A stretch of DNA of 64,000 nucleotides. Source: Raillietiella orientalis. Taxonomy: Eukaryota. A program made the position numbers and the translations under genes. Numbering within the stretch: the first letter of the stretch is position 1; each line of letters starts with the position of its first letter. Where the stretch lies: contig JAYWIR010000015.1 in NCBI GenBank assembly GCA_036172245.1, positions 4,216,001-4,280,000 of the forward strand, read 5' to 3'. The notes under the pieces were generated by a model that saw only the letters and a program-made list of their open reading frames with translations, made no database searches and was not told the origin of the DNA. Below, piece after piece: positions 1-64,000 of the stretch.

Positions 1-810
1 GAGTGCGAGAGACTAGCCATCAGCATCCACACGGTGCGAGTCCTCGCGTACAAGCATTCGACGCAAGGGTGGGTAACCCGAAGGACCCGAGAGCTCTGGC
101 AAACCCAGGGAGCGCAGTGGTCCAGGGTGAGCCCGAGCCGACAATGTGCAGAAAGCCGGTTGCAGCCACCTCAGAGGAAGCTCTGAGCAGGACAAGCGCT
201 GGGCAGGTTCGGCGAACCGGCAGTCTGCCCGCAGACCATCGCGGCGGTCCTCTGGAGCTCCTCGCTACTGCTGCACGTTCAGGATTGCCTCCTGATTTTT
301 TATCACGGAGGCATCCTGTGCGGGATGAGACTCCGACGCTGGACCGGGAATTCCGAAGGGGACCAGCGTCCGGCCTGTGGATCGACTGAAAATGACCTCC
401 ACGTTTACACTTGCCGCATCCTTATCCGGACTGGAGTGGTGCGGCGAGCCATCGGATTCGACAACACCTCGAATCTGGACATCCTCCGAGGACTGTTAGA
501 GGGCGAAGACGACGTGCCCCGATACAACCCCACCGTTCTGGTGATGGTCACCTTCTTCCTGAGGAGCATCCTCATCAGGGGGACGTAGCTGGCGAGGTCC
601 CGGGATGTCCTGCATCAGGACTCTTGATGAAGGAAATCGGCATTCGTGCGTGTGGGGGGAGGGATTCCATCTTGGATTCTCCAGCACTGCCTGAGGATAC
701 TGTAGTGAGCGACCAGACACGGTCCAGTGACTTGCCCGCGAGGGCCGCAGTAACACGAGGAAGAACGACCGACGAATCGTCAGAGCGACAGTGCTTGTTT
801 GTTTGTTTCT
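1..810 (+). mobile_element. Degenerate 3' part of a non-LTR retrotransposon (L1/Tx1-like ORF2 C-terminus)
   Basis: ORF 325-588 reads RPACGSTENDLHVYTCR, a decayed CxxC...E..H...C zinc knuckle (zf-RVT type). A (TTTG)n-like tail follows at about 795-810, then an abrupt switch to AT-rich DNA. Confidence 0.5.
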
Positions 811-1895
811 TGTGTGTTGAATCAATGCAGCCCACCGCTGGTCGGACTGGGGAAAGCACAAGATTATAGCTGTGGCGTATGTAATTTATTATACTGTACT
901 GCACCCAAATGAGTTATTGATTTTATTGGAATTATAATTTTTAAATAAATATGTTTGGGAAAAATGAAAATATTTTATTTAATGTGGTGTAAAGTATTCT
1001 AATAGTAACTTTAACCAGCACTTTATGAAGTCAATCGGTACGCGGAAAGCAGTCCGTCCACAGGGATCGCCACTGCCCACAGGGTCGACTCGCGACCCGC
1101 GACAGAACGTTGAAATCTGATGAGCTCCGCACCCAAAGGGTTAAGATGGATTTTTTGATTGCCAGCTTTTAATCCCTGACAAGTAATTCGTGGACTTTGC
1201 ATCTTTGCAAGGGAATCAACGCGCGAGAGAAACAAAAACTGGGAGAGATGAACCCAGGAGAGGCTGCGGAGCTCGATACTCTGGATGAGAAGATACTCTG
1301 GACACTCTGAATCCGAGGCAACAGTGAGCATTCGTAGCTTGATTTTATTTTATTTTTTTGTTCCTTCATTCTGTATTTTCCACTGCGGTGGCTCTTGAAG
1401 TTGTGACGAAAGAGCGGAGTGTGTGCGTGGTCATACTTGAAAGATTTCATTTCTGATCCATCTGATGATCTCTTTCTTCTGTGAAGAGGTGTTAAGATGG
1501 CTGAAAAAGACACACGAGTCCGAGCTGATGTACGGAAATCATAACGAATGTATTCTTGAATGTATTCCTGAAGTCTGTATCGGAGTTCACCGTTTCAAAG
1601 CAGAAGTCGAATGACTAGGATGCACGGAGACCAGGATTTCCCACAATGTTATTCAGAAACGATGCGTTCATCACTCATCATGAATAGGGGATCAGTGATA
1701 CCTGGGGGGAACAGTGGTCCGCTGGAAGAAACTGTTTTGGGAATAGCACATAAACAGCAGGTGGTCGAACCTCTTGAATAGAAAAATATTATTGTAAAAA
1801 ATGTGTACAAAAAATGGTGTATTGGGTTCTTCAGTTTTCGCTATTTTCCTCCCACCTTCTTTTGGGGGGGAGGGAACCTCTCTTCCCCCCCCCCC

Positions 1896-2640
1896 CGCTA
1901 GGCACTCAAGAACCGTTCGCCACCTTAGGAAGCTCACGAAGCTCATTAACACTGTCCACGCCACCCGAGGGTGCATATAACCTTCAAGTTATAGGAGCTG
2001 AACCCCGGAGTGGACCACCGTATGAACCCAGGAAGGCTCCGGAGACAGGAGTCCGTGTTCCTCTTACGCTTGGGAGGAAACCTCCTCTTTATTCTCTCCG
2101 GAGGGATTCCCCGCTTCGTGGGGGCCACTCCTCGTTTCCTCTCCTGAGGGAACCCTCAAGGAACAGTTGTTCCTCGTTCCCCCCTCTGAAGAGAACTCCG
2201 AAGAGGCGCTTCCCAATTTCTCTGAGGGACGCTCCCCGAAAGGGGTACCAACCAGCTCTATGGAAAGCGATGGAGGGTCCCCTTCGATAAGGTGAGGGAC
2301 GGCTCCACTTCCGCAACCTGAGGGGAACACCGGAGGGCTCTTCGATTCCTGGAAGGACCCCGGAGGGTCGACTTCCGATTCCGGCCAGTCATGGGGGCAT
2401 CCGGTTTCCACCAGCGCATGTTTATAAATGTTTATACCGTCGTTTTTATAAATAACGTAGCATGATCAAACGTCCTGCCGCAGACACGTATGTTTATTTC
2501 ATAAATAAACGCCCCGGCGTGACCTGAAGCCTCCAGGCAAACCAGTGTCATCCTGCGAGGGGGACTGGGAACCCACGACGCACCCACTTCTCGGGGGATC
2601 GATCCTTCCTTGGGCGGGATTCGAACCCTCAGCGCCCAAC
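1896..2640 (-). mobile_element. Hairpin-rich tRNA-headed SINE-like element, copy 1 (diverged; interrupted at about 2421-2522)
   Basis: Aligns by eye with 55230-55950 and 60860-61550. The minus strand carries a perfect B-box GGTTCGAATCC near 2617-2627 and a second, degenerate B-box near 2570. Confidence 0.75.
2421..2522 (+). mobile_element. Short 3'-terminal fragment of the Tx1-like LINE family, inserted into SINE copy 1
   Basis: cacgtatg...aataaacgccccggcgt matches the LINE termini at about 26280-26320 and at 14700-14755 (reverse complement). Confidence 0.55.
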
Positions 2641-3739
2641 TTTGCTTGCGATAAAGTGAAGACGGGCATCGGAAAAATTCAAACGGATCTCTCTGAAAGG
2701 TTTTGCGGTGAATGAGGATTGGGCGGACTCCCGATGCTTGCCGTGAAGGGGAAGCATGATACAGCACGTTTCGGTAGCAAACTGTGCACAAAGCCAAACG
2801 AAACACTGACCAACTCTTTTCTTTTCTTTTCTTTTTTTAAAAAAAGGCTAAATTGTCACTTGCTAGTAGCCCAGGTCATTATTCAAAGTTGTGATCTTGG
2901 AATTGATAGAATGTCGCTCCTCTGCCTCCCGCAAGGCATCACCAGAACGGCTACGTCACCGCATGCGTTGCACACAAACTCAATTCCGGTTTCCCCATCC
3001 AATCCGCGTAATTTACTCGAGCCGGAATCTGCTGCCTCGGTGGCTTTCCGGGAATCGCCGCCATGGCATCGAAGAGCTGTCAGGAGCCCACCGCATGGGG
3101 ACCGGCTACCCAGAGCCCACGTCGCGCCCGTGATTTCGCGCAGTCGTCACAGAGAAACGACGCTCCTCAGCGCCTGGGACCCTTCGCTTGTTCCGGCCGC
3201 AGTGGCAGTCGAAGAGATCGAACATGTTGAGGACGTTGCAGCTTCTAGGAACAGACCTTTGCGACCAAAGGACTACGCTGGCACGCGGGCATGTTGAGCT
3301 GACTGCCCCTTCGAGATGAGCTCCTGCCGCCGTGGAGGTGGGTCAGACTTTCCCACATGTTCCGTGTCCCCTTCGGCTCGATTGAGAGTAAAAATGAACG
3401 CAGAGGTGGGACAAGTCTCTTTCCTGCAGCTGACTCGTGCTTCCACCATCATCGGCTGTCACCCAGGCAAAAGAATCCATTGGATCAGGAGGATGCCGCC
3501 CTGGCTCAGCTGATCGACTACTAAGCAAAGAGCAGCACGTCACAACAAGATAGGCGGCAATAGGAAGGAAGCGAATAGGAGGAAGCGAATGTACAGTTCA
3601 CTGCATAGAAATTGTACGCTGCAAACACGCACGGTATTCACTTTTTGGCACTCGCATCTCCTCATTGGTTCGAGAAATAGGGTCACAAATATGCATTTCC
3701 CTTTGTTACCTAACTGTGCCTAGGTAACTTTTATTGCTG

Positions 3740-4860
3740 TTAACGTGTACAATTACATAACTGGTTGCAGGGGGGCTCTGGACATTCTTTCGCAGTTACT
3801 CCTCTGCTCACTTGGGGCGCTCCTCGCCCCCCCTTCATGGTGCTTCCTCCGCTTGCCCGCTTTCGTACGGTGGGAGAGGATTGTCTGGATTCTGCGGCTG
3901 GCTGCCGCAGAATCCAGACGTGGGCTGCATGGATGTCACTTGGGTACCGGATACACGTTGCCCACCATCCGATGTCTCCGTTCCACCAGCTTCTTCTTTG
4001 GTATTCGTAGATTTTCACACACTTCTTAACTCCTTCTTCACTACTATCCCATGCTTCCAGAGAGCCAACGATGAACGCACGTACTTTGCTTTGCTTTCCA
4101 CCTTTCCCAGCTGTAGTGCTACGTCCTTGCATTTTCCTTCCTTAATCTTCCTGGCTGTGCTCAACGCCTCTTTTCGATTTTCGTATGGGCAGCAGATGCC
4201 TAGCACACATACAAGGTTTCCTTTTTTTGCACGACCAGATCCGGTTTTATAATGGAAGTTGTGCCAGGAACAAATTCTCTGGTTCAATGGGAAAGACATG
4301 CAAAGCCGGTTATTAATTGAGAAGCCGAGGAAGCTGAGCCGGATTTACGGCTCAGACTCAGCTGCTGACCCAAGGGTGCAGCTTTGAGGCGTAAGAAACA
4401 AGCCGCTTTTAGCATCTTTAGACTCCCGACGGAAGGCTCCAGGATCTCGAACACGCGGTGAGCTTTCCTTTCTGAAAATTCTCTTCCTCTTCCGGTCCTT
4501 CTGAATTCCTTTCTCGGGAGCGCGGTTTCTCCAAACACAGGCTGTGGTGCTGGAGGTGTTTATGAAGAACGTTCTTCAGCAGCCTCCTGCTGTCTCTGGC
4601 TCACTATCCCTCATTGAGAACATGGAAGACAGGGAAACTCCATCCTGATAAAGCTAGGGAAGGCTAATGCGGAACCGGACGACTGCTTCTGGTACCTAAT
4701 CGGTACTAGATCCAGAGAGCGAGCATCAGGTCCGTTATTCAAGCTCCTGTCGCTTTGGAAGAGTTGTTCACTTCTATCTGTTTTTCCATTTGCCTCTGTG
4801 GCTTGAGCTTTGATCATGGATCAGGTAAGCGACAGAGGAGGAAAATCACAGAGGCAGCAG
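3740..4860 (-). mobile_element. Possible decayed LINE ORF1-like remnant
   Basis: Frameshifted peptides such as ENRKEALSTARKIKEG resemble the K..IL..AKKLK motif of CR1/L2-type ORF1 proteins. Many stops. Confidence 0.25.
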
Positions 4861-5029
4861 ACGGAAGAAAGATGTGCTTCCATCTCTTCCGCGTGGCATT
4901 CTAGTGGTAGAAGTGAACGTGGGAAGCACACCATGCTATAAATTAAATGCATAAAAAAAATCAGATGCGTTGAGGGTGCGGTTCGCTTACGATGAACAGC
5001 AAGGAATTAGCCTGCTTCTGTGGGTTTTA

Positions 5030-5330
5030 CGAGCTCAGGAAGTTATCCCAAGTGAGCACCGTGAACATCAGGCTGCGCGGAAGCAAACAACTGGTGCGAT
5101 GCCAACAGGGGTGCTTCCGCACTCAAGCACACAGCAGGAGATGCGCCGCAGGCGTTTCCATCACGCCCCCGTAAAACAGCGCGCATCCCATCTGAATGCT
5201 GCGTGAGCGGTTTCTCGCAACCGATGCTGGAAGCTGGAAGCCAAGCGGTGTTTGGTTCCTCCCATGAGCGCGCCGGCCGAGCTCCTTTTCTTCTTTCTAT
5301 ACCTGAGTGCACTCTGAAATGGTTCAGATC
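5030..5330 (+). mobile_element. Possible LINE APE-endonuclease N-terminal remnant
   Basis: VSTVNIR, QQEM and VFGSS occur in the order expected for the TxNVRG, LQET and F.S motifs, across frameshifts. Confidence 0.25.
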
Positions 5331-7429
5331 ACTGAGCAGCGCAGAGGCTCAACCTCAGACAGTACATTGGATGTTACGTTTATTGCATTTGTTATATGTG
5401 TGGGAGTTATCACTCCATGGGAGCACTTTCGGTCTTGAAGGCTTCCTTCCGGTTTTGATGTCACGTGATTCTCCGATCCCACGTCGAACCAGAGGAATGC
5501 GACTGACGCGCCGCGAACTTTGAACGCAAATCATGGGCTCCGTTCCTTTTCTTTCAGATAAAAGGCAAGCACCCCCATCGACTTGTGCCTGCTCTACACA
5601 TCGCATTCTTCTGCTTTAGTGCATATTCTGTTTTTGTTGTTGTTGCTTATTTTCCTTAACACGTATTTGTCAGCCCCATGATTTGCTCTCTTCAATGGTG
5701 TTTTCCAGCTAGAGGGGGTTTCCCTGTAACTTAGCTTCCAGATCTCCCAGCGTGATCTCAAGCTCATACCACACGGATCTGTCTCAAGCTTTTCATCACT
5801 ATTCCAGCTTTAGTCAGCTGCTGGACAGCAACTCGACTTCCTCTTCCTCCTCCAGCCAGAAATCTTGAGCAACTACTGGAATTGGGGGTATGCCCACCTC
5901 GTGTGCACCATGCATCGCGTTCACAAGCATGGTTTTGAGGAGGTTTCGTATCCAAGAAACCACGTACAGGAGGGTTGACTGGAAAATCCACTGAAATCGG
6001 TCATCTTAATCTCTCAATGTCATGATCATCGTCCTTAGGCTTGGATGTGAGATCAACGAATGGAGATCACTTCCGTGATGACGCGGGGATGACTCGATCC
6101 AACCCACCGCAGCCCCTGATGTCACCGAGCCTGCCTGGTACGCGTGTTATCGTGCAACGAATCAACTTGTCTTTGTGGATGCCCAAACCCGCTCCTCACA
6201 CCCATGGAGTCTTTGCGGGAATAGACGCGGATACCTCAGAATCTACCTCTCCTCCTCTATTCGTGATGACGACCGAACGCATGCCTTTCAAGCACCAGGA
6301 ATCAATTTGCAAGCTGGCGGGAGAGAAGCTTTTTTTTGAGATCCTCCTCCTCCCAAGGATTCAGATTTCTTCCTTTTTAAAGACGTTTATGAAAATTATT
6401 CGCTGCTCCTTCCTCAGCTTCCAGGAACTTCTATCTTGAAAGTAGCTCTGCTAGTCTCCAGACTCGTTTCGACACGGCGTCCACTAGTGGCATCTGGCCA
6501 AATGTGTTCAAACCAAAGGATGGATTTGGGAAAGATAAACACGCGTCGATTTCACCTGGTCTGGTGGGGACACTGAAAACAAACAACGGGAAGCAGAACT
6601 TACTTATAGAGTGACCTTGGTATGCATCATGATGCACTGGATCTATTGCAGCTTCCGCATTAGTGGATATCTGTTTTCAGCCACTTTCCGAAAGATATTC
6701 CAGTTATTATAGGTCGTCTGCAGGTTCGTTTCTGTAATCACATTGAGTTACTTCTCTTTTAGAGATGCTGCTTATGACAATTAGCTGGAGGCGGAGAATC
6801 CAAGCTGGCTAAAAGTTTTGTAAGAGAAGATGGGAAGGCACGGTCCTTTCCTGTGGTGTCGAGGGAGGGGAGAAGTGTATGACTCCCAGCCAGGGGTTTG
6901 ACGTTCCACGAGCGACTGCTAACTGGAAAATCATCCACAGAGCTTCTTCTCCGCATCCAAATGATAGTTTTCAGCATAATTTTCTTTTCCAGAGAAGGTT
7001 ATCTAATTACTGTCCATTTCTGTTCTGGAAATGGTGGATTTTTCTAAAGAGAAAAATGAATAATCGAAATAACTGAAATCGGTTCCGAATTTCCATGTTC
7101 TTCGTCCAACTCGTTCCGACTCTTCTGCTGTTCTAATAGATTTCAATATCCTTTGCTCCAGTAGCTCATATCCACAATTTTCGGAAATGAAAAAAAAACC
7201 TGCGTCTTTTCAACAGCAAGTCATTCATTTGCTCAAGACTGGGGTCGGAAACCGTGCTAATCCTATTTAACGAGAGTAGGTTCGACCTAGATAAATTCCT
7301 TCGAAGGGTATGGAACACTCTCGATCGCTTCCAAGGAGTTTTGCTCGTTGAGGATAATCAACTGCACTTTTGATGCGAATTCGAATAGGATGAGGGCTGT
7401 CATGTTTCGAGACTTTCGAGAGAAATGGG

Positions 7430-8600
7430 GAGGGAGAAAATGACCGACCTGAATGCAGGTGCTTCTGCCGTGCAGCCTGCAAAAAAACGGAGGATGAAAA
7501 GATGCAACCAAAAGAACAAAACCAAAAGATACGACTTCCTTTTACGACAGAACCTTTTTTTTTTTTTTTTTTTTCCCTGTACAACCAGTCGTTATCCACT
7601 TTCGAAAGATATACATCCCGCCGTAGTTTGAAAGTCAAATGACTAAGAACAGCAGAATCAGCAGTTACGTGGAATGTGGATGTTTCTCTAGTGGCTTTCC
7701 ATAGAAGGTGGATTCTTGCGAATGCCACGCTTTGGTGCTACGCAGACGCTCGACCATGCAACCCGAAGAAGACTAAATCTACGAGCTAAAAACTTCGTGG
7801 GACGGTGCCTTATGGGTTTAGGGGAACGAAGGTCAGGTGGGACATCGCAGAAAAATGAGCTGGCACCGAGCTTCCCACTTTCGAAGAACCTCAGCGTCCG
7901 CGTCTGTGGTCCAAGTTCGTTGTGACACTTTCCGGGACAGTCGTAGCAGTATCTGACGGTCTTTGTGTCCAACTCGGGTTGTTTTCAATCTCTCAAAAGA
8001 CAAACCTCAGGTGGCAAACCCCGAAACGCACGCCATACTTTTCCCGATGTACCATTCTTCTCGGCAAAATGTCGCGTACAAGTATGTTTCCTGGTGCTGC
8101 TTGCCGTGTCTGATGTTGGATGAAAGAATCGGAACGAGCAATTTTCCGTATCCATAAGTGAACTGTCATGAACAGTGGTGAATCTTTTAAATCATGCTGG
8201 CACGAGACTCGCTACTCTGATGACTTATTAATCCAAGAAAGTAATTGCAAGTCAATTTGCAAGCCCTTCCCTAGTTGTCACGAACTGTGCGTAACGCTAT
8301 TTTTCCCATATGAGACTTCCCTCTCTACAAGAACTGACTGACATAATTCGCAGAGGAGAGAAATAGAATGTCTTTGATTCATTATTTGGTAAATCTCATG
8401 CTTCCAGTTTTCGGTTTCGGGTGGACCAAATCGGGGCAACAAGAAATAACGCTCTGCAATTGTAGTTATTGGAAGAAGCAACTCGAAAAAAAAAAAAAAC
8501 TGGAATCCTGTGTAAGCACATGTGAAAAAATATTTTCGAAATTTTCATCGGATGTTTTGGAAACAAAAGTTTTTCGAGTCTTTCGGAGAGAGCCGCACAG
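7430..8600 (+). mobile_element. Possible decayed hAT (ZMYM1/Tip100-like) transposase N-terminal half
   Basis: WTKSGQQEI resembles YTS..IQNEI and is followed by IFSKFSSDV, resembling FSI.ADE. Heavily degraded. Confidence 0.3.
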
Positions 8601-10899
8601 GCTGTAGGAAAAGAAGCATTGTGTTTGCCAAAAGTCAAGAAGCCGATGAACATTATGATGTAGAAATGCAAATGGAAGCTCAGCTCGAAGAGAGAGGGAG
8701 GGAGGGGGAGGAATTGAAAACAGTCCTAAAAGAGTCAAGGAAACTGATGACACTTCCGTGTGCAACCAGTGGAAATGGCGAACATCCAAAAGAATAAAAG
8801 TTTCTCATCCAAATCAAAGATCATTTCCTCATTTAAGGAAAGAACTGTTGAAAGCATCGCAAGTTCTTTTATGGAACTGCTATTTATCCTGATTGAATCC
8901 GACTGGAAACACTTACACTCTCAACACGGAGATGGAAATGTGGATAGATTGCTTTGGAAAAGTCCTCCTCCTCACTAGAGTTTTACAACAGGTTGAAATC
9001 TCAAAGTTCAAAATCTTTTATGGTATGATGAAAGCTTTTGAATGCTGCAGAGTTTCATGAGGACTTGAACTATCGATTCTCTTCAAGACAACAACTGCTA
9101 GAATAATAGATGCTTAGCTATTACTTTACATGAATTAACATTCATAACAGAAATGTCCCATTGCATGTCTGATTCCCCGTCCCTTGAGTGTTTTTTTTTT
9201 TTTTTTTCTTTTCATTTCTTCTAAATGCGTTAGAATAGGGACTTCAGTTCACAGCTATTTTTTACGGCATTGTAAATAGTTTTGTGGACAATATCCGTAC
9301 AAAAAAAAGTACATTGATATGTGTCAACGAATAGCTCAATGTAATTAAAATGGATCGTGTAAACAAAGCAACTGGAAGGTGTTTACAATTCAGTAGTGTT
9401 CAATGGCATATACTGAAATTTATGTACGTTCCACATGTTTATAAAAAAAAAAAAAACTGACATTACACTGCATTTTAAAGAAACGAGCAAGAATCAGTGT
9501 ATATAAAATGGTTTGTCATGAGAGGAAGGATGATCTTTTAAAAAGCTGCTGATGGGAACGAAGCGACCAACGTGAGGAAGGTAAGTGCATTTTGGAAATT
9601 TAAGTGTTTCTGGACATCATAGCAAATGACTTTCACGTTTGGTTCATATGGAAGGTCATGTGGAAACGCTCCCACAAAAGGAAAAGGATTAGGCAGTGTG
9701 GTCCAGCTGGTGGGCGAAGGAGAGGCGGAAAAGAAAAACTGAAGACTTTGGCGGTGATGAGCATGGTTAGGGGATTTCGTACAACTGGTGGTCCACGATG
9801 ACCTCCTTTTGTCTTTGTATATCGCTTCCTCGGTTCTTCCGAGGTCGATGATTTTCCTCATTAATGGTGATGAAACTTGGCAGCGCTCGTGAGAGTGAGC
9901 AGAAGGAGCAATCGGTGTCTGTCTGCACATGTAGATGCAATCTGTTGCAAGGTATAATTTACCTATGATTTGAGAGAGTAAACTAATAGAGGAACTGTGG
10001 ACTCTTTGTCACCCTGGCCTAGATTACTCCTGAAACAGTGGATGTAGAAGGTGTATCTCGGCAAGAGATTATCAAGGCATCTTGATAATAGTAAAGCAAC
10101 CTCGTCCTTATACTTAGAAACACAAACTAGTCAGAGTGATGCCGATCCAAAATTTACATACATCATCCCACGTAATTAGATCAAATATTGTACACAATTA
10201 TTATTTTAATCTGTTGGATCATTCTAAGAAGAAAGTAGTAAAAAAAAAGAGTGAATGAGAGTCTGGAATCTGGATGTGTGTGAGGTAAAATCCAACGGGA
10301 GCATCTGCCCTCAGCTGGAATGGCAAAGAGATCAGGAGAATATTATGCGTGATCTAACATTAATTAATTTAATTAAGGATGGTATGCTGGCGATTTCATA
10401 TCCCTAGCTATTGATGAATCTGAACAAATGAAGATGGGCTTCGTTTTTAAGAACGTAGGCATCAGAGGAATGGATAGCCTGCTTAGATGTGTCCTCTTTT
10501 TAGAATTGGAATACGAAAATAAAACTGATGTTATAATTATGAAGGACTAAGTAATAAGGAGTTATGCGCATTAAGACAACATGTGCAGTTTGTAAGTAAG
10601 AGTAGGAGTAAGGAAGTGGAACAAGGGGTACAGTGGTATTACAAGCACAAGATGAAGAATTTGCAGCTGCCTCAAAGGACTTTCATTTGCTGAAATGAAA
10701 GCACCTTATGAGCTTTAGAAAAAAAGGATAGCAAAAGCTTCTGGAACGCATTACAAGAATTCATCCACTTCATTGGTGACACAAATAGAAGACTGCATTC
10801 GGATGTGACTTCTTTGTTTAGAGATTTCCATTCCATGCTTCGAAAAAAGGAAAAATCTGCAATACGTTGACGAGGAGGAAAGTGCCTTTCGTGCTGTGT

Positions 10900-13800
10900 G
10901 TTTTTCTGTTCGTCGGGGATGTCGACGCAGCCATGATGCTGCAAATCTTCGAAAGCGGACAACGAAGAATCAGTCTTCTCACCGTCAGGTCAATTGGGAA
11001 TCCATGTGACCTGGAGAGGAAGTTCGCTGTTGTGGAGGCTTCAAACTGTAAAAGTTTGCAGGCTCGAGGTTGCATTAGCAGTCTGTTTCCTCTGATCAGC
11101 AGTAGGTCAGTTTGTGAAGGCGTTTTTGGCTTAATGCGTTCATTATGCTGAAAGAATTGATTCAAGCATTTTTGTAATGGTTGAAGGTATGTAATTCAAG
11201 GTCATATAACAGCGTGGTCTTATTTCGAAGGACATTGTAAGATGAGTTCACAGGCAAGGTCTTTCGAATATGATGGTGCTGATGAAATCGATGGGTGTGG
11301 GGGGGGTTAAGAGTTGTTCAGGAAAGAATTCCATGGATCAATTCTGCCAACAAGACTGGGGGGTACAAGACGGCACCTACGGCCACGTTAAGTGATATCC
11401 AGCGATCGATTGCCATTGAGAAAGGGTATGCGCTTCGTGTTATTGCCCCTCATGTTCCTGGGCAGCACATTTTCATGCCGGTATGGGTGAAAGAAGGTAA
11501 TAGGCAGAGGAAAGTGCAATGGTGGGAACGGTGATGGATATGTTGCTTTCCCTAGCGCAGACATCACCTTGTGCAGTGCATAGGATTGCTGCTGCCACAG
11601 GGCAATAGGAAGGGAACGGTGCTCTGTAGGTTTGTGAAGAGCAGTGACGTGTCTGGAATGAAATAAGCAGTTATCTCTTGATTTTTCCGAGAGTGAGTCA
11701 AAAATAGTATCAGGACTGATATCAGAGCATGCATTGGGAATTTTGCTTTCTTTTATCTGAATATGAATCGGTTGTTGATTGAGGGATGCTTAGTAGCTGG
11801 TCATTCATGACAAGCAGTGGATTGGGCGGCATTGCCTACCACATTGGTACTTTTGAAGTGACGGAAGATGGCGCCTCGATTTCCTTGGCAGATTATTCAC
11901 ATCTCTAAGGAGTGATTTGTTCTGGACTTCTGATGCGAAGCTGATAATTTGTCGATGCATCCAGGATTACTTTTCATGTGTATCAAGCACCCATGTTCTT
12001 GAAAATGGGACAAAGAAATTTTCTTTATGAGGAAAGGAAATCCATTCAGTATACGTTCTTAATTTACGTCTTCTGAGACGATGGAATTGAGTAGTAGAAG
12101 AAGGAAGGACGCCTCTGGCTCAAGCTCATGAAGAATATTGAAAGGGAAGCTGAACTCGAACGGAGAGAAATGACACTCGAGAGCTTGCTTGAAACCTGAG
12201 AGCGCTCTTGGCTCGGTTTGAGAATGGTAGCGACAGTCCAGCAGACGATTCATCTGAGAGGACACCATGGAAACAGAATGTGCAGCACGATAGTAAAATG
12301 GAATGGGTGGGGCTGCTCAGCAAGAGAACTGTCATCTGGCTTACGGATTGAAAAAGGATGAAGTGCTTTGACTGGACGTGGATTAGAGTAGAGAGAAAAA
12401 AGATTGAGTAAGTGTGGGCATTTAAGGCAAGATGGCGGATGTGAAGAAAAGGGGGGGACACGTCTCAGTACTCTCGCTTAACGTGTAATAAGTTACAAAA
12501 TCCGCACAGGTTTGATTCTGGGAACACCCAGGGGGTCCGTGAATACGCGAATGCATAGGAAGGACAATTCGAGTCATGGATAAAGAGGAAATAAAATAGG
12601 AGACGAGGAATCGGCCAAGCGTTGGAGACAATTTCCCTTCGTCGATGAAACGGCATGATGGCTAGTTATGGGTGCTGCAGAAAGCAGGTTGGTGTCCTGT
12701 GGCCACTCGGAATGGTGGCTGCATATTTACCCTCGCTGAAGAACGCTTCAGAGAAAGGAAATTCCTAGAAGAATGAAAATTACAGCTCTCGTGGTAAATA
12801 CCGGCAGGAGCAGTCTTCAAAATGATGCAGTGGTTGGGTGAAAAGCCCTTTTCTCGTGAATTATGGGGGATGAACTGAATTGTTTTAAATTGACGGTGAC
12901 CAGCCGAGTTTGTATCACATTTAGTGGTTTGGAAGAGGAGTAAACGTGCTGACGGCAAGATAATTGCATATCTTGTTATTTTATAGGTTTATAAGGATTG
13001 ATTGGTTGGTTTTCTGAGGATAGAGTAGTCCCTGTGGTAATGACCGTGGTATGGCAAGGGCATCGCTGCATATTTATTTTCATGATTTATTAGCTAGTTT
13101 TTTTTTCTTTATAAAACCCACATACGACTTCGTTTCGTTAACATGGGTTTAATTCTGAGACTTATGAAGAAAGGAGAATGAAAGTAGAGACGGTTGCTAC
13201 TGTTTTCAAGTTCCCGGCTGCTCAAGAGCAATTGTGACTATCTAAGGGTCATATGGAATCATCTTCCACTGGTTACAATGGTTCTCGAGGAAGCCATATT
13301 AAATTTGGGAGGATGCGAGGTCTCGTATTTTCTTATTCATGAATATAGATGTGGACTATTTCAAGTAATGATATTATTTTCGATAATAAAGCCGTTTGTA
13401 TTCGTTCATTGCAAAAGTGGGAGGAAAAACCGATGGAAACTGAGATCGATATGATCGCGTATTTACTACGAATAGTGTCGTCTAGGTATGTGCCTTTTGG
13501 TTTATGTTTCCTAGGGGAGATCGGTCTTTGAGTGGCATATCTGAAGATGGGGAGATTTTCAGCCTATCTGAAGGATGAGATGTCAGTTTGTTTAGCGGTT
13601 GCCAGTCGATCGAGAGCTGAACACAGGGAGAAACGAACCTGACAACCGTCACCATGGTGTTCAAGATGGAATTTAGGTGGATGGAAGAAAATATAATTTT
13701 GCATATCATTGAATCAAGGACAACAAGAATAGCTGGGAGTAGACTGGGAAAGGCTGGAGAGACGTGAGCGAGCAGTAGATTTCGATTTTCGTGTACAGTC

Positions 13801-13900
13801 CTCATTATGGAGTTGACTGGAATCTATTCGATGGCACAGCCCAGGCGAAAGATCTCACGGGATCGATTCGATCCTTTTGGTTCTGTTATTGCTAACGAGG
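10900..13900 (-). mobile_element. Highly degenerate LINE ORF2 ghost (EN-RT-RNase H, I/R1/Jockey-like)
   Basis: Motif remnants in correct order on the minus strand: ILVVLDS (like GDFN, about 13720), YKPI (like YRPISL, about 12990), GVP.ESNL (like GVPQGS, about 12520), PDD (like YADD, about 12335), a KYLGV..DEKLSW-like remnant (about 11980), VAVGAVLY (RNase H-like, about 11380). Confidence 0.6.
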
Positions 13901-14699
13901 TAATTTTTTTTTTATTGCTGTTGATGATGGATTTTATTATTGCGTGTATCATGATGGTACATTCTGTGCTGTTACGGCTCAGGAGTTTGAGGAAGAATGA
14001 TAAAATATCGCTTTATAGGCAGCTCGTCGCTTCGTCTCCTTGACTGATGGCAGTTGTGCTTATGATGGCGCAGGTCAATCCAGCTATCAGCCTAACCTCA
14101 CATCCTTGGCATTTCTGGATACGAGGAACGGCAAGTGTGTCGAGGCAGCACGAGAAGATGCCGGGGAAGAGGAGCCGCCAGACTCCGCTTCTCCCACGGC
14201 GTATTTTGAGGTGAGCGACCGTGAGGCAGAGACCAGCATGGGCGGTGCCCTCGGCCGGCCGCAGGGGTTGGGCGAGAAAACGATGCAAGCGGTGCCGAAT
14301 CCTCGCTGCCAGCCCTGGGAACCCTTCCATGACGTAAAAAATTCGAAATTCAAAGAGTCCATCTGGTCATATTCGACCGAGGCCGTTCGTTGTTCCTGGC
14401 TTTGCCATCCACACGTTTGCAGACAACCAGGTGAAATCGCATGCACAAAGGATACAGCTGTTGTCCCTACAGACGAAGGGATACCTTCTTCACATGCGAA
14501 TCGTTGAGAGCTGAAGTAGGATCTGGCGATCCGGTGGATAGGAGCAGAGTTGAGGATGATGCTGTTCCACTGGAAGAGTGACACCGGACGCTGAGAACGG
14601 CTACTCAAAGAGGAATGGTTTCTCTCTCAGCGTGCTGTGCCGCGGAAGGGAGCAGAAGGGAAGCCGTGCCGGACCGCAAGAAGGCTACTCGGAGATGCT

Positions 14700-16450
14700 A
14701 CCCGGGTACGCCGGGACGTTTATTAAAACTTTCCTATGGTCAACAACATACGTGGTACAAGGCCCCACTAACGGCCACGCAACAACGGACCTGCCGGGAC
14801 GCCGGGACGCAGCCCGGTATGACTCTCCTAGGCAGTGGAGGGGGATGGGGGAGAAAACAAAAATAAAAATAAAATAAGAAAAAAACAAAAAGAGTTTGGA
14901 GGGCCGGGAAGGGATCACATTTCACTAAGGGGAGGGCCCATCCTTTGTAGGATGCCCTCGAGGTCCTCCTTCATTCTACCCAGCTGGGGCCATCCGGTAG
15001 CTCTCTGCAGGAAGCGAACAGCATACGGGATGACGTCCGTTACGTTGCAATCTTCATCTTCGGCTCACTCCAGGCCGCCACAATACCACGGATGCAGCAA
15101 AGTGCTGCCAGGGCTGCGGCTGGCCTTAGGGCGTCCCGCACGAAGAGAAGACTGTAAACGTCTCTGGGGTTGCCGCCAACCGGTATCCCAAGGGCCGTTC
15201 CGAGACGATCCCACAGAATCCGGAGGGCAGGGCAGTCAACTATAAGGTGGTGGGGGGACTCCCTCTCCCCACACCTGGCACACTCAGGATTCACTCTTCC
15301 CCGCGTCCAGTGGAAGCGGCGCGCGTTGCAGGGTAGACCCTAATGCAGCAACATGAGCGCCGACTCTTGCCACTTCAGGGGAAAGGCTACTCGGAGCGGG
15401 ATCGCAGAGCGAAGCAACTGGTGGCGCTGTGCGTCAGCAGATCGATGGGTGACTAGAAGGGGTCCTCCCCTACCCCACCTTCTCCGAAACCGAAATCCCT
15501 CCGGGAGATCGAAGTCGGAGCCGAGGTATCGACGCTGGACAGTGCCGCGCGCGAGCGGAAAGGCAAGAGCGCCCAGCCGAAAGGGCTCATCTTCCCGGAA
15601 GATGTGACCCCGCCGTCGAGAGCGTACGCCGCTTCTGCGTGCGGGCCGACCTCGCAGCCCCTCAGCTCGAATGCTCAGCGCGTAACGATATGGACGATAA
15701 CGTATGGACGATCCCTGATGTCGTTTCGAACCCGGGGATTGTTTCTTGCTTGCCCCCCGTAGTTTGAAGGACCCCCAGATGAGAGCAGGGCTCTCATCTG
15801 GGGGTCAACGCCAACGCCAACGCCTTCCTCCTCCCGCTTTCGGATCGACCGGATGCGAACGGGAGCAGCAACGGAAAAGGAGGAAAGCCAAGGGGAGAGA
15901 TCCTCAAAGGCAGAAGCTCGGACTTCATGCTCGACGGGACCAGCAGAGGCCTCGCCTAACTCCGTTTGCAATTCCAGAGATCGATAAGATCGGAAGAAAC
16001 TTTTACGAGTCGGAACCCGTTCGAACTTATGCCCCGGTCCCCATCTGCAGGAGTTTTACGATGCGGTGCTGAAGAGGGAGGGAAGTAGGATTTTACGAGC
16101 CAAGAGGAGTCCGAATGGCTCTCCAAGGCAATCGCACGTTCTTGGGGCATTTCAGGGCGTTCCCTCCCCGGCACAAGGCCGAGACCGCCACATAGATCGC
16201 GCAAGTCCTCAGGATTCGGGAGCAGTCCACAGTCCATTAGAAGCCTTTCCTTTCCACGGTCGCTGCCTTTCCCGCTTTGTCTTTCAACGTCCAAGCGATG
16301 CAAGAAAGACACTTGCATTTCGCACCATGTACGGTGGAACGGGGCTGAAGTGCGTAGCAAGGGGAAGAGCAAGTACCCCAGTTGACGCACGTCTTTCGAT
16401 GCTGAGAAAACCCGCGGAAAAGAACGAAGCACGAAAAGTGTGGATTTGAA
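14700..16450 (-). mobile_element. 5'-truncated Tx1/L1-like LINE (ORF2 C-terminal half plus 3' UTR), decayed
   Basis: GGLGL motif (about 16180), zinc knuckle CARCGERESPHHLIVDC (ORF 15040-15294), C-terminal LFVRDAL.PAAALAALCCIRGIVAAWS, T-rich 3' UTR tract, AATAAA, terminal CCCGGG. Confidence 0.85.
15770..15806. repeat. Perfect 17-bp inverted repeat, 3-nt loop
   Basis: gacccccagatgagagc-agg-gctctcatctgggggtc. Confidence 0.95.
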
Positions 16451-18294
16451 ATGAGGGATGCAGAGATGAAAGGGAATCACAGTTACGGTTTAAGAAATGA
16501 AGCTTGGGTTTCCAAATTTCCATTTTTTTCCATTTGTTTTTGCGTGTGTGTGGGTGGGTGACTACGAGACCTCAGAGATTAAGAACGACAGGATCTACGA
16601 TTCTGCCTCAGGGAGAATCAAGAGATGATGAACCTTTGGCTAGTTGATCATCGACTCTTCAATTTTCTAAAACGACGGATGAAACTCACCTGGAAGTAAA
16701 ATTTTTTTTTTTTTTATGTGTATTCTGCTCTCAGCATATGATGATCCTGTATATTCCTGGACATCCATTTTCTGATTCTCACTAACAAAAACAAGTGGAG
16801 GTGACTGACTTTTCGGAAACGTACAAGATTCATCCGATAAAGGAAGGCATCAGAAAGCATCAAGGAATGAGCGTGAATCCCCCGATCCGAGGAACGGCGA
16901 TTTTCACACAGGAGAAGCGTCACTGCATCAGACTTTCTCTCCCCCTTCCCTGCCCCCGCAAAAGCAGCATCCAACGTAGAACTTGCAGGAAATGCAGGGA
17001 GAGGAGTGAAGTGACTGTGACCCATCAAATCAGAGTGAGTTCTATTGCTGAGAGGAAGTCCAGGAAGCACGCGACCCCGAACTGAACACGAGGTGCTCCA
17101 AAGTTTCCAAGGAAACGAAGGAGGACTCCCTCAAGTCCCATGCGGACCAGGTGTCATCTCTTGCCGTAGACGAAACCGGATCTGTGCCGAGAGAGAAATC
17201 GAACGCAGATGGCTCGCCTCATCATTCACCAAGAATTGAGAGCAGGAAATCACTTTCTGATTCGATGGGAAAAAAGGCAGTCGAAGTTGTGACTTCGGAC
17301 GACTTTCAAGGTTCTGACAGACATTTCCCCCAAAAAATGGTTCGTGAAAGGTCCAAGGAGAGTCATGCAAGAGGTGTCAGACCAAAAGATGGATAGGACA
17401 CAAGGCGCAGAGACGAATAGGGCGATCAAGAAAATATAAATTCCCTCATACCAAAAAGAAACCGTCGGGAGAAATATAAATATGGACACACGTCTGGGTG
17501 GAGCAACATTACGATGTTTCCGGAAGCTGATTCCTGGAGCAGCAAGTCTCGTATAATGCAAGGGACACGTTCCACGTTAAACGGGGGTTCGTACTATCAT
17601 ATGATCCATATATAATCCATAGGGCTTGTATAACGCGGATTCGTGTAGCACGGCGAAAAGATGGCGGCCTACGATCAAAGTAAAATGGTAAATCAGCCCC
17701 GTGGGGATCTTCATGTGTCAAAGAGCCAGTTCTTGAAAAGAACACGAACTGGCAATCAAAGGAGCTCGAATTTTGTTTTATCAGGTTTTCCTCAATAAAA
17801 GGGCTCGAGAAGATACGTTTTCCAACAACGAGGATGAATGATGGAGCCGAAGCCACAGAACCCTTCGGGTCCATTTAGTGACACAACTCGGGAAGCGTTT
17901 TTTTTTTTGTTCCGAGTTGAACGACCAACAAAAACTTCTGTTTTCTTTTGTGTTTTGAGGTGGAGTAACAATATGGTACTATTTTAACGTCTAATGTATA
18001 TATTTTTCTCCTGAATTCTATTGTATTATCCACGTATAACCTATAGGACTCGTATAACGCGGAATGTATCTGCCGCCATATACAGTGGCCTACTGTATAC
18101 ATAATTCAGGTACCAGTCATCCCCCAAATAATTGATATCATGAGCGTGTTGTAATCCACGAAGACTAGATTGAGATGCTTCAACTTCAAATTGGGCAACG
18201 TGTGTATGTTGTTCTCTTTTCTTTATAGCTTTTATTGTATTTTCATTTTTGGTGAAAATGTCTTAATGCTTACCCTCCCCGCCTTATGAAGGAA

Positions 18295-18435
18295 CCTATT
18301 CTTGCTTGCCCCCCGTAGTTTGGAGGGCCCCCAGATGGGAGGTAGGAAAACTTGAGCCAACGCCTTCCTCCTCCCGCCTTCGGACCTACCGGATGCGAAC
18401 GGGAACAGCCACGGAGAAGGAGGAAAGCCTGACCT
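18295..18435 (-). mobile_element. Internal fragment of the same Tx1-like LINE family
   Basis: Close match to about 15743-15890 (ttcttgcttgccccccgtagtttg...ccggatgcgaacggga...aggaggaaagcc). Confidence 0.75.
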
Positions 18436-21400
18436 ATTAATGGGCCGCATCTGTCTGGATTTGGAGTTGGTAAAATATTCGGCATGAGCCGGTTTCGAAT
18501 CCCGAAATGAAAACGATTGCTGGGATCCTGAATTTTCGTCGATGCTTTGCTCTGTAAGGACACGGACAGCCATACCGGAAACAGCGGATTCATGAATCGT
18601 CTTCACCATGAAGAAGGCTTTATTTCGTTGATTTCTCTGTCGAATACGGCAGGACGCGCAACGTGATCAGGTTTTAGTAGGCAGTGCTAATTTTTCTCGT
18701 ATCCCCGTGCCCCTTGCCCCACAAAAGAGGATACGCATGTGATGATCTCATCCCCTTCAAAAATAACAACAACAAACTTCCCCCCCTCCCCCCGGCAGAT
18801 TTGCGGCACAGGCTGTTTCCACACCGCGGGTTCCTCTTCATGAGCGTAAAGGTCCCCCCCAACCACTTTACGTGCTCGTGAAGTGGTTGAATTCCTGGGA
18901 ACGCTGATGAATCATTACGAAGAAGTGTCCTGTAGCCAAAGCAGCCACTGCCACTCTGGAAACCCAGCAGATGGACCCTGGAAATCCGAAGTAACGTGTT
19001 GATTAAGGACGAGGAGGAGTTTTTCCGGTGCTTCCAACGAAGCAGTGGTGTGGGTGGAGGAGGATGTAGTTCGATACCAACGAAACAGGAACTGCGACTT
19101 CCTGTTTAATTCACATAGTGATTGAGTGGAGAATATGATAAGCAAGTTGATTAGAATACCTCGAAGCTGGTTGATTGATCGATGATTTCAGGGAACGGTC
19201 CCTCTTGCAGAAGTAATTATTCTAGAGAAATGATCCCTGATTATTTGCAAAGGCTGCATCGTTTTTTCAGTGGTGTTTTCGTGATATCCGCTTTTGCTAG
19301 GCAAGTTAAAAGCAATTTTGGAAAATTGAAATGATTCCGGAAAGATACTTCCTTTCAGTAATTTCCTTTCATTTCCGTATCTAATTTTTTGTTTAGTGCC
19401 GTTTACTGGAGACTCAAATGATTCGTGAATGAAATTTCAAAAGAAAATACAAACAAGACTGTTTAAAATCACAAATCCTATGTATGATTTCATACAAGTC
19501 ATGTCCCGGAAGTACCCTTTATTTCAGAATTTTGCTGGGAAGTGTGAGATTTGAAGCGCTCACTCTTCGTGGATACTACTTGGAATTGTATGAATGGTCT
19601 CGAAGGAAAAGATCACTTCGCAACAGAAGCATCCCGAGGAGATCAGGATTGATGCAGATCTAATACACCCGAAGGAGAAATACATTTCATCAACCATATA
19701 TTGCGCGAACTGCATCCTGGTTTGATCCCAGGATTCTGCACCTTCAGCATCCTCGCCTCCTGTAACAGAACCAGAAATTTCAGCATCACTTGAACATGCA
19801 CCTGCGTTTGCAGAAGCTCCAGAGAGAACAAGAAGATCTCGTTTCGAGGCAAAAGGAAATCTATCGCCAAGAAGAGATGATTAAACGCTGCATCAGTGAG
19901 AAATTTCCCGAAAAGGAAGGAGCACTCTCATTCCAACAGCACAGTGTTATATTCTGCAAGCAAAACGAGCTGTCTGCAAAACGCCAGAAAACGTCCCTGA
20001 ATTCAGAAAGGGATCTCTTGAAATGTCGAGATGGAAAGTGAGGTCCCTGGAAGCATCTTCAGATCATTGCGTTGGTGTTATTTCGGGATCCGGAGCTGTC
20101 ATGGCATCTGGGATATCCCCACAGGATACGGATTAGGGTGTTGCTCAAGTTATTATGGGAAAAGACTGCACTGCTGCTGGAAATACTTTGGGACTCTGTG
20201 CTCATCTTGACCTTAAGGGAAGAAAGCAGTGCGTGTCCAGACTCACTAGAATCACCGAGTAATGATCGTTCGCGTTTCGAGTTTTGGAAAGACGTACTTC
20301 CTGGTTTTCCTCGAAGGCATGGAAATACCGAAGAAGCAACCTCTTACCACGACGAGCTTGTACGTGATCTTCCGACGCTGAACGATTTCTGGAAGGATCG
20401 AGTGCAACCCTTAGGCGAACACGCTGGAGGCTTCTCCAGGAACTCCATGTGCCATTCCAGGCAGTGCTGTCAATCGACTGACCTATTCCCTGTTACTTCC
20501 CGAGAGAAGCAGTACTTCGAAAAAGAACGACGTAAAGAGTGATCTTCACTGCTGAGGTCTAAGACCGAACAAACCACAGCACGTGATGCATATGCAGGAT
20601 TCTGAACGTGCACGGTTTTCCTGAAAGTTTCTTTGGAAAACATTTCCAGAAACCGAATCATTCTTCCTCGCTCCGTTTCGTGCAGACGAAAAATCGGCAC
20701 GAAAATCCATCGGTTACTTTATGAAGGGCCCACGCTAGAATACGCCCTTGGTGACGAAGCATTGCTTTGCATGCTTGGAAAATGGAAAGGTGGAGCATAA
20801 AACCAGATGCTGTTACCGTATGGATAAAGGAAAGAATAAAGAAGGATTCATTAACGCGGATGTTACGAGGGAGTTGATTTGAAAACACCCCTCTTTCGGT
20901 CTTTATTTCTCGAGATGCAGAATTCTGTAAGATCCGGGAGAGTTTGTGATAGTCTTTCCTTGGTTCTGCATGTCTGTCGCTGGTCCTCAGTGTCCTTCGA
21001 GTACATCTTTGATGGCGCATAGATATCTTTCGATCGATCTCACTGCTTCACACCAGTAGAGATTCGTGCGCCCTGTGGCAAATAGCTATGTCGGAGGGGA
21101 GGGAGGGAGACGTCTAGATGCTTTTGCTCCTTACATAGATGTTGGAATCCATTCGCTGAATAGCAATCGAGATGAATTCAGATCTCTGAATTCAATGTAC
21201 CAAGGGACTGGTAAACCTACAAGCGATGCGATTTTCAGCCTCTTCTGTCACTGAATATCGAAGAGAAATCATACGTCGCCAAAATTGAGGATGGACTAAA
21301 CGGACGAAAGAGGATTTTTTGAGATTGGTTTTCTTGGGAAGGAACCACTGAACCAGTGTAACCCAGTCTTGGAATTCGACTGGCTCTGATTTCGCATTCA

Positions 21401-22502
21401 TGTGCAAGTTCCTCCAAAAAGGCGGACCTTGGAAATTTCCTACAACGGGGGCGAGTTTCCAAGAACAAGCGACGAACCCTCATTCGGTTTGTGGTGTGTC
21501 TTTTTTTTTATTTTGGATTATTGAAAGTGTTTTTCGCCTCCATCTCACTCCCCATCTTGATGTGATGACTTGGTGACTCTAAAAACCGCCTACTGGAAGC
21601 GCAGGGAACTCAGGGTCAAATCGAAGTGTTGTGATCTGAATGGTGTGATTATGAGCCTCTAAATGCTCGGACCTGATGCTGTGGTAGACCTGTGGATTTT
21701 GTTCCTCAAAAAGAGTGCACATCAGATTTACATGCATTGATGCATCTCATTAGATGAAAAAAAAAAAAAAATCCAAGGGATGACTCTCCTTTCTTCTGGA
21801 AACTCCCTACACGAGCCAAGTGATGATTGCTCTTGATTTTTCGACTGACGTATTTTCTGGTCTCGAGCAGTCCTATATATGACAAAACGAGCACCATGGT
21901 CACTAAAGGATGAACAGCATCCAAAAGGAGATTCAGTGTGCATCATACGTATGCTCGTTGCAGATGAGATTCTTGGATCTTCTAATAAATCTTCCACGGG
22001 ACTATTAGAGAAATGATGTGAGGATGACACCGATACCATATATCGCATGTGATGGTGCCTTTCCTGACGTCGATTAGTGAGAAATGGGAAGCAGCGGGGG
22101 ATTTCTCTATCAAAGCATCTTGAGCAATTTTATTTTGCAAGGTCACCATCCCTTCCGTTCTCTTCTGACGGTTCTGACACGGCACTCAGAGCGTGAGATC
22201 TGCCTGCGCTAGCAAAAAGGATAGGAGAATATTTGGAGGCCGCAGAAGGATTTCGAACCGACGCTGACACGGCAGATGAAATTCACACAACCCCGAACTC
22301 CTCTTTCCTTTCAGGGAAGCGTCTTTCACAGCCAAACGGAATGGACGAACTGCCCTCAACGTGGTGGTAAGTTTCAGAATTGACTTTGGGCAGAAAGCCA
22401 AACGGTTAACAAATGAGGCAAGAGGAAGTGGACCGTTACAAGCGCCACGTTCGGAGGAAATAATTTTTTCCTTTTTCTTTTCCCGTTCCTTTTCGGGTTT
22501 AC

Positions 22503-22640
22503 CGTGGAAATCAGACATTGCTCCGCCGACTGCGGCCATCTCTGCTGTTTACCTCTCGCGTGGGGCTCGCAGCCAGTTGCGGGAGTGACGTCGACCGCCG
22601 TTCCCGGCAGTCAGGTGACGGCGACCGACCAATAGGAAGC
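22503..22640 (-). other. Candidate first exon (MAAVGGAMSDFH) with a CpG-rich promoter-like region; gene not resolved
   Basis: ATG at 22539, GTAAAC donor, and nearby TGACGTC and CCAAT motifs. The downstream candidate exon contains an in-frame stop. Confidence 0.25.
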
Positions 22641-23704
22641 TCCCCAAGTCATGGTGTCATGTATCGACCGGATGGCGTGCTCCAGATGCCTGGGAAACCG
22701 TAAACGGTCATCCACGGGGCATGCTGGAAGGGGGAACTTTTTCTGCAATAATAAAAAAAAAAAAAGTCTGAGGGGCTTCCGGCATTCAGTGTACGTAGGT
22801 AGCCACCTATCTTTTCGTCAAAGTCGCTTCTATTGCATTTTCATTTTTAGTCGAAACGTCTTTGCAACGTCCACGCTGGTCCGCACTGACGGCAAACGAT
22901 TCTCTAAGACCGCTTTCTATCGGAGAAGCCCCACCCTATGTCTGCTGCCAGAAAGGGCGCAGTGATGCTTCCTCCAGGCAAAAATGGGGCTCTCGAAAAC
23001 ACACTTCGAGAGGATAGGACCTCAGCTACCGGACTTTGGTTGAGAATGTGGGAGAAGGAAAAACCAAATCGGTCTTCCGGTGACTTGAGAACGAGAGTGT
23101 TACGACCTTTGACGGAATGTCCCCAGTAGCTGGCTTTCACCGGTCCAAAGTGCATTGGAAAAACCAACGATCCTTCCTAGGAGGTGTTTCTTCAAGTTAG
23201 CTGGGAAGGAAAAACACCTTAAAACAGCGTGAGCTCCTCTTTATCTTCGTGTCACGAGCATGGTGTGCGCGAAACGAGGAGTGCATCTTCGTTTCTGACA
23301 CCTGGTGCATTCCACCTCAGTTCTTAAATAGCTAAATGCAAGGCTAAGAATTTTTTTTCTTCTTTCTCTCCCCTTTTGCGTGCTTCTTCCTTTTGCCCAA
23401 CCGGGGATCATTCTTGCAAATGCGAAGGCAGGAGGACTGCTGCTCCTCTGCTCCATGTTCAGGTGCGACGGTATTGCTGGAGAAAATGCACAAGTTGCTG
23501 AACGTAACGGGACTATTCCGTGGGTTGGATTCATTCAGCCCATCTGAATGCTCGAGTTCTGTTCCAAGTCGTGGGAATGGAGATAGGGAAGACTTGCCCG
23601 CGCCACAGAGAAATGCCGAAGGGAGCGAATGCAAGTCTCCCAGCCCTCTCTGTCCCTGCGAAGCATGGTGGTGTTCAAAGTGAACCAGAGGAGGCGAAGG
23701 TGGT

Positions 23705-23973
23705 GTCCCTCCGGAGAGAATGAGGAAGGAGATTCCCTTCTGGGTTCCCCTTCTGAGACAACCAGGGTGAGAGGTGAGATCCTCCCTTCCCGAACATGAG
23801 AGGAACGGACTCCGAGCCTTCCTGGATTCATAGGGCGGACCCTTCTGGGGTGCGCTTCTATCTTGAAGAATAACATGCACCCTCCGCGGGAGGCGTGGAA
23901 CAGTGTTAAAGAGCCACGTGCGCCGCGAGGCACGCGACCGGCTATTGAGGTACTTTGCGAACCAAAAAAAAAA
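23705..23973 (+). mobile_element. SINE-like element copy 2 (5'-truncated, A-tailed)
   Basis: Matches the 3' third of 60860-61550 (gagaggaacggactcc, ggattcatagg, tcttgaagaa, gtggaacag) and ends gcgaacc(A)11. Confidence 0.85.
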
Positions 23974-25769
23974 AGTAAAACCTGAAAAAACTGGAAAAAA
24001 AATGCTGCGAAACATAGCGAAGAGAGAGGAGGCGAACGAAAAAGAGAGGGAGAGAATGGCAGCCATGTTGTACAATCCGCATCCCTCCGATTCTCAGGTT
24101 CCCGCTGTCTCAAATGCGCGGGGACGTCACAACCAAAAAAGGAAAAAAAGCAACATGCGGATGCTTCACGATGAGGAAAGCTAAATGATAAAATCGCCAT
24201 GGTGAGAGACATTATGTAGTCTCTGGAATACTACCCAGCGGCATCTATTCTCTCGTCTTGGCCACTTCCTAAACTGGAGAACAGGCCAATCGTCTGCCTG
24301 CTTTCAAGTCCACTCACCGATCGCCTTGTATTTCTTGGCGTCTCTTAAGCGAAATCCACTCAAAAGTTGCATTGGACCAACTGCAACAAGTAAAAAGCCA
24401 TGAGCCAGCCAAGCGAAAATTTCATAAATTGTTTTCTTCCATGCTATGAGACGCCTCGCCCATTTGGGACTTTTGTTCTCCCTTATGGCTGCCAAGTTAA
24501 CGGAAGAACAAGATAAGTAATGCAAGGGCACAATGATTATGTAAAGTAAATCTCAAGTTACGTGCATCCTCAGGTTCTCAACTAAGCTCGGGGTCATATT
24601 GATAATCTTCCTTTAATTGATTGGGAATTTTGGATTTCAGCTTTACATGTTTAAGAGTCCCATTGCTATGGAAAATGAATCTCCGACAACGCTTCCCATC
24701 GATCTCTCCTCAACTTCAGCTGCTCTTTTCGTCTGAGTGATGTTATTTTTTAACTTTCACGTCAAACGGTCAAAAGTATAGACGTTCTACTAAAACTAGC
24801 CTCACACAGAGAATCATTCAAAATCTAAACGGAAGGCTAACATTGCATCTTGATGGTGCATCTTGCATATCTACCCTAGAAACGGCAATCTGTTTCTTGC
24901 TATCATGCTCAATGGAAAATGAATTGCTATTTTTTTCTACGTATGGAGGATATTGCAGTACTCCAAAGCGTACTAATGCGAAAAAAATGGAAATACGAAT
25001 AAATAAGTTAATAATGCATTACACGCATCACTATAAATTTTACACATAAACTACTATGTTTTACTAATTAATCAGCTATACACCAGGAAGTATACACTGA
25101 TTGATAAATTAACACAGAAATGTATGTCTATAGACTATTAGAAATCCATGATGGTTTATCGGTAACACTGAGATATCCCTGTCTGAGAACGTTTATACTG
25201 ATGCATTCAAACTACATTCATATATGTGTACCTATCCGTATATATGCATACATATGCTTGGATTGGTACCTGATCGTATAAGTGCATATTATGGCAGCCG
25301 ATAATCATCACACAATAAATGATTCCAAGAATGGCCACCGAGAAACGCTGATGTTTGCAACGTTTTTGTCACAGACATCTTGTTCAAAAAATGTGGTAGA
25401 ATTTCGTGTACCATGACATCCTACCAAACTTTCTAACCAATGGAAATTAGATGGATGCGTATACTACATACTAGAAATACAGCCCAACATAGTGAGGATC
25501 AAAGACGAAAAGGCAGAAACCAAATCACAGCGGAACACGGAATGAAATAAAATTAAATTAAGTCGAGAGAAGAAGATCTGCTCACAAAGATATTTGATTC
25601 GTCCGCTACTTTGGAAAGAAAGGTTTCTGGCAAAACTCAAGGAATAGCCTAGAGAATAACTGAGCACACGATCTTACAAAGGACATAGCAGTGCACGTCC
25701 CACGGCAAAATGGAGCCTCGTGTTCCTCGGATAACGCAAATGCTTTTCTTTTTCTTGTGATTTGGATAC

Positions 25770-26325
25770 TCTTCCTTGTTCGGAACTTGCTCCTACAGCC
25801 TGAGGTCCCCTCTGGGAACGGTTCGGGACGACCCTCGGGCTCCCTACGGGCAGCACCCCCAGAGACGTTCTTCGGCCCCTCTTCGTGAAGGACGCACTGC
25901 AGCCAGCCGCAGCCATCGCAGCCTTGTGCTGCGTCCGTGGCATCGTGGCGGCATGGAGCGACGCCAACAACGGAGGAGTGGGTCCACACGCGAGGGATGT
26001 CATCCCATATGCCCAACGCTTCTTGCGGAGAGCTGCCGGATGGCCCCAACTGGGGAATACGCGGATGGACCTCGAGGGCTTCCTTCAACGGATGGGTCCT
26101 CCTCACAGCGAATAGTGATCCCTTCCCTGCCCCCCAACTTCTTTTTGTTTGTTTATTTTTTATTTTTCTTTTTGTTTTATCCCCATCCCCCTTCGCTGCT
26201 GAGGAACCCTACGCCGGGCTGCGTCCCGGCGTCCCGGCAGGTCCCGTGCGTATGGCCGTGAGCGGGGCCTTGTACCGCGTATGCAGAGTTTTTTTTAAAT
26301 AAACGCCCCGGGCGTACCCGGGTGT
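25770..26325 (+). mobile_element. 3' fragment of Tx1/L1-like LINE
   Basis: KDALQPAAAIAALCCVRGIVAAWS...WPQLGNTRMDLEGFLQRMG*. The 3' UTR is homologous to 14700-14940 and ends aataaacgccccgggcgtacccgggt. Confidence 0.85.
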
Positions 26326-28236
26326 AAACCTACAGTCTGAGGTCCAATTTGGAATGACCTGGTTCTTCGTGCGATCGTACAAGAAGGAAACGAGTAGAAA
26401 TCACGATTTGGTGACTGCTGAAATTTCGAAAGAGAAGATGGAAGAGTGGCAACACAAAACAAAACCAAGCAGCGAAGCGACGGTTTCCTGTAAAGCAGAA
26501 ATTCTCAGTGTGTGAAAATGTGGACGTCCATCAAAGAGAATGGCGTGTTTTCACGGGCCTTCCACGCAATCAAGATGCGACTGACCAAGATACTAGAAAG
26601 AATGCTTCCTTCGTTTATAAAAGAAACACAGTTTCGATAGTTACGAAATCGGTTGCCAATGATGGTTCATGATTATGAGCATTTTCAAACACAGGAATCA
26701 ATGATTCGAACTCCCCTCCGTTAAACTCGGCAGATTGCACTATGATTTTAAAATTGGGTTGCTCGGATCTTTGGCTTGCAGGCGATGGCATCTCAGACGC
26801 TTACTTGATAGTGCTGTCGTGAAATTTCGAATTGCTTACAGATTATTATGTATTCCCTGTATAATAGGCACCACTTTTTTTTCTTTTTGGCTCTCATCAA
26901 TTTGCATTATGCATATTTTATTAGCTTTGTTTTCGGTGGGGAAGGAGAACTCGGGGAGCTTAAACCGTCTTTAAGATGAAATCATAGCACCTTATTGAAT
27001 TCAAGCATCTGTCCCTATGTAGTTGGTCTTCCATGGGTGGAAGCGATGCTTTGAGTAGACACGGCAGCGTGCACAGATGCCGATTTCGGGCGCAGAGCAA
27101 TTAGCAGCCAGGGAAATCCAAAGGCACAATTTTCCGAGAACCACCTGCATGGTGACGGATGATTGAAATCAAGAGTTCGCCGCGACGGCGTGGTCCATGG
27201 AAGGAGGGCAGTTTCACTCTCGAGAACCCAAGGCCGCCTCCGTCGGTTTCGATTGCGGAAGTTTTCGTTGCTCGCTGCCAAGCCAAGATCTCGCCTGCTC
27301 AGAAGTGCTGGTGATGAGAACGCGGAACTCGGAATTGAAATTCATGGGTACTGAAATCATTTTCACGTGACCGGGCTGCCTGAGGGATTTCATGGCATGC
27401 GAGCAAACTGTTGTGCCACAAGACCCGTGTGTGCTGCTCACGATGGCAGCTGCCACAGTCCACCGCTGTACGAACAAGGCACGTGTTGGCGATCTTGTAA
27501 AATTCTAAACGCAAAAGTTACGTATTTGGACAAGTTGCGGATATATGCTTACTAATACTGTACTAAAGAGGTAGCAATTTAGATTTTTTTTTACGTCTGT
27601 ATTCTACTGCCGATCTTTACAAGTTCGAGATGCTTGAACCAGCCATGGGGGTCATTTTTCCCGCTACGGACCGCATGCCCGTTTGAGAAGAACGCTGCCG
27701 GGTCACGATTTTTGACCCATGAATGCCACTTTCTTGGCATTCAGAATTCATGTTAGCTAATTTATTCCATTTTTCTTTTTTACCTTAGTTATCGTCCTTG
27801 GCTGGTCAGTCTTCGGGATGCACTCGGAAAAATATGAACAAAAGCGACTGAGGAATCCATCTCTTTTGTTGAGCAACAAATGCATTCGTAAAACATCAAG
27901 TAAAACAATTATGGAGACACAGACACACACACAACTCTATTAAATCCTTAAGAATCAGTCGTTTTTGGAACAGTTTTTTGGCACTTTTTTTTGGTTCAAA
28001 GAGTCAAAAGACTTCAAAAAACTCTTCGGGTCGGATGAGGCACGAGTTGACTAAGCAAAAGAGTCTTCATTCTCTGACCAGTACTTCATGACAAAGAAAC
28101 ACTCGCAAGGGAGTGGTAAAGGTTCGCAAATTGCATTTTGCCCACGAATGGCAATATGAAGCTGGTACTAATCACATCTGCTCAACCTATCAGCACAAAG
28201 CCAAAAAAAGGAGTTGAAATCCTTGTCAGGGACATT

Positions 28237-29500
28237 CTACAAACGCCCATTCCTTGGAAAGATTGTCATCATAGAGGTCAGGAAGTCACCCTGAAAGCAT
28301 TCACCCCTTGATGAAGCGGGTATGGACGACACCACGAGAATCAATATCAAAGCGCGGAAGCTTTGGGGAAAAATTTTCAAGTCTGACTGGCATGTAAGGA
28401 CATCAAGGGCAACATCTGGTAGTCCACTGATTCCCGAGGGAAGGCGGCCTTTCGGAAGCTGTCTGGGGAACTCGGACTGAGTTGACTGACTGGCAGTCAG
28501 TAGCCGATAGCCCGTGCTCTGTTCAGCGAGAGACCCAAAACCTCCCCTGGGATTATCCCTTGACCTCATCATGAGAACGAGAAACACTCGAAGAGTGGTC
28601 AGAATAAGACAGAACTCATCAGCAGTGTCCTCTTAGTTGGAACCTGTCTCTCACACCAGCAGGGCATCGAGGCGGAAGCGGAACACAGTCATGGATGTGT
28701 CAAGTCGCACAGATGAGTTCTGTCTTATTCTGACCACTCTTCGAGTGTTTCTCGTTCTCACGTTGGTGGTCGAAACATGCGATGCACCAGTTGCTCAATG
28801 TGGACTGCAGCAACAAGCATAAGAGGAGGCAGTGGTATAGGAAAAATGAAGGTCCAGTACTGCTCCTACTCGAAGAATTGGGACCATTACTGGAGGAAGG
28901 CAACAGCGTACAGTGAAAATAGGCGTACTGGAGGAGAGAAACACCGCCTGGTATGTCTTCATTTAGTACGAAGACAAGAGAGACAGTATGAGGTAAGGAA
29001 GGAATAGTCGATGCTTTCAAGCACTACTATGCCAACCACTCCCGACAACAAAAACTAAGCAGGAACAGAAAACCGCTCTGCGACACCTGCGGACGTCCAT
29101 AAGTGAGCGAGCGGCAGCAGGGGGAATGACGGAGAAATTCTTCATCCAAGGAATCAAGGATGCAATCGCAAGACTTCTCGAGGACATGACAGAAGGACCT
29201 GCCAGCGTGTCCACCTCTCAATATCAGCGCTACCTGCATGCTCCCCTGAACCTTTTTCGCCAGCTGACGGCGAAGATAGAAGAATCCACCGGCCACGTTC
29301 AACAGGAGCAGGATCAGATGGATTCCAAAGGGAGAGGACCTAACCGAGGCACCCGCTGGAGCTTTAATCGTCTTTCTCAACATAGACGCTAGAGGGTTCG
29401 TGACCTGGTCTGGACAAAGCATTTGTTAACGAGCATCCAGGAGTACATTGAAGGAATATCTTTTCCAATACAACGCGGAGTACACTGACTCTCAGGTCAC
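28237..29500. mobile_element. Rearranged L1/Tx1-like ORF2 remnant with an internal inversion
   Basis: Plus strand about 28750-29200: EGIVDAFKHYYAN and IQGIKDAIARL (EN-RT linker-like). Minus strand 28237-28570: LTCQSDLKIF (like LLNTDYKI). A 49-bp inverted repeat marks the junction. Confidence 0.5.
28572..28760. repeat. Perfect 49-bp inverted repeat (28572-28620 / 28712-28760), 91-nt spacer
   Basis: tgagaacgagaaacactcgaagagtggtcagaataagacagaactcatc and its exact reverse complement. Confidence 0.95.
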
Positions 29501-29559
29501 CGGCGCGCAGGATAATGCAGGAAGCACACGGGAGAGACAAGGAACTGAAAAAAAAATGA

Positions 29560-30760
29560 AAGAATGAATAAATGAAAATTCCAGATTCACCTTGTGCAAT
29601 GAGGACTTCACCGCAGTTCGGGGAGGGAGCAAAGAAGGAGAGGGGAGGGTCACCAGGTATCTGTCCCTCGTCTTGGAGCCTGCTGGGATGCAGGAAGCGT
29701 CCCCTTCGATCTCGAGCAGAGCTAAGGTCACTCAGCTTGCTGAGGGGCAAACAAAATAAAAATAAAAGAAAAATCGATAAAAAAAAAAAAAATAATGTGG
29801 GGTGCACGGGAAGAGATCACTGTCCTCTGGAGGGCGTTCTCTGCATCCTTTCCAGCAAGTTACATCAAGATGCCGGCAAGTTCCATCCGAGTATGACCCA
29901 GGCGGTGCCAGCTAGCTGCCGTCCGCAGGAAGCTCAGGGCGGAGCAGATGGCGTCCCTGTCGTGCCTTCCTCCTCTCGTGTAGCTCCAGTCCTCCACAGT
30001 CCCGCGTAGGCAGCAACAAAGAGCTGCTAGGGATGCGGAAGGTGAAAGGGCATCGCGCACGAAGAGGCTCTTCATCACGTCTCTGGGATTGTCCATCGGT
30101 GCACTAAGGGCCGTTGCATAACTCAACCACAGGTCGGAGGGCAGCACAGCCCACAAGCAGGAGCGGGAGGAATTCCCGTGCCCCGCATGTGCAACAGTTG
30201 GGGCCCACAGCTCCCCGGGTCCAGTGAGAGAGGCGGGCATTGCACGGGAGGCCCCAGTGCAACAGCAAATCCTGACGTAGGTGGCCTCCCCTCACTGAGC
30301 GCGAGACCCCAGCACACTGAGGGCTGTGACGATGGCGTGGATACATCATGTGCCGCTGCAATGACGACGCCTGCCGAGAAGTTGGCCGCAAGCGAAGACA
30401 TGACCTTCAGCTCCAGCACACGATTCATGGAGGGCACTGCAGTCCAACAGTAGGTGTGTGAACGGTTCTATCGCCCCTCACCTTAAACGGTTCAGAGACG
30501 CGAATCTCCTGGAAACCAGGTTCCTGCACTGGTTGCACTGGAATCCCCCCCTCATGCGGAAATAACAGCACGTCCTGTTTCCAGCGCAACGGGAACAGAA
30601 ATGTTCGAGCACGGAGGAGGGACCACGAGGCCTTCGGGATGGAGGGGAGGGGGAAGCACTCTTCAGCTCGCTCCACCGGAGCAGCCCCTTAGCCCGGTGG
30701 CTCGGAGTGACGGCGTCCACTCGCCTTCCAGCCGCCTGGGCGTTTGATCGCTCCTGAAGT
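29560..30760 (-). mobile_element. 3' part of a related Tx1/L1-like LINE subfamily
   Basis: Zinc knuckle CCTCGAREF, LFVRDALSPSASLAALCC and WHRLGHTRMELAGIL, then a T-rich tract. The 3' UTR differs from the 14.7 kb and 26.3 kb copies. Confidence 0.8.
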
Positions 30761-33700
30761 GGTGCAGGAGAGCTCCCACCCAGAGCTGCCAGTCAGAGTT
30801 TTAATTTGGAAAGGATCACTGGATCTTCAGGCTCCGAGAAACTACTTGAATCACTCACAGGATGTCTGAGTGACGCATGTTAATTGGGTAAATGAGCCGT
30901 CGAAGGCTACCGTGAATTCAAAACCTCCACATAATGGGACCGTCATCTGCAGAACGCTGAATCACCACACCCCCTTCAGAGTTCCTAAAAGAGCGTGAAA
31001 CCATCCGAGATGAACTTGCTAGTTGTTCTGGTTTGATTTCCGATGTGTGCACTAGATGGCAGGACCACGTAGACTGAAGCAAAAGATTCCTCCGTATCAA
31101 ACGTCCTCCTCCCAGAATGTACGAACCTGTCCCACAATGGAAGCAGACCTAGATATGAATCTTGACTACATTCTATATGTCTCCGAAGTCCTACATGCAG
31201 AATTTCACGGGAAGATATGGGATGGTGGATATAGAAAACAAAGTCGTCTGACATGTCGTCTTACATGATTGTTTGTACATGTTGTTGGTTACAATTTATG
31301 TTTAGTGAAGGTTTTTAGCAAATGATGAGAGTGATTTTACCACCAGCTGCACAACCATCTCAATCTCTTCCTCCGAACAGACTGTGATTTCCAAGGGTTG
31401 CTTCAATACGGGTGTTCGTGCAGCTGAATGCCTCTAATGTACCTAGAATCATTGCATATTCGAGAGTACCATTTCTTTTTTGATGTGCTCCTCCTCCCTA
31501 CTTGGGAGAAAATGTTCTGTCACATGATGCTGCCCGAAACAAGACGTTCCCTTCTCTTTGTCTGGATGCTTTGTGATGAAAGGGAACCATGCTGCCTTGC
31601 TTTGGATCGTGCTCAGGAAAGAGGTACTTCTTTTCTTCCTCAGTGTGTCAGAAATGGAGTCTCCAAAACAAAATGTGAATTTCTAAATGTGATCTTCTTC
31701 TAGTTCTGTTCAAATGCACACGTTACTTTATTCATGAACACCTTTTTCCCGAACATCATCGAGGCGATCTCCATGCCAGACCTACTAAATTTTTGCTTCG
31801 ATCACCACGGGCATGAATTTTCTCAAGTCCTCATCTGTTGGTGGCACCGCTGCGCTTATTATCACCTTTTCAGCACCGCGATTAAATTTTTTCGAGACCC
31901 TCTCAACCAAGTATTACGTGTCAAGTTGCCTTTCCTATCGTTGATGAAGAAGCAGATTAACTTTTTGCCCAATAGGAAGCACCTGGTCAGCATAGGTGTG
32001 CTAACAGTGATCTGAGTATCAAGAACCATTTTAAAAGTTTCTCCGTTTATACATTCCTGCTTCATTCACTTCATCTATACTTCCATCTTTCATAGATAAC
32101 AGGGATACCATTGTGCAATAGAAAGGAGTTCAATCAAAGAGTTGCATGAGAAATACTTTACCTAGAGCTAGTCATATAAAAGTGTCACAGAGGTAGAAAT
32201 ATCACGTCTCAGGTCTCTTTAGAATGTATTCACGGAATACATTTGAAAAGAGATCTTACGAGACTTCAGGAAACGCATCTCAAATGCATTCAATCTTTCA
32301 GGAGTGATAGCGGATTCCAGTCGAGTGTTGTATGGCACTCCCAAAGGTGGCTCTGCATAAATTCCTTGAGAAAAGAAAAAAAATTTGCTCGTCCTGGATT
32401 CATGTGGCAGGTGGTCCTAGAGAAACTTGAAGAGGATGCAAACTTTGCTGTCCTGATTCGAAATACCAGTGTAATAACCGTTACACTTGTTCCATCCATG
32501 GCAATGAGATCCTCAACGGAGAGACAGATATAGTATCTGTCTCATGTGAAGTTGTTGCTGGAATCCTTTGCGACGAAGAGCAGAATAAGGGACATCTCTA
32601 AAATGATGCCACTTCTTCATGGCATCCTCGTCACAACGGAGCGCAGTAACATTATCAGCAACATTATTATAATGAAAATACAACAACGGTCACGTTCGTG
32701 AAGACCTCAAAGTTGCACAATATGACCTAGAAGCCGAAGTTCTAGATCTCACCGTGCAATCTATCTGGAATTCCAGTGCTGGGCAGTTGCAGGAGCGATT
32801 AATTCTGTGTATCCTCGAGGAGAGCAATATTTCGTCTCTTCTCTTCCTGCCACTTGGTCGTTTCTATTAACCCTTCTGCGTTTCCTATCCGAAGCGTGGG
32901 AGTTGAGAAAGCGTGAAAGAAGTCTTGGCCATTTCACGAAGATACAGGATTTAATTATCCAAAGCATCGTGAGAGCTTTGATATTCGTGGAGAACGAGCA
33001 AAGTTCTTGGGCCACGGGAGAGAATCCTCGGAGGCATAATGTTAGCATAGGAGATTTTAGAATACTACTGTAAACTGATTAAGCGGTTGAATGGCATATG
33101 GAAGGTTCCGGATTTAGCCACAGATGTGGGAGAAAACTTGGAAAGATTTCACCACAGCTGACCTCCACATTTGCCAAAAAAAAAATTTTTGGAATAAACT
33201 CTTAAGTAACGACTGCAAAATATTTTATGCCATTTCGAACCAGTATTTGAAATTCAGAAAAAGGATCATTCTCTTGTTGACTCCCAGTCATTTAAGGAAC
33301 ACTGATCAATTGGGCTGACTGTGGCTGAGATTTTTCAAAGTTAATGAAAAGACGGATTTCTTCATCCTTGTATTCACGATCTCTGATGACCTCAACTTAA
33401 ATGTGAAAATGTTTGAATCAGTGATGGTCATGTGATACAAAGAGTATTTGCATTCGTGTGTTAAAGAATTTGTGTGTTACGGTGCTGTTGAGCTATTGCT
33501 GTTGAGCAGGCCGACGAAAAACATTTCCGATACAAGTGACTTCTGCCAGTGTGAGGACTGGCTAAGATCTATAAAACTTTTTTTTTTTTATCTTGGGTTC
33601 CTCAGTCTATAGACAAAAATATAAAAGATATACTGCTCGAAAAAAACAAAACAAAGGAACTGCCGAGATAGTGTAATTCAGCTAAAAGTACCCCACTTGA

Positions 33701-34786
33701 TTAAGGATCTTACAGCGGTTGAACGTAAAGTGGATCATATTTGAGGCAAGGAAATTGCCAGCTCAGCTGAAATCTGTTGCATTTCTTGCAAATTACAGAA
33801 TTTATTATGTTGCCATACATTCTTACGAATACGGTACGAATTTGAAACTCTCTTGTCTTTGTGCGGTGTAATGTACAATGCCATTTTAAAGTAATCTTTC
33901 AGTTCTTAGATAGTCCAGTTAACAATAAGTAGAGAAGAAAATGAATTCGAAGACAGGAACTAAATAATGGACTTATTTCTCTTTTCACTTAAATAATTTC
34001 AGTTTTGACAAACACTGAAGTGTGGCTATCAAGTTACATCAGATGAAATTATGCTCGCATGCAGTATCATTTAATGAAACAGTTCAGTTCTAGCATCTAA
34101 AAAGTCTCCTAAGAAAAAAGACAAAAAACACTCACTCTTACGAAAACTTTCAATCTTGCTCACTGCATCAAAGTCATTGAAAAGACACGAGGATCTGAAA
34201 TGAAATTCGTTTGCGTATTCTGAATTGCTTTCGTGGATACATATTTTTTAGACTGATTATCAGTACAAAAAAAACAAAAACAATCAGAAAAAGTTAACTG
34301 ATGTATTAACAGTCTCAGATAGTTGCTTGTAAAAGAAACAGTGATGTATCGTTAGTGAAAAGCGTTAAGGAGCAACCCTTGGTATCCGTGTACATAGGTG
34401 TAGCCATGACTGCAGTTCGAAACGAGGTCTGGAATGGGTGTTTGAATGGGTTACAACTTGCAAACTCCGTACTCGAACTAAATTATTTTGCATCTGATCA
34501 CCACCGAATATCGAATTCCCAGCCGATTACAACAGAAAAACATTGTCCGGAAATCAGTGCTGTTGGTTAAAGGAACTGTTTGTTACTGTTGGTGTGGAAC
34601 AAGTAGCATCTCTAGTGCATGGACATACCAAATTACTTGTGATGATTTTGTCGTAGTTTAGTACGACATTATTGATCCTTGTACCTAGCCAAACAAAAAT
34701 AAATCAAACATCGAATATCTCATGATTGATCCAATCGTTTCCTTATTTGTGTTGATCGTCATATTACCATTGTAAGCGACGTGCAA

Positions 34787-35677
34787 ATGTCCGTGTATTT
34801 AGAATACGCGCCAGGAATAGAGCATCTTATTCATTGCTTATTGAATGCATTGGCATCTGATGACGTAGAAACGGTGCAGGCGATTTTTGAAAGTCGATAT
34901 GTATCTTTTGATTTTCTCTTGAAGAGAGGATTACATCCAATACTAATTGCTTCAGAAAAAGGTTCCTTAAAATGCTTAAAATGGCTGATTTGTACCAATC
35001 CGAGCGATTTTCAAAGTGCACGTGTGTATGACCCCAAATGGACAAAGAAATTGATTCACGGTTGCTTCAAAAGACAAGCAAATCACATATCAGCAAATTA
35101 TTACGATATCTTACCATTACATCTTGTTTGTCGAAATTCACATGAAGAGTGCTTGAATTTCTTGATTATGAATGGTGCTGATATGAATTCTAAATCCGAA
35201 ATTATGGGAACTCCCTTACATCAGAGTGTAATGTCAAAAGATTTGAATTGCCTTGAAAGTTTACTCCAGAAAGGTGTGGATGTTGATGAGAAAGATAAGT
35301 GGGGGTACACAGCTTTACATTATGCTGTTAGCATGTCAGTTCTCCCAGCTGCAAAAAAGTTGCTTGATTATGGTGCCAATGTTAATGTTACTGATTGTTT
35401 CAATAACACCCCTTTGCATCTTTCAATACCTGGAGATGACATTGAAATTTGTAAGCTACTATGCACTCATGGTGCAAATGTTGCAGTTGAAAATGATGAT
35501 GGAAATAATTGCATCCATTTAGCCTGCATGTATGAGAGTCTTGAATGCTTACATTTTTTGATTAAACTTGGAATTAATTTAAATGTCAACAATAAGAAGG
35601 GAATGACTCCTTTGCAGTTGGCCTCACTCCATCGAAAATTGCAAGCAACAAAATTGATAGTAAATTTAATCATTTAG
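34787..35677 (+). CDS. Ankyrin-repeat protein (about 296 aa, roughly 7-8 repeats), single coding exon
   Basis: Long open frame in AT-rich DNA with repeated motifs: LPLHLVC, GTPLHQS, GYTALHYA, NNTPLHLS, GNNCIHLA, GMTPLQLA, and GADMN/GANVN linkers. First ATG at 34787; CCAAT about 55 nt upstream. Confidence 0.92.
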   Translation: MSVYLEYAPGIEHLIHCLLNALASDDVETVQAIFESRYVSFDFLLKRGLHPILIASEKGSLKCLKWLICTNPSDFQSARVYDPKWTKKLIHGCFKRQANHISANYYDILPLHLVCRNSHEECLNFLIMNGADMNSKSEIMGTPLHQSVMSKDLNCLESLLQKGVDVDEKDKWGYTALHYAVSMSVLPAAKKLLDYGANVNVTDCFNNTPLHLSIPGDDIEICKLLCTHGANVAVENDDGNNCIHLACMYESLECLHFLIKLGINLNVNNKKGMTPLQLASLHRKLQATKLIVNLII

Positions 35678-37675
35678 TTGAAATTCGCATTTTACTTAAT
35701 ATGAATGTCTAATCATGCATCGTTCATAGAAAGAATCCTTTGAAAGCAGAAATGACGGTTTAAAGGAAAAAGCTGCTAAATTCATATGCGTTTAGGAAAG
35801 ATGCCCCCAGGTATAGCTTGTATGTTTATTTTTTGATTTCTCACGGAAAAGCAGGTAAATCCTAGCACTTCAGCAAAGCATTATTCTAAAATAGGGAGGT
35901 CATAATGAAGATGGCCTTCAAGTGATCTCTCGTGAACCTACAACAGACGTCCCTGTTTCCACATCTGCATATCAACTGTTCCAAACACAATTTATAGATC
36001 GATTTCCACATAAAATCTTGAACTAGTTTTAACCTGGGTATACATTTTGTTGGGAACAAGTTTTCGTAACCTATTAACATTTTTCTTTACAAAAACGTGA
36101 CTACAAGAAAATGATTCATGTGAAAAAAAGAGTTGTTTTTGTTAATTAAGTATAAACACTAATGCTGTATCCAACTCATGAGATCAAGCTGATGCCAATT
36201 TCTTAAAGAAACTTTTAAAGAATGCTCCTTCTCTTCCAGCTGACAATGCTGGACCATACCTATACGAAAGTAGGCTTGTTATTTCCATTTCCATTATGTT
36301 CAGGTTACTTAAACATTGAAAACCAACAGTCTAGTTGCTAAACTTTCTTGAAAATTATAAGTTTGGTTATCTTCGCAACATCTTGCTGTGTACTCTTCTC
36401 ACAGCATTGTGTAAAATCCTGTAGACAAAAGAAAGAAAAATGGACTATACTTTTCGCACCACTGCACTCAAAATTTCTGGAGCTTTAGATCCACCAAACA
36501 ACAAACTGCTTGTTCACTAGCCAACCTTTCGGCTTCCTACTAAAAAGCAGGGCTCCCATCAACCATGAATAAAGGAACTACCCACACCCAGTCTTCAGAT
36601 TTTACTCTACATTGCTGTTGATCTATCAACTTGTGGCCAATCTGTCTAGCTTCTGTTTCATTTTTTTTGTTAATATTTTATTAAACATTTTTCCGCTTTC
36701 TCGCTACACCGCTATATTAAGAAAAAAACTGCAGTTATGTGCTCTTTTTTTTTTTCCAAGTGTTAGTAGTAGAACTTCGGATTTAATAGCTCTGTTAATG
36801 ACTCCAATCATTCTATTCAGTGTTCATTCACATATTTAGAACTTTAACTCTAGCGTGACATCATCGTCTTAAACCGAAACAAATGCCAAAAATATGAAAG
36901 ATGTTCTATCCGTGAACAAAACACTTTGATACCATCAAATAAAGTTATAGCTCAAAAATGAGCATTCTAATAAAACCTGATGAACTGTGCAGTTTCATGT
37001 TTTACTTGTATGCTGAAGGTACAGGTTAATTCAAATAAACCAGTGAACATTTTTATCTATGTCAACGGATAGATTTATCGTTCAAAAAAAAAAAAAAAAC
37101 TTTTGCTGCTCTCGAATCGACACATTTTACTCAAGTTGAAGCACATGATTGAATTCATAATCAAATGGATTTCATACGAAAATAATTCATGAAATGCTTT
37201 AGAGATCAGTTAGGAGCCAACTTGTCTTGCAGATCATACGAGGGAGCAATTGTGGTGGAAAACAGCCCAGAAATGATTAATAATTAACATAAATGAAATG
37301 AGAAAATTGAAATGAAAACGTAAAGTATATAATGAAAATGATGGCTTCTGTAACATAATTAGATGATTCCAATGCCAAACATTTAAAAATATTCTTGTAG
37401 TTGATTAGTATCTCAAGAGTTGTTTATTAAACCACATGTGAATTGACAAATTTATAGAAATGTTATCGTTATTGAAATTAAAAAGTGCTGAAATAGGTTT
37501 CAAAGTTTCATTCAAAAAGCATCAATACTAATAATAAATCTTAATAATAGTGCAAAATAACAGACTATTTATATTAGATGTAATACATGCAACATTGCAT
37601 GTATGCACGATGTTTGCTGCATTTGTGTATATGTTTTTACGTACTTATCTTTTCTCAATAGAAGGATCGGTGTGA

Positions 37676-37717
37676 TGAAGTAGGAAGCTAACTTTTCAAA
37701 GTTAGCTTCCTACTTCA
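37676..37717. repeat. Perfect 20-bp inverted repeat, 2-nt spacer
   Basis: tgaagtaggaagctaacttt-tc-aaagttagcttcctacttca. Confidence 0.95.
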
Positions 37718-38229
37718 AAGTTAAAATTACTTTACTACGACACAAAGGTCCACAAGACAACTGCCATAAAAGGAGAATGAAGGATTACACTCTGGAAAAA
37801 GTAAAACGCAAGCAATTAGAAAACAAAATCTGAGACAATGCCATCATTATGTCGCACTTGACATTCGCGTAGCTGTTCTTTCCTTTCCATGCTAACAGAC
37901 TCAAATGTAAGTTTGCTATTCTTCTGTCGACGCGAACGTTCAGTGCCACCACCATGATAATCATTATGAACTAATGATTTTTAGGTACGCCATTCAGCGA
38001 TCTTAGAATATGAATGTTCGGAAAAATAGCCAGCTTGCTAGAAAGGGATAATGATAGAAGCTTTTCACAGCACTCGCAGCTACGAATCGAAGACTTGAAA
38101 ACGACGGAAGTCATTTTTCCACGAACTGGAGTGGAAACCGGTAAATAGCGCCATCTTGATTGATGACGAAAGTGCAACGTTGGATCAAGCTTTGCCAAAT
38201 GCGAAATTCTACCGGCTGCAGTTCACGGT

Positions 38230-38620
38230 TTTCTTTGAAGCAGCTTAGAAGCTCAGCTTGCATCACCAGGTCTCTTGGAGTGCTTGTTGGAGCTCCAAGA
38301 GTTTGAGATGCCCTACGCAGCTTCCGAAAAAGTTACTCTGGCCGCGCTTTTCAGTTTTGAACTCCATCCACGGCTGAAGTGGATTCGAAAATCCTGGTCC
38401 TCGTGTGAAATAAGTTTTCGCTACTATGTAGGTTTTGTTGTGGACGGGAATCTCTTGCAACTTTTGGACAGTCATGTAAAGTCAGTGAATGAAATGTGAT
38501 CATTTGAGGTGTGAACGTTCACGACGCAATGACTCTCGAAAATAAAGGAGATCCAATTCAGTACGGTGCTTTCCACAGACAGACCGATGGCTACCAAAAC
38601 CCCATTTCATGAAACTTCTG
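38230..38620 (-). mobile_element. Possible Tc1/mariner transposase C-terminal remnant
   Basis: PGFSNPLQPWMEFK resembles SPDLNPIE.W..LK, and LLELQQALQETW resembles EL..ALQEEW. Confidence 0.35.
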
Positions 38621-40899
38621 TACTTCATAAGTCATTTGCTCCCTGTCATTTGACCTCATTAATACAAATTCTGTGAAAACTGATCTTACCATTGATAAAA
38701 GGATGCACAAGGTTGTAAAAAAAAAAAAAAAAAACCCGTGAATTCGATTTTCAGATAAACAGTTTATGCCAAATACGTTAGCTGCATGTTCTTTCCCACG
38801 AATTACAACTCTGTAAAAGCATCACAAACACAACAGCTGCAAAACACGTTCAAAAAAAAAACATGTCCTTGTAAGACATTTAATACAAATAGTTATAAGC
38901 AGATTATTATTAAAATCTATAGATGTTTAATTATTATCACGAGTGTCGAAATCCTTTAGGGTGAAAGTATGAAACTCACTTCTAGACTTCTAATTTGAAC
39001 AACGATAACTCTTTCACTTTCTTAAACCATATATGGTTAAATAAACCCATGAATTTGCTTCAAAGGGCATTTGGGTTCCACTTAAAGCAAATTATATTCT
39101 ATGATTCTTACCGCATTACATATCTCTGACTTGTCGTACGTCACACTTTTGTTCAAATCCTTTCTTCGATAATGTCTTTAAAAAGTCATCATGTGCTCCA
39201 TCGTTACACATTCCGAATGCTAACTCTTGAAAGTACGCCGACTCCGCAGAAAGATGCAAGAAATGAAAAAAACGTATGAGCTCCCCTTGGAAAATGGCAA
39301 GCCCCGAAAAGTGAATGAAAAGTTTCTTCTACGAAAACAACTGGACAGTCGAGACAGAGAAAGATGAAAACAGCAAGACAACACAGTTGGGCGCAGCTTC
39401 CAGGAGAGAAATGAGAAGGGGGGGGGGGGGGATCCGAGGTTGATCGCATGGTTTGAAAGCCTCCAGGGGTTAAATGAGTGCCACGGTCTCGGACGTAAAA
39501 ATTCAGATCTCATGGAAGCAGTTTCCTACAATTGTAGGAACCGAGGACCTTCGACGCTAGCAGCAGCAGAGCATCCTGCTTTCCAGAAACGAACTAGCTC
39601 CGTGCAAGGGAGACTTCACGGGCAGCAGCATAATAGTGCATACGTGGGAAGTAAAGCAAAGGGGTGGTCAAAGCCCACCGTATGCTTCTGTGTCAAACGC
39701 AATTCTCCTGTTGGCGAGTGTTCCTGGATGGCACAAAGGTGAGAACGGTCGGAACATCCGGCAATGCGTACTTTTGCGTTCTTCAGCAGCAAACAGACCA
39801 AAAAAAAATCAAGCCACTATTTGAAATATACAAATTTGTGGTGGCTCAGTATTCAGTCCGCCTCGTGTATCCACGATATTTAGTTTCGTTTTTTCGCACT
39901 GAAGCCAACGAAACGTGCATCATGGATGTTTCTCGGATTTCCACAGTGAATACGGAAACAGCGAGCGAAAAGCCACATGTTGCACATCATACCCAGGTTT
40001 TTCTAATAGCATAGGGCCAAAGTTCCTTTACTTCTTTATGGCCAATTCCGAAAGCTGTGGATCGGAGAAATGCCACAAACAGATTTTCCGTTCTGACACT
40101 GCTGCTGCGTGTAGAACCTGCTTTGACCCGAGACGCGGTACGGCTATCATTTGACCGCTATCGTGTTTGATGACATAATCTCGATAGCATGTGAAAGCCG
40201 TAAATGGATCGAAATCGTTAGGAATACCGAAATGTTTTTCAACTGAGAAAATGGAAATCCTGAACTGTTTACTGGAAAGGAAGAAATTACACTTGACCAC
40301 AGCAAGGTAGAAAACTGCTCACAGGATATTTTTTTTTTAAAGTCACAGAAACACCAGAAACGATTGTTTTTATGAATACCTTAACTTGAAAAAAAAAATT
40401 ATTCCAAAAAGTTCAATCAATATCTGACAATAATTTGCCCTTTTAGCCACGCATATTACAGATTATAAAAGCAAGCTGTGGACGCTGCAATGACATCATC
40501 TTTATACTTTTGGATACGTACGTAAAATAACTTCATTTCTGTATCATTCTGATGAACGAGCGCATCATTAAATTCCAGCGATTATTACGGAATTGGCAAT
40601 TCTGAGTATATAAATGTCAACGAACTATATGGCAATAATTACACACATGATAAGTTTGAAGATATTTTTGTCTATAAATATCAGATCAGTAAAGAGCCAT
40701 ATTAAAAAAAAGGGATACCCTTGAGGTCAAAAATACTCATCATCTTTTGAGTTATGTGAAAATGAGCTGAACGTGAAATATATCTTGAACATGAAATGTG
40801 AAAATGACCTGAACAAAATACTCATGAGATATTGCTCATGGTAAGGAATTTTTACTGCACACAAACGCAAACAAAATCACGGATGACTGGTTTTTTGTT

Positions 40900-41400
40900 T
40901 GTTTGTTTGTCTTCTTGGCCGGATGACCCTAAAGATTTGAGCACATCTGAATTGAAACTAGAAAGTCACCCATTGCATGTAAACTTGCAATGGGGTGACG
41001 AGACTAACATTTTGGAGAGAGGGCTCTACAGAAACAGTCACACTAAGATCATCACTTGAGTGGATGCACATCACAAAACAGAGCGACTCGGTAAGAAGCA
41101 ACTGAGTAACTTCAAAGACTTAGGCGAAATAAACATCTGCAAAAGATTCAAAACGCAAACATGCAATACAGGTCTCAATTTCTACTAAGGTGCCACCGAG
41201 AAGCACACATGAGAATTCAAAACACTTTGCGATGTTTGCGACTGAAGTCAGAGATTTGGGTATTACTCTGAACAAAGATGCCAGATGTGGTGAAGCGAAG
41301 GTCATGTGGATCTCATTACATGATCCTCTTGTTGGTACTTGGGGAGCAGAATCAACTCGAGAAACCCAAACGAGTTCACCACCATGCAACCAACCAACCA
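40900..41400 (+). mobile_element. CR1/L2-like reverse transcriptase C-terminal remnant
   Basis: WPDDPK (like FADDTK) is followed by EVRDLGITLNKD (like VKDLGV.ID). Confidence 0.45.
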
Positions 41401-43976
41401 CCTGCGTATTTCAGATTCAAAATGTTGAGACATTCATTTTCGTTTCTCATAGTCTTTGAAAAATAAGGTCGCCTCGAGCACGGAGTCGCTATGACCGACA
41501 CACAGCACAGTTTTGTTCACGCAAAATTTTCTTAAAAAGAAGGCTTCATCATTTACAGGTTGCAAACCCATACTTCAGGGGACCAATAGAAGAAAGTCGC
41601 CTTTAATGAAGATCATCAACTTAATTAAAGGTTTCAAAACAGAGATTTTTTCAGTTGATTTGCAAATCGGGAGGGTATTAAAGGATAATCTATCCTATCT
41701 TAACTAAAGGAAGAACATCCGCAACACTTTCTCCTGAAACTCCAAGGAAACCATCGACTTAAGTTCAAGCGGGTTCTTGGACAAGCAAAACGAAAATGTT
41801 ATCATTATGGTCAATGAAACAAGTTCCAAATAAGATTCGAATCTTCCAAGGTTCAAGGCCCAGTACAAATCCTTCAAATTTTTCCTGGATACGCAATCAG
41901 TTATGACTTTATGGTCTAATGGCGGGGAATAAACACCAAATAGACGGCATATCCAAGCTCAGCAAACCCTTTTTTTAAGGAGGGAGGAGTTTGTTTCACA
42001 TAAATCACGGCGCAAACGAGAGAAGCAAAAGCATTAGTCACCTAAAACAACTATCACCGTCATATCTTTAAACAGTCTCGAGATTTCCTTTCCATGGAAT
42101 TGAAAAAAGCTAACACTGGTTGACGCCTTAACTGTCATTCTTGCTAGTATACATCTTAAAGAGCTTTTTACTGCTGTATTATCCATACCGCTATCAATCG
42201 TAAAAACAGATTTTTCACACTATCTACTTGAAGCGTGTACAGAGAAACAGCAAAACAGTGTTAGAACCACCTCATCATAGAACCGCCCCAACTCAAGTTT
42301 GTATAATCGTAAACTAAATCAAAAGCTTGGGTTCTCAATCCCTAAACTGAGATCACATTTGGAGAACAATTCATTTCCTGCACCCTATCCGTAATTAAGT
42401 AACCCGGCATGTTTGCCACAAAGTGGATAACATGCAGATATAAAAACCGAGTGTGCAGAGCTCACAACGTAAATACTTCAAGGAACGTAAGATCATGCTC
42501 AAAATAAGAAGACTTTCGTATTTAACAGAGAAAAACTAAAAAATGAATTCTACTCGTGACATCAAGAGCACACGATCAGACACTCTGAACTGGAAAAAGG
42601 TATGCTTGAAAAATGATGAAAATTCTACGAATTGTACATAATACTCCACCCAAAGATTCTGCCCTCAGATCGAAGCATCATTTGTATATGAAAGATTTAT
42701 ATTGCAAAAATGCTCGAGTCCTTTCCTAGAATGCATTGGGCCTGCAAAACGTTAGAGATACCAATCCTAAAGCATCCAGGCTACTTAGCTTGAATTTTGG
42801 CTATCTCTATGATGGAAAAGTTTGGAAGTGGCCATCTTTGGTGAGAATCTCTTCTTTTTTTTCACTAGGATGCTTCCTGAAACTTCCAGATTACGTGTGA
42901 ACTGGTCTTCTCATTGACTGATTTTAGATATGCGAGCAAAGAATGAATTCATGTCCCCCACTAAAGCACAATTCAAAGTTCAAAGATTGAGACATCACTC
43001 CAGAATGGAAGCAAGCAATTGTTTTCTCGAAATAAAGCATCAACAAAAACCGAAACCTAGCTACCTAAATGATCCTGTTTACCTTCAAGTAACGAAATCC
43101 GACTTTTTTCGAATATTATCCAGAGAAAAATAAAAAACTCCATCTCTAGAACTGAGTCTGTTCCTCTTCTCGATAAACTATTGGAAAATGGTCTGCTTGC
43201 GAAAGAGATACTGAATTTATTTGCATACTAAAAATCATGCCACAATTTAAATATCAGTCACACTTTGCCTTTCTCTGACTTCATGGTTTTCTTAGAGAAC
43301 ATCTAATCACAATGACATTTCAGTCTAATAATCTTTGCAGTTGACATTCAACATTAATGAGAACTAAACACAAGCTATGGAGGAATGTGCTTACTTATTG
43401 TATATATAGATAACACACAAATACTCTAAATTTTTGAAATCCCTTTTTTCTTTCCTTTTTCTTTTTTTTTTACAAAACCATGAAATCAACAGATTTACAA
43501 TGAACACACTACCTCACTAGTGTAATGAATTGGCTTTTAAAACCCTGAAATGCACCTTAAATCACACTTCTTTGCAAATCATTCAGGTTCAATCCTACTC
43601 AAACATTTCAATTCACTACTTTCATTCATTAAAAACTGTAATGTTGATACTTTCATAAATTGTTGGAATAGTTTACAATTCGCAATTTTATTTCAAGGCA
43701 AATTTAACATTACCAAAACAATACTGGCGAGTTAATTTTTATCAATTCTATTGATACTTACATTTGTTTTGGTCTTTTGACATGTAGATAGAGGCAGGTT
43801 TAATAAAAAGTCCAAGGTTAAAAAAATAGATGATATATAGATGGATGGGATACAAAGATGCATGGGATACAAAGTCTGAATAAAATCTAGGGATAACTTT
43901 GTAAAGAAGAACAAACAATTTATTTTGGATATAGCTTTTCAAAATATCTGAGCTCATTCAAGGTTGCTTAAACAGG

Positions 43977-44517
43977 CTAATGATAAAGTGCCAGTCGAAA
44001 CATATCATGTTGAATAAAAAATGCATTTCCTAATGGTTTTAACACAAAACACTGGTGAAACCCATGAGGAGGATCCTCATCTGTCTGCAAATAAATAATA
44101 AAGAAAAATATCTTCTAATACCTCTTAATTTACCTTCAACTGTCCTAAGACATTTATCAAGATCCCACCATCAAATGTGGGCTGTGTGTCAATAAGCGTA
44201 GCATGATGCTGAATTTTTTGAAATGTTAATGCCTATCAAACTTATCCTGCATCCCAATCTCATCACTGTTAACCCCATATCTTACATTGATTCTTTCCAT
44301 TATTTTTGTTTGTCCTTGAAGTTGAACTCCTTCAAAAGACATCAATGATTGATCTAGCTACAAAGAATGCCTTGAATCACACTAAATATGCAACAAAATA
44401 CGCTCTTACATTATATAGCTGTGCTAAATTTTGTCGGGAAGCTGGATCATCAAACATTTGATAATATTGCTCAACAAACATCCTCCCAATGGCATCATAG
44501 TTTGGATTAATTGCCAT
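43977..44517 (-). CDS. Ntf-2: Nuclear transport factor 2, 128 aa; exons 44517-44410, 44357-44286, 44232-44134, 44084-43977
   Basis: Spliced product MAINPNYDAIGRMFVEQYYQMFDDPASRQNLAQLYN|LDQSLMSFEGVQLQGQTKIMERIN|ALTFQKIQHHATLIDTQPTFDGGILINVLGQLK|TDEDPPHGFHQCFVLKPLGNAFFIQHDMFRLALYH* matches NTF2 end to end. Three phase-0 GT-AG introns of 52, 53 and 49 nt. Missed by the ORF track. Confidence 0.97.
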
Positions 44518-46428
44518 AATAAAAGAGAGTGGCTTCGTTGAAATGGCAGTTCATCCAAATGTATATAAGGCAATTAGCAATTCAGTTAGCTTCTCCAAGT
44601 TTGTGAAATGAAAAACTAAAATAATGAGTTCAAACATTTCATTTCAATCAAATTACTTTTTGCTAATACATTCAACTGTTGCACATTTGTTTTTTATACA
44701 CTATGAAATTTAACACATGAAAACAGAAACACAATCCTAAACCACTTTTCATAAATTGGATATTGAAGCTCAGCATTGAAAGAAGAAATTGAAAAATATG
44801 ATGATACAGGCCAAATATTCTGATTGGAATACAAAGAAGAATAAAAAAAAAAAAAAGTGGGATTAAATGTATCAGTAAAATAACAAAAAGCATTAACGGT
44901 ATTTGGATTTACACAGTTTGCAAACAAAATGAACTTATTACTTCAAAAACACAAATCATCTCGAACTTTTGGTTAGGGAAACTTAAAATCGTGGCCTGAA
45001 ATTTTGAAAATGAGACAATGGAAACAGTACAATCTAATAGAAACTGCATAACAAATTCTTTTTCGCTTGAAGTATCTATCACAACTAGTCACAGTTTAAA
45101 AAAATAAAATAGAAACAATAAAATATTAATCTAGGGGGAGCAAGCATCAAATAATTCGTAACAGTTTAACTGATTAATTGGTTAGCATTTGACTTCACAT
45201 TTACAGAGCACTTAAACGAAAGCTTAATCATTAAAACATATGAGACCTGAAAAAAAACCAAACATGCTTGAAAGAATGTTTTCCACTTTGAAAAAATTGA
45301 GAAAAACAATCCCCTATTTATTTACGAGTCCATACTTAACTAGGGAATTAAGAAAATACATGTGAAACCTTAGGTAAAATGGAAAAGACTTTTATTTCCT
45401 CATAACAAATACAATATTATTTAGCCCTAAAAAATTACTGACACAATATTCTTTTCTTTTTTTTTTTCTCTAAGATATTTCTACCAGAACGAGATACTGA
45501 AATAATATCATTACGAAAGCTATGAATGCACAGACGAAAAATTTTCCTTCTTTAACGAAAGTCTTTTTTTGGAAGAAAGAAATTATCCTCGTTTTCTCTT
45601 TTGCAGCACGCCGCAGTACGTTTGAATTTGATCACCAAATTAACCACAACGCTGAAGCACAACGTTCGTATTTGAAGTGATGAATAAGAAAAAATTAGTC
45701 CATAAAACATGCCGATTTATTTGCAAAAATTTTTAGTTTTCTTTTTCGTTCCTTGCTGTGATTACACCATGCTTTTTTGTGGACACAACCACGTAGATAT
45801 ATACATACGTGTGAATGGTGTGAGTGTATACTCTTGTTTAATTTATTTCTGAAATCAAAGCACTCTTTTGCTGCATATTTGTGCAAATAGACACAGCTGG
45901 GAAAGACAGGAAATATCTACAACTCAACGGATCAAATAACTGACATGCAAATGAAAATATTTAGCAATGTTTTAACTCCCAAGATGAGTTGGGAAATTCG
46001 AAGACAAACGAATATTTTGGATAAATCCTTTTAAGTTGTCCAAACAAAACTCAGCTATTATAAAGTAAATCGGAGTGACTAAGTTGATAGGCTGCTATCG
46101 TAAACTATACTGTGCCCTGTATACGAAATTTGGCATTGTGTACATATATGGTCGTCCTGAGTTTTTTTTCCTCGCAAGGCTGAATGTATCAGACAGAGAA
46201 CCGCTTGCCTAGTTTTTGGGGAAAAAAAATTTCGTTTTTCAAAATAATGTGACAGAGTAGCAGAGTTTTACTTTGATCGTTATTGTGGTTGTCCTTTCTT
46301 TTATTTTCTCTTTCCTCCTTGAGCGAAGAGATTTACATCTCCAAAACACGGTCAGTACAAAAAGAGGAAAAATGAATCTTCAACCATTGATCGAACAACA
46401 ATACCAAAGAATACTACTTACTGATACT

Positions 46429-46463
46429 GAAGAAATACTACTGATAGTCAGTAGTATTTCTTC
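46429..46463. repeat. Perfect 16-bp inverted repeat, 3-nt loop
   Basis: gaagaaatactactga-tag-tcagtagtatttcttc. Confidence 0.95.
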
Positions 46464-49400
46464 GAATCATCTGAAGCAGTGATTTCTTAATAATTTTCCT
46501 CTGGACTACATAGAAGTGCATAAGCACTTTCATGTGTTACAGTGGATGATTTCCCAGCCTGGAAACCAAAAATCTGTCAAGAAAGTATTGAAATGAAATC
46601 GTATGAGACTTTAATTGCTGTAATGAATTTTCTTAAATAACTCCTTTCAATTTTGACAGTGGTGGCGGGATTTCTACAGTCCGATCACAAAACCATCCAA
46701 ATTCTCGAATTTTGGATTAAAGTTAGAATTGCAACAGTATTACATTATATATTCAAGTCAACAAATCTTCGAACGAATCTCTGATATACATATTTGCATC
46801 TTATACATGATATCATATGTAATCTTGTACTGCATTGCATGTATTCTGAAAATGAATAAATGCTGGAAAATATGAACAGATATTGGACTTTTGCTATTCC
46901 AGATTCCTGTTTTTCCACTTTTTTCTATAATCAGTCACGCAGTTATCATTTCATGTTTACCTCCGACAGTCACAATGTAAGCACAGGTCCACAATTCTAA
47001 ATACATTAGCGCTACAAAGAATAATACATATAAAAAAAAAATTATTTTTGCATTACTGGACAATAATTTTTAGATTACTGGTTCTCTCCCAAGTCAATCT
47101 GAATACAATAATGTATTGGGCATAAATTGCATTGAGTCTAAATTTAAAGTTTTAAACTTTGGAATCCTTTTCTCAATGTCAATAAATGAGAAACTCGGAA
47201 ATTCAGATCATTTTTGTATTTTAGGATAACTTCATTTGCTATTAATGTACTTTCATGTATACTTGAATTAACTTGAAAATGCTTTGATTTTCCCCTTCAG
47301 TTTGTCCAAAGAAAGGGAAATTGGTAAAGAGACTTAATCTAAGGACAGCAAAGGAAGGGGAAAGACAACATGAAGGATAACGAGAAGCCGAACCTAAGAG
47401 GTTATCAAGTCCAGGTCTCTGCTCCCAAACAAACAAGGCTGCCATTGTGATATGGAGCACAGCTATTTCTCCTTCACGAGCAGCTATTATATCAAGAGGA
47501 AATTTTTGTTCCAACACTATTTAGTACGATAAAGGGAAAAAAGGAAGCTGTAAAGCTTGATCGAATGACAAAGAAGATCAAGGAAATGTTTCTCTTTATT
47601 TTCGACTCTTTTGATATGTTTAATGTACATGTCAGCAAGCCTCGGTTAAAATGAAGTCTGCTGACAGGGGCGTTCTCCCTAACGAACTATGAAGCGTTTC
47701 AAACCAGCGCTTCCACTTCCTAAGCGTCTTGATAGTATGCTTCAGAGTGTGTTAATCTTATGGACTGTCCTCCCGTCGTATGTTTTTTCTTCCCAAACTG
47801 ATGTTCCCATTGTGTCAGATTTTGCAGAATACAGAATCTCCGAAACGACATTTGATGAGGTGCACATGAGAATGCACAAGAGAATTGGCTCTATGCTCTC
47901 GAAAAAGAATAAATAAATAAATAAACAAGTAAATGAGGACGCTTCAGGAGTTCACCAAAAGTTCGAAAGACAGCAGTGGCAAGTGAGTCATATGTAAGCG
48001 TCGCTGCAAGAAGGGAATCTCGAGGATCCGGCTCGAATCTTTCCCTATCTCCCTGGTAACCAGCTGAGAGCAATCTAATGTTCCAGAAATAAGACAACTC
48101 TTCCTATGGCTTACGATTGGAAGATCTATCAGGAGAATGTGCAAGTATCTGTGAAAAGGTTTCGGCTTATTTAACTGTTCGTTTCTTGTGAATTTTTACA
48201 TATTCTATTATTTCTATGAAATCGATCGAGAAACGTAAATGAAAGATGCAGTTGCAGAATCTTGCAGAATCAGATAGTGTACGATTTGAAAGGTCTCAAA
48301 GAGACAATTAAGCGCATATTTGTAGCTGAAGTCTTTTGTCACTGAAGTATGCCAGTACGAAATGGAACGCTCTTCTGCAAACAAATAACCCGGTTCGTAA
48401 AAAAAAACCTGTGTACAACCAGTACACAATCAGTTTGTAAAAAAGAAATTCCTCAGGGGTACCCCTCAGGAATGGTTCTGATCTGAACACGAAAAAATAC
48501 AGTATGGGTTGCTTTCTAATAGTATCTATTACTTTCTAATGTATCAGGCAAACTTTTTAACGATCTTCTAAACACCAAGTTGTACCAAATGGGACTGCGT
48601 GCAAAACTGTGCAAACAGCAAGCACGCTCGCAAGCGAAGTTCGGTGGACTTGTCAAGAAAAAAAAAAATGACAATCACAGTAAAGAGAAGAAGAAGCGTT
48701 TACTTGTTGAGAGAGGGAGAGAGAAGCTCTGAGGAAAAGAAGAGGGAAGCTGTTCACGCGAGTAACAGCTTCTCTCTCTTCAAGAGAAGCGGCATCTACA
48801 CTTCGAAACTTTCCTGATCTATGGTGAGTGTAGGCAGTCAGCGCTGTTCCGCTCATTCGTTGTATATTTTTTTGTTCTTTCCCCTTTGTTCCCATGCCGC
48901 CATGACAAATGTCGACAAATGCCAAGGAATTGGTCCAAGGTAGCAAACCTCACAGGTACGTCCCCAGTGATGTTTATACGGGACTGCAATTACCGATCCG
49001 CAATTGCGAATCAGGATCCATTCCGTCATTCTCCTCTATTATTCCGTTGCATATTCTCTAGCCATAATTTGGAGTCTTTGGGATCCGCTCATGAATAAGC
49101 AAGCAAGCATCCGTGTGCCCTGTTTCCGAGTTCCGTCCAAGTCGAGAGCTGCGCGAAGAGGAAATGAATCTTTAAAGCGAAAGGAATCCAACCGCATTAC
49201 TGTCTTTACGTGCTTATTAGCGGCAGTGGAACCGTTGCTCCTATAAGTTCATCAATTGGAACAAGTTCATCACGTTTGAGTGGTTTTACGTGACGTGAGC
49301 TTGTATGAGATGGGGACCTCGAAATTTGCTCTTCAGCTGCCTGATCCGAAGGAATCTGTGTTTCAGTCACGCAATGGATTCTGGATGACAAACAGCAGGC

Positions 49401-50369
49401 ATCCTCCTCGTTGAGAAGACCTGATGTAGGCACTCCTGAAATCATCCCTAGATGGATGGACACGAGCATCCGACTGTAAATTCGGAGCTTTGAGTTCCAA
49501 CTTGGCCAGCTGAGCAAGACTTAACAGTCGGCATGTTCATTCGCAGCACAAAATTGCAACGCAGAATCTCAAGGATTGCCATCGTAAGCAAGAAAAAAAA
49601 AAAAAAAAACAGAAAGAAAAATACGAAAAGGACTCTTTGAACTTGTAGGAGCACACCTCAAGAAGACCAGTGTTCTCACTTGCTGCACATTTTCCCTTTG
49701 CTAGTGAGTGCAGCTTCGTGGAGGTTTTCATGGAATCGAACGCGATTCAGGATCTTGGTCGGGAGTACCAAAGTAACTGTTTCACGCTTCATAAGATCAA
49801 CCATAAAAGAAAATGCAATTGGTGGCTCGATCGACGAGAAGGAGCTGAAAAATATTCCGATGCGAAAATCACCGACTTGAAAACACCCTTCCGTTTTACG
49901 ACAAAGCATCTCAAATCCAAAATCCAGCGTTTATCAACTTTCCCTTCGAGATCACCATTTTACCCAATGCCAACTTCTTGTTTCTTCCTCTTCCCCTCGG
50001 TGGTGGTCTTGCTCAGTATGCTGAAGGCTTTCGGAGTCTTCGACTTCTCGAGTCTCGCAGCACAAATAGGCCTCGGTTAGTGGAAAGAATTTGTTCAATG
50101 AAATGGTCGCTTTGTGGTTCGAATCCGCCTTAATCGAACATATAATAATGATACGTAGAATACCTAGCTGCTCCCCGATTAATAGAAAGGGGCAGTTAAA
50201 AATTTCAGAGATAATTTTTTGCATGCTTGTTGACCAAATATGGTAATAAAAAAGAAATAAGAAGAATCTGCTGAGAATCTAAATTTAGTGTTAGCAAAGC
50301 CCCAGAGCGGTTACAGAGAGCAAAATGAAAGCAAAGAAAAAATCCAACATGATCCACGAAGGTATCTTT

Positions 50370-52400
50370 GCTACTTTCCGAAATATATGTTAGCAGCGGA
50401 CGCCGTCCGGTTTCTCTTCAAATCTTCCCACCGATGTCTGTGGGCGCAGAACGCCTTACCGATGCATCGGCGAATTTGCATGCCTTGAGGATCCGCACCC
50501 CTCATTTCTTGCTTCGCAGCTTCCACAGTCCGAAAGATATCTTCAAAGTCCTTGAGAGTGAAGTGAGTCACTTGCACATCCCTTGGCTTTATTTTCGGCT
50601 TCTTCAAACGCTCGTTGATCTAAAAGCGTATCATCATCATCAGTCAACGCTTCCGGATGCGAATCGGGCGGTTCCCGGATATCTTCATTCTCTCATTCAT
50701 GGATTCCTAGTGCTCATCCGATATTTATTCTTCTATAACACTGTTTTCCTCGAAATCTCTGCTATCTGTACAAAACGCGCTTTTGCATTCCGCGCGTGTT
50801 GATTGGGTTTTTTGTCGTCATGCATGGATTTTCTATTGCATCTCAGACGTTGTAGTTTTTCCAGAATTCCGTTAAAGCAACAGGATTACCACCTGTGGTT
50901 CCAAGAACTGCCAGTTCATATGTTCTTCTGTTTCTGTATTGGTGGGCCTTAAATGTTAAAAAAGCCCCTTGGTCCATGGACTCCAGCATAAATGTTTAGC
51001 TGCAAAAAAAAAAAAAAAAAATACTTTCGAACAATGAACTGAGTGTAGTAGGATGCAATACCAAGATGTTGTCAACCAGGAATCTAAGAGAGGAGTCGAT
51101 GCCAAGGTGCTGATCATCATCACTGGACCTTAAGAAACTTGGGACTCCAGCAATGAACTGGGTGCACCAGCGAATGTATGCAGATAAAATAAGGCAGATC
51201 ATGGTTGCCTTGTGCATTCTCTACACTCGCCACATTTATTGGGCACATCGGCCTGGGAGATAACCGGGTGACGCCCAAAACCTGCGACCATCCCATGAAG
51301 AGGAGCAGCTCGGGACGGAGGGGAATATGTCGCCGAAATACAGCCTACGGGATGTCTTCTCGATGAGCGAAATCTGTCGTGGCATCCCTCTTCACACAAC
51401 TCGGAATGACCACGAAGGAAGGTCGGAAGATGGGGAAGAGTCCCTTCTTTTATTTCTACTATCGTAGCTGTTAACTTTGACAAGAAAAAGGGCTATCCTG
51501 GTGCTTTATCTAAAATCAGTAGTATTTTCAATGCGATGCTGTCCCTTTGCGATACTTTTCAACTGCCCAAAAATAGCTTAAAAGTCAATAAGTGAAATAT
51601 GCTTGAGTAATCCATGCTTGCTTGTTATGCTGCCAAATAACCCGAAGTGACCTGGGGTTATAGCCTTAAAATGCGCAAGGATTTGGGGAACTATAAACAA
51701 GCAGAGGTTTCAGTTTAAAGTCGTCTCGAGCATTACCTCCTAATGAGAGATTTACACCATCTTTAGACATCTGAAATCCTGGCTGTTTTTTTTTTTTTTT
51801 TCACACAAATGTAAGTTTTGGAAGGCATTCTTTTCCCGAACAAATCCCGGTTTCACCAACGCTAAATGCTTGTTAATCTCTATATCTACCACCCACATCT
51901 ATCTGGTAACTTTAACATTTGCACTCGATTTTGAATCGTTCACTTGCATTGAACGTTCCTTCTGCATCGTATTTATTTTTGCGTTTGCTTCCCCTTCTTG
52001 TTCACTTTCTTCCACCCTCTTAAACAAGCATGGAACTTTTTTGTCTGGATGCTTGCTCTGCTAACTGGAATGTGTTTTTGACTGCAGTGTATTCGCTTAA
52101 AAGATGCTCGACTCCTATCGTGGTAGCACTCCGATTGCTTGGTTTGCTGTTTGCGGACCGCAAAAGACTGATGCAACTCTCCCCCTTGCTTTGACTTCCT
52201 CTTCCTCATGTCTCAAATATTCCGTATCGTAGTTTGTCATCCATGCATATATATGCAGATAATCAAAGCATTACTGCATCTCGTCCTATGTTTGGTGTTG
52301 CCATGACCTCGCTCTTGTTGACTCGTATCGAATTTCTGCTATAATTTAATGACATGCCTGTTCTGTTTGGCACTCGCAGTGTTTTCATCTCGGGAAATAA
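50370..52400 (-). mobile_element. Decayed Tigger/pogo-family DNA transposon (near full-length transposase pseudogene)
   Basis: Ordered motifs across stops and frameshifts: HIPVSRASIQTK (CENP-B HTH region), FSVGETG (like FNVDETG), GGNARDDFKLKPLLVYSSPNP, VIWQHNKQAWIT, KILLILDKAPG, SMDQGAFLTFKA, LTEFWKNYNV, and C-terminal FTLKDFEDIF...DP...YFGK. Confidence 0.9.
51025..51455 (+). mobile_element. LINE 3' fragment nested in the Tigger element
   Basis: Splits the Tigger frame between the DxAPG region and the MDQG motif. HTTRNDHEG resembles GNTRMDLEG of the Tx1-like family. Confidence 0.45.
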
Positions 52401-53568
52401 TCCTCTCGTCCACCTTCTCGTGGTGCTTTTGAAAACGATGGAAACAAAGCGTGAAAAGTTAAGATTGAAATTTCAGAGTCTGGGACTTCAACGGGAACCT
52501 GGCAATCCCGAAAGCGCGTGAGCTGATACACATCAACTGAATTTTGGTACGCATTCACCACGACCGGGATTCTTTAAAAGGAAATCCCACAGAACGAGGC
52601 ATCCCTGTGTTGCATCCATTTCCTGCCTTTAGGATTATAGGAAACGCATGGATACACAGAAGGAAGCGCAGCTGCAGCATATGCAAATTCTTGGACAGAC
52701 TGAGGCAATCAAAGACTGAGGCAGCAAAACTTGTAACCGTTGTCTCCGACATGCCCCTAAATTGTGTGCTTTCAGATGCTCAGTGGTGCCCCAATCCCGT
52801 GTTTGGATTCTTATAGAAACGTAAGGTGTGGATTATGATTGGGAGACATTCTCTCTTCTTTTCACCTGATCTGACTCCTGGAAATGACAAAGCTGTTTTA
52901 ATTAGAATCTTTCAAGATGCCAGAAAACCCTTCCGCAAAACATTGGTCTCTTCCACTCCTTTACATCGTTTTTGAAGAGCTCACTGCTCACTTCCCCGCA
53001 CATGAAAGCCCTCTGGCTAGAGGAACACGGAATCACGGATCTCCACATGACCGCGTTCATCGAAGAAATGCGAGATCGAAGGATGCTGGATCGATTGCAC
53101 AATTTCTCGTCATTATGGTGTAGAGTAGAAACCGAAATGATGTGTGTCCTCTGAACACTATTTCGATTCCATTCCGGATGATTTCTCTTCGGAAAAAGCT
53201 CGTGTTCATGTTTTCGTTGTTTACAGGAAGGGGGTGAGCTCCGAAGCGAAGAAACCCCATCAACTTTTGTGGAAAGGTGTTTCTCGAAATTGGAGAATTT
53301 TTGACCACTGAGAAAGCAGATGCTGTAAGGGGAAATCTTCGGGAACCTCAGGAATTTATTACGAGTGCTACATCAGGTCGAACACATACTCATTTTTTCG
53401 AGATGTGCTCGAGTCAAGCGAAACAGACGAATCGATCCTTGTGAACAGATCTTTCGGTAACAGTGAGTGGTGTTGGTGTTTTCTATCCTTGGACGCCATC
53501 TAAGCTCTAGCAAACCAGCTTGGTAGGAAGTCCACGCCGGCATCTCCTGTTGGATTCCAGTCGTGGAA

Positions 53569-56500
53569 TCAAGGGAAAGAAAAATGGCGCCTATCCCCCA
53601 GTTTGCGAAGAATTTTATGCGAGAGCATGTAAATCAGGACGCACAGCAAGGCCAAGCATTCGGCGATAGTAAGCAGACTTCCACCGAATAAGAGCCCGAT
53701 GATGCCTCCAACTTTACCTGTAAAGCAATAGAAAATGGAGTTTGCACGCGGACCGATGAGGTGAATTACTTACTTAAAAAAATGAATATGTTAATCGTTT
53801 CATATCTGAAAACAAACACGTGATGATATGGGTATATCACGATGAGGTCGCCTATTTCCTTTCTGAAATATCAAATGCATTTAGCGTCTTGCTTTCGTTC
53901 TGAAATCCTGCTGAGGAAAACAGATATCCGATTTTGTCACACAGCGTCTTCGCGATGACTGCGACGGTGACCGCATTTGCAAATGTTCCATCCACACAAC
54001 AGTAAACACTTCATTGCGTAATCACACTCTCCGTCTAAAAAGGAACGTATTTCTGTTCTTCCCGGTGCTTTGCTGTTTGCCTTGATAGAAAACCTCTTCT
54101 TTCTCTTATCACTCTACAATTAGCTGCACCTACTATAGACAGTCTTTCCCTGTCTCATGACCTTACTATCTGCAATAGGATTAGGAACCCTTACAAGAGC
54201 TATGCAAATTGCCTTCGGCATCGCTAGTTCGAAAACGGACCAGTAAGAAAGGTACTCACTGTTCTGGGATGTTGTTGGTGCTTTTGAATCTTGTTACAAA
54301 ATCAGGAAGGAAGCTGCTTGCCTTCACTTTGGATTGAAAGCTGTTCCTTCGACACCGTTGCTTACAGAAGCCTAGAGCTCATAAGAAACGTGAGAGAAGC
54401 ACCCGTGTTTACCTTGCAAGTTCCAAAGCTCCGTCTCTTTCGTTCTCATCAGCTCAACGATTTCACTGGAATCGCAGGTCCTTTGGATGGGAGAAACTAC
54501 ACAGAAAAGAATGTAGCACGGCTTCGAGGAGTCGGATCTCAGTTTCCTGCTCAACAGGACTGAGGAAATCTGCACGAATTCTTAAGAAAAGAGGAGTCGA
54601 TGGCACTTCGTGCTGAAGACCGTTATAAGATGAAGGGTGGGTAAAGAACCTCGTCTTGGATGCTGGAGATGCGAACAGCTCCGGTGGAGGTTTCTGAAGG
54701 AAACTTCCTGGCCCTCGTCAGCTTGTCGATGGTGCAATGCGTACGCGCGCAAAGAGTACGGGTTCGCAGGAACGTGATCGATTCACTCTGTCGTGTTCGT
54801 GTTCCTCACAGACAGCCCTCGAAATCACGGAGCAACCAGTCACGCTTGGACCGCAAGAAACGAAAGCCGACCTCTGGGTACGTCCCTTACTTAGCTCAGG
54901 TACGAAGGCCGGGGTGCAGTTCACCGGGGAGAGAATCTCGGAAATACAGTGGCTGAGCTTCGTGCAGAACTTCATCGTGTACTTCACGTAATCGACAGCC
55001 CCGAAGTTGTCTGCGTCCTCAGATTTCCCCATGTCCATGCAGTTCCGGCGCTTTCCGACGAAGAAATTCGTTTTGAAGGAATGAAAATCCGCCTGAAAAG
55101 GGGTACAAAGGATCAATTCCCGGACGGAAGGAGGAGCGGATCTGCCCTGGGGAGCCCTCGACAGCCTCGCGCGCTTCCCGACTCGTTTGGAGATGGAGAA
55201 CGAGAAGGGAGAACGAGTGCTGATCCCCGATACGCCAAATACCTCAGGAACCGTCGCGCCTCTGGTGGCGACTCTTCAACGCTGTTCCAAACCACCTGAG
55301 GGTGCGTGTAATTCTTCAAGATGGAGGGCACCCCGGAAGGGGCACTCCCTATGAATCCAGGAAGGGTTCGGAGTCCGTTCCTCTCGCGCCTGGGGAGGGA
55401 TCCCCGGAATGGAGATCACCTCCATCCTGGTTGTCTCCGAAGAGAACCTCCTTCCTTATTCTCTCCGGAAGGACCCCCCAAGGGGTCTGCTTCATTTTTT
55501 CTTACCGTAGGGAATCCGCAAGGGAATCGTTCTCTGCCTTCTTTGAATAGAACCCCGAGGGGACGCTTCCGGAACTTCTCAGAAGGGCGCTGCCCGAAGG
55601 GAGCGGCGCGCTTCTTTGCTCCCTCTGGAGAGGTACCGCACCAGCTCTAGGGTACGAGAGGGAGGGTCCCCCCCGAAGAAGGGGTCCGCTCCTTTGAACA
55701 ACCGGAGGGGAACTACTCACTCCTTGATTCCTGGAAGCACCCGGAGGTCGACTCCCAATCCCAAACACTCATCGGTTTAACCGATACCGGGGCCACAGCC
55801 GAATGAATGCAGGCCGACCGTCATCATCTCGCGGGAGGAACTCGAACCCGCAATGCATCCCACATCTCTCGGCGTCGATTCTTTCCGAGTATTCGAACCC
55901 GCGACGCCTGGAGGTGCCACACACGGAGACCGCGACCACGTGGCCTCCCCTCAATACGCCGGAGAGCGCCAGAAAACTAGGGAGATCATCTGATCCATGA
56001 TCGCGGGATGGACCATCGATCTAGAGTGCCATCAGATTCGGAGGGCTGTCACGTGTCGTTTCTTCCCGTCAACGCCCTTGGTCACTCACTATCCCCTCCC
56101 CCTCCAGAATGATGAGAGAGGTGCAGCGGGCGCACAGCAATCCAGCCGCTCTTAGCAGTAGGTGGCGAACTTGGTTCGCGTTCTTTCAAAACCTGCCGCT
56201 CTGACAGTGCATGTCGCATCTCGATCATCCTGCTGCAGAGTCCAACGAATCGCAGAGAGGAACATATCGATCGCTTGGTACGGAGTGGGAGCACCGGGGC
56301 TTCATCAATGGGTAATGAAAAGGAAGCATACAATTAACGGCGGTTAGAAGTCCCGCCCCTATCCTCAGAAGCCTGGAAAATTCCGTGCTCTGGCAGCCCA
56401 GGCGGGAGTCCGGATGCGGGAGGGGAGAGACAGAGGCGGTTCCTCCCTCGAGGGGCTCGAGAACCCCACATCGGAGAAGTTCAGGAGCTGAGGAGAATGC

Positions 56501-59500
56501 CCCGAGGATGCACTCGGATCGAGGGGAAGCGAAGGACTGGAACCCCCGGGCCGCTCGCGGACCTATCTCCTCTAGAGGGACCGGCACCTCTGGAGGGAGC
56601 CGTCCGCGGCACCCGAAGAGAGTCTGAGAATCGAAGGTCCTTCGTGTTCTTCACGCGCTCCTCACAAGCAGGGAGATCTTCCCCCCGTGATTCCCACACG
56701 GCTTCCCATTCCTCCGAGGATCGTCCCTCCGAAGATGTCCTTGGCGGCTTCTCCCCCCTCCTCTTTCGGTGAGGCTGGGACTCCTTCCTCGAGCAGGCTG
56801 TTGGGCATTCGGCTCTTCCCCTCGGACGCCTCCGCCGCCACAGGTCAGCCCGCAGCGTTTGGCTCTTTGGAACGCTCCTGGAGACCGTTGCCTGCCGAGA
56901 CGATGAGGCACCCTGCGGTCATCCCTGCAACAAAGGGCGACTTCTCTCCTGGAGGTTTTAGCGCTTTCCACGCTTCCAGGAATCAAGGAGTGAGAGTTCC
57001 CCACCGGTTGTGCAAGTGAGAGGGGACCCTTTATTCCAGGGGAACCCTCCGTGTCGTGCTGATGGAGTAGGTGTGCCGCTACCTCTCAAGAGAGTGCAGA
57101 GAAGCGCGCCGCTCCCTTCGGGAAGACGCTCTTCTGAGAAATTCCGGAAGCGTCTCTTCGGGGTTCTATTCAGAGAACAAGGCAGGGAGCGGTTCCCTTG
57201 CGGATTCCCTCCGGAAAGGAAAAATGACGCAGACCACTTCGGGGGTCCTTCCGGAGAGAATAAGGATGACAACCAGGGTAGAGGTGATCTCCATTTAGGG
57301 GATCCCTTCCCAGGCGCGCTAGGAACGGACTCCGAGCCCTTCCTGGATTCATAGGGACGGCCCCTTCTGGGGTGCCCTCTATCTTGAAGAATTACACGCA
57401 CCCTCAGGTGGTGTGGAACAGCGTTGAAGAGCAACGAAAATAACGAAGACAGAAAAGAAGAATTCCCATCATCCCAGGTCAATGGTAACGACCTCCTCGC
57501 GGGGTCGCTACTGGCCTTTTAAATAAAAAAGGAAGAGTGGAAGCCTCATAGTAGTGTTGGCGGTAGCAGCCGAGGCAGGGAAGGAAGGAGGTCAAAGAAA
57601 GAAAAGCGTGTTTGGACGCTAGCTCGTATGCGACGGGATCCCAGCGCAGCCCCGGTTGGAGCTCCCTACTCTCTCCTCCCCACCCTTTTTCGTGGCATGG
57701 AGGCTCAGGGAGTAATGCAGGGTCTTCGATGAAGCTGCGGCTGCTTAGGCCGACTGTCAGCGAGCGCGCGCACAGGCCGTCTGTTGAGACTTCGGTAGGC
57801 ACGACCTTGAGATTCAGCATGCGGGCGTCGTCCTCCCTTTATCAGAGTGGTAGTCCATGAGCATCTGCAGTTCAGCGGTGACCGGATGAGGGGAGCCTTG
57901 CTGTCACGAGCAAAGGGCGATGACTTTCGTAGCAGGTGAGCGAACTTTCCGCGACTTCTAACCTTCCCTCCTTCCCAGGAAGGGAATAGGGCGATTCACC
58001 TGGACCTTCCTCAGGATGACTTCGACGGAGCTTCCGGGAAAAGCCTCGTAGTCGGTCATCTTCATCACTGGGAAGGCGCGGTCGCTGAGGATGTACACAG
58101 GGAAGACCTTGGTCTCCGCAAACATATGCAGCATATTGTGATCCAGAGCTGCAACACCACCATGGAGGGAGCTGCATCATCTCCCCAAGAGACGTGAATT
58201 ACCAGAGTTCTTCTCGAACATCAGGCGGATTCTCATGTACCTCAGCTTCATGAAGAAGTTCTTCAGCCTGCTGTCCATCGATGAGAAGCACTTGCCGTAG
58301 GGGGTGATCAGTGTGTAGTTGAAGAGCGTGCGGCAGCACGACGCTCCTGGAGAGGTGGGGTAGTCGTGGAAATCGCAGGAGTAGATTAAGTCCTCGCATC
58401 TGGAAGGACTCCGGTGAAAGAAACAACGGCCCGTCCTCGCTCCACCCGCTTCATCCAGGGCGGAAGCCTTCCCTATCCCGTGTGGAGGTTCAGAGTGCGA
58501 TGGCATGGACCGGACCGTTTCCCAGACCGCGCACCTCTCGAAGGGAGCGAAGAGGCACGGAGACCACGAGTGCGTGACCTGAGTCCTCTAAAGATGCAAG
58601 AGATGGGAGGGGGCTCTCACGTGGAACATAATGGAGGTTGGCGCTGGGGTTGGTCCAAGAGGAGCCAAGAGAACTTCGGAACACCGCGAAACGGGTTCTT
58701 CTAAAGAAAGAAAGCTCTTCCTCTCCAAGAGAAACCCTCGTCTGCTAGTGCTGGTGCCGAGCCATCCTTCCTTTGGCGGTGGCAATGATTGTCTCTCTTC
58801 CTCCCGCTCTGTCTTTGATCCTCGCTCTCGTTGCGTCTGCTGGCTGCTTCGGAGAAGCAGCTGCCTCGAGTCCACCTGCGTGTCCAGTTTCAGAGGCATC
58901 CTCCAGAGTCTGGACCGCCTGCACCGGGCCGATGTGTGCTGATCACTGGTCAAGGATACCTACATTTGCACGTCTTTTTCGTGTAAAGCGGAAGCCTGGA
59001 GAGCTCGGACCCAAGTCACTCCCCCCGAACTTCCGCTTCCCAAAGATCATTGACACTCAAAAGACTCGGAATGTCTGGAAGACGATCGCTACAAGCTCAG
59101 ACATCACGCGCCTCTGGCTGTGTCAACTTTGCATGCTAACACACCTGTATGTGTGTGCGTTGTATACGTATATTCGTGTATACACACATGGACACAATAG
59201 ACGTTTTGTGATATACAGTACTATCCTGCGTTCAATTGCTACTGTACAAGACCGTATACTTCGCCTTCCATGTCCACAAAGCAACGCAGATGTATATTCA
59301 TCTATACACGCATTCTGCCTTATAGAGAAACCACAGCACTGAACCGATTTCACTCAATGTCTGGAGCATGCAGCCGGGTAGGAATGCATCGGGTTGTTTC
59401 CCATGGGAAGTGTAGGGATTTTTTCCTATGATCCTTGAGTTCTTGTTCGCAAATAGGCATTCAGGAAGATGAAATTTTCAGCTCTGCAGAGTTTTCAATA

Positions 59501-62415
59501 CGCGAAATGCTTTGTTTAAAGTTTTGGGTTTCGAATGCTTATGCGGAATATCCAGCTTTTCGATCAATCAGGAAAATTCCGAGGATGGAAGTTGGCTCAG
59601 AAGTTGTGCTGCCTCTCCTTTGTCTTCGATTAGCGTGAACATCGCGCTGCGACTCCTAAGGAATGAACCCACACTGCATTTTTCAAGTAGAATTTAGAAT
59701 CAGGTTCTATATTTTTTTGCCAGAGGATTATCGAACTTCTGCATCAAACCCTTCCAGCGTGCAAATCCACTGTTCACGCTGCATATCCACGCTTGCCATT
59801 AGTCATTAGCCAATCACTTAGTTACTTTATAAGCAAGTAAATTGAGATCCTTTTGGTTCGTAATTGGACTTTTGAGGGTGCTCTTTTGCACATCGAGCAG
59901 TTATTGTATCGTTGGAAGGATCCGCTACTACCTCTATTCCCTGAGGATTTTATCACGAAAAAGCGAAAAAAGAAAACCGTCATCTTTAATACTTAGCGTT
60001 GAGTCGTGGACACTTGATTCATATGTGGTTGATAAAGCGCAGAAAAGTTCTCATCCACTACCAATGAATCAATCGGAAGTGACCAGTATTGCCACTGATT
60101 CCCATTCTGGGACCTCCACACTTTGCGCAATTTGCATTAATCTGGAATTGCCTGGGCCCATTTCCCACTTTTTAAAAAGGAACCGCATGGAAGATAGGCA
60201 GCGCAATGTACAGTCAGGTTGAGTACACCACACAAACAGTGCATATGTGCCCCGAGCACCACGCGCATTATGTTTGCGATCTCTTGGAAAGTTTTTGCCG
60301 TTAACCTCAGAGCATTGATGATTCACGGGTTGAGCCTTCCACTAATTCTAGAGATCGATTGCCTCCGTTTTGTTAGTCTCGTAAACAAATATCCTTCATG
60401 TTTGGAATCGACGATACGCACCACTGGGATTTTCTGCCTCATTTGCAATAGCAAGAATTTCATACAGAAGATAGTGGTTTGGGCTTCCCCTTGCCTTGAA
60501 CTTACCTGATGCTTAGATCCATGAATATTTCTTTACCCGTCATATTTTTATCCTCCATGAACTGTTGGTACCATTTCCGTAATTTCTCTTGCTTCTCTCT
60601 GTTCTTCATGAACTTTAACTGTATCCATGATCCCAAGCCAACAAAGGACAGATACGTTATCTGTTCATCCGTAAGCCCATAACCTATGATAAAATAAAAG
60701 GGTTCATTAGACTTCAGAAGTTCAGAGCTTCCCGGCTTCATGCTCAAAGTTGAAATCTGCATAAAGAAAGGAAAAAAAAAAAAACTAGATGAAAGTGAAC
60801 TTGAAAGAAAGATGAAATTTTCGTAGCGACATTGCTGTCCTTTTGCGATTCTGCCCGCGTCGGAGGTCACTTGGTTGCGGTCTACGCGCGCGGCACCTCC
60901 AGGCGTCGCGGGTTCGGGTTCCTCCCGCAAGATGACGCTAGTCGGCCTGCCTTCATCCGCCTGCGGCACCGGTAGCGGTTAAACCCGATGAGTGTCTGGG
61001 ATTGGGAGTCGACCTCCGGGTGCTTCCAGGAATCAAGGAGTGAGTAGTTCCCCTCCGGTTGTTCAAAGGAGCGGACCCCCCCCTTCGGGGGACCCTCCCT
61101 CGTACCATGGAGCTGGTGCGGTACCTCTCCAGAGGGAGCAAAGAAGCGCTCCGCTCCCTTCGGGCAGCGCCCTTCTGAGAAGTTCCGGAATCGTCCCTTC
61201 GGGGTTCTATTCAGAGAAGGCAGGGAGCGATTCCCTTGCGGATTCCCTCCGGAAAGAAGGGGGTCCTTCCGGAGAGAATAAGGAAGGAGGTTCTCTTCGG
61301 AGACAACCAGGATGGAGGTGATCTTCCTTCGAGGATTCCCTCCCCAAGAGTGAGAGGAACGGACTCCCTTCTCCGGTGCCGTACGTGGATTCATAAGGTG
61401 GTCTTCCCCCGGGGTACCCCCTACCTTGAAGAATTACACGCACCCTCGGGTGGTGTGGAACAGCGTTAAAGAGCTTCGTGAGCCCCCGACGGTTTTTGAA
61501 ATACTTGGCGAACCAAAAAAAAAGAAAACCCGAAAACAAAAAAAAAAAAAGTACAGCGAAGGCACAAAAAGAACCCAAAAGGATTTGCCATCATCCTGCT
61601 AAAGAGGAAAATTTTCCTCTTCTTATCCGTGCTCACATGGATCCTCTCGGTTCTACTGAAACATGAATGAAAACCTTCTCCACTGCATTTTTCCGTGAGC
61701 TCTCATGGAATTGAAAACGCCAATGATTTGACTGCGAAAGGAGATGATTATGAAAAGTAAAGAAAAATGTTCAGCATCCAGACAAAAACTTGTCTGCAAG
61801 AGTTCATAGAATTTCGAAAACGCAGACAGAAAGTCATGTAATTAATCATTATTTAATATAACCTTCAAATGACGAAAATGACGAATTCTATCTTAAAACC
61901 ATCACTGAAATCCGTCGCTAGGACTACAAGTGCCATTCTCGGATATTTCAATCTATCTCCGGGTCGTAAAGTGCTGGAGATCTAAGGACTCACTGTTCTT
62001 AATAATAATAATTGAAGCGGAGAGGGCTGCCTGTGCTTTGTTTTAGTTGAAAAGACGCTGTCGCTCATGAAAAGATTGTCTTTTCTCTTCTGGATCAATT
62101 CGGTTGGAAGGGAAGTGACTACTTATAAGACTTACGTTCAACTGCTTCGTTGCTGAGAGGTCCTGACGAACAGAGAATGATCCTGGGAAACTCCTCGTTT
62201 CCCTGCGTGATGGATGAAGCTCTCAAAAAGATTGGCAGCTGGAGAACATTGTGCATGATATATTGGTGTAGGTGGTAAGCACTTAAAAGCATCATTGTTG
62301 TAATAATGAAACTCCAGAGAATTTTCTTATATCTTTTTTTGCTCTCCAGGATGTGGCGTATTCCATGGACCCTGGTAGTCCTGAGAAAAACGAGTATGAT
62401 ATTCGAAACACGCAT
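53569..62415 (-). CDS. DEG/ENaC (pickpocket/ASIC-family) ion channel subunit, about 479 aa; exons 62415-62136, 60683-60506, 58399-58203, 58148-58000, 55092-54891, 54496-54413, 54371-54260, 53862-53774, 53717-53569
   Basis: All eight introns are GT-AG with matching phases, and the CDS sums to 1440 nt. Motifs: N-terminal TTRVHG, TM1 (ILWSFIIT), FPRIILC, CEDLIYSCDF...CC...TPYGKCFS, FPGSSVEV, Cys-rich thumb (YTMKFC...C...NCTP...C...CKQRC), TM2 SKVGGIIGLLFGGSLLTIAE. An extra upstream exon cannot be excluded. Confidence 0.93.
55230..55952 (-). mobile_element. SINE-like element copy 3 (full-length, doubled B-box head), in intron 4 of the DEG/ENaC gene
   Basis: Minus strand: A-box-like AGGCCACGTGGT, two B-box-like motifs (GGGTTCGAATA and GGGTTCGAGTTCC), and a hairpin-rich body close to 60860-61550. 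ATACGCC occurs at both ends (55230-55236 and 55954-55960). Confidence 0.85.
56972..57445 (+). mobile_element. SINE-like element copy 4 (5'-truncated), inverted relative to copy 3
   Basis: Reverse-complement match to about 55270-55740. Confidence 0.88.
59400..60480 (-). mobile_element. Decayed hAT transposase remnant in intron 2 of the DEG/ENaC gene
   Basis: AHMHCLCGVLNLTV resembles the hAT HC.AH.LNL.V motif; a downstream QWICTL resembles the TRW motif region. Confidence 0.45.
60860..61550 (+). mobile_element. SINE-like element copy 5 (single B-box head, A-rich tail), in intron 1 of the DEG/ENaC gene
   Basis: tRNA-like head (ggtcacttgg...gggttcgggttcc), body with cccttcggg and tctcttcggaga hairpins, ending ggcgaaccaaaaaaaaagaaaa. 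Confidence 0.88.
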
Positions 62416-63681
62416 GTGGCATTCAGCTGAGTAATAACGTTGGGAGAGTAGCCGTCAGAGATCCGTGGTCACGAACGAGTCTTCTCGCACTGCGTGATTT
62501 GGTCTGGAAATTGTGGCACGGGCACTTCGGATTACAACTCTCTGCGAAGATGCAGAACGGGCGAGTCGATCCGAAAGATTCAAAGTCCACCACAGTCATG
62601 CGCGTTCTGTCTCTCTCCTTCACGTCGGCTTCAGAGTTGAGGTGGCTCACAAAACCTGACCTCGAGAGCACTCGCTCCTGATGTACACCAGCTGGCAAGT
62701 CACAGGTCAACACTGATCCCACTCGTGAAGCAAATTCGTTCATGTCAGTTTTCATTCCGTGCTTCTGGTGACATTCGAATGCAAGACTCGTTTTATCCTC
62801 TTAATTCAGCATGCAGCCAAAGCTGAGGAAAGGCCGATCTGTAGCCGCAAATTGCTTCAAGGTTTCGGGGGATTTGTGAATTACACGATTCACAGTCCTC
62901 CTCACAGGTGAGAGAAAACCGTCACCTTTCAAATCAAACATGAAAGCCATTTTGCACTTTCGAGAAGCATAAATCGCTTCCAGAATGCATTCACATCGAA
63001 ATCGATTATTCGAGTACACGTGGATTTGAAAGCATTTGAAAGAACCATGAAGAGAAACACTCTGCATCATCCATTGTAAATGGCTACAATGTCTGCAAGG
63101 CAACACATCAAAACAGAGGATGGCTATCAGAGCATGCCATAACCGTGTCCGACAAATTTAAATGTAAATGTAAGATTGCCACATTAAAGTGAACGCCGAA
63201 AGAAACTGAAACTTTTGGTTGCTTTGGGGGTTTTCTTAATGTATTCCCACAGCATTGGTCGAGTAACTAAAACAAACTGCCATTACAGAGTCCAATATTT
63301 TATTTGTTACCATTTTACACTTAGTTGATGTCTCGCATAATACATTACTTTGTTTTCCAGAACTAAAAATCTACACGTGCTGCAGTGGAGAAACTGAAAT
63401 CCGAATGCAGCATGTATAATTTAAGTAACGATGAACGTTGGAACAAAGATAATTTTGGTTAGCACCTAAGATGTGTCAGGTAAGAAAACAATCACCTTGA
63501 ACGGAATCACACAATCTGTGCATGATCTTTCATTATTTGCCTTCATTAAAAATTCAAATACAGCATCAGTCATTTTTTTTTGTCTTTTTTTTTTAACTAT
63601 GCTTATTTCCATCAGGAATGCGAATATGTTTTTAAAAAAACTAAGGCAGTTACACATCATTTACAGCACTGTACATCATTT

Positions 63682-64000
63682 TCATGAAACAAACTGCAAA
63701 GACTGGAAAATTCGAGCATTGCGCCCTGCAACCATTAAAAACTCTTCATCTTGCAAATCTTGTACAGCATCTTCGAACATGTCTCGAGTAATCATCTGAA
63801 AAAACAAACTTAAGATTATAGCCTTGAAACAATTGACAAAGCTACCAGATCAGAGCTTTCTTTGAACTCTGCAAACAACTTTTGTAGATTGACAGTGGTA
63901 ATTTTTCCTTTCTTTTGAATCAACTGCTTAAGAGCTTGTGCTACTTCGTTACGACGTTTTCTGCTAGCACTGCTGATGCCTGTTGTCAAAATGGAGATAT
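63682..64000 (-). CDS. MCM4: DNA replication licensing factor MCM4, last two exons (64000-63846 partial; 63795-63682)
   Basis: (D)ISILTTGISSASRKRRNEVAQALKQLIQKKGKITTVNLQKLFAEFKESSDL|MITRDMFEDAVQDLQDEEFLMVAGRNARIFQSLQFVS* matches the MCM4 C-terminal winged-helix region. One 50-nt GT-AG intron. Confidence 0.95.

Follow-up and report, generated by a model that had tools for sequence, protein, structure and literature searches.

The 64,000-nucleotide stretch of Raillietiella orientalis DNA analysed here (the window) carries five homologous copies of a long repeat with a tRNA-like head and a hairpin-bearing body. These copies are dead and are old copies of a long non-coding RNA. Their positions and parts are as follows.

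1824..2636, minus strand: copy 1, of the most diverged group, with an AT-rich insert of ~120 nt after the head
23700..24011, plus strand: copy 2, 5'-truncated, stopping in the internal A-rich region
55226..55957, minus strand: copy 3, 85% identical to copy 5, with both B-box-like words, 3'-truncated
56966..57530, plus strand: copy 4, truncated on the 5' side, true 3' end present
57477..57530, plus strand: end of copy 4, with hairpin (57477-57516), T4 terminator (57517-57520) and A-tail (57521-57530)
60853..61596, plus strand: copy 5, of the old subfamily, with an intact 5' end and a head deletion of ~50 nt
60853..60897, plus strand: tRNA-like head of copy 5, forming a single rod (of 15 pairs in the family)
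60911..60922, plus strand: B-box-like word of copy 5, in which the tandem pair of the family is fused by deletion
61030..61430, plus strand: body of copy 5, a degenerate array of ~40-nt units (C-run, short loop, G-run, purine linker)
61515..61550, plus strand: internal A-rich tract of copy 5, which often primes 3'-truncated copies
61551..61596, plus strand: start of the 3' unique region of copy 5, ending just short of the terminal hairpin

Copies in the window

The sequence-only reading had recognised five homologous copies, their polarity and a 5' truncation of copies 2 and 4. Self-BLAST and a profile search both recover the five, and the polarity and the truncations (23700-24011 + and 56966-57530 +) hold. 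Copy 5 begins with the sharp 5' end of the family at 60853, not at 60860 as had been proposed. The 'A-tails' ascribed to copies 2 and 5 are the internal A-tract; copy 5 runs on to 61596 without a real end and has no terminal hairpin, no tail and no recognisable target-site duplication. A true 3' end within the window is found in copy 4 only. The suggested length of about 700 nt was too short, the full element measuring about 870-1,090 nt.

Short hairpins are indeed present. Copy 5 has a folding z-score of -3.7, with none of 20 shuffles equally stable, and contains three UUCG and two UUCC loops closed by at least three pairs. A stem that had been cited as compensatory occurs in the alignment in all three quoted variants, but its interpretation as covariation fails: across 64 gap-free copies the pair is C-G in 54, a broken C.A in eight, U-G in two and U-A in none (copy 1 lies outside the groups used for this count), and the variant series is therefore no covariation at the level of the family. 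Copies 3, 4 and 5 form one clade and hence are not independent. ARAGORN, run on the window and on 11 copy loci, predicted no tRNA, and an Rfam search of the window, which had been recommended as a check, gave no hits at E 1.

The repeat family

Sixteen copies or fragments were found in 40 blind-picked 10-kb stretches (400 kb), where they make up 2.0% of the bases. Extrapolation to the 210-Mb genome gives ~8,400 copies (roughly 8,000); a control with reversed sequence yielded 6-7 hits, and the seven checked all lay on real copies. The copy number falls within the SINEBase definition of an interspersed family with at least 100 copies. The old subfamily is ~835-900 nt long, below the 1-kb limit of SINEBase, and the source locus described below (1,091 nt) is above it.

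Full copies end in a hairpin, a T-run and poly(A) and have target-site duplications (the mis-oriented L130 and L141 are not part of this survey). A duplication of at least 10 nt adjoins the 5' end in 12 of 13 full-length copies, compared with 2 of 156 mismatched flank pairs, L128 and L150 being excluded from the count. The terminator, which ranges from T2 to T9 across copies, lies inside the element before the A-tail, as T+ SINEs require. Of 14 young 3'-truncated copies, seven carry a 12-17-nt duplication where the element breaks off, and this duplication often includes the final letters of the element. In 11 of the 14, the break falls within an unpaired stretch or at its border (no null computed). 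Duplications, A-tail and 5' truncation are the marks by which SINEBase recognises LINE-type insertion, and the duplications show the LINE-type junctions of the copies. Intact LINE open reading frames with endonuclease and reverse-transcriptase domains are abundant in the genome; from their layout, not from a tree, we read the host LINEs as 'L1/Tx1-like'.

A length above the SINE range would suit a derivative of a LINE 3' UTR, an LTR element or a DNA transposon in place of a Pol III element. We consider such an origin very improbable: none of 30 LINE loci, which represent one LINE family out of 3,358 candidates, has the tail of the element, the sole matches being two adjacent SINE fragments, and the element has no terminal repeats and possesses a tRNA-like head, a T-run and tails. 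At L095:926-1114, a LINE cut short at its 5' end has the 3' part of a copy next to that end in antisense orientation.

In a tree of 78 copies, younger groups form a ladder beside an old star, with divergences from the group's own consensus of 0.16, 0.09, 0.08 and 0.05 along the groups. Its rows were taken from 134 profile hits, from which those below 550 nt and two merged double copies were dropped; the tree also omits 10 rows whose middle parts are identical, although three of these rows are separate neighbouring loci.

Near-identical tracts of 300-700 bp are shared by old neighbouring copies with different flanks, including window copies 3, 4 and 5. Such pairs are L005/L017 (C16, 6.6 kb apart, inverted; ~500 bp with zero mismatches), L010/L018 (C12, 12 kb) and L020/L022 (C7, 40 kb, inverted). 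The shared tracts are the product of long-tract gene conversion between nearby copies, which can blur the subfamily ladder. The L149/L150 pair (C4, 75 kb apart, inverted), in which the 3-kb loci, together with their flanks, are 99% identical throughout, is a segmental duplication or an assembly duplicate.

A 23-letter end motif does not occur in the metagenome contigs. A search of part of the literature found no account of the family.

Head and body

The interpretation as a tRNA-headed, Pol III-type retroposed RNA is upheld. The initial 45 nt fold into a rod of 15 pairs. The head of the source locus, compared as the first 76 nt of the youngest form, is 60-65% identical to host tRNAs over 74-77 nt, scoring above 40 of 40 shuffles. 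Its best match is tRNA-Gly(GCC) (65% over 74 nt), with tRNAs for Asp and Thr at 61-63% and shuffles at 53%, and no single parent tRNA emerged among 46 distinct host tRNAs. SINEBase sets a threshold of at least 60% tRNA identity over at least 60 nt; the source head reaches it, and the old consensus stands at 58%. Two tandem B-box-like words follow the head, the second of which decays in the young subfamilies. Such words are present in the copies and the A box is poor; the balance leans towards one source that has an upstream element. AATAAA is absent near the 3' end of the source locus, occurring only at nt 230 and 515 of 1,091.

Period-40 repeats are visible in the old consensus, and the subfamilies differ by the gain of whole units. 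The hairpins derive from a ~40-nt unit by copying and decay. Because the body is a degenerate array of such units, the many similar loops are copies of one unit and not independent events.

The candidate source locus

One option raised in the sequence-only reading had been that the repeats are retrocopies of a structured Pol III RNA that has a master locus, and this option gains direct support from a locus outside the window:

G000:C6, element start 5520684, minus strand: L226, candidate source locus, 1,091 nt

L226 comprises a TATA-like word at -30, a tRNA-like head, a hairpin body, an internal A-tract, a terminal hairpin and T5. This final T-run is the sole run of four or more T in the locus, no internal T4 being found where about one is expected. 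Examination of 18 of the youngest loci showed L226 to lack both a tail and a duplication and to end in T5. The exact end motif followed by T5 was found at 23 loci, all of which were read: 21 are A-tailed, and L226 and L123 have no tail, although other tail-less loci may exist beyond this motif-limited screen. A TATA-like word is present in only one of these two, L226, and at -34..-22 it occurs in none of 69 other intact-head flanks; L247 has one at -35, yet is A-tailed. L123, which ends in T6, was rejected as a source: it lacks a TATA word, and a worn duplication may begin at its T-run.

When positions -32..-1 of L226 were compared with the same stretch of the best-scoring U6 gene, the match was beaten by one of 5,000 random windows, in a comparison made after the sequences had been seen. 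The upstream region of a second U6 gene could not be aligned with that of L226 (score -12), and no PSE-like match was seen between L226 and the upstream regions of U6, MRP and SRP genes. L226 and the best U6 gene also have four letters after the T-run in common, which was noticed post hoc.

The public run X1, whose kind is unrecorded, yielded a single contig of 955 nt that equals L226 letter for letter over 938 nt (nt 16-953). Compared with L132, the contig has 17 differing letters and 8 inserted ones, and L226 shows precisely this set of differences. The next-best match is L232, 100 kb from L226, with one gap letter, and the other 19 loci differ by 11-32 substitutions. Since several of the letters common to X1 and L226 occur in just 2-4 of 20 young copies, the contig is no majority consensus. 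We infer that X1 is an RNA run; its reads appear to be dominated by L226, as expected if X1 is RNA and L226 is transcribed. On the 10-kb stretch of L132, X1 covers 4 of 30 bins and no part of the flanks of L132, where a hole proves nothing. L232, the closest daughter of L226 (L245, C6:5621400-5623400), lacks both of its ends, and its flanking duplication measures ~35-40 bp, the usual length being 10-16 bp.

L226 is the likely source gene. We lean, with slightly better than even confidence, towards a family of non-autonomous retroposons supplied by a single source lineage, represented today by L226, and we class it as a tRNA-headed SINE of excessive length that, in the manner of BC1, has a single source.

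Retention of structure

The sequence-only reading had proposed that the RNA structure is or was under selection, possibly as an unusual SINE central domain with stable UUCG tetraloops. Selection on structure has modest evidence in its favour, which does not distinguish between the strands, and the covariation tests were negative. A conserved central domain is unsupported, as are UUCG tetraloops as a selected feature: closed UUCG loops fall from five in the old consensus to two in the source locus, and the CCC-UUCG-GGG segment folds no better than shuffles.

Column-wise pair retention, measured on an alignment with visible register shifts, was 0.28-0.47 in the trunk versus 0.30-0.38 in dead copies, with one of 12 comparisons at p <0.05. 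Trunk change amounts to 17% at paired and 18% at unpaired positions, against 15% and 17% in dead copies. The head rod shows no both-side change among 17 distinct copies, and the ratios of G-U to A-C mismatches (24:25 and 17:18) show no asymmetry, at low power.

The youngest consensus outfolds the old copies in five segments (25/25, 28/30, 29/29, 25/25 and 27/27); in the sixth, which holds CCC-UUCG-GGG, it is not better-folding. Across segments it lies 9-36% away from the old consensus. The 38 substitutions by which L226 departs from the Y1 consensus destabilise the fold less than random changes of matched type do (p 0.011 for the plus and 0.001 for the minus strand), and the 45 substitutions from the old consensus give a less clear result (p 0.036 plus, 0.21 minus). 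An earlier trunk-versus-tip folding test was replaced, its tips being GC-to-AT biased and some of its trunk steps consensus flips. Comparison of C-run and G-run lengths gave 25 matches, to which no statistic is attached, and single cases include an A-U pair that became C-G via a mismatch and a stem lengthened by one pair through insertions in both of its sides. The source lineage retains its fold-back capacity to a mild degree, and the two strands are not told apart.

Several of these results would also agree with an ordinary SINE with many transcribed copies. In that case L226 would be a copy that lacks its tail by luck, and the hairpins would have arisen as a side effect of C-run/G-run unit duplication and of fold-back errors in DNA or cDNA. 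The period-40 repeats of the old consensus, the strand symmetry, the negative covariation tests, the B-box-like word kept in copies and L123 as a second tail-less copy (T6) all point that way. Such a multi-source family nevertheless needs the absence of tail and duplication, the TATA-like word, youth and the exact X1 match to have met at L226 by chance. Moreover, a DNA-level process acting on all copies is insufficient, because the copies lose folding while the trunk does not, and we judge this explanation improbable.

Another interpretation takes L226 to be a previously undescribed 1.1-kb Pol III gene that the host keeps for its own function, with the thousands of copies as its retropseudogenes. 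It could be a giant BC1-like regulator, controlling translation via the A-tract and the 3' hairpin, or a replacement for 7SK in the form of a strongly diverged 7SK. The anatomy of L226 favours a host gene as much as a retroposon source, and so do the persistence of one lineage over ~16% neutral divergence, the superior folding of the youngest consensus over all or nearly all old copies in five of six segments despite 9-36% change, and the four letters shared with U6, seen post hoc. G000 furthermore has U6, SRP and MRP genes and no arthropod 7SK was found there, a blank that shows nothing, as 22 of 3,456 candidates were scored. Against a host gene, the trunk changes no more slowly than dead copies, modules were gained and loops changed freely. 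For a 7SK in particular, the 5' end pairs locally, the first GATC (GAUC) of L226 is at nt 570, and Rfam at E 10 gave 12 weak hits on L226, none of them 7SK and none above cut-off. On this evidence a host-kept gene is doubtful, yet deserves more weight than the multi-source SINE. If true, the body would be an expanding array of hairpin units, and ~8,000 dated retrocopies would record each step in the evolution of the RNA.

Insect telomerase RNA contains a template word complementary to the telomere repeat. Against L226 as a telomerase RNA with a TTAGG template, four 5-letter template words have no match in the locus.

Proposed mechanism

For a retroposon family with L226 as its single source, Pol III would start from the upstream TATA-like word and the internal B box and stop at the U-run. 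The 1,091-nt RNA would then be adenylated post-transcriptionally without an AAUAAA signal, in the way that has been proposed for the U-ended RNAs behind snRNA pseudogenes (PMC4476161). A putative partner LINE with endonuclease and reverse transcriptase would copy the RNA by target-primed reverse transcription, with priming from the added tail, from internal A-rich sites or from target-complementary sites; internal priming by LINE protein is described for tailless retropseudogenes (PMC5322556). Copies without the upstream promoter would be mostly silent and would leave a single subfamily ladder, and ID element copies are silent for want of upstream promoter elements (PMC1978531). The body probably grew through duplication of one hairpin unit. 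The mild retention of folding may mean that folded RNA lasts longer and is copied more, whatever its particular loops, the fold presumably protecting a long naked transcript.

Comparison with known systems

SINE source genes are rarely pinned to one locus, the usual examples being BC1 and BC200. The candidate RNA would far exceed any SINE of SINEBase in length and would be several times as long as 7SK or 7SL. The ladder of copies allows the growth of the hairpin array and the changes tolerated by the source lineage to be followed, and the family would add an invertebrate example of adenylation without a signal and of internal LINE priming.

As in the BC1/ID system, a single Pol III gene would be the source of a SINE family (PMC4923876, PMC1978531, PMC13034634), and the copies are probably silent where upstream promoter elements are missing. 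BC1 has a tRNA-derived 5' stem-loop, an internal A-rich region and a short 3' stem-loop, and all three are found here. BC1 measures 152 nt, whereas L226 is about seven times longer (~1,090 nt) and includes a 650-nt body of hairpin units; unlike ID elements, many copies keep the 3' hairpin and the T-run and gain a poly(A) tail. BC1 is a rodent RNA of neuronal dendritic RNPs, and the present host is an invertebrate. L226 is BC1-like in layout and no homologue.

The tRNA-derived SINEs of SINEBase, including the quasi-oligomeric CHRS, resemble the family in their tRNA-like head, a body of unknown origin, a variable number of degenerate units, A-tail, duplications and thousands of copies (PMC3531059). 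The 175 families given in that paper span 75-662 nt without the tail, and the present family is longer than all of them, its youngest subfamily having passed the 1-kb limit; it also differs by a candidate upstream promoter and by a terminator inside the element. Insect SINEs of 263-389 nt are reported in PMC8010984. The T+ SINEs B2, Dip and Ves likewise have a Pol III terminator before the A-tail, often shortened in daughters, but here there is no AATAAA near the 3' end and a terminal hairpin stands instead (PMC8466645).

Tailless retropseudogenes are similar to the 3'-truncated copies with duplications, whose breaks fall mostly in unpaired stretches (PMC5322556), and polyadenylated snRNA pseudogenes to the A-tails on a U-ended RNA and to a U6 chimera (PMC4476161). 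Both kinds are described for mammalian L1 and known small RNAs, in contrast to the unknown 1.1-kb RNA considered here (PMC5322556, PMC4476161). Dozens of U6 copies exist in the genome, some of them A-tailed, and at L246 (C7:651988-652572, minus strand) a U6 3' fragment is joined directly to the head of a young copy.

Protostome 7SK genes share with L226 a Pol III-type gene with TATA, a 3' hairpin with U-run and a poorly conserved sequence (PMC8406779). L226 differs in being two to three times longer and in having a tRNA-like head with a B box, and it has neither the 5'-3' closing helix (M1) nor the GAUC pair in the 5' hairpin (M3) (PMC8406779); both marks are described in PMC8406779, PMC2995076 and PMC5389472.

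Other features of the window and the genome

A second repeat family with an internal A-tract lies in the window at 14700-15216 (plus strand), 25810-26323 (minus strand) and 29753-30267. Its 5' part resembles both the insert of copy 1 and the upstream part of L125, a locus that bears the 3' end of the hairpin-bodied family, and modules seem to have been swapped between the two families. The 10-kb stretches of G000 range from 34% to 64% in GC content, with a CpG observed/expected ratio of 0.90, which indicates little loss. The EF2 protein encoded in this genome shares 84-90% of its residues with animal EF2, the best named insect reaching 89%. A further two-copy repeat (78% identity) occupies 15743-15889 and 18299-18429 of the window, and an uninterrupted 315-codon frame of ankyrin repeats, whose best relatives are ~33% identical, lies in an AT-rich stretch at 34730-35677 on the plus strand.
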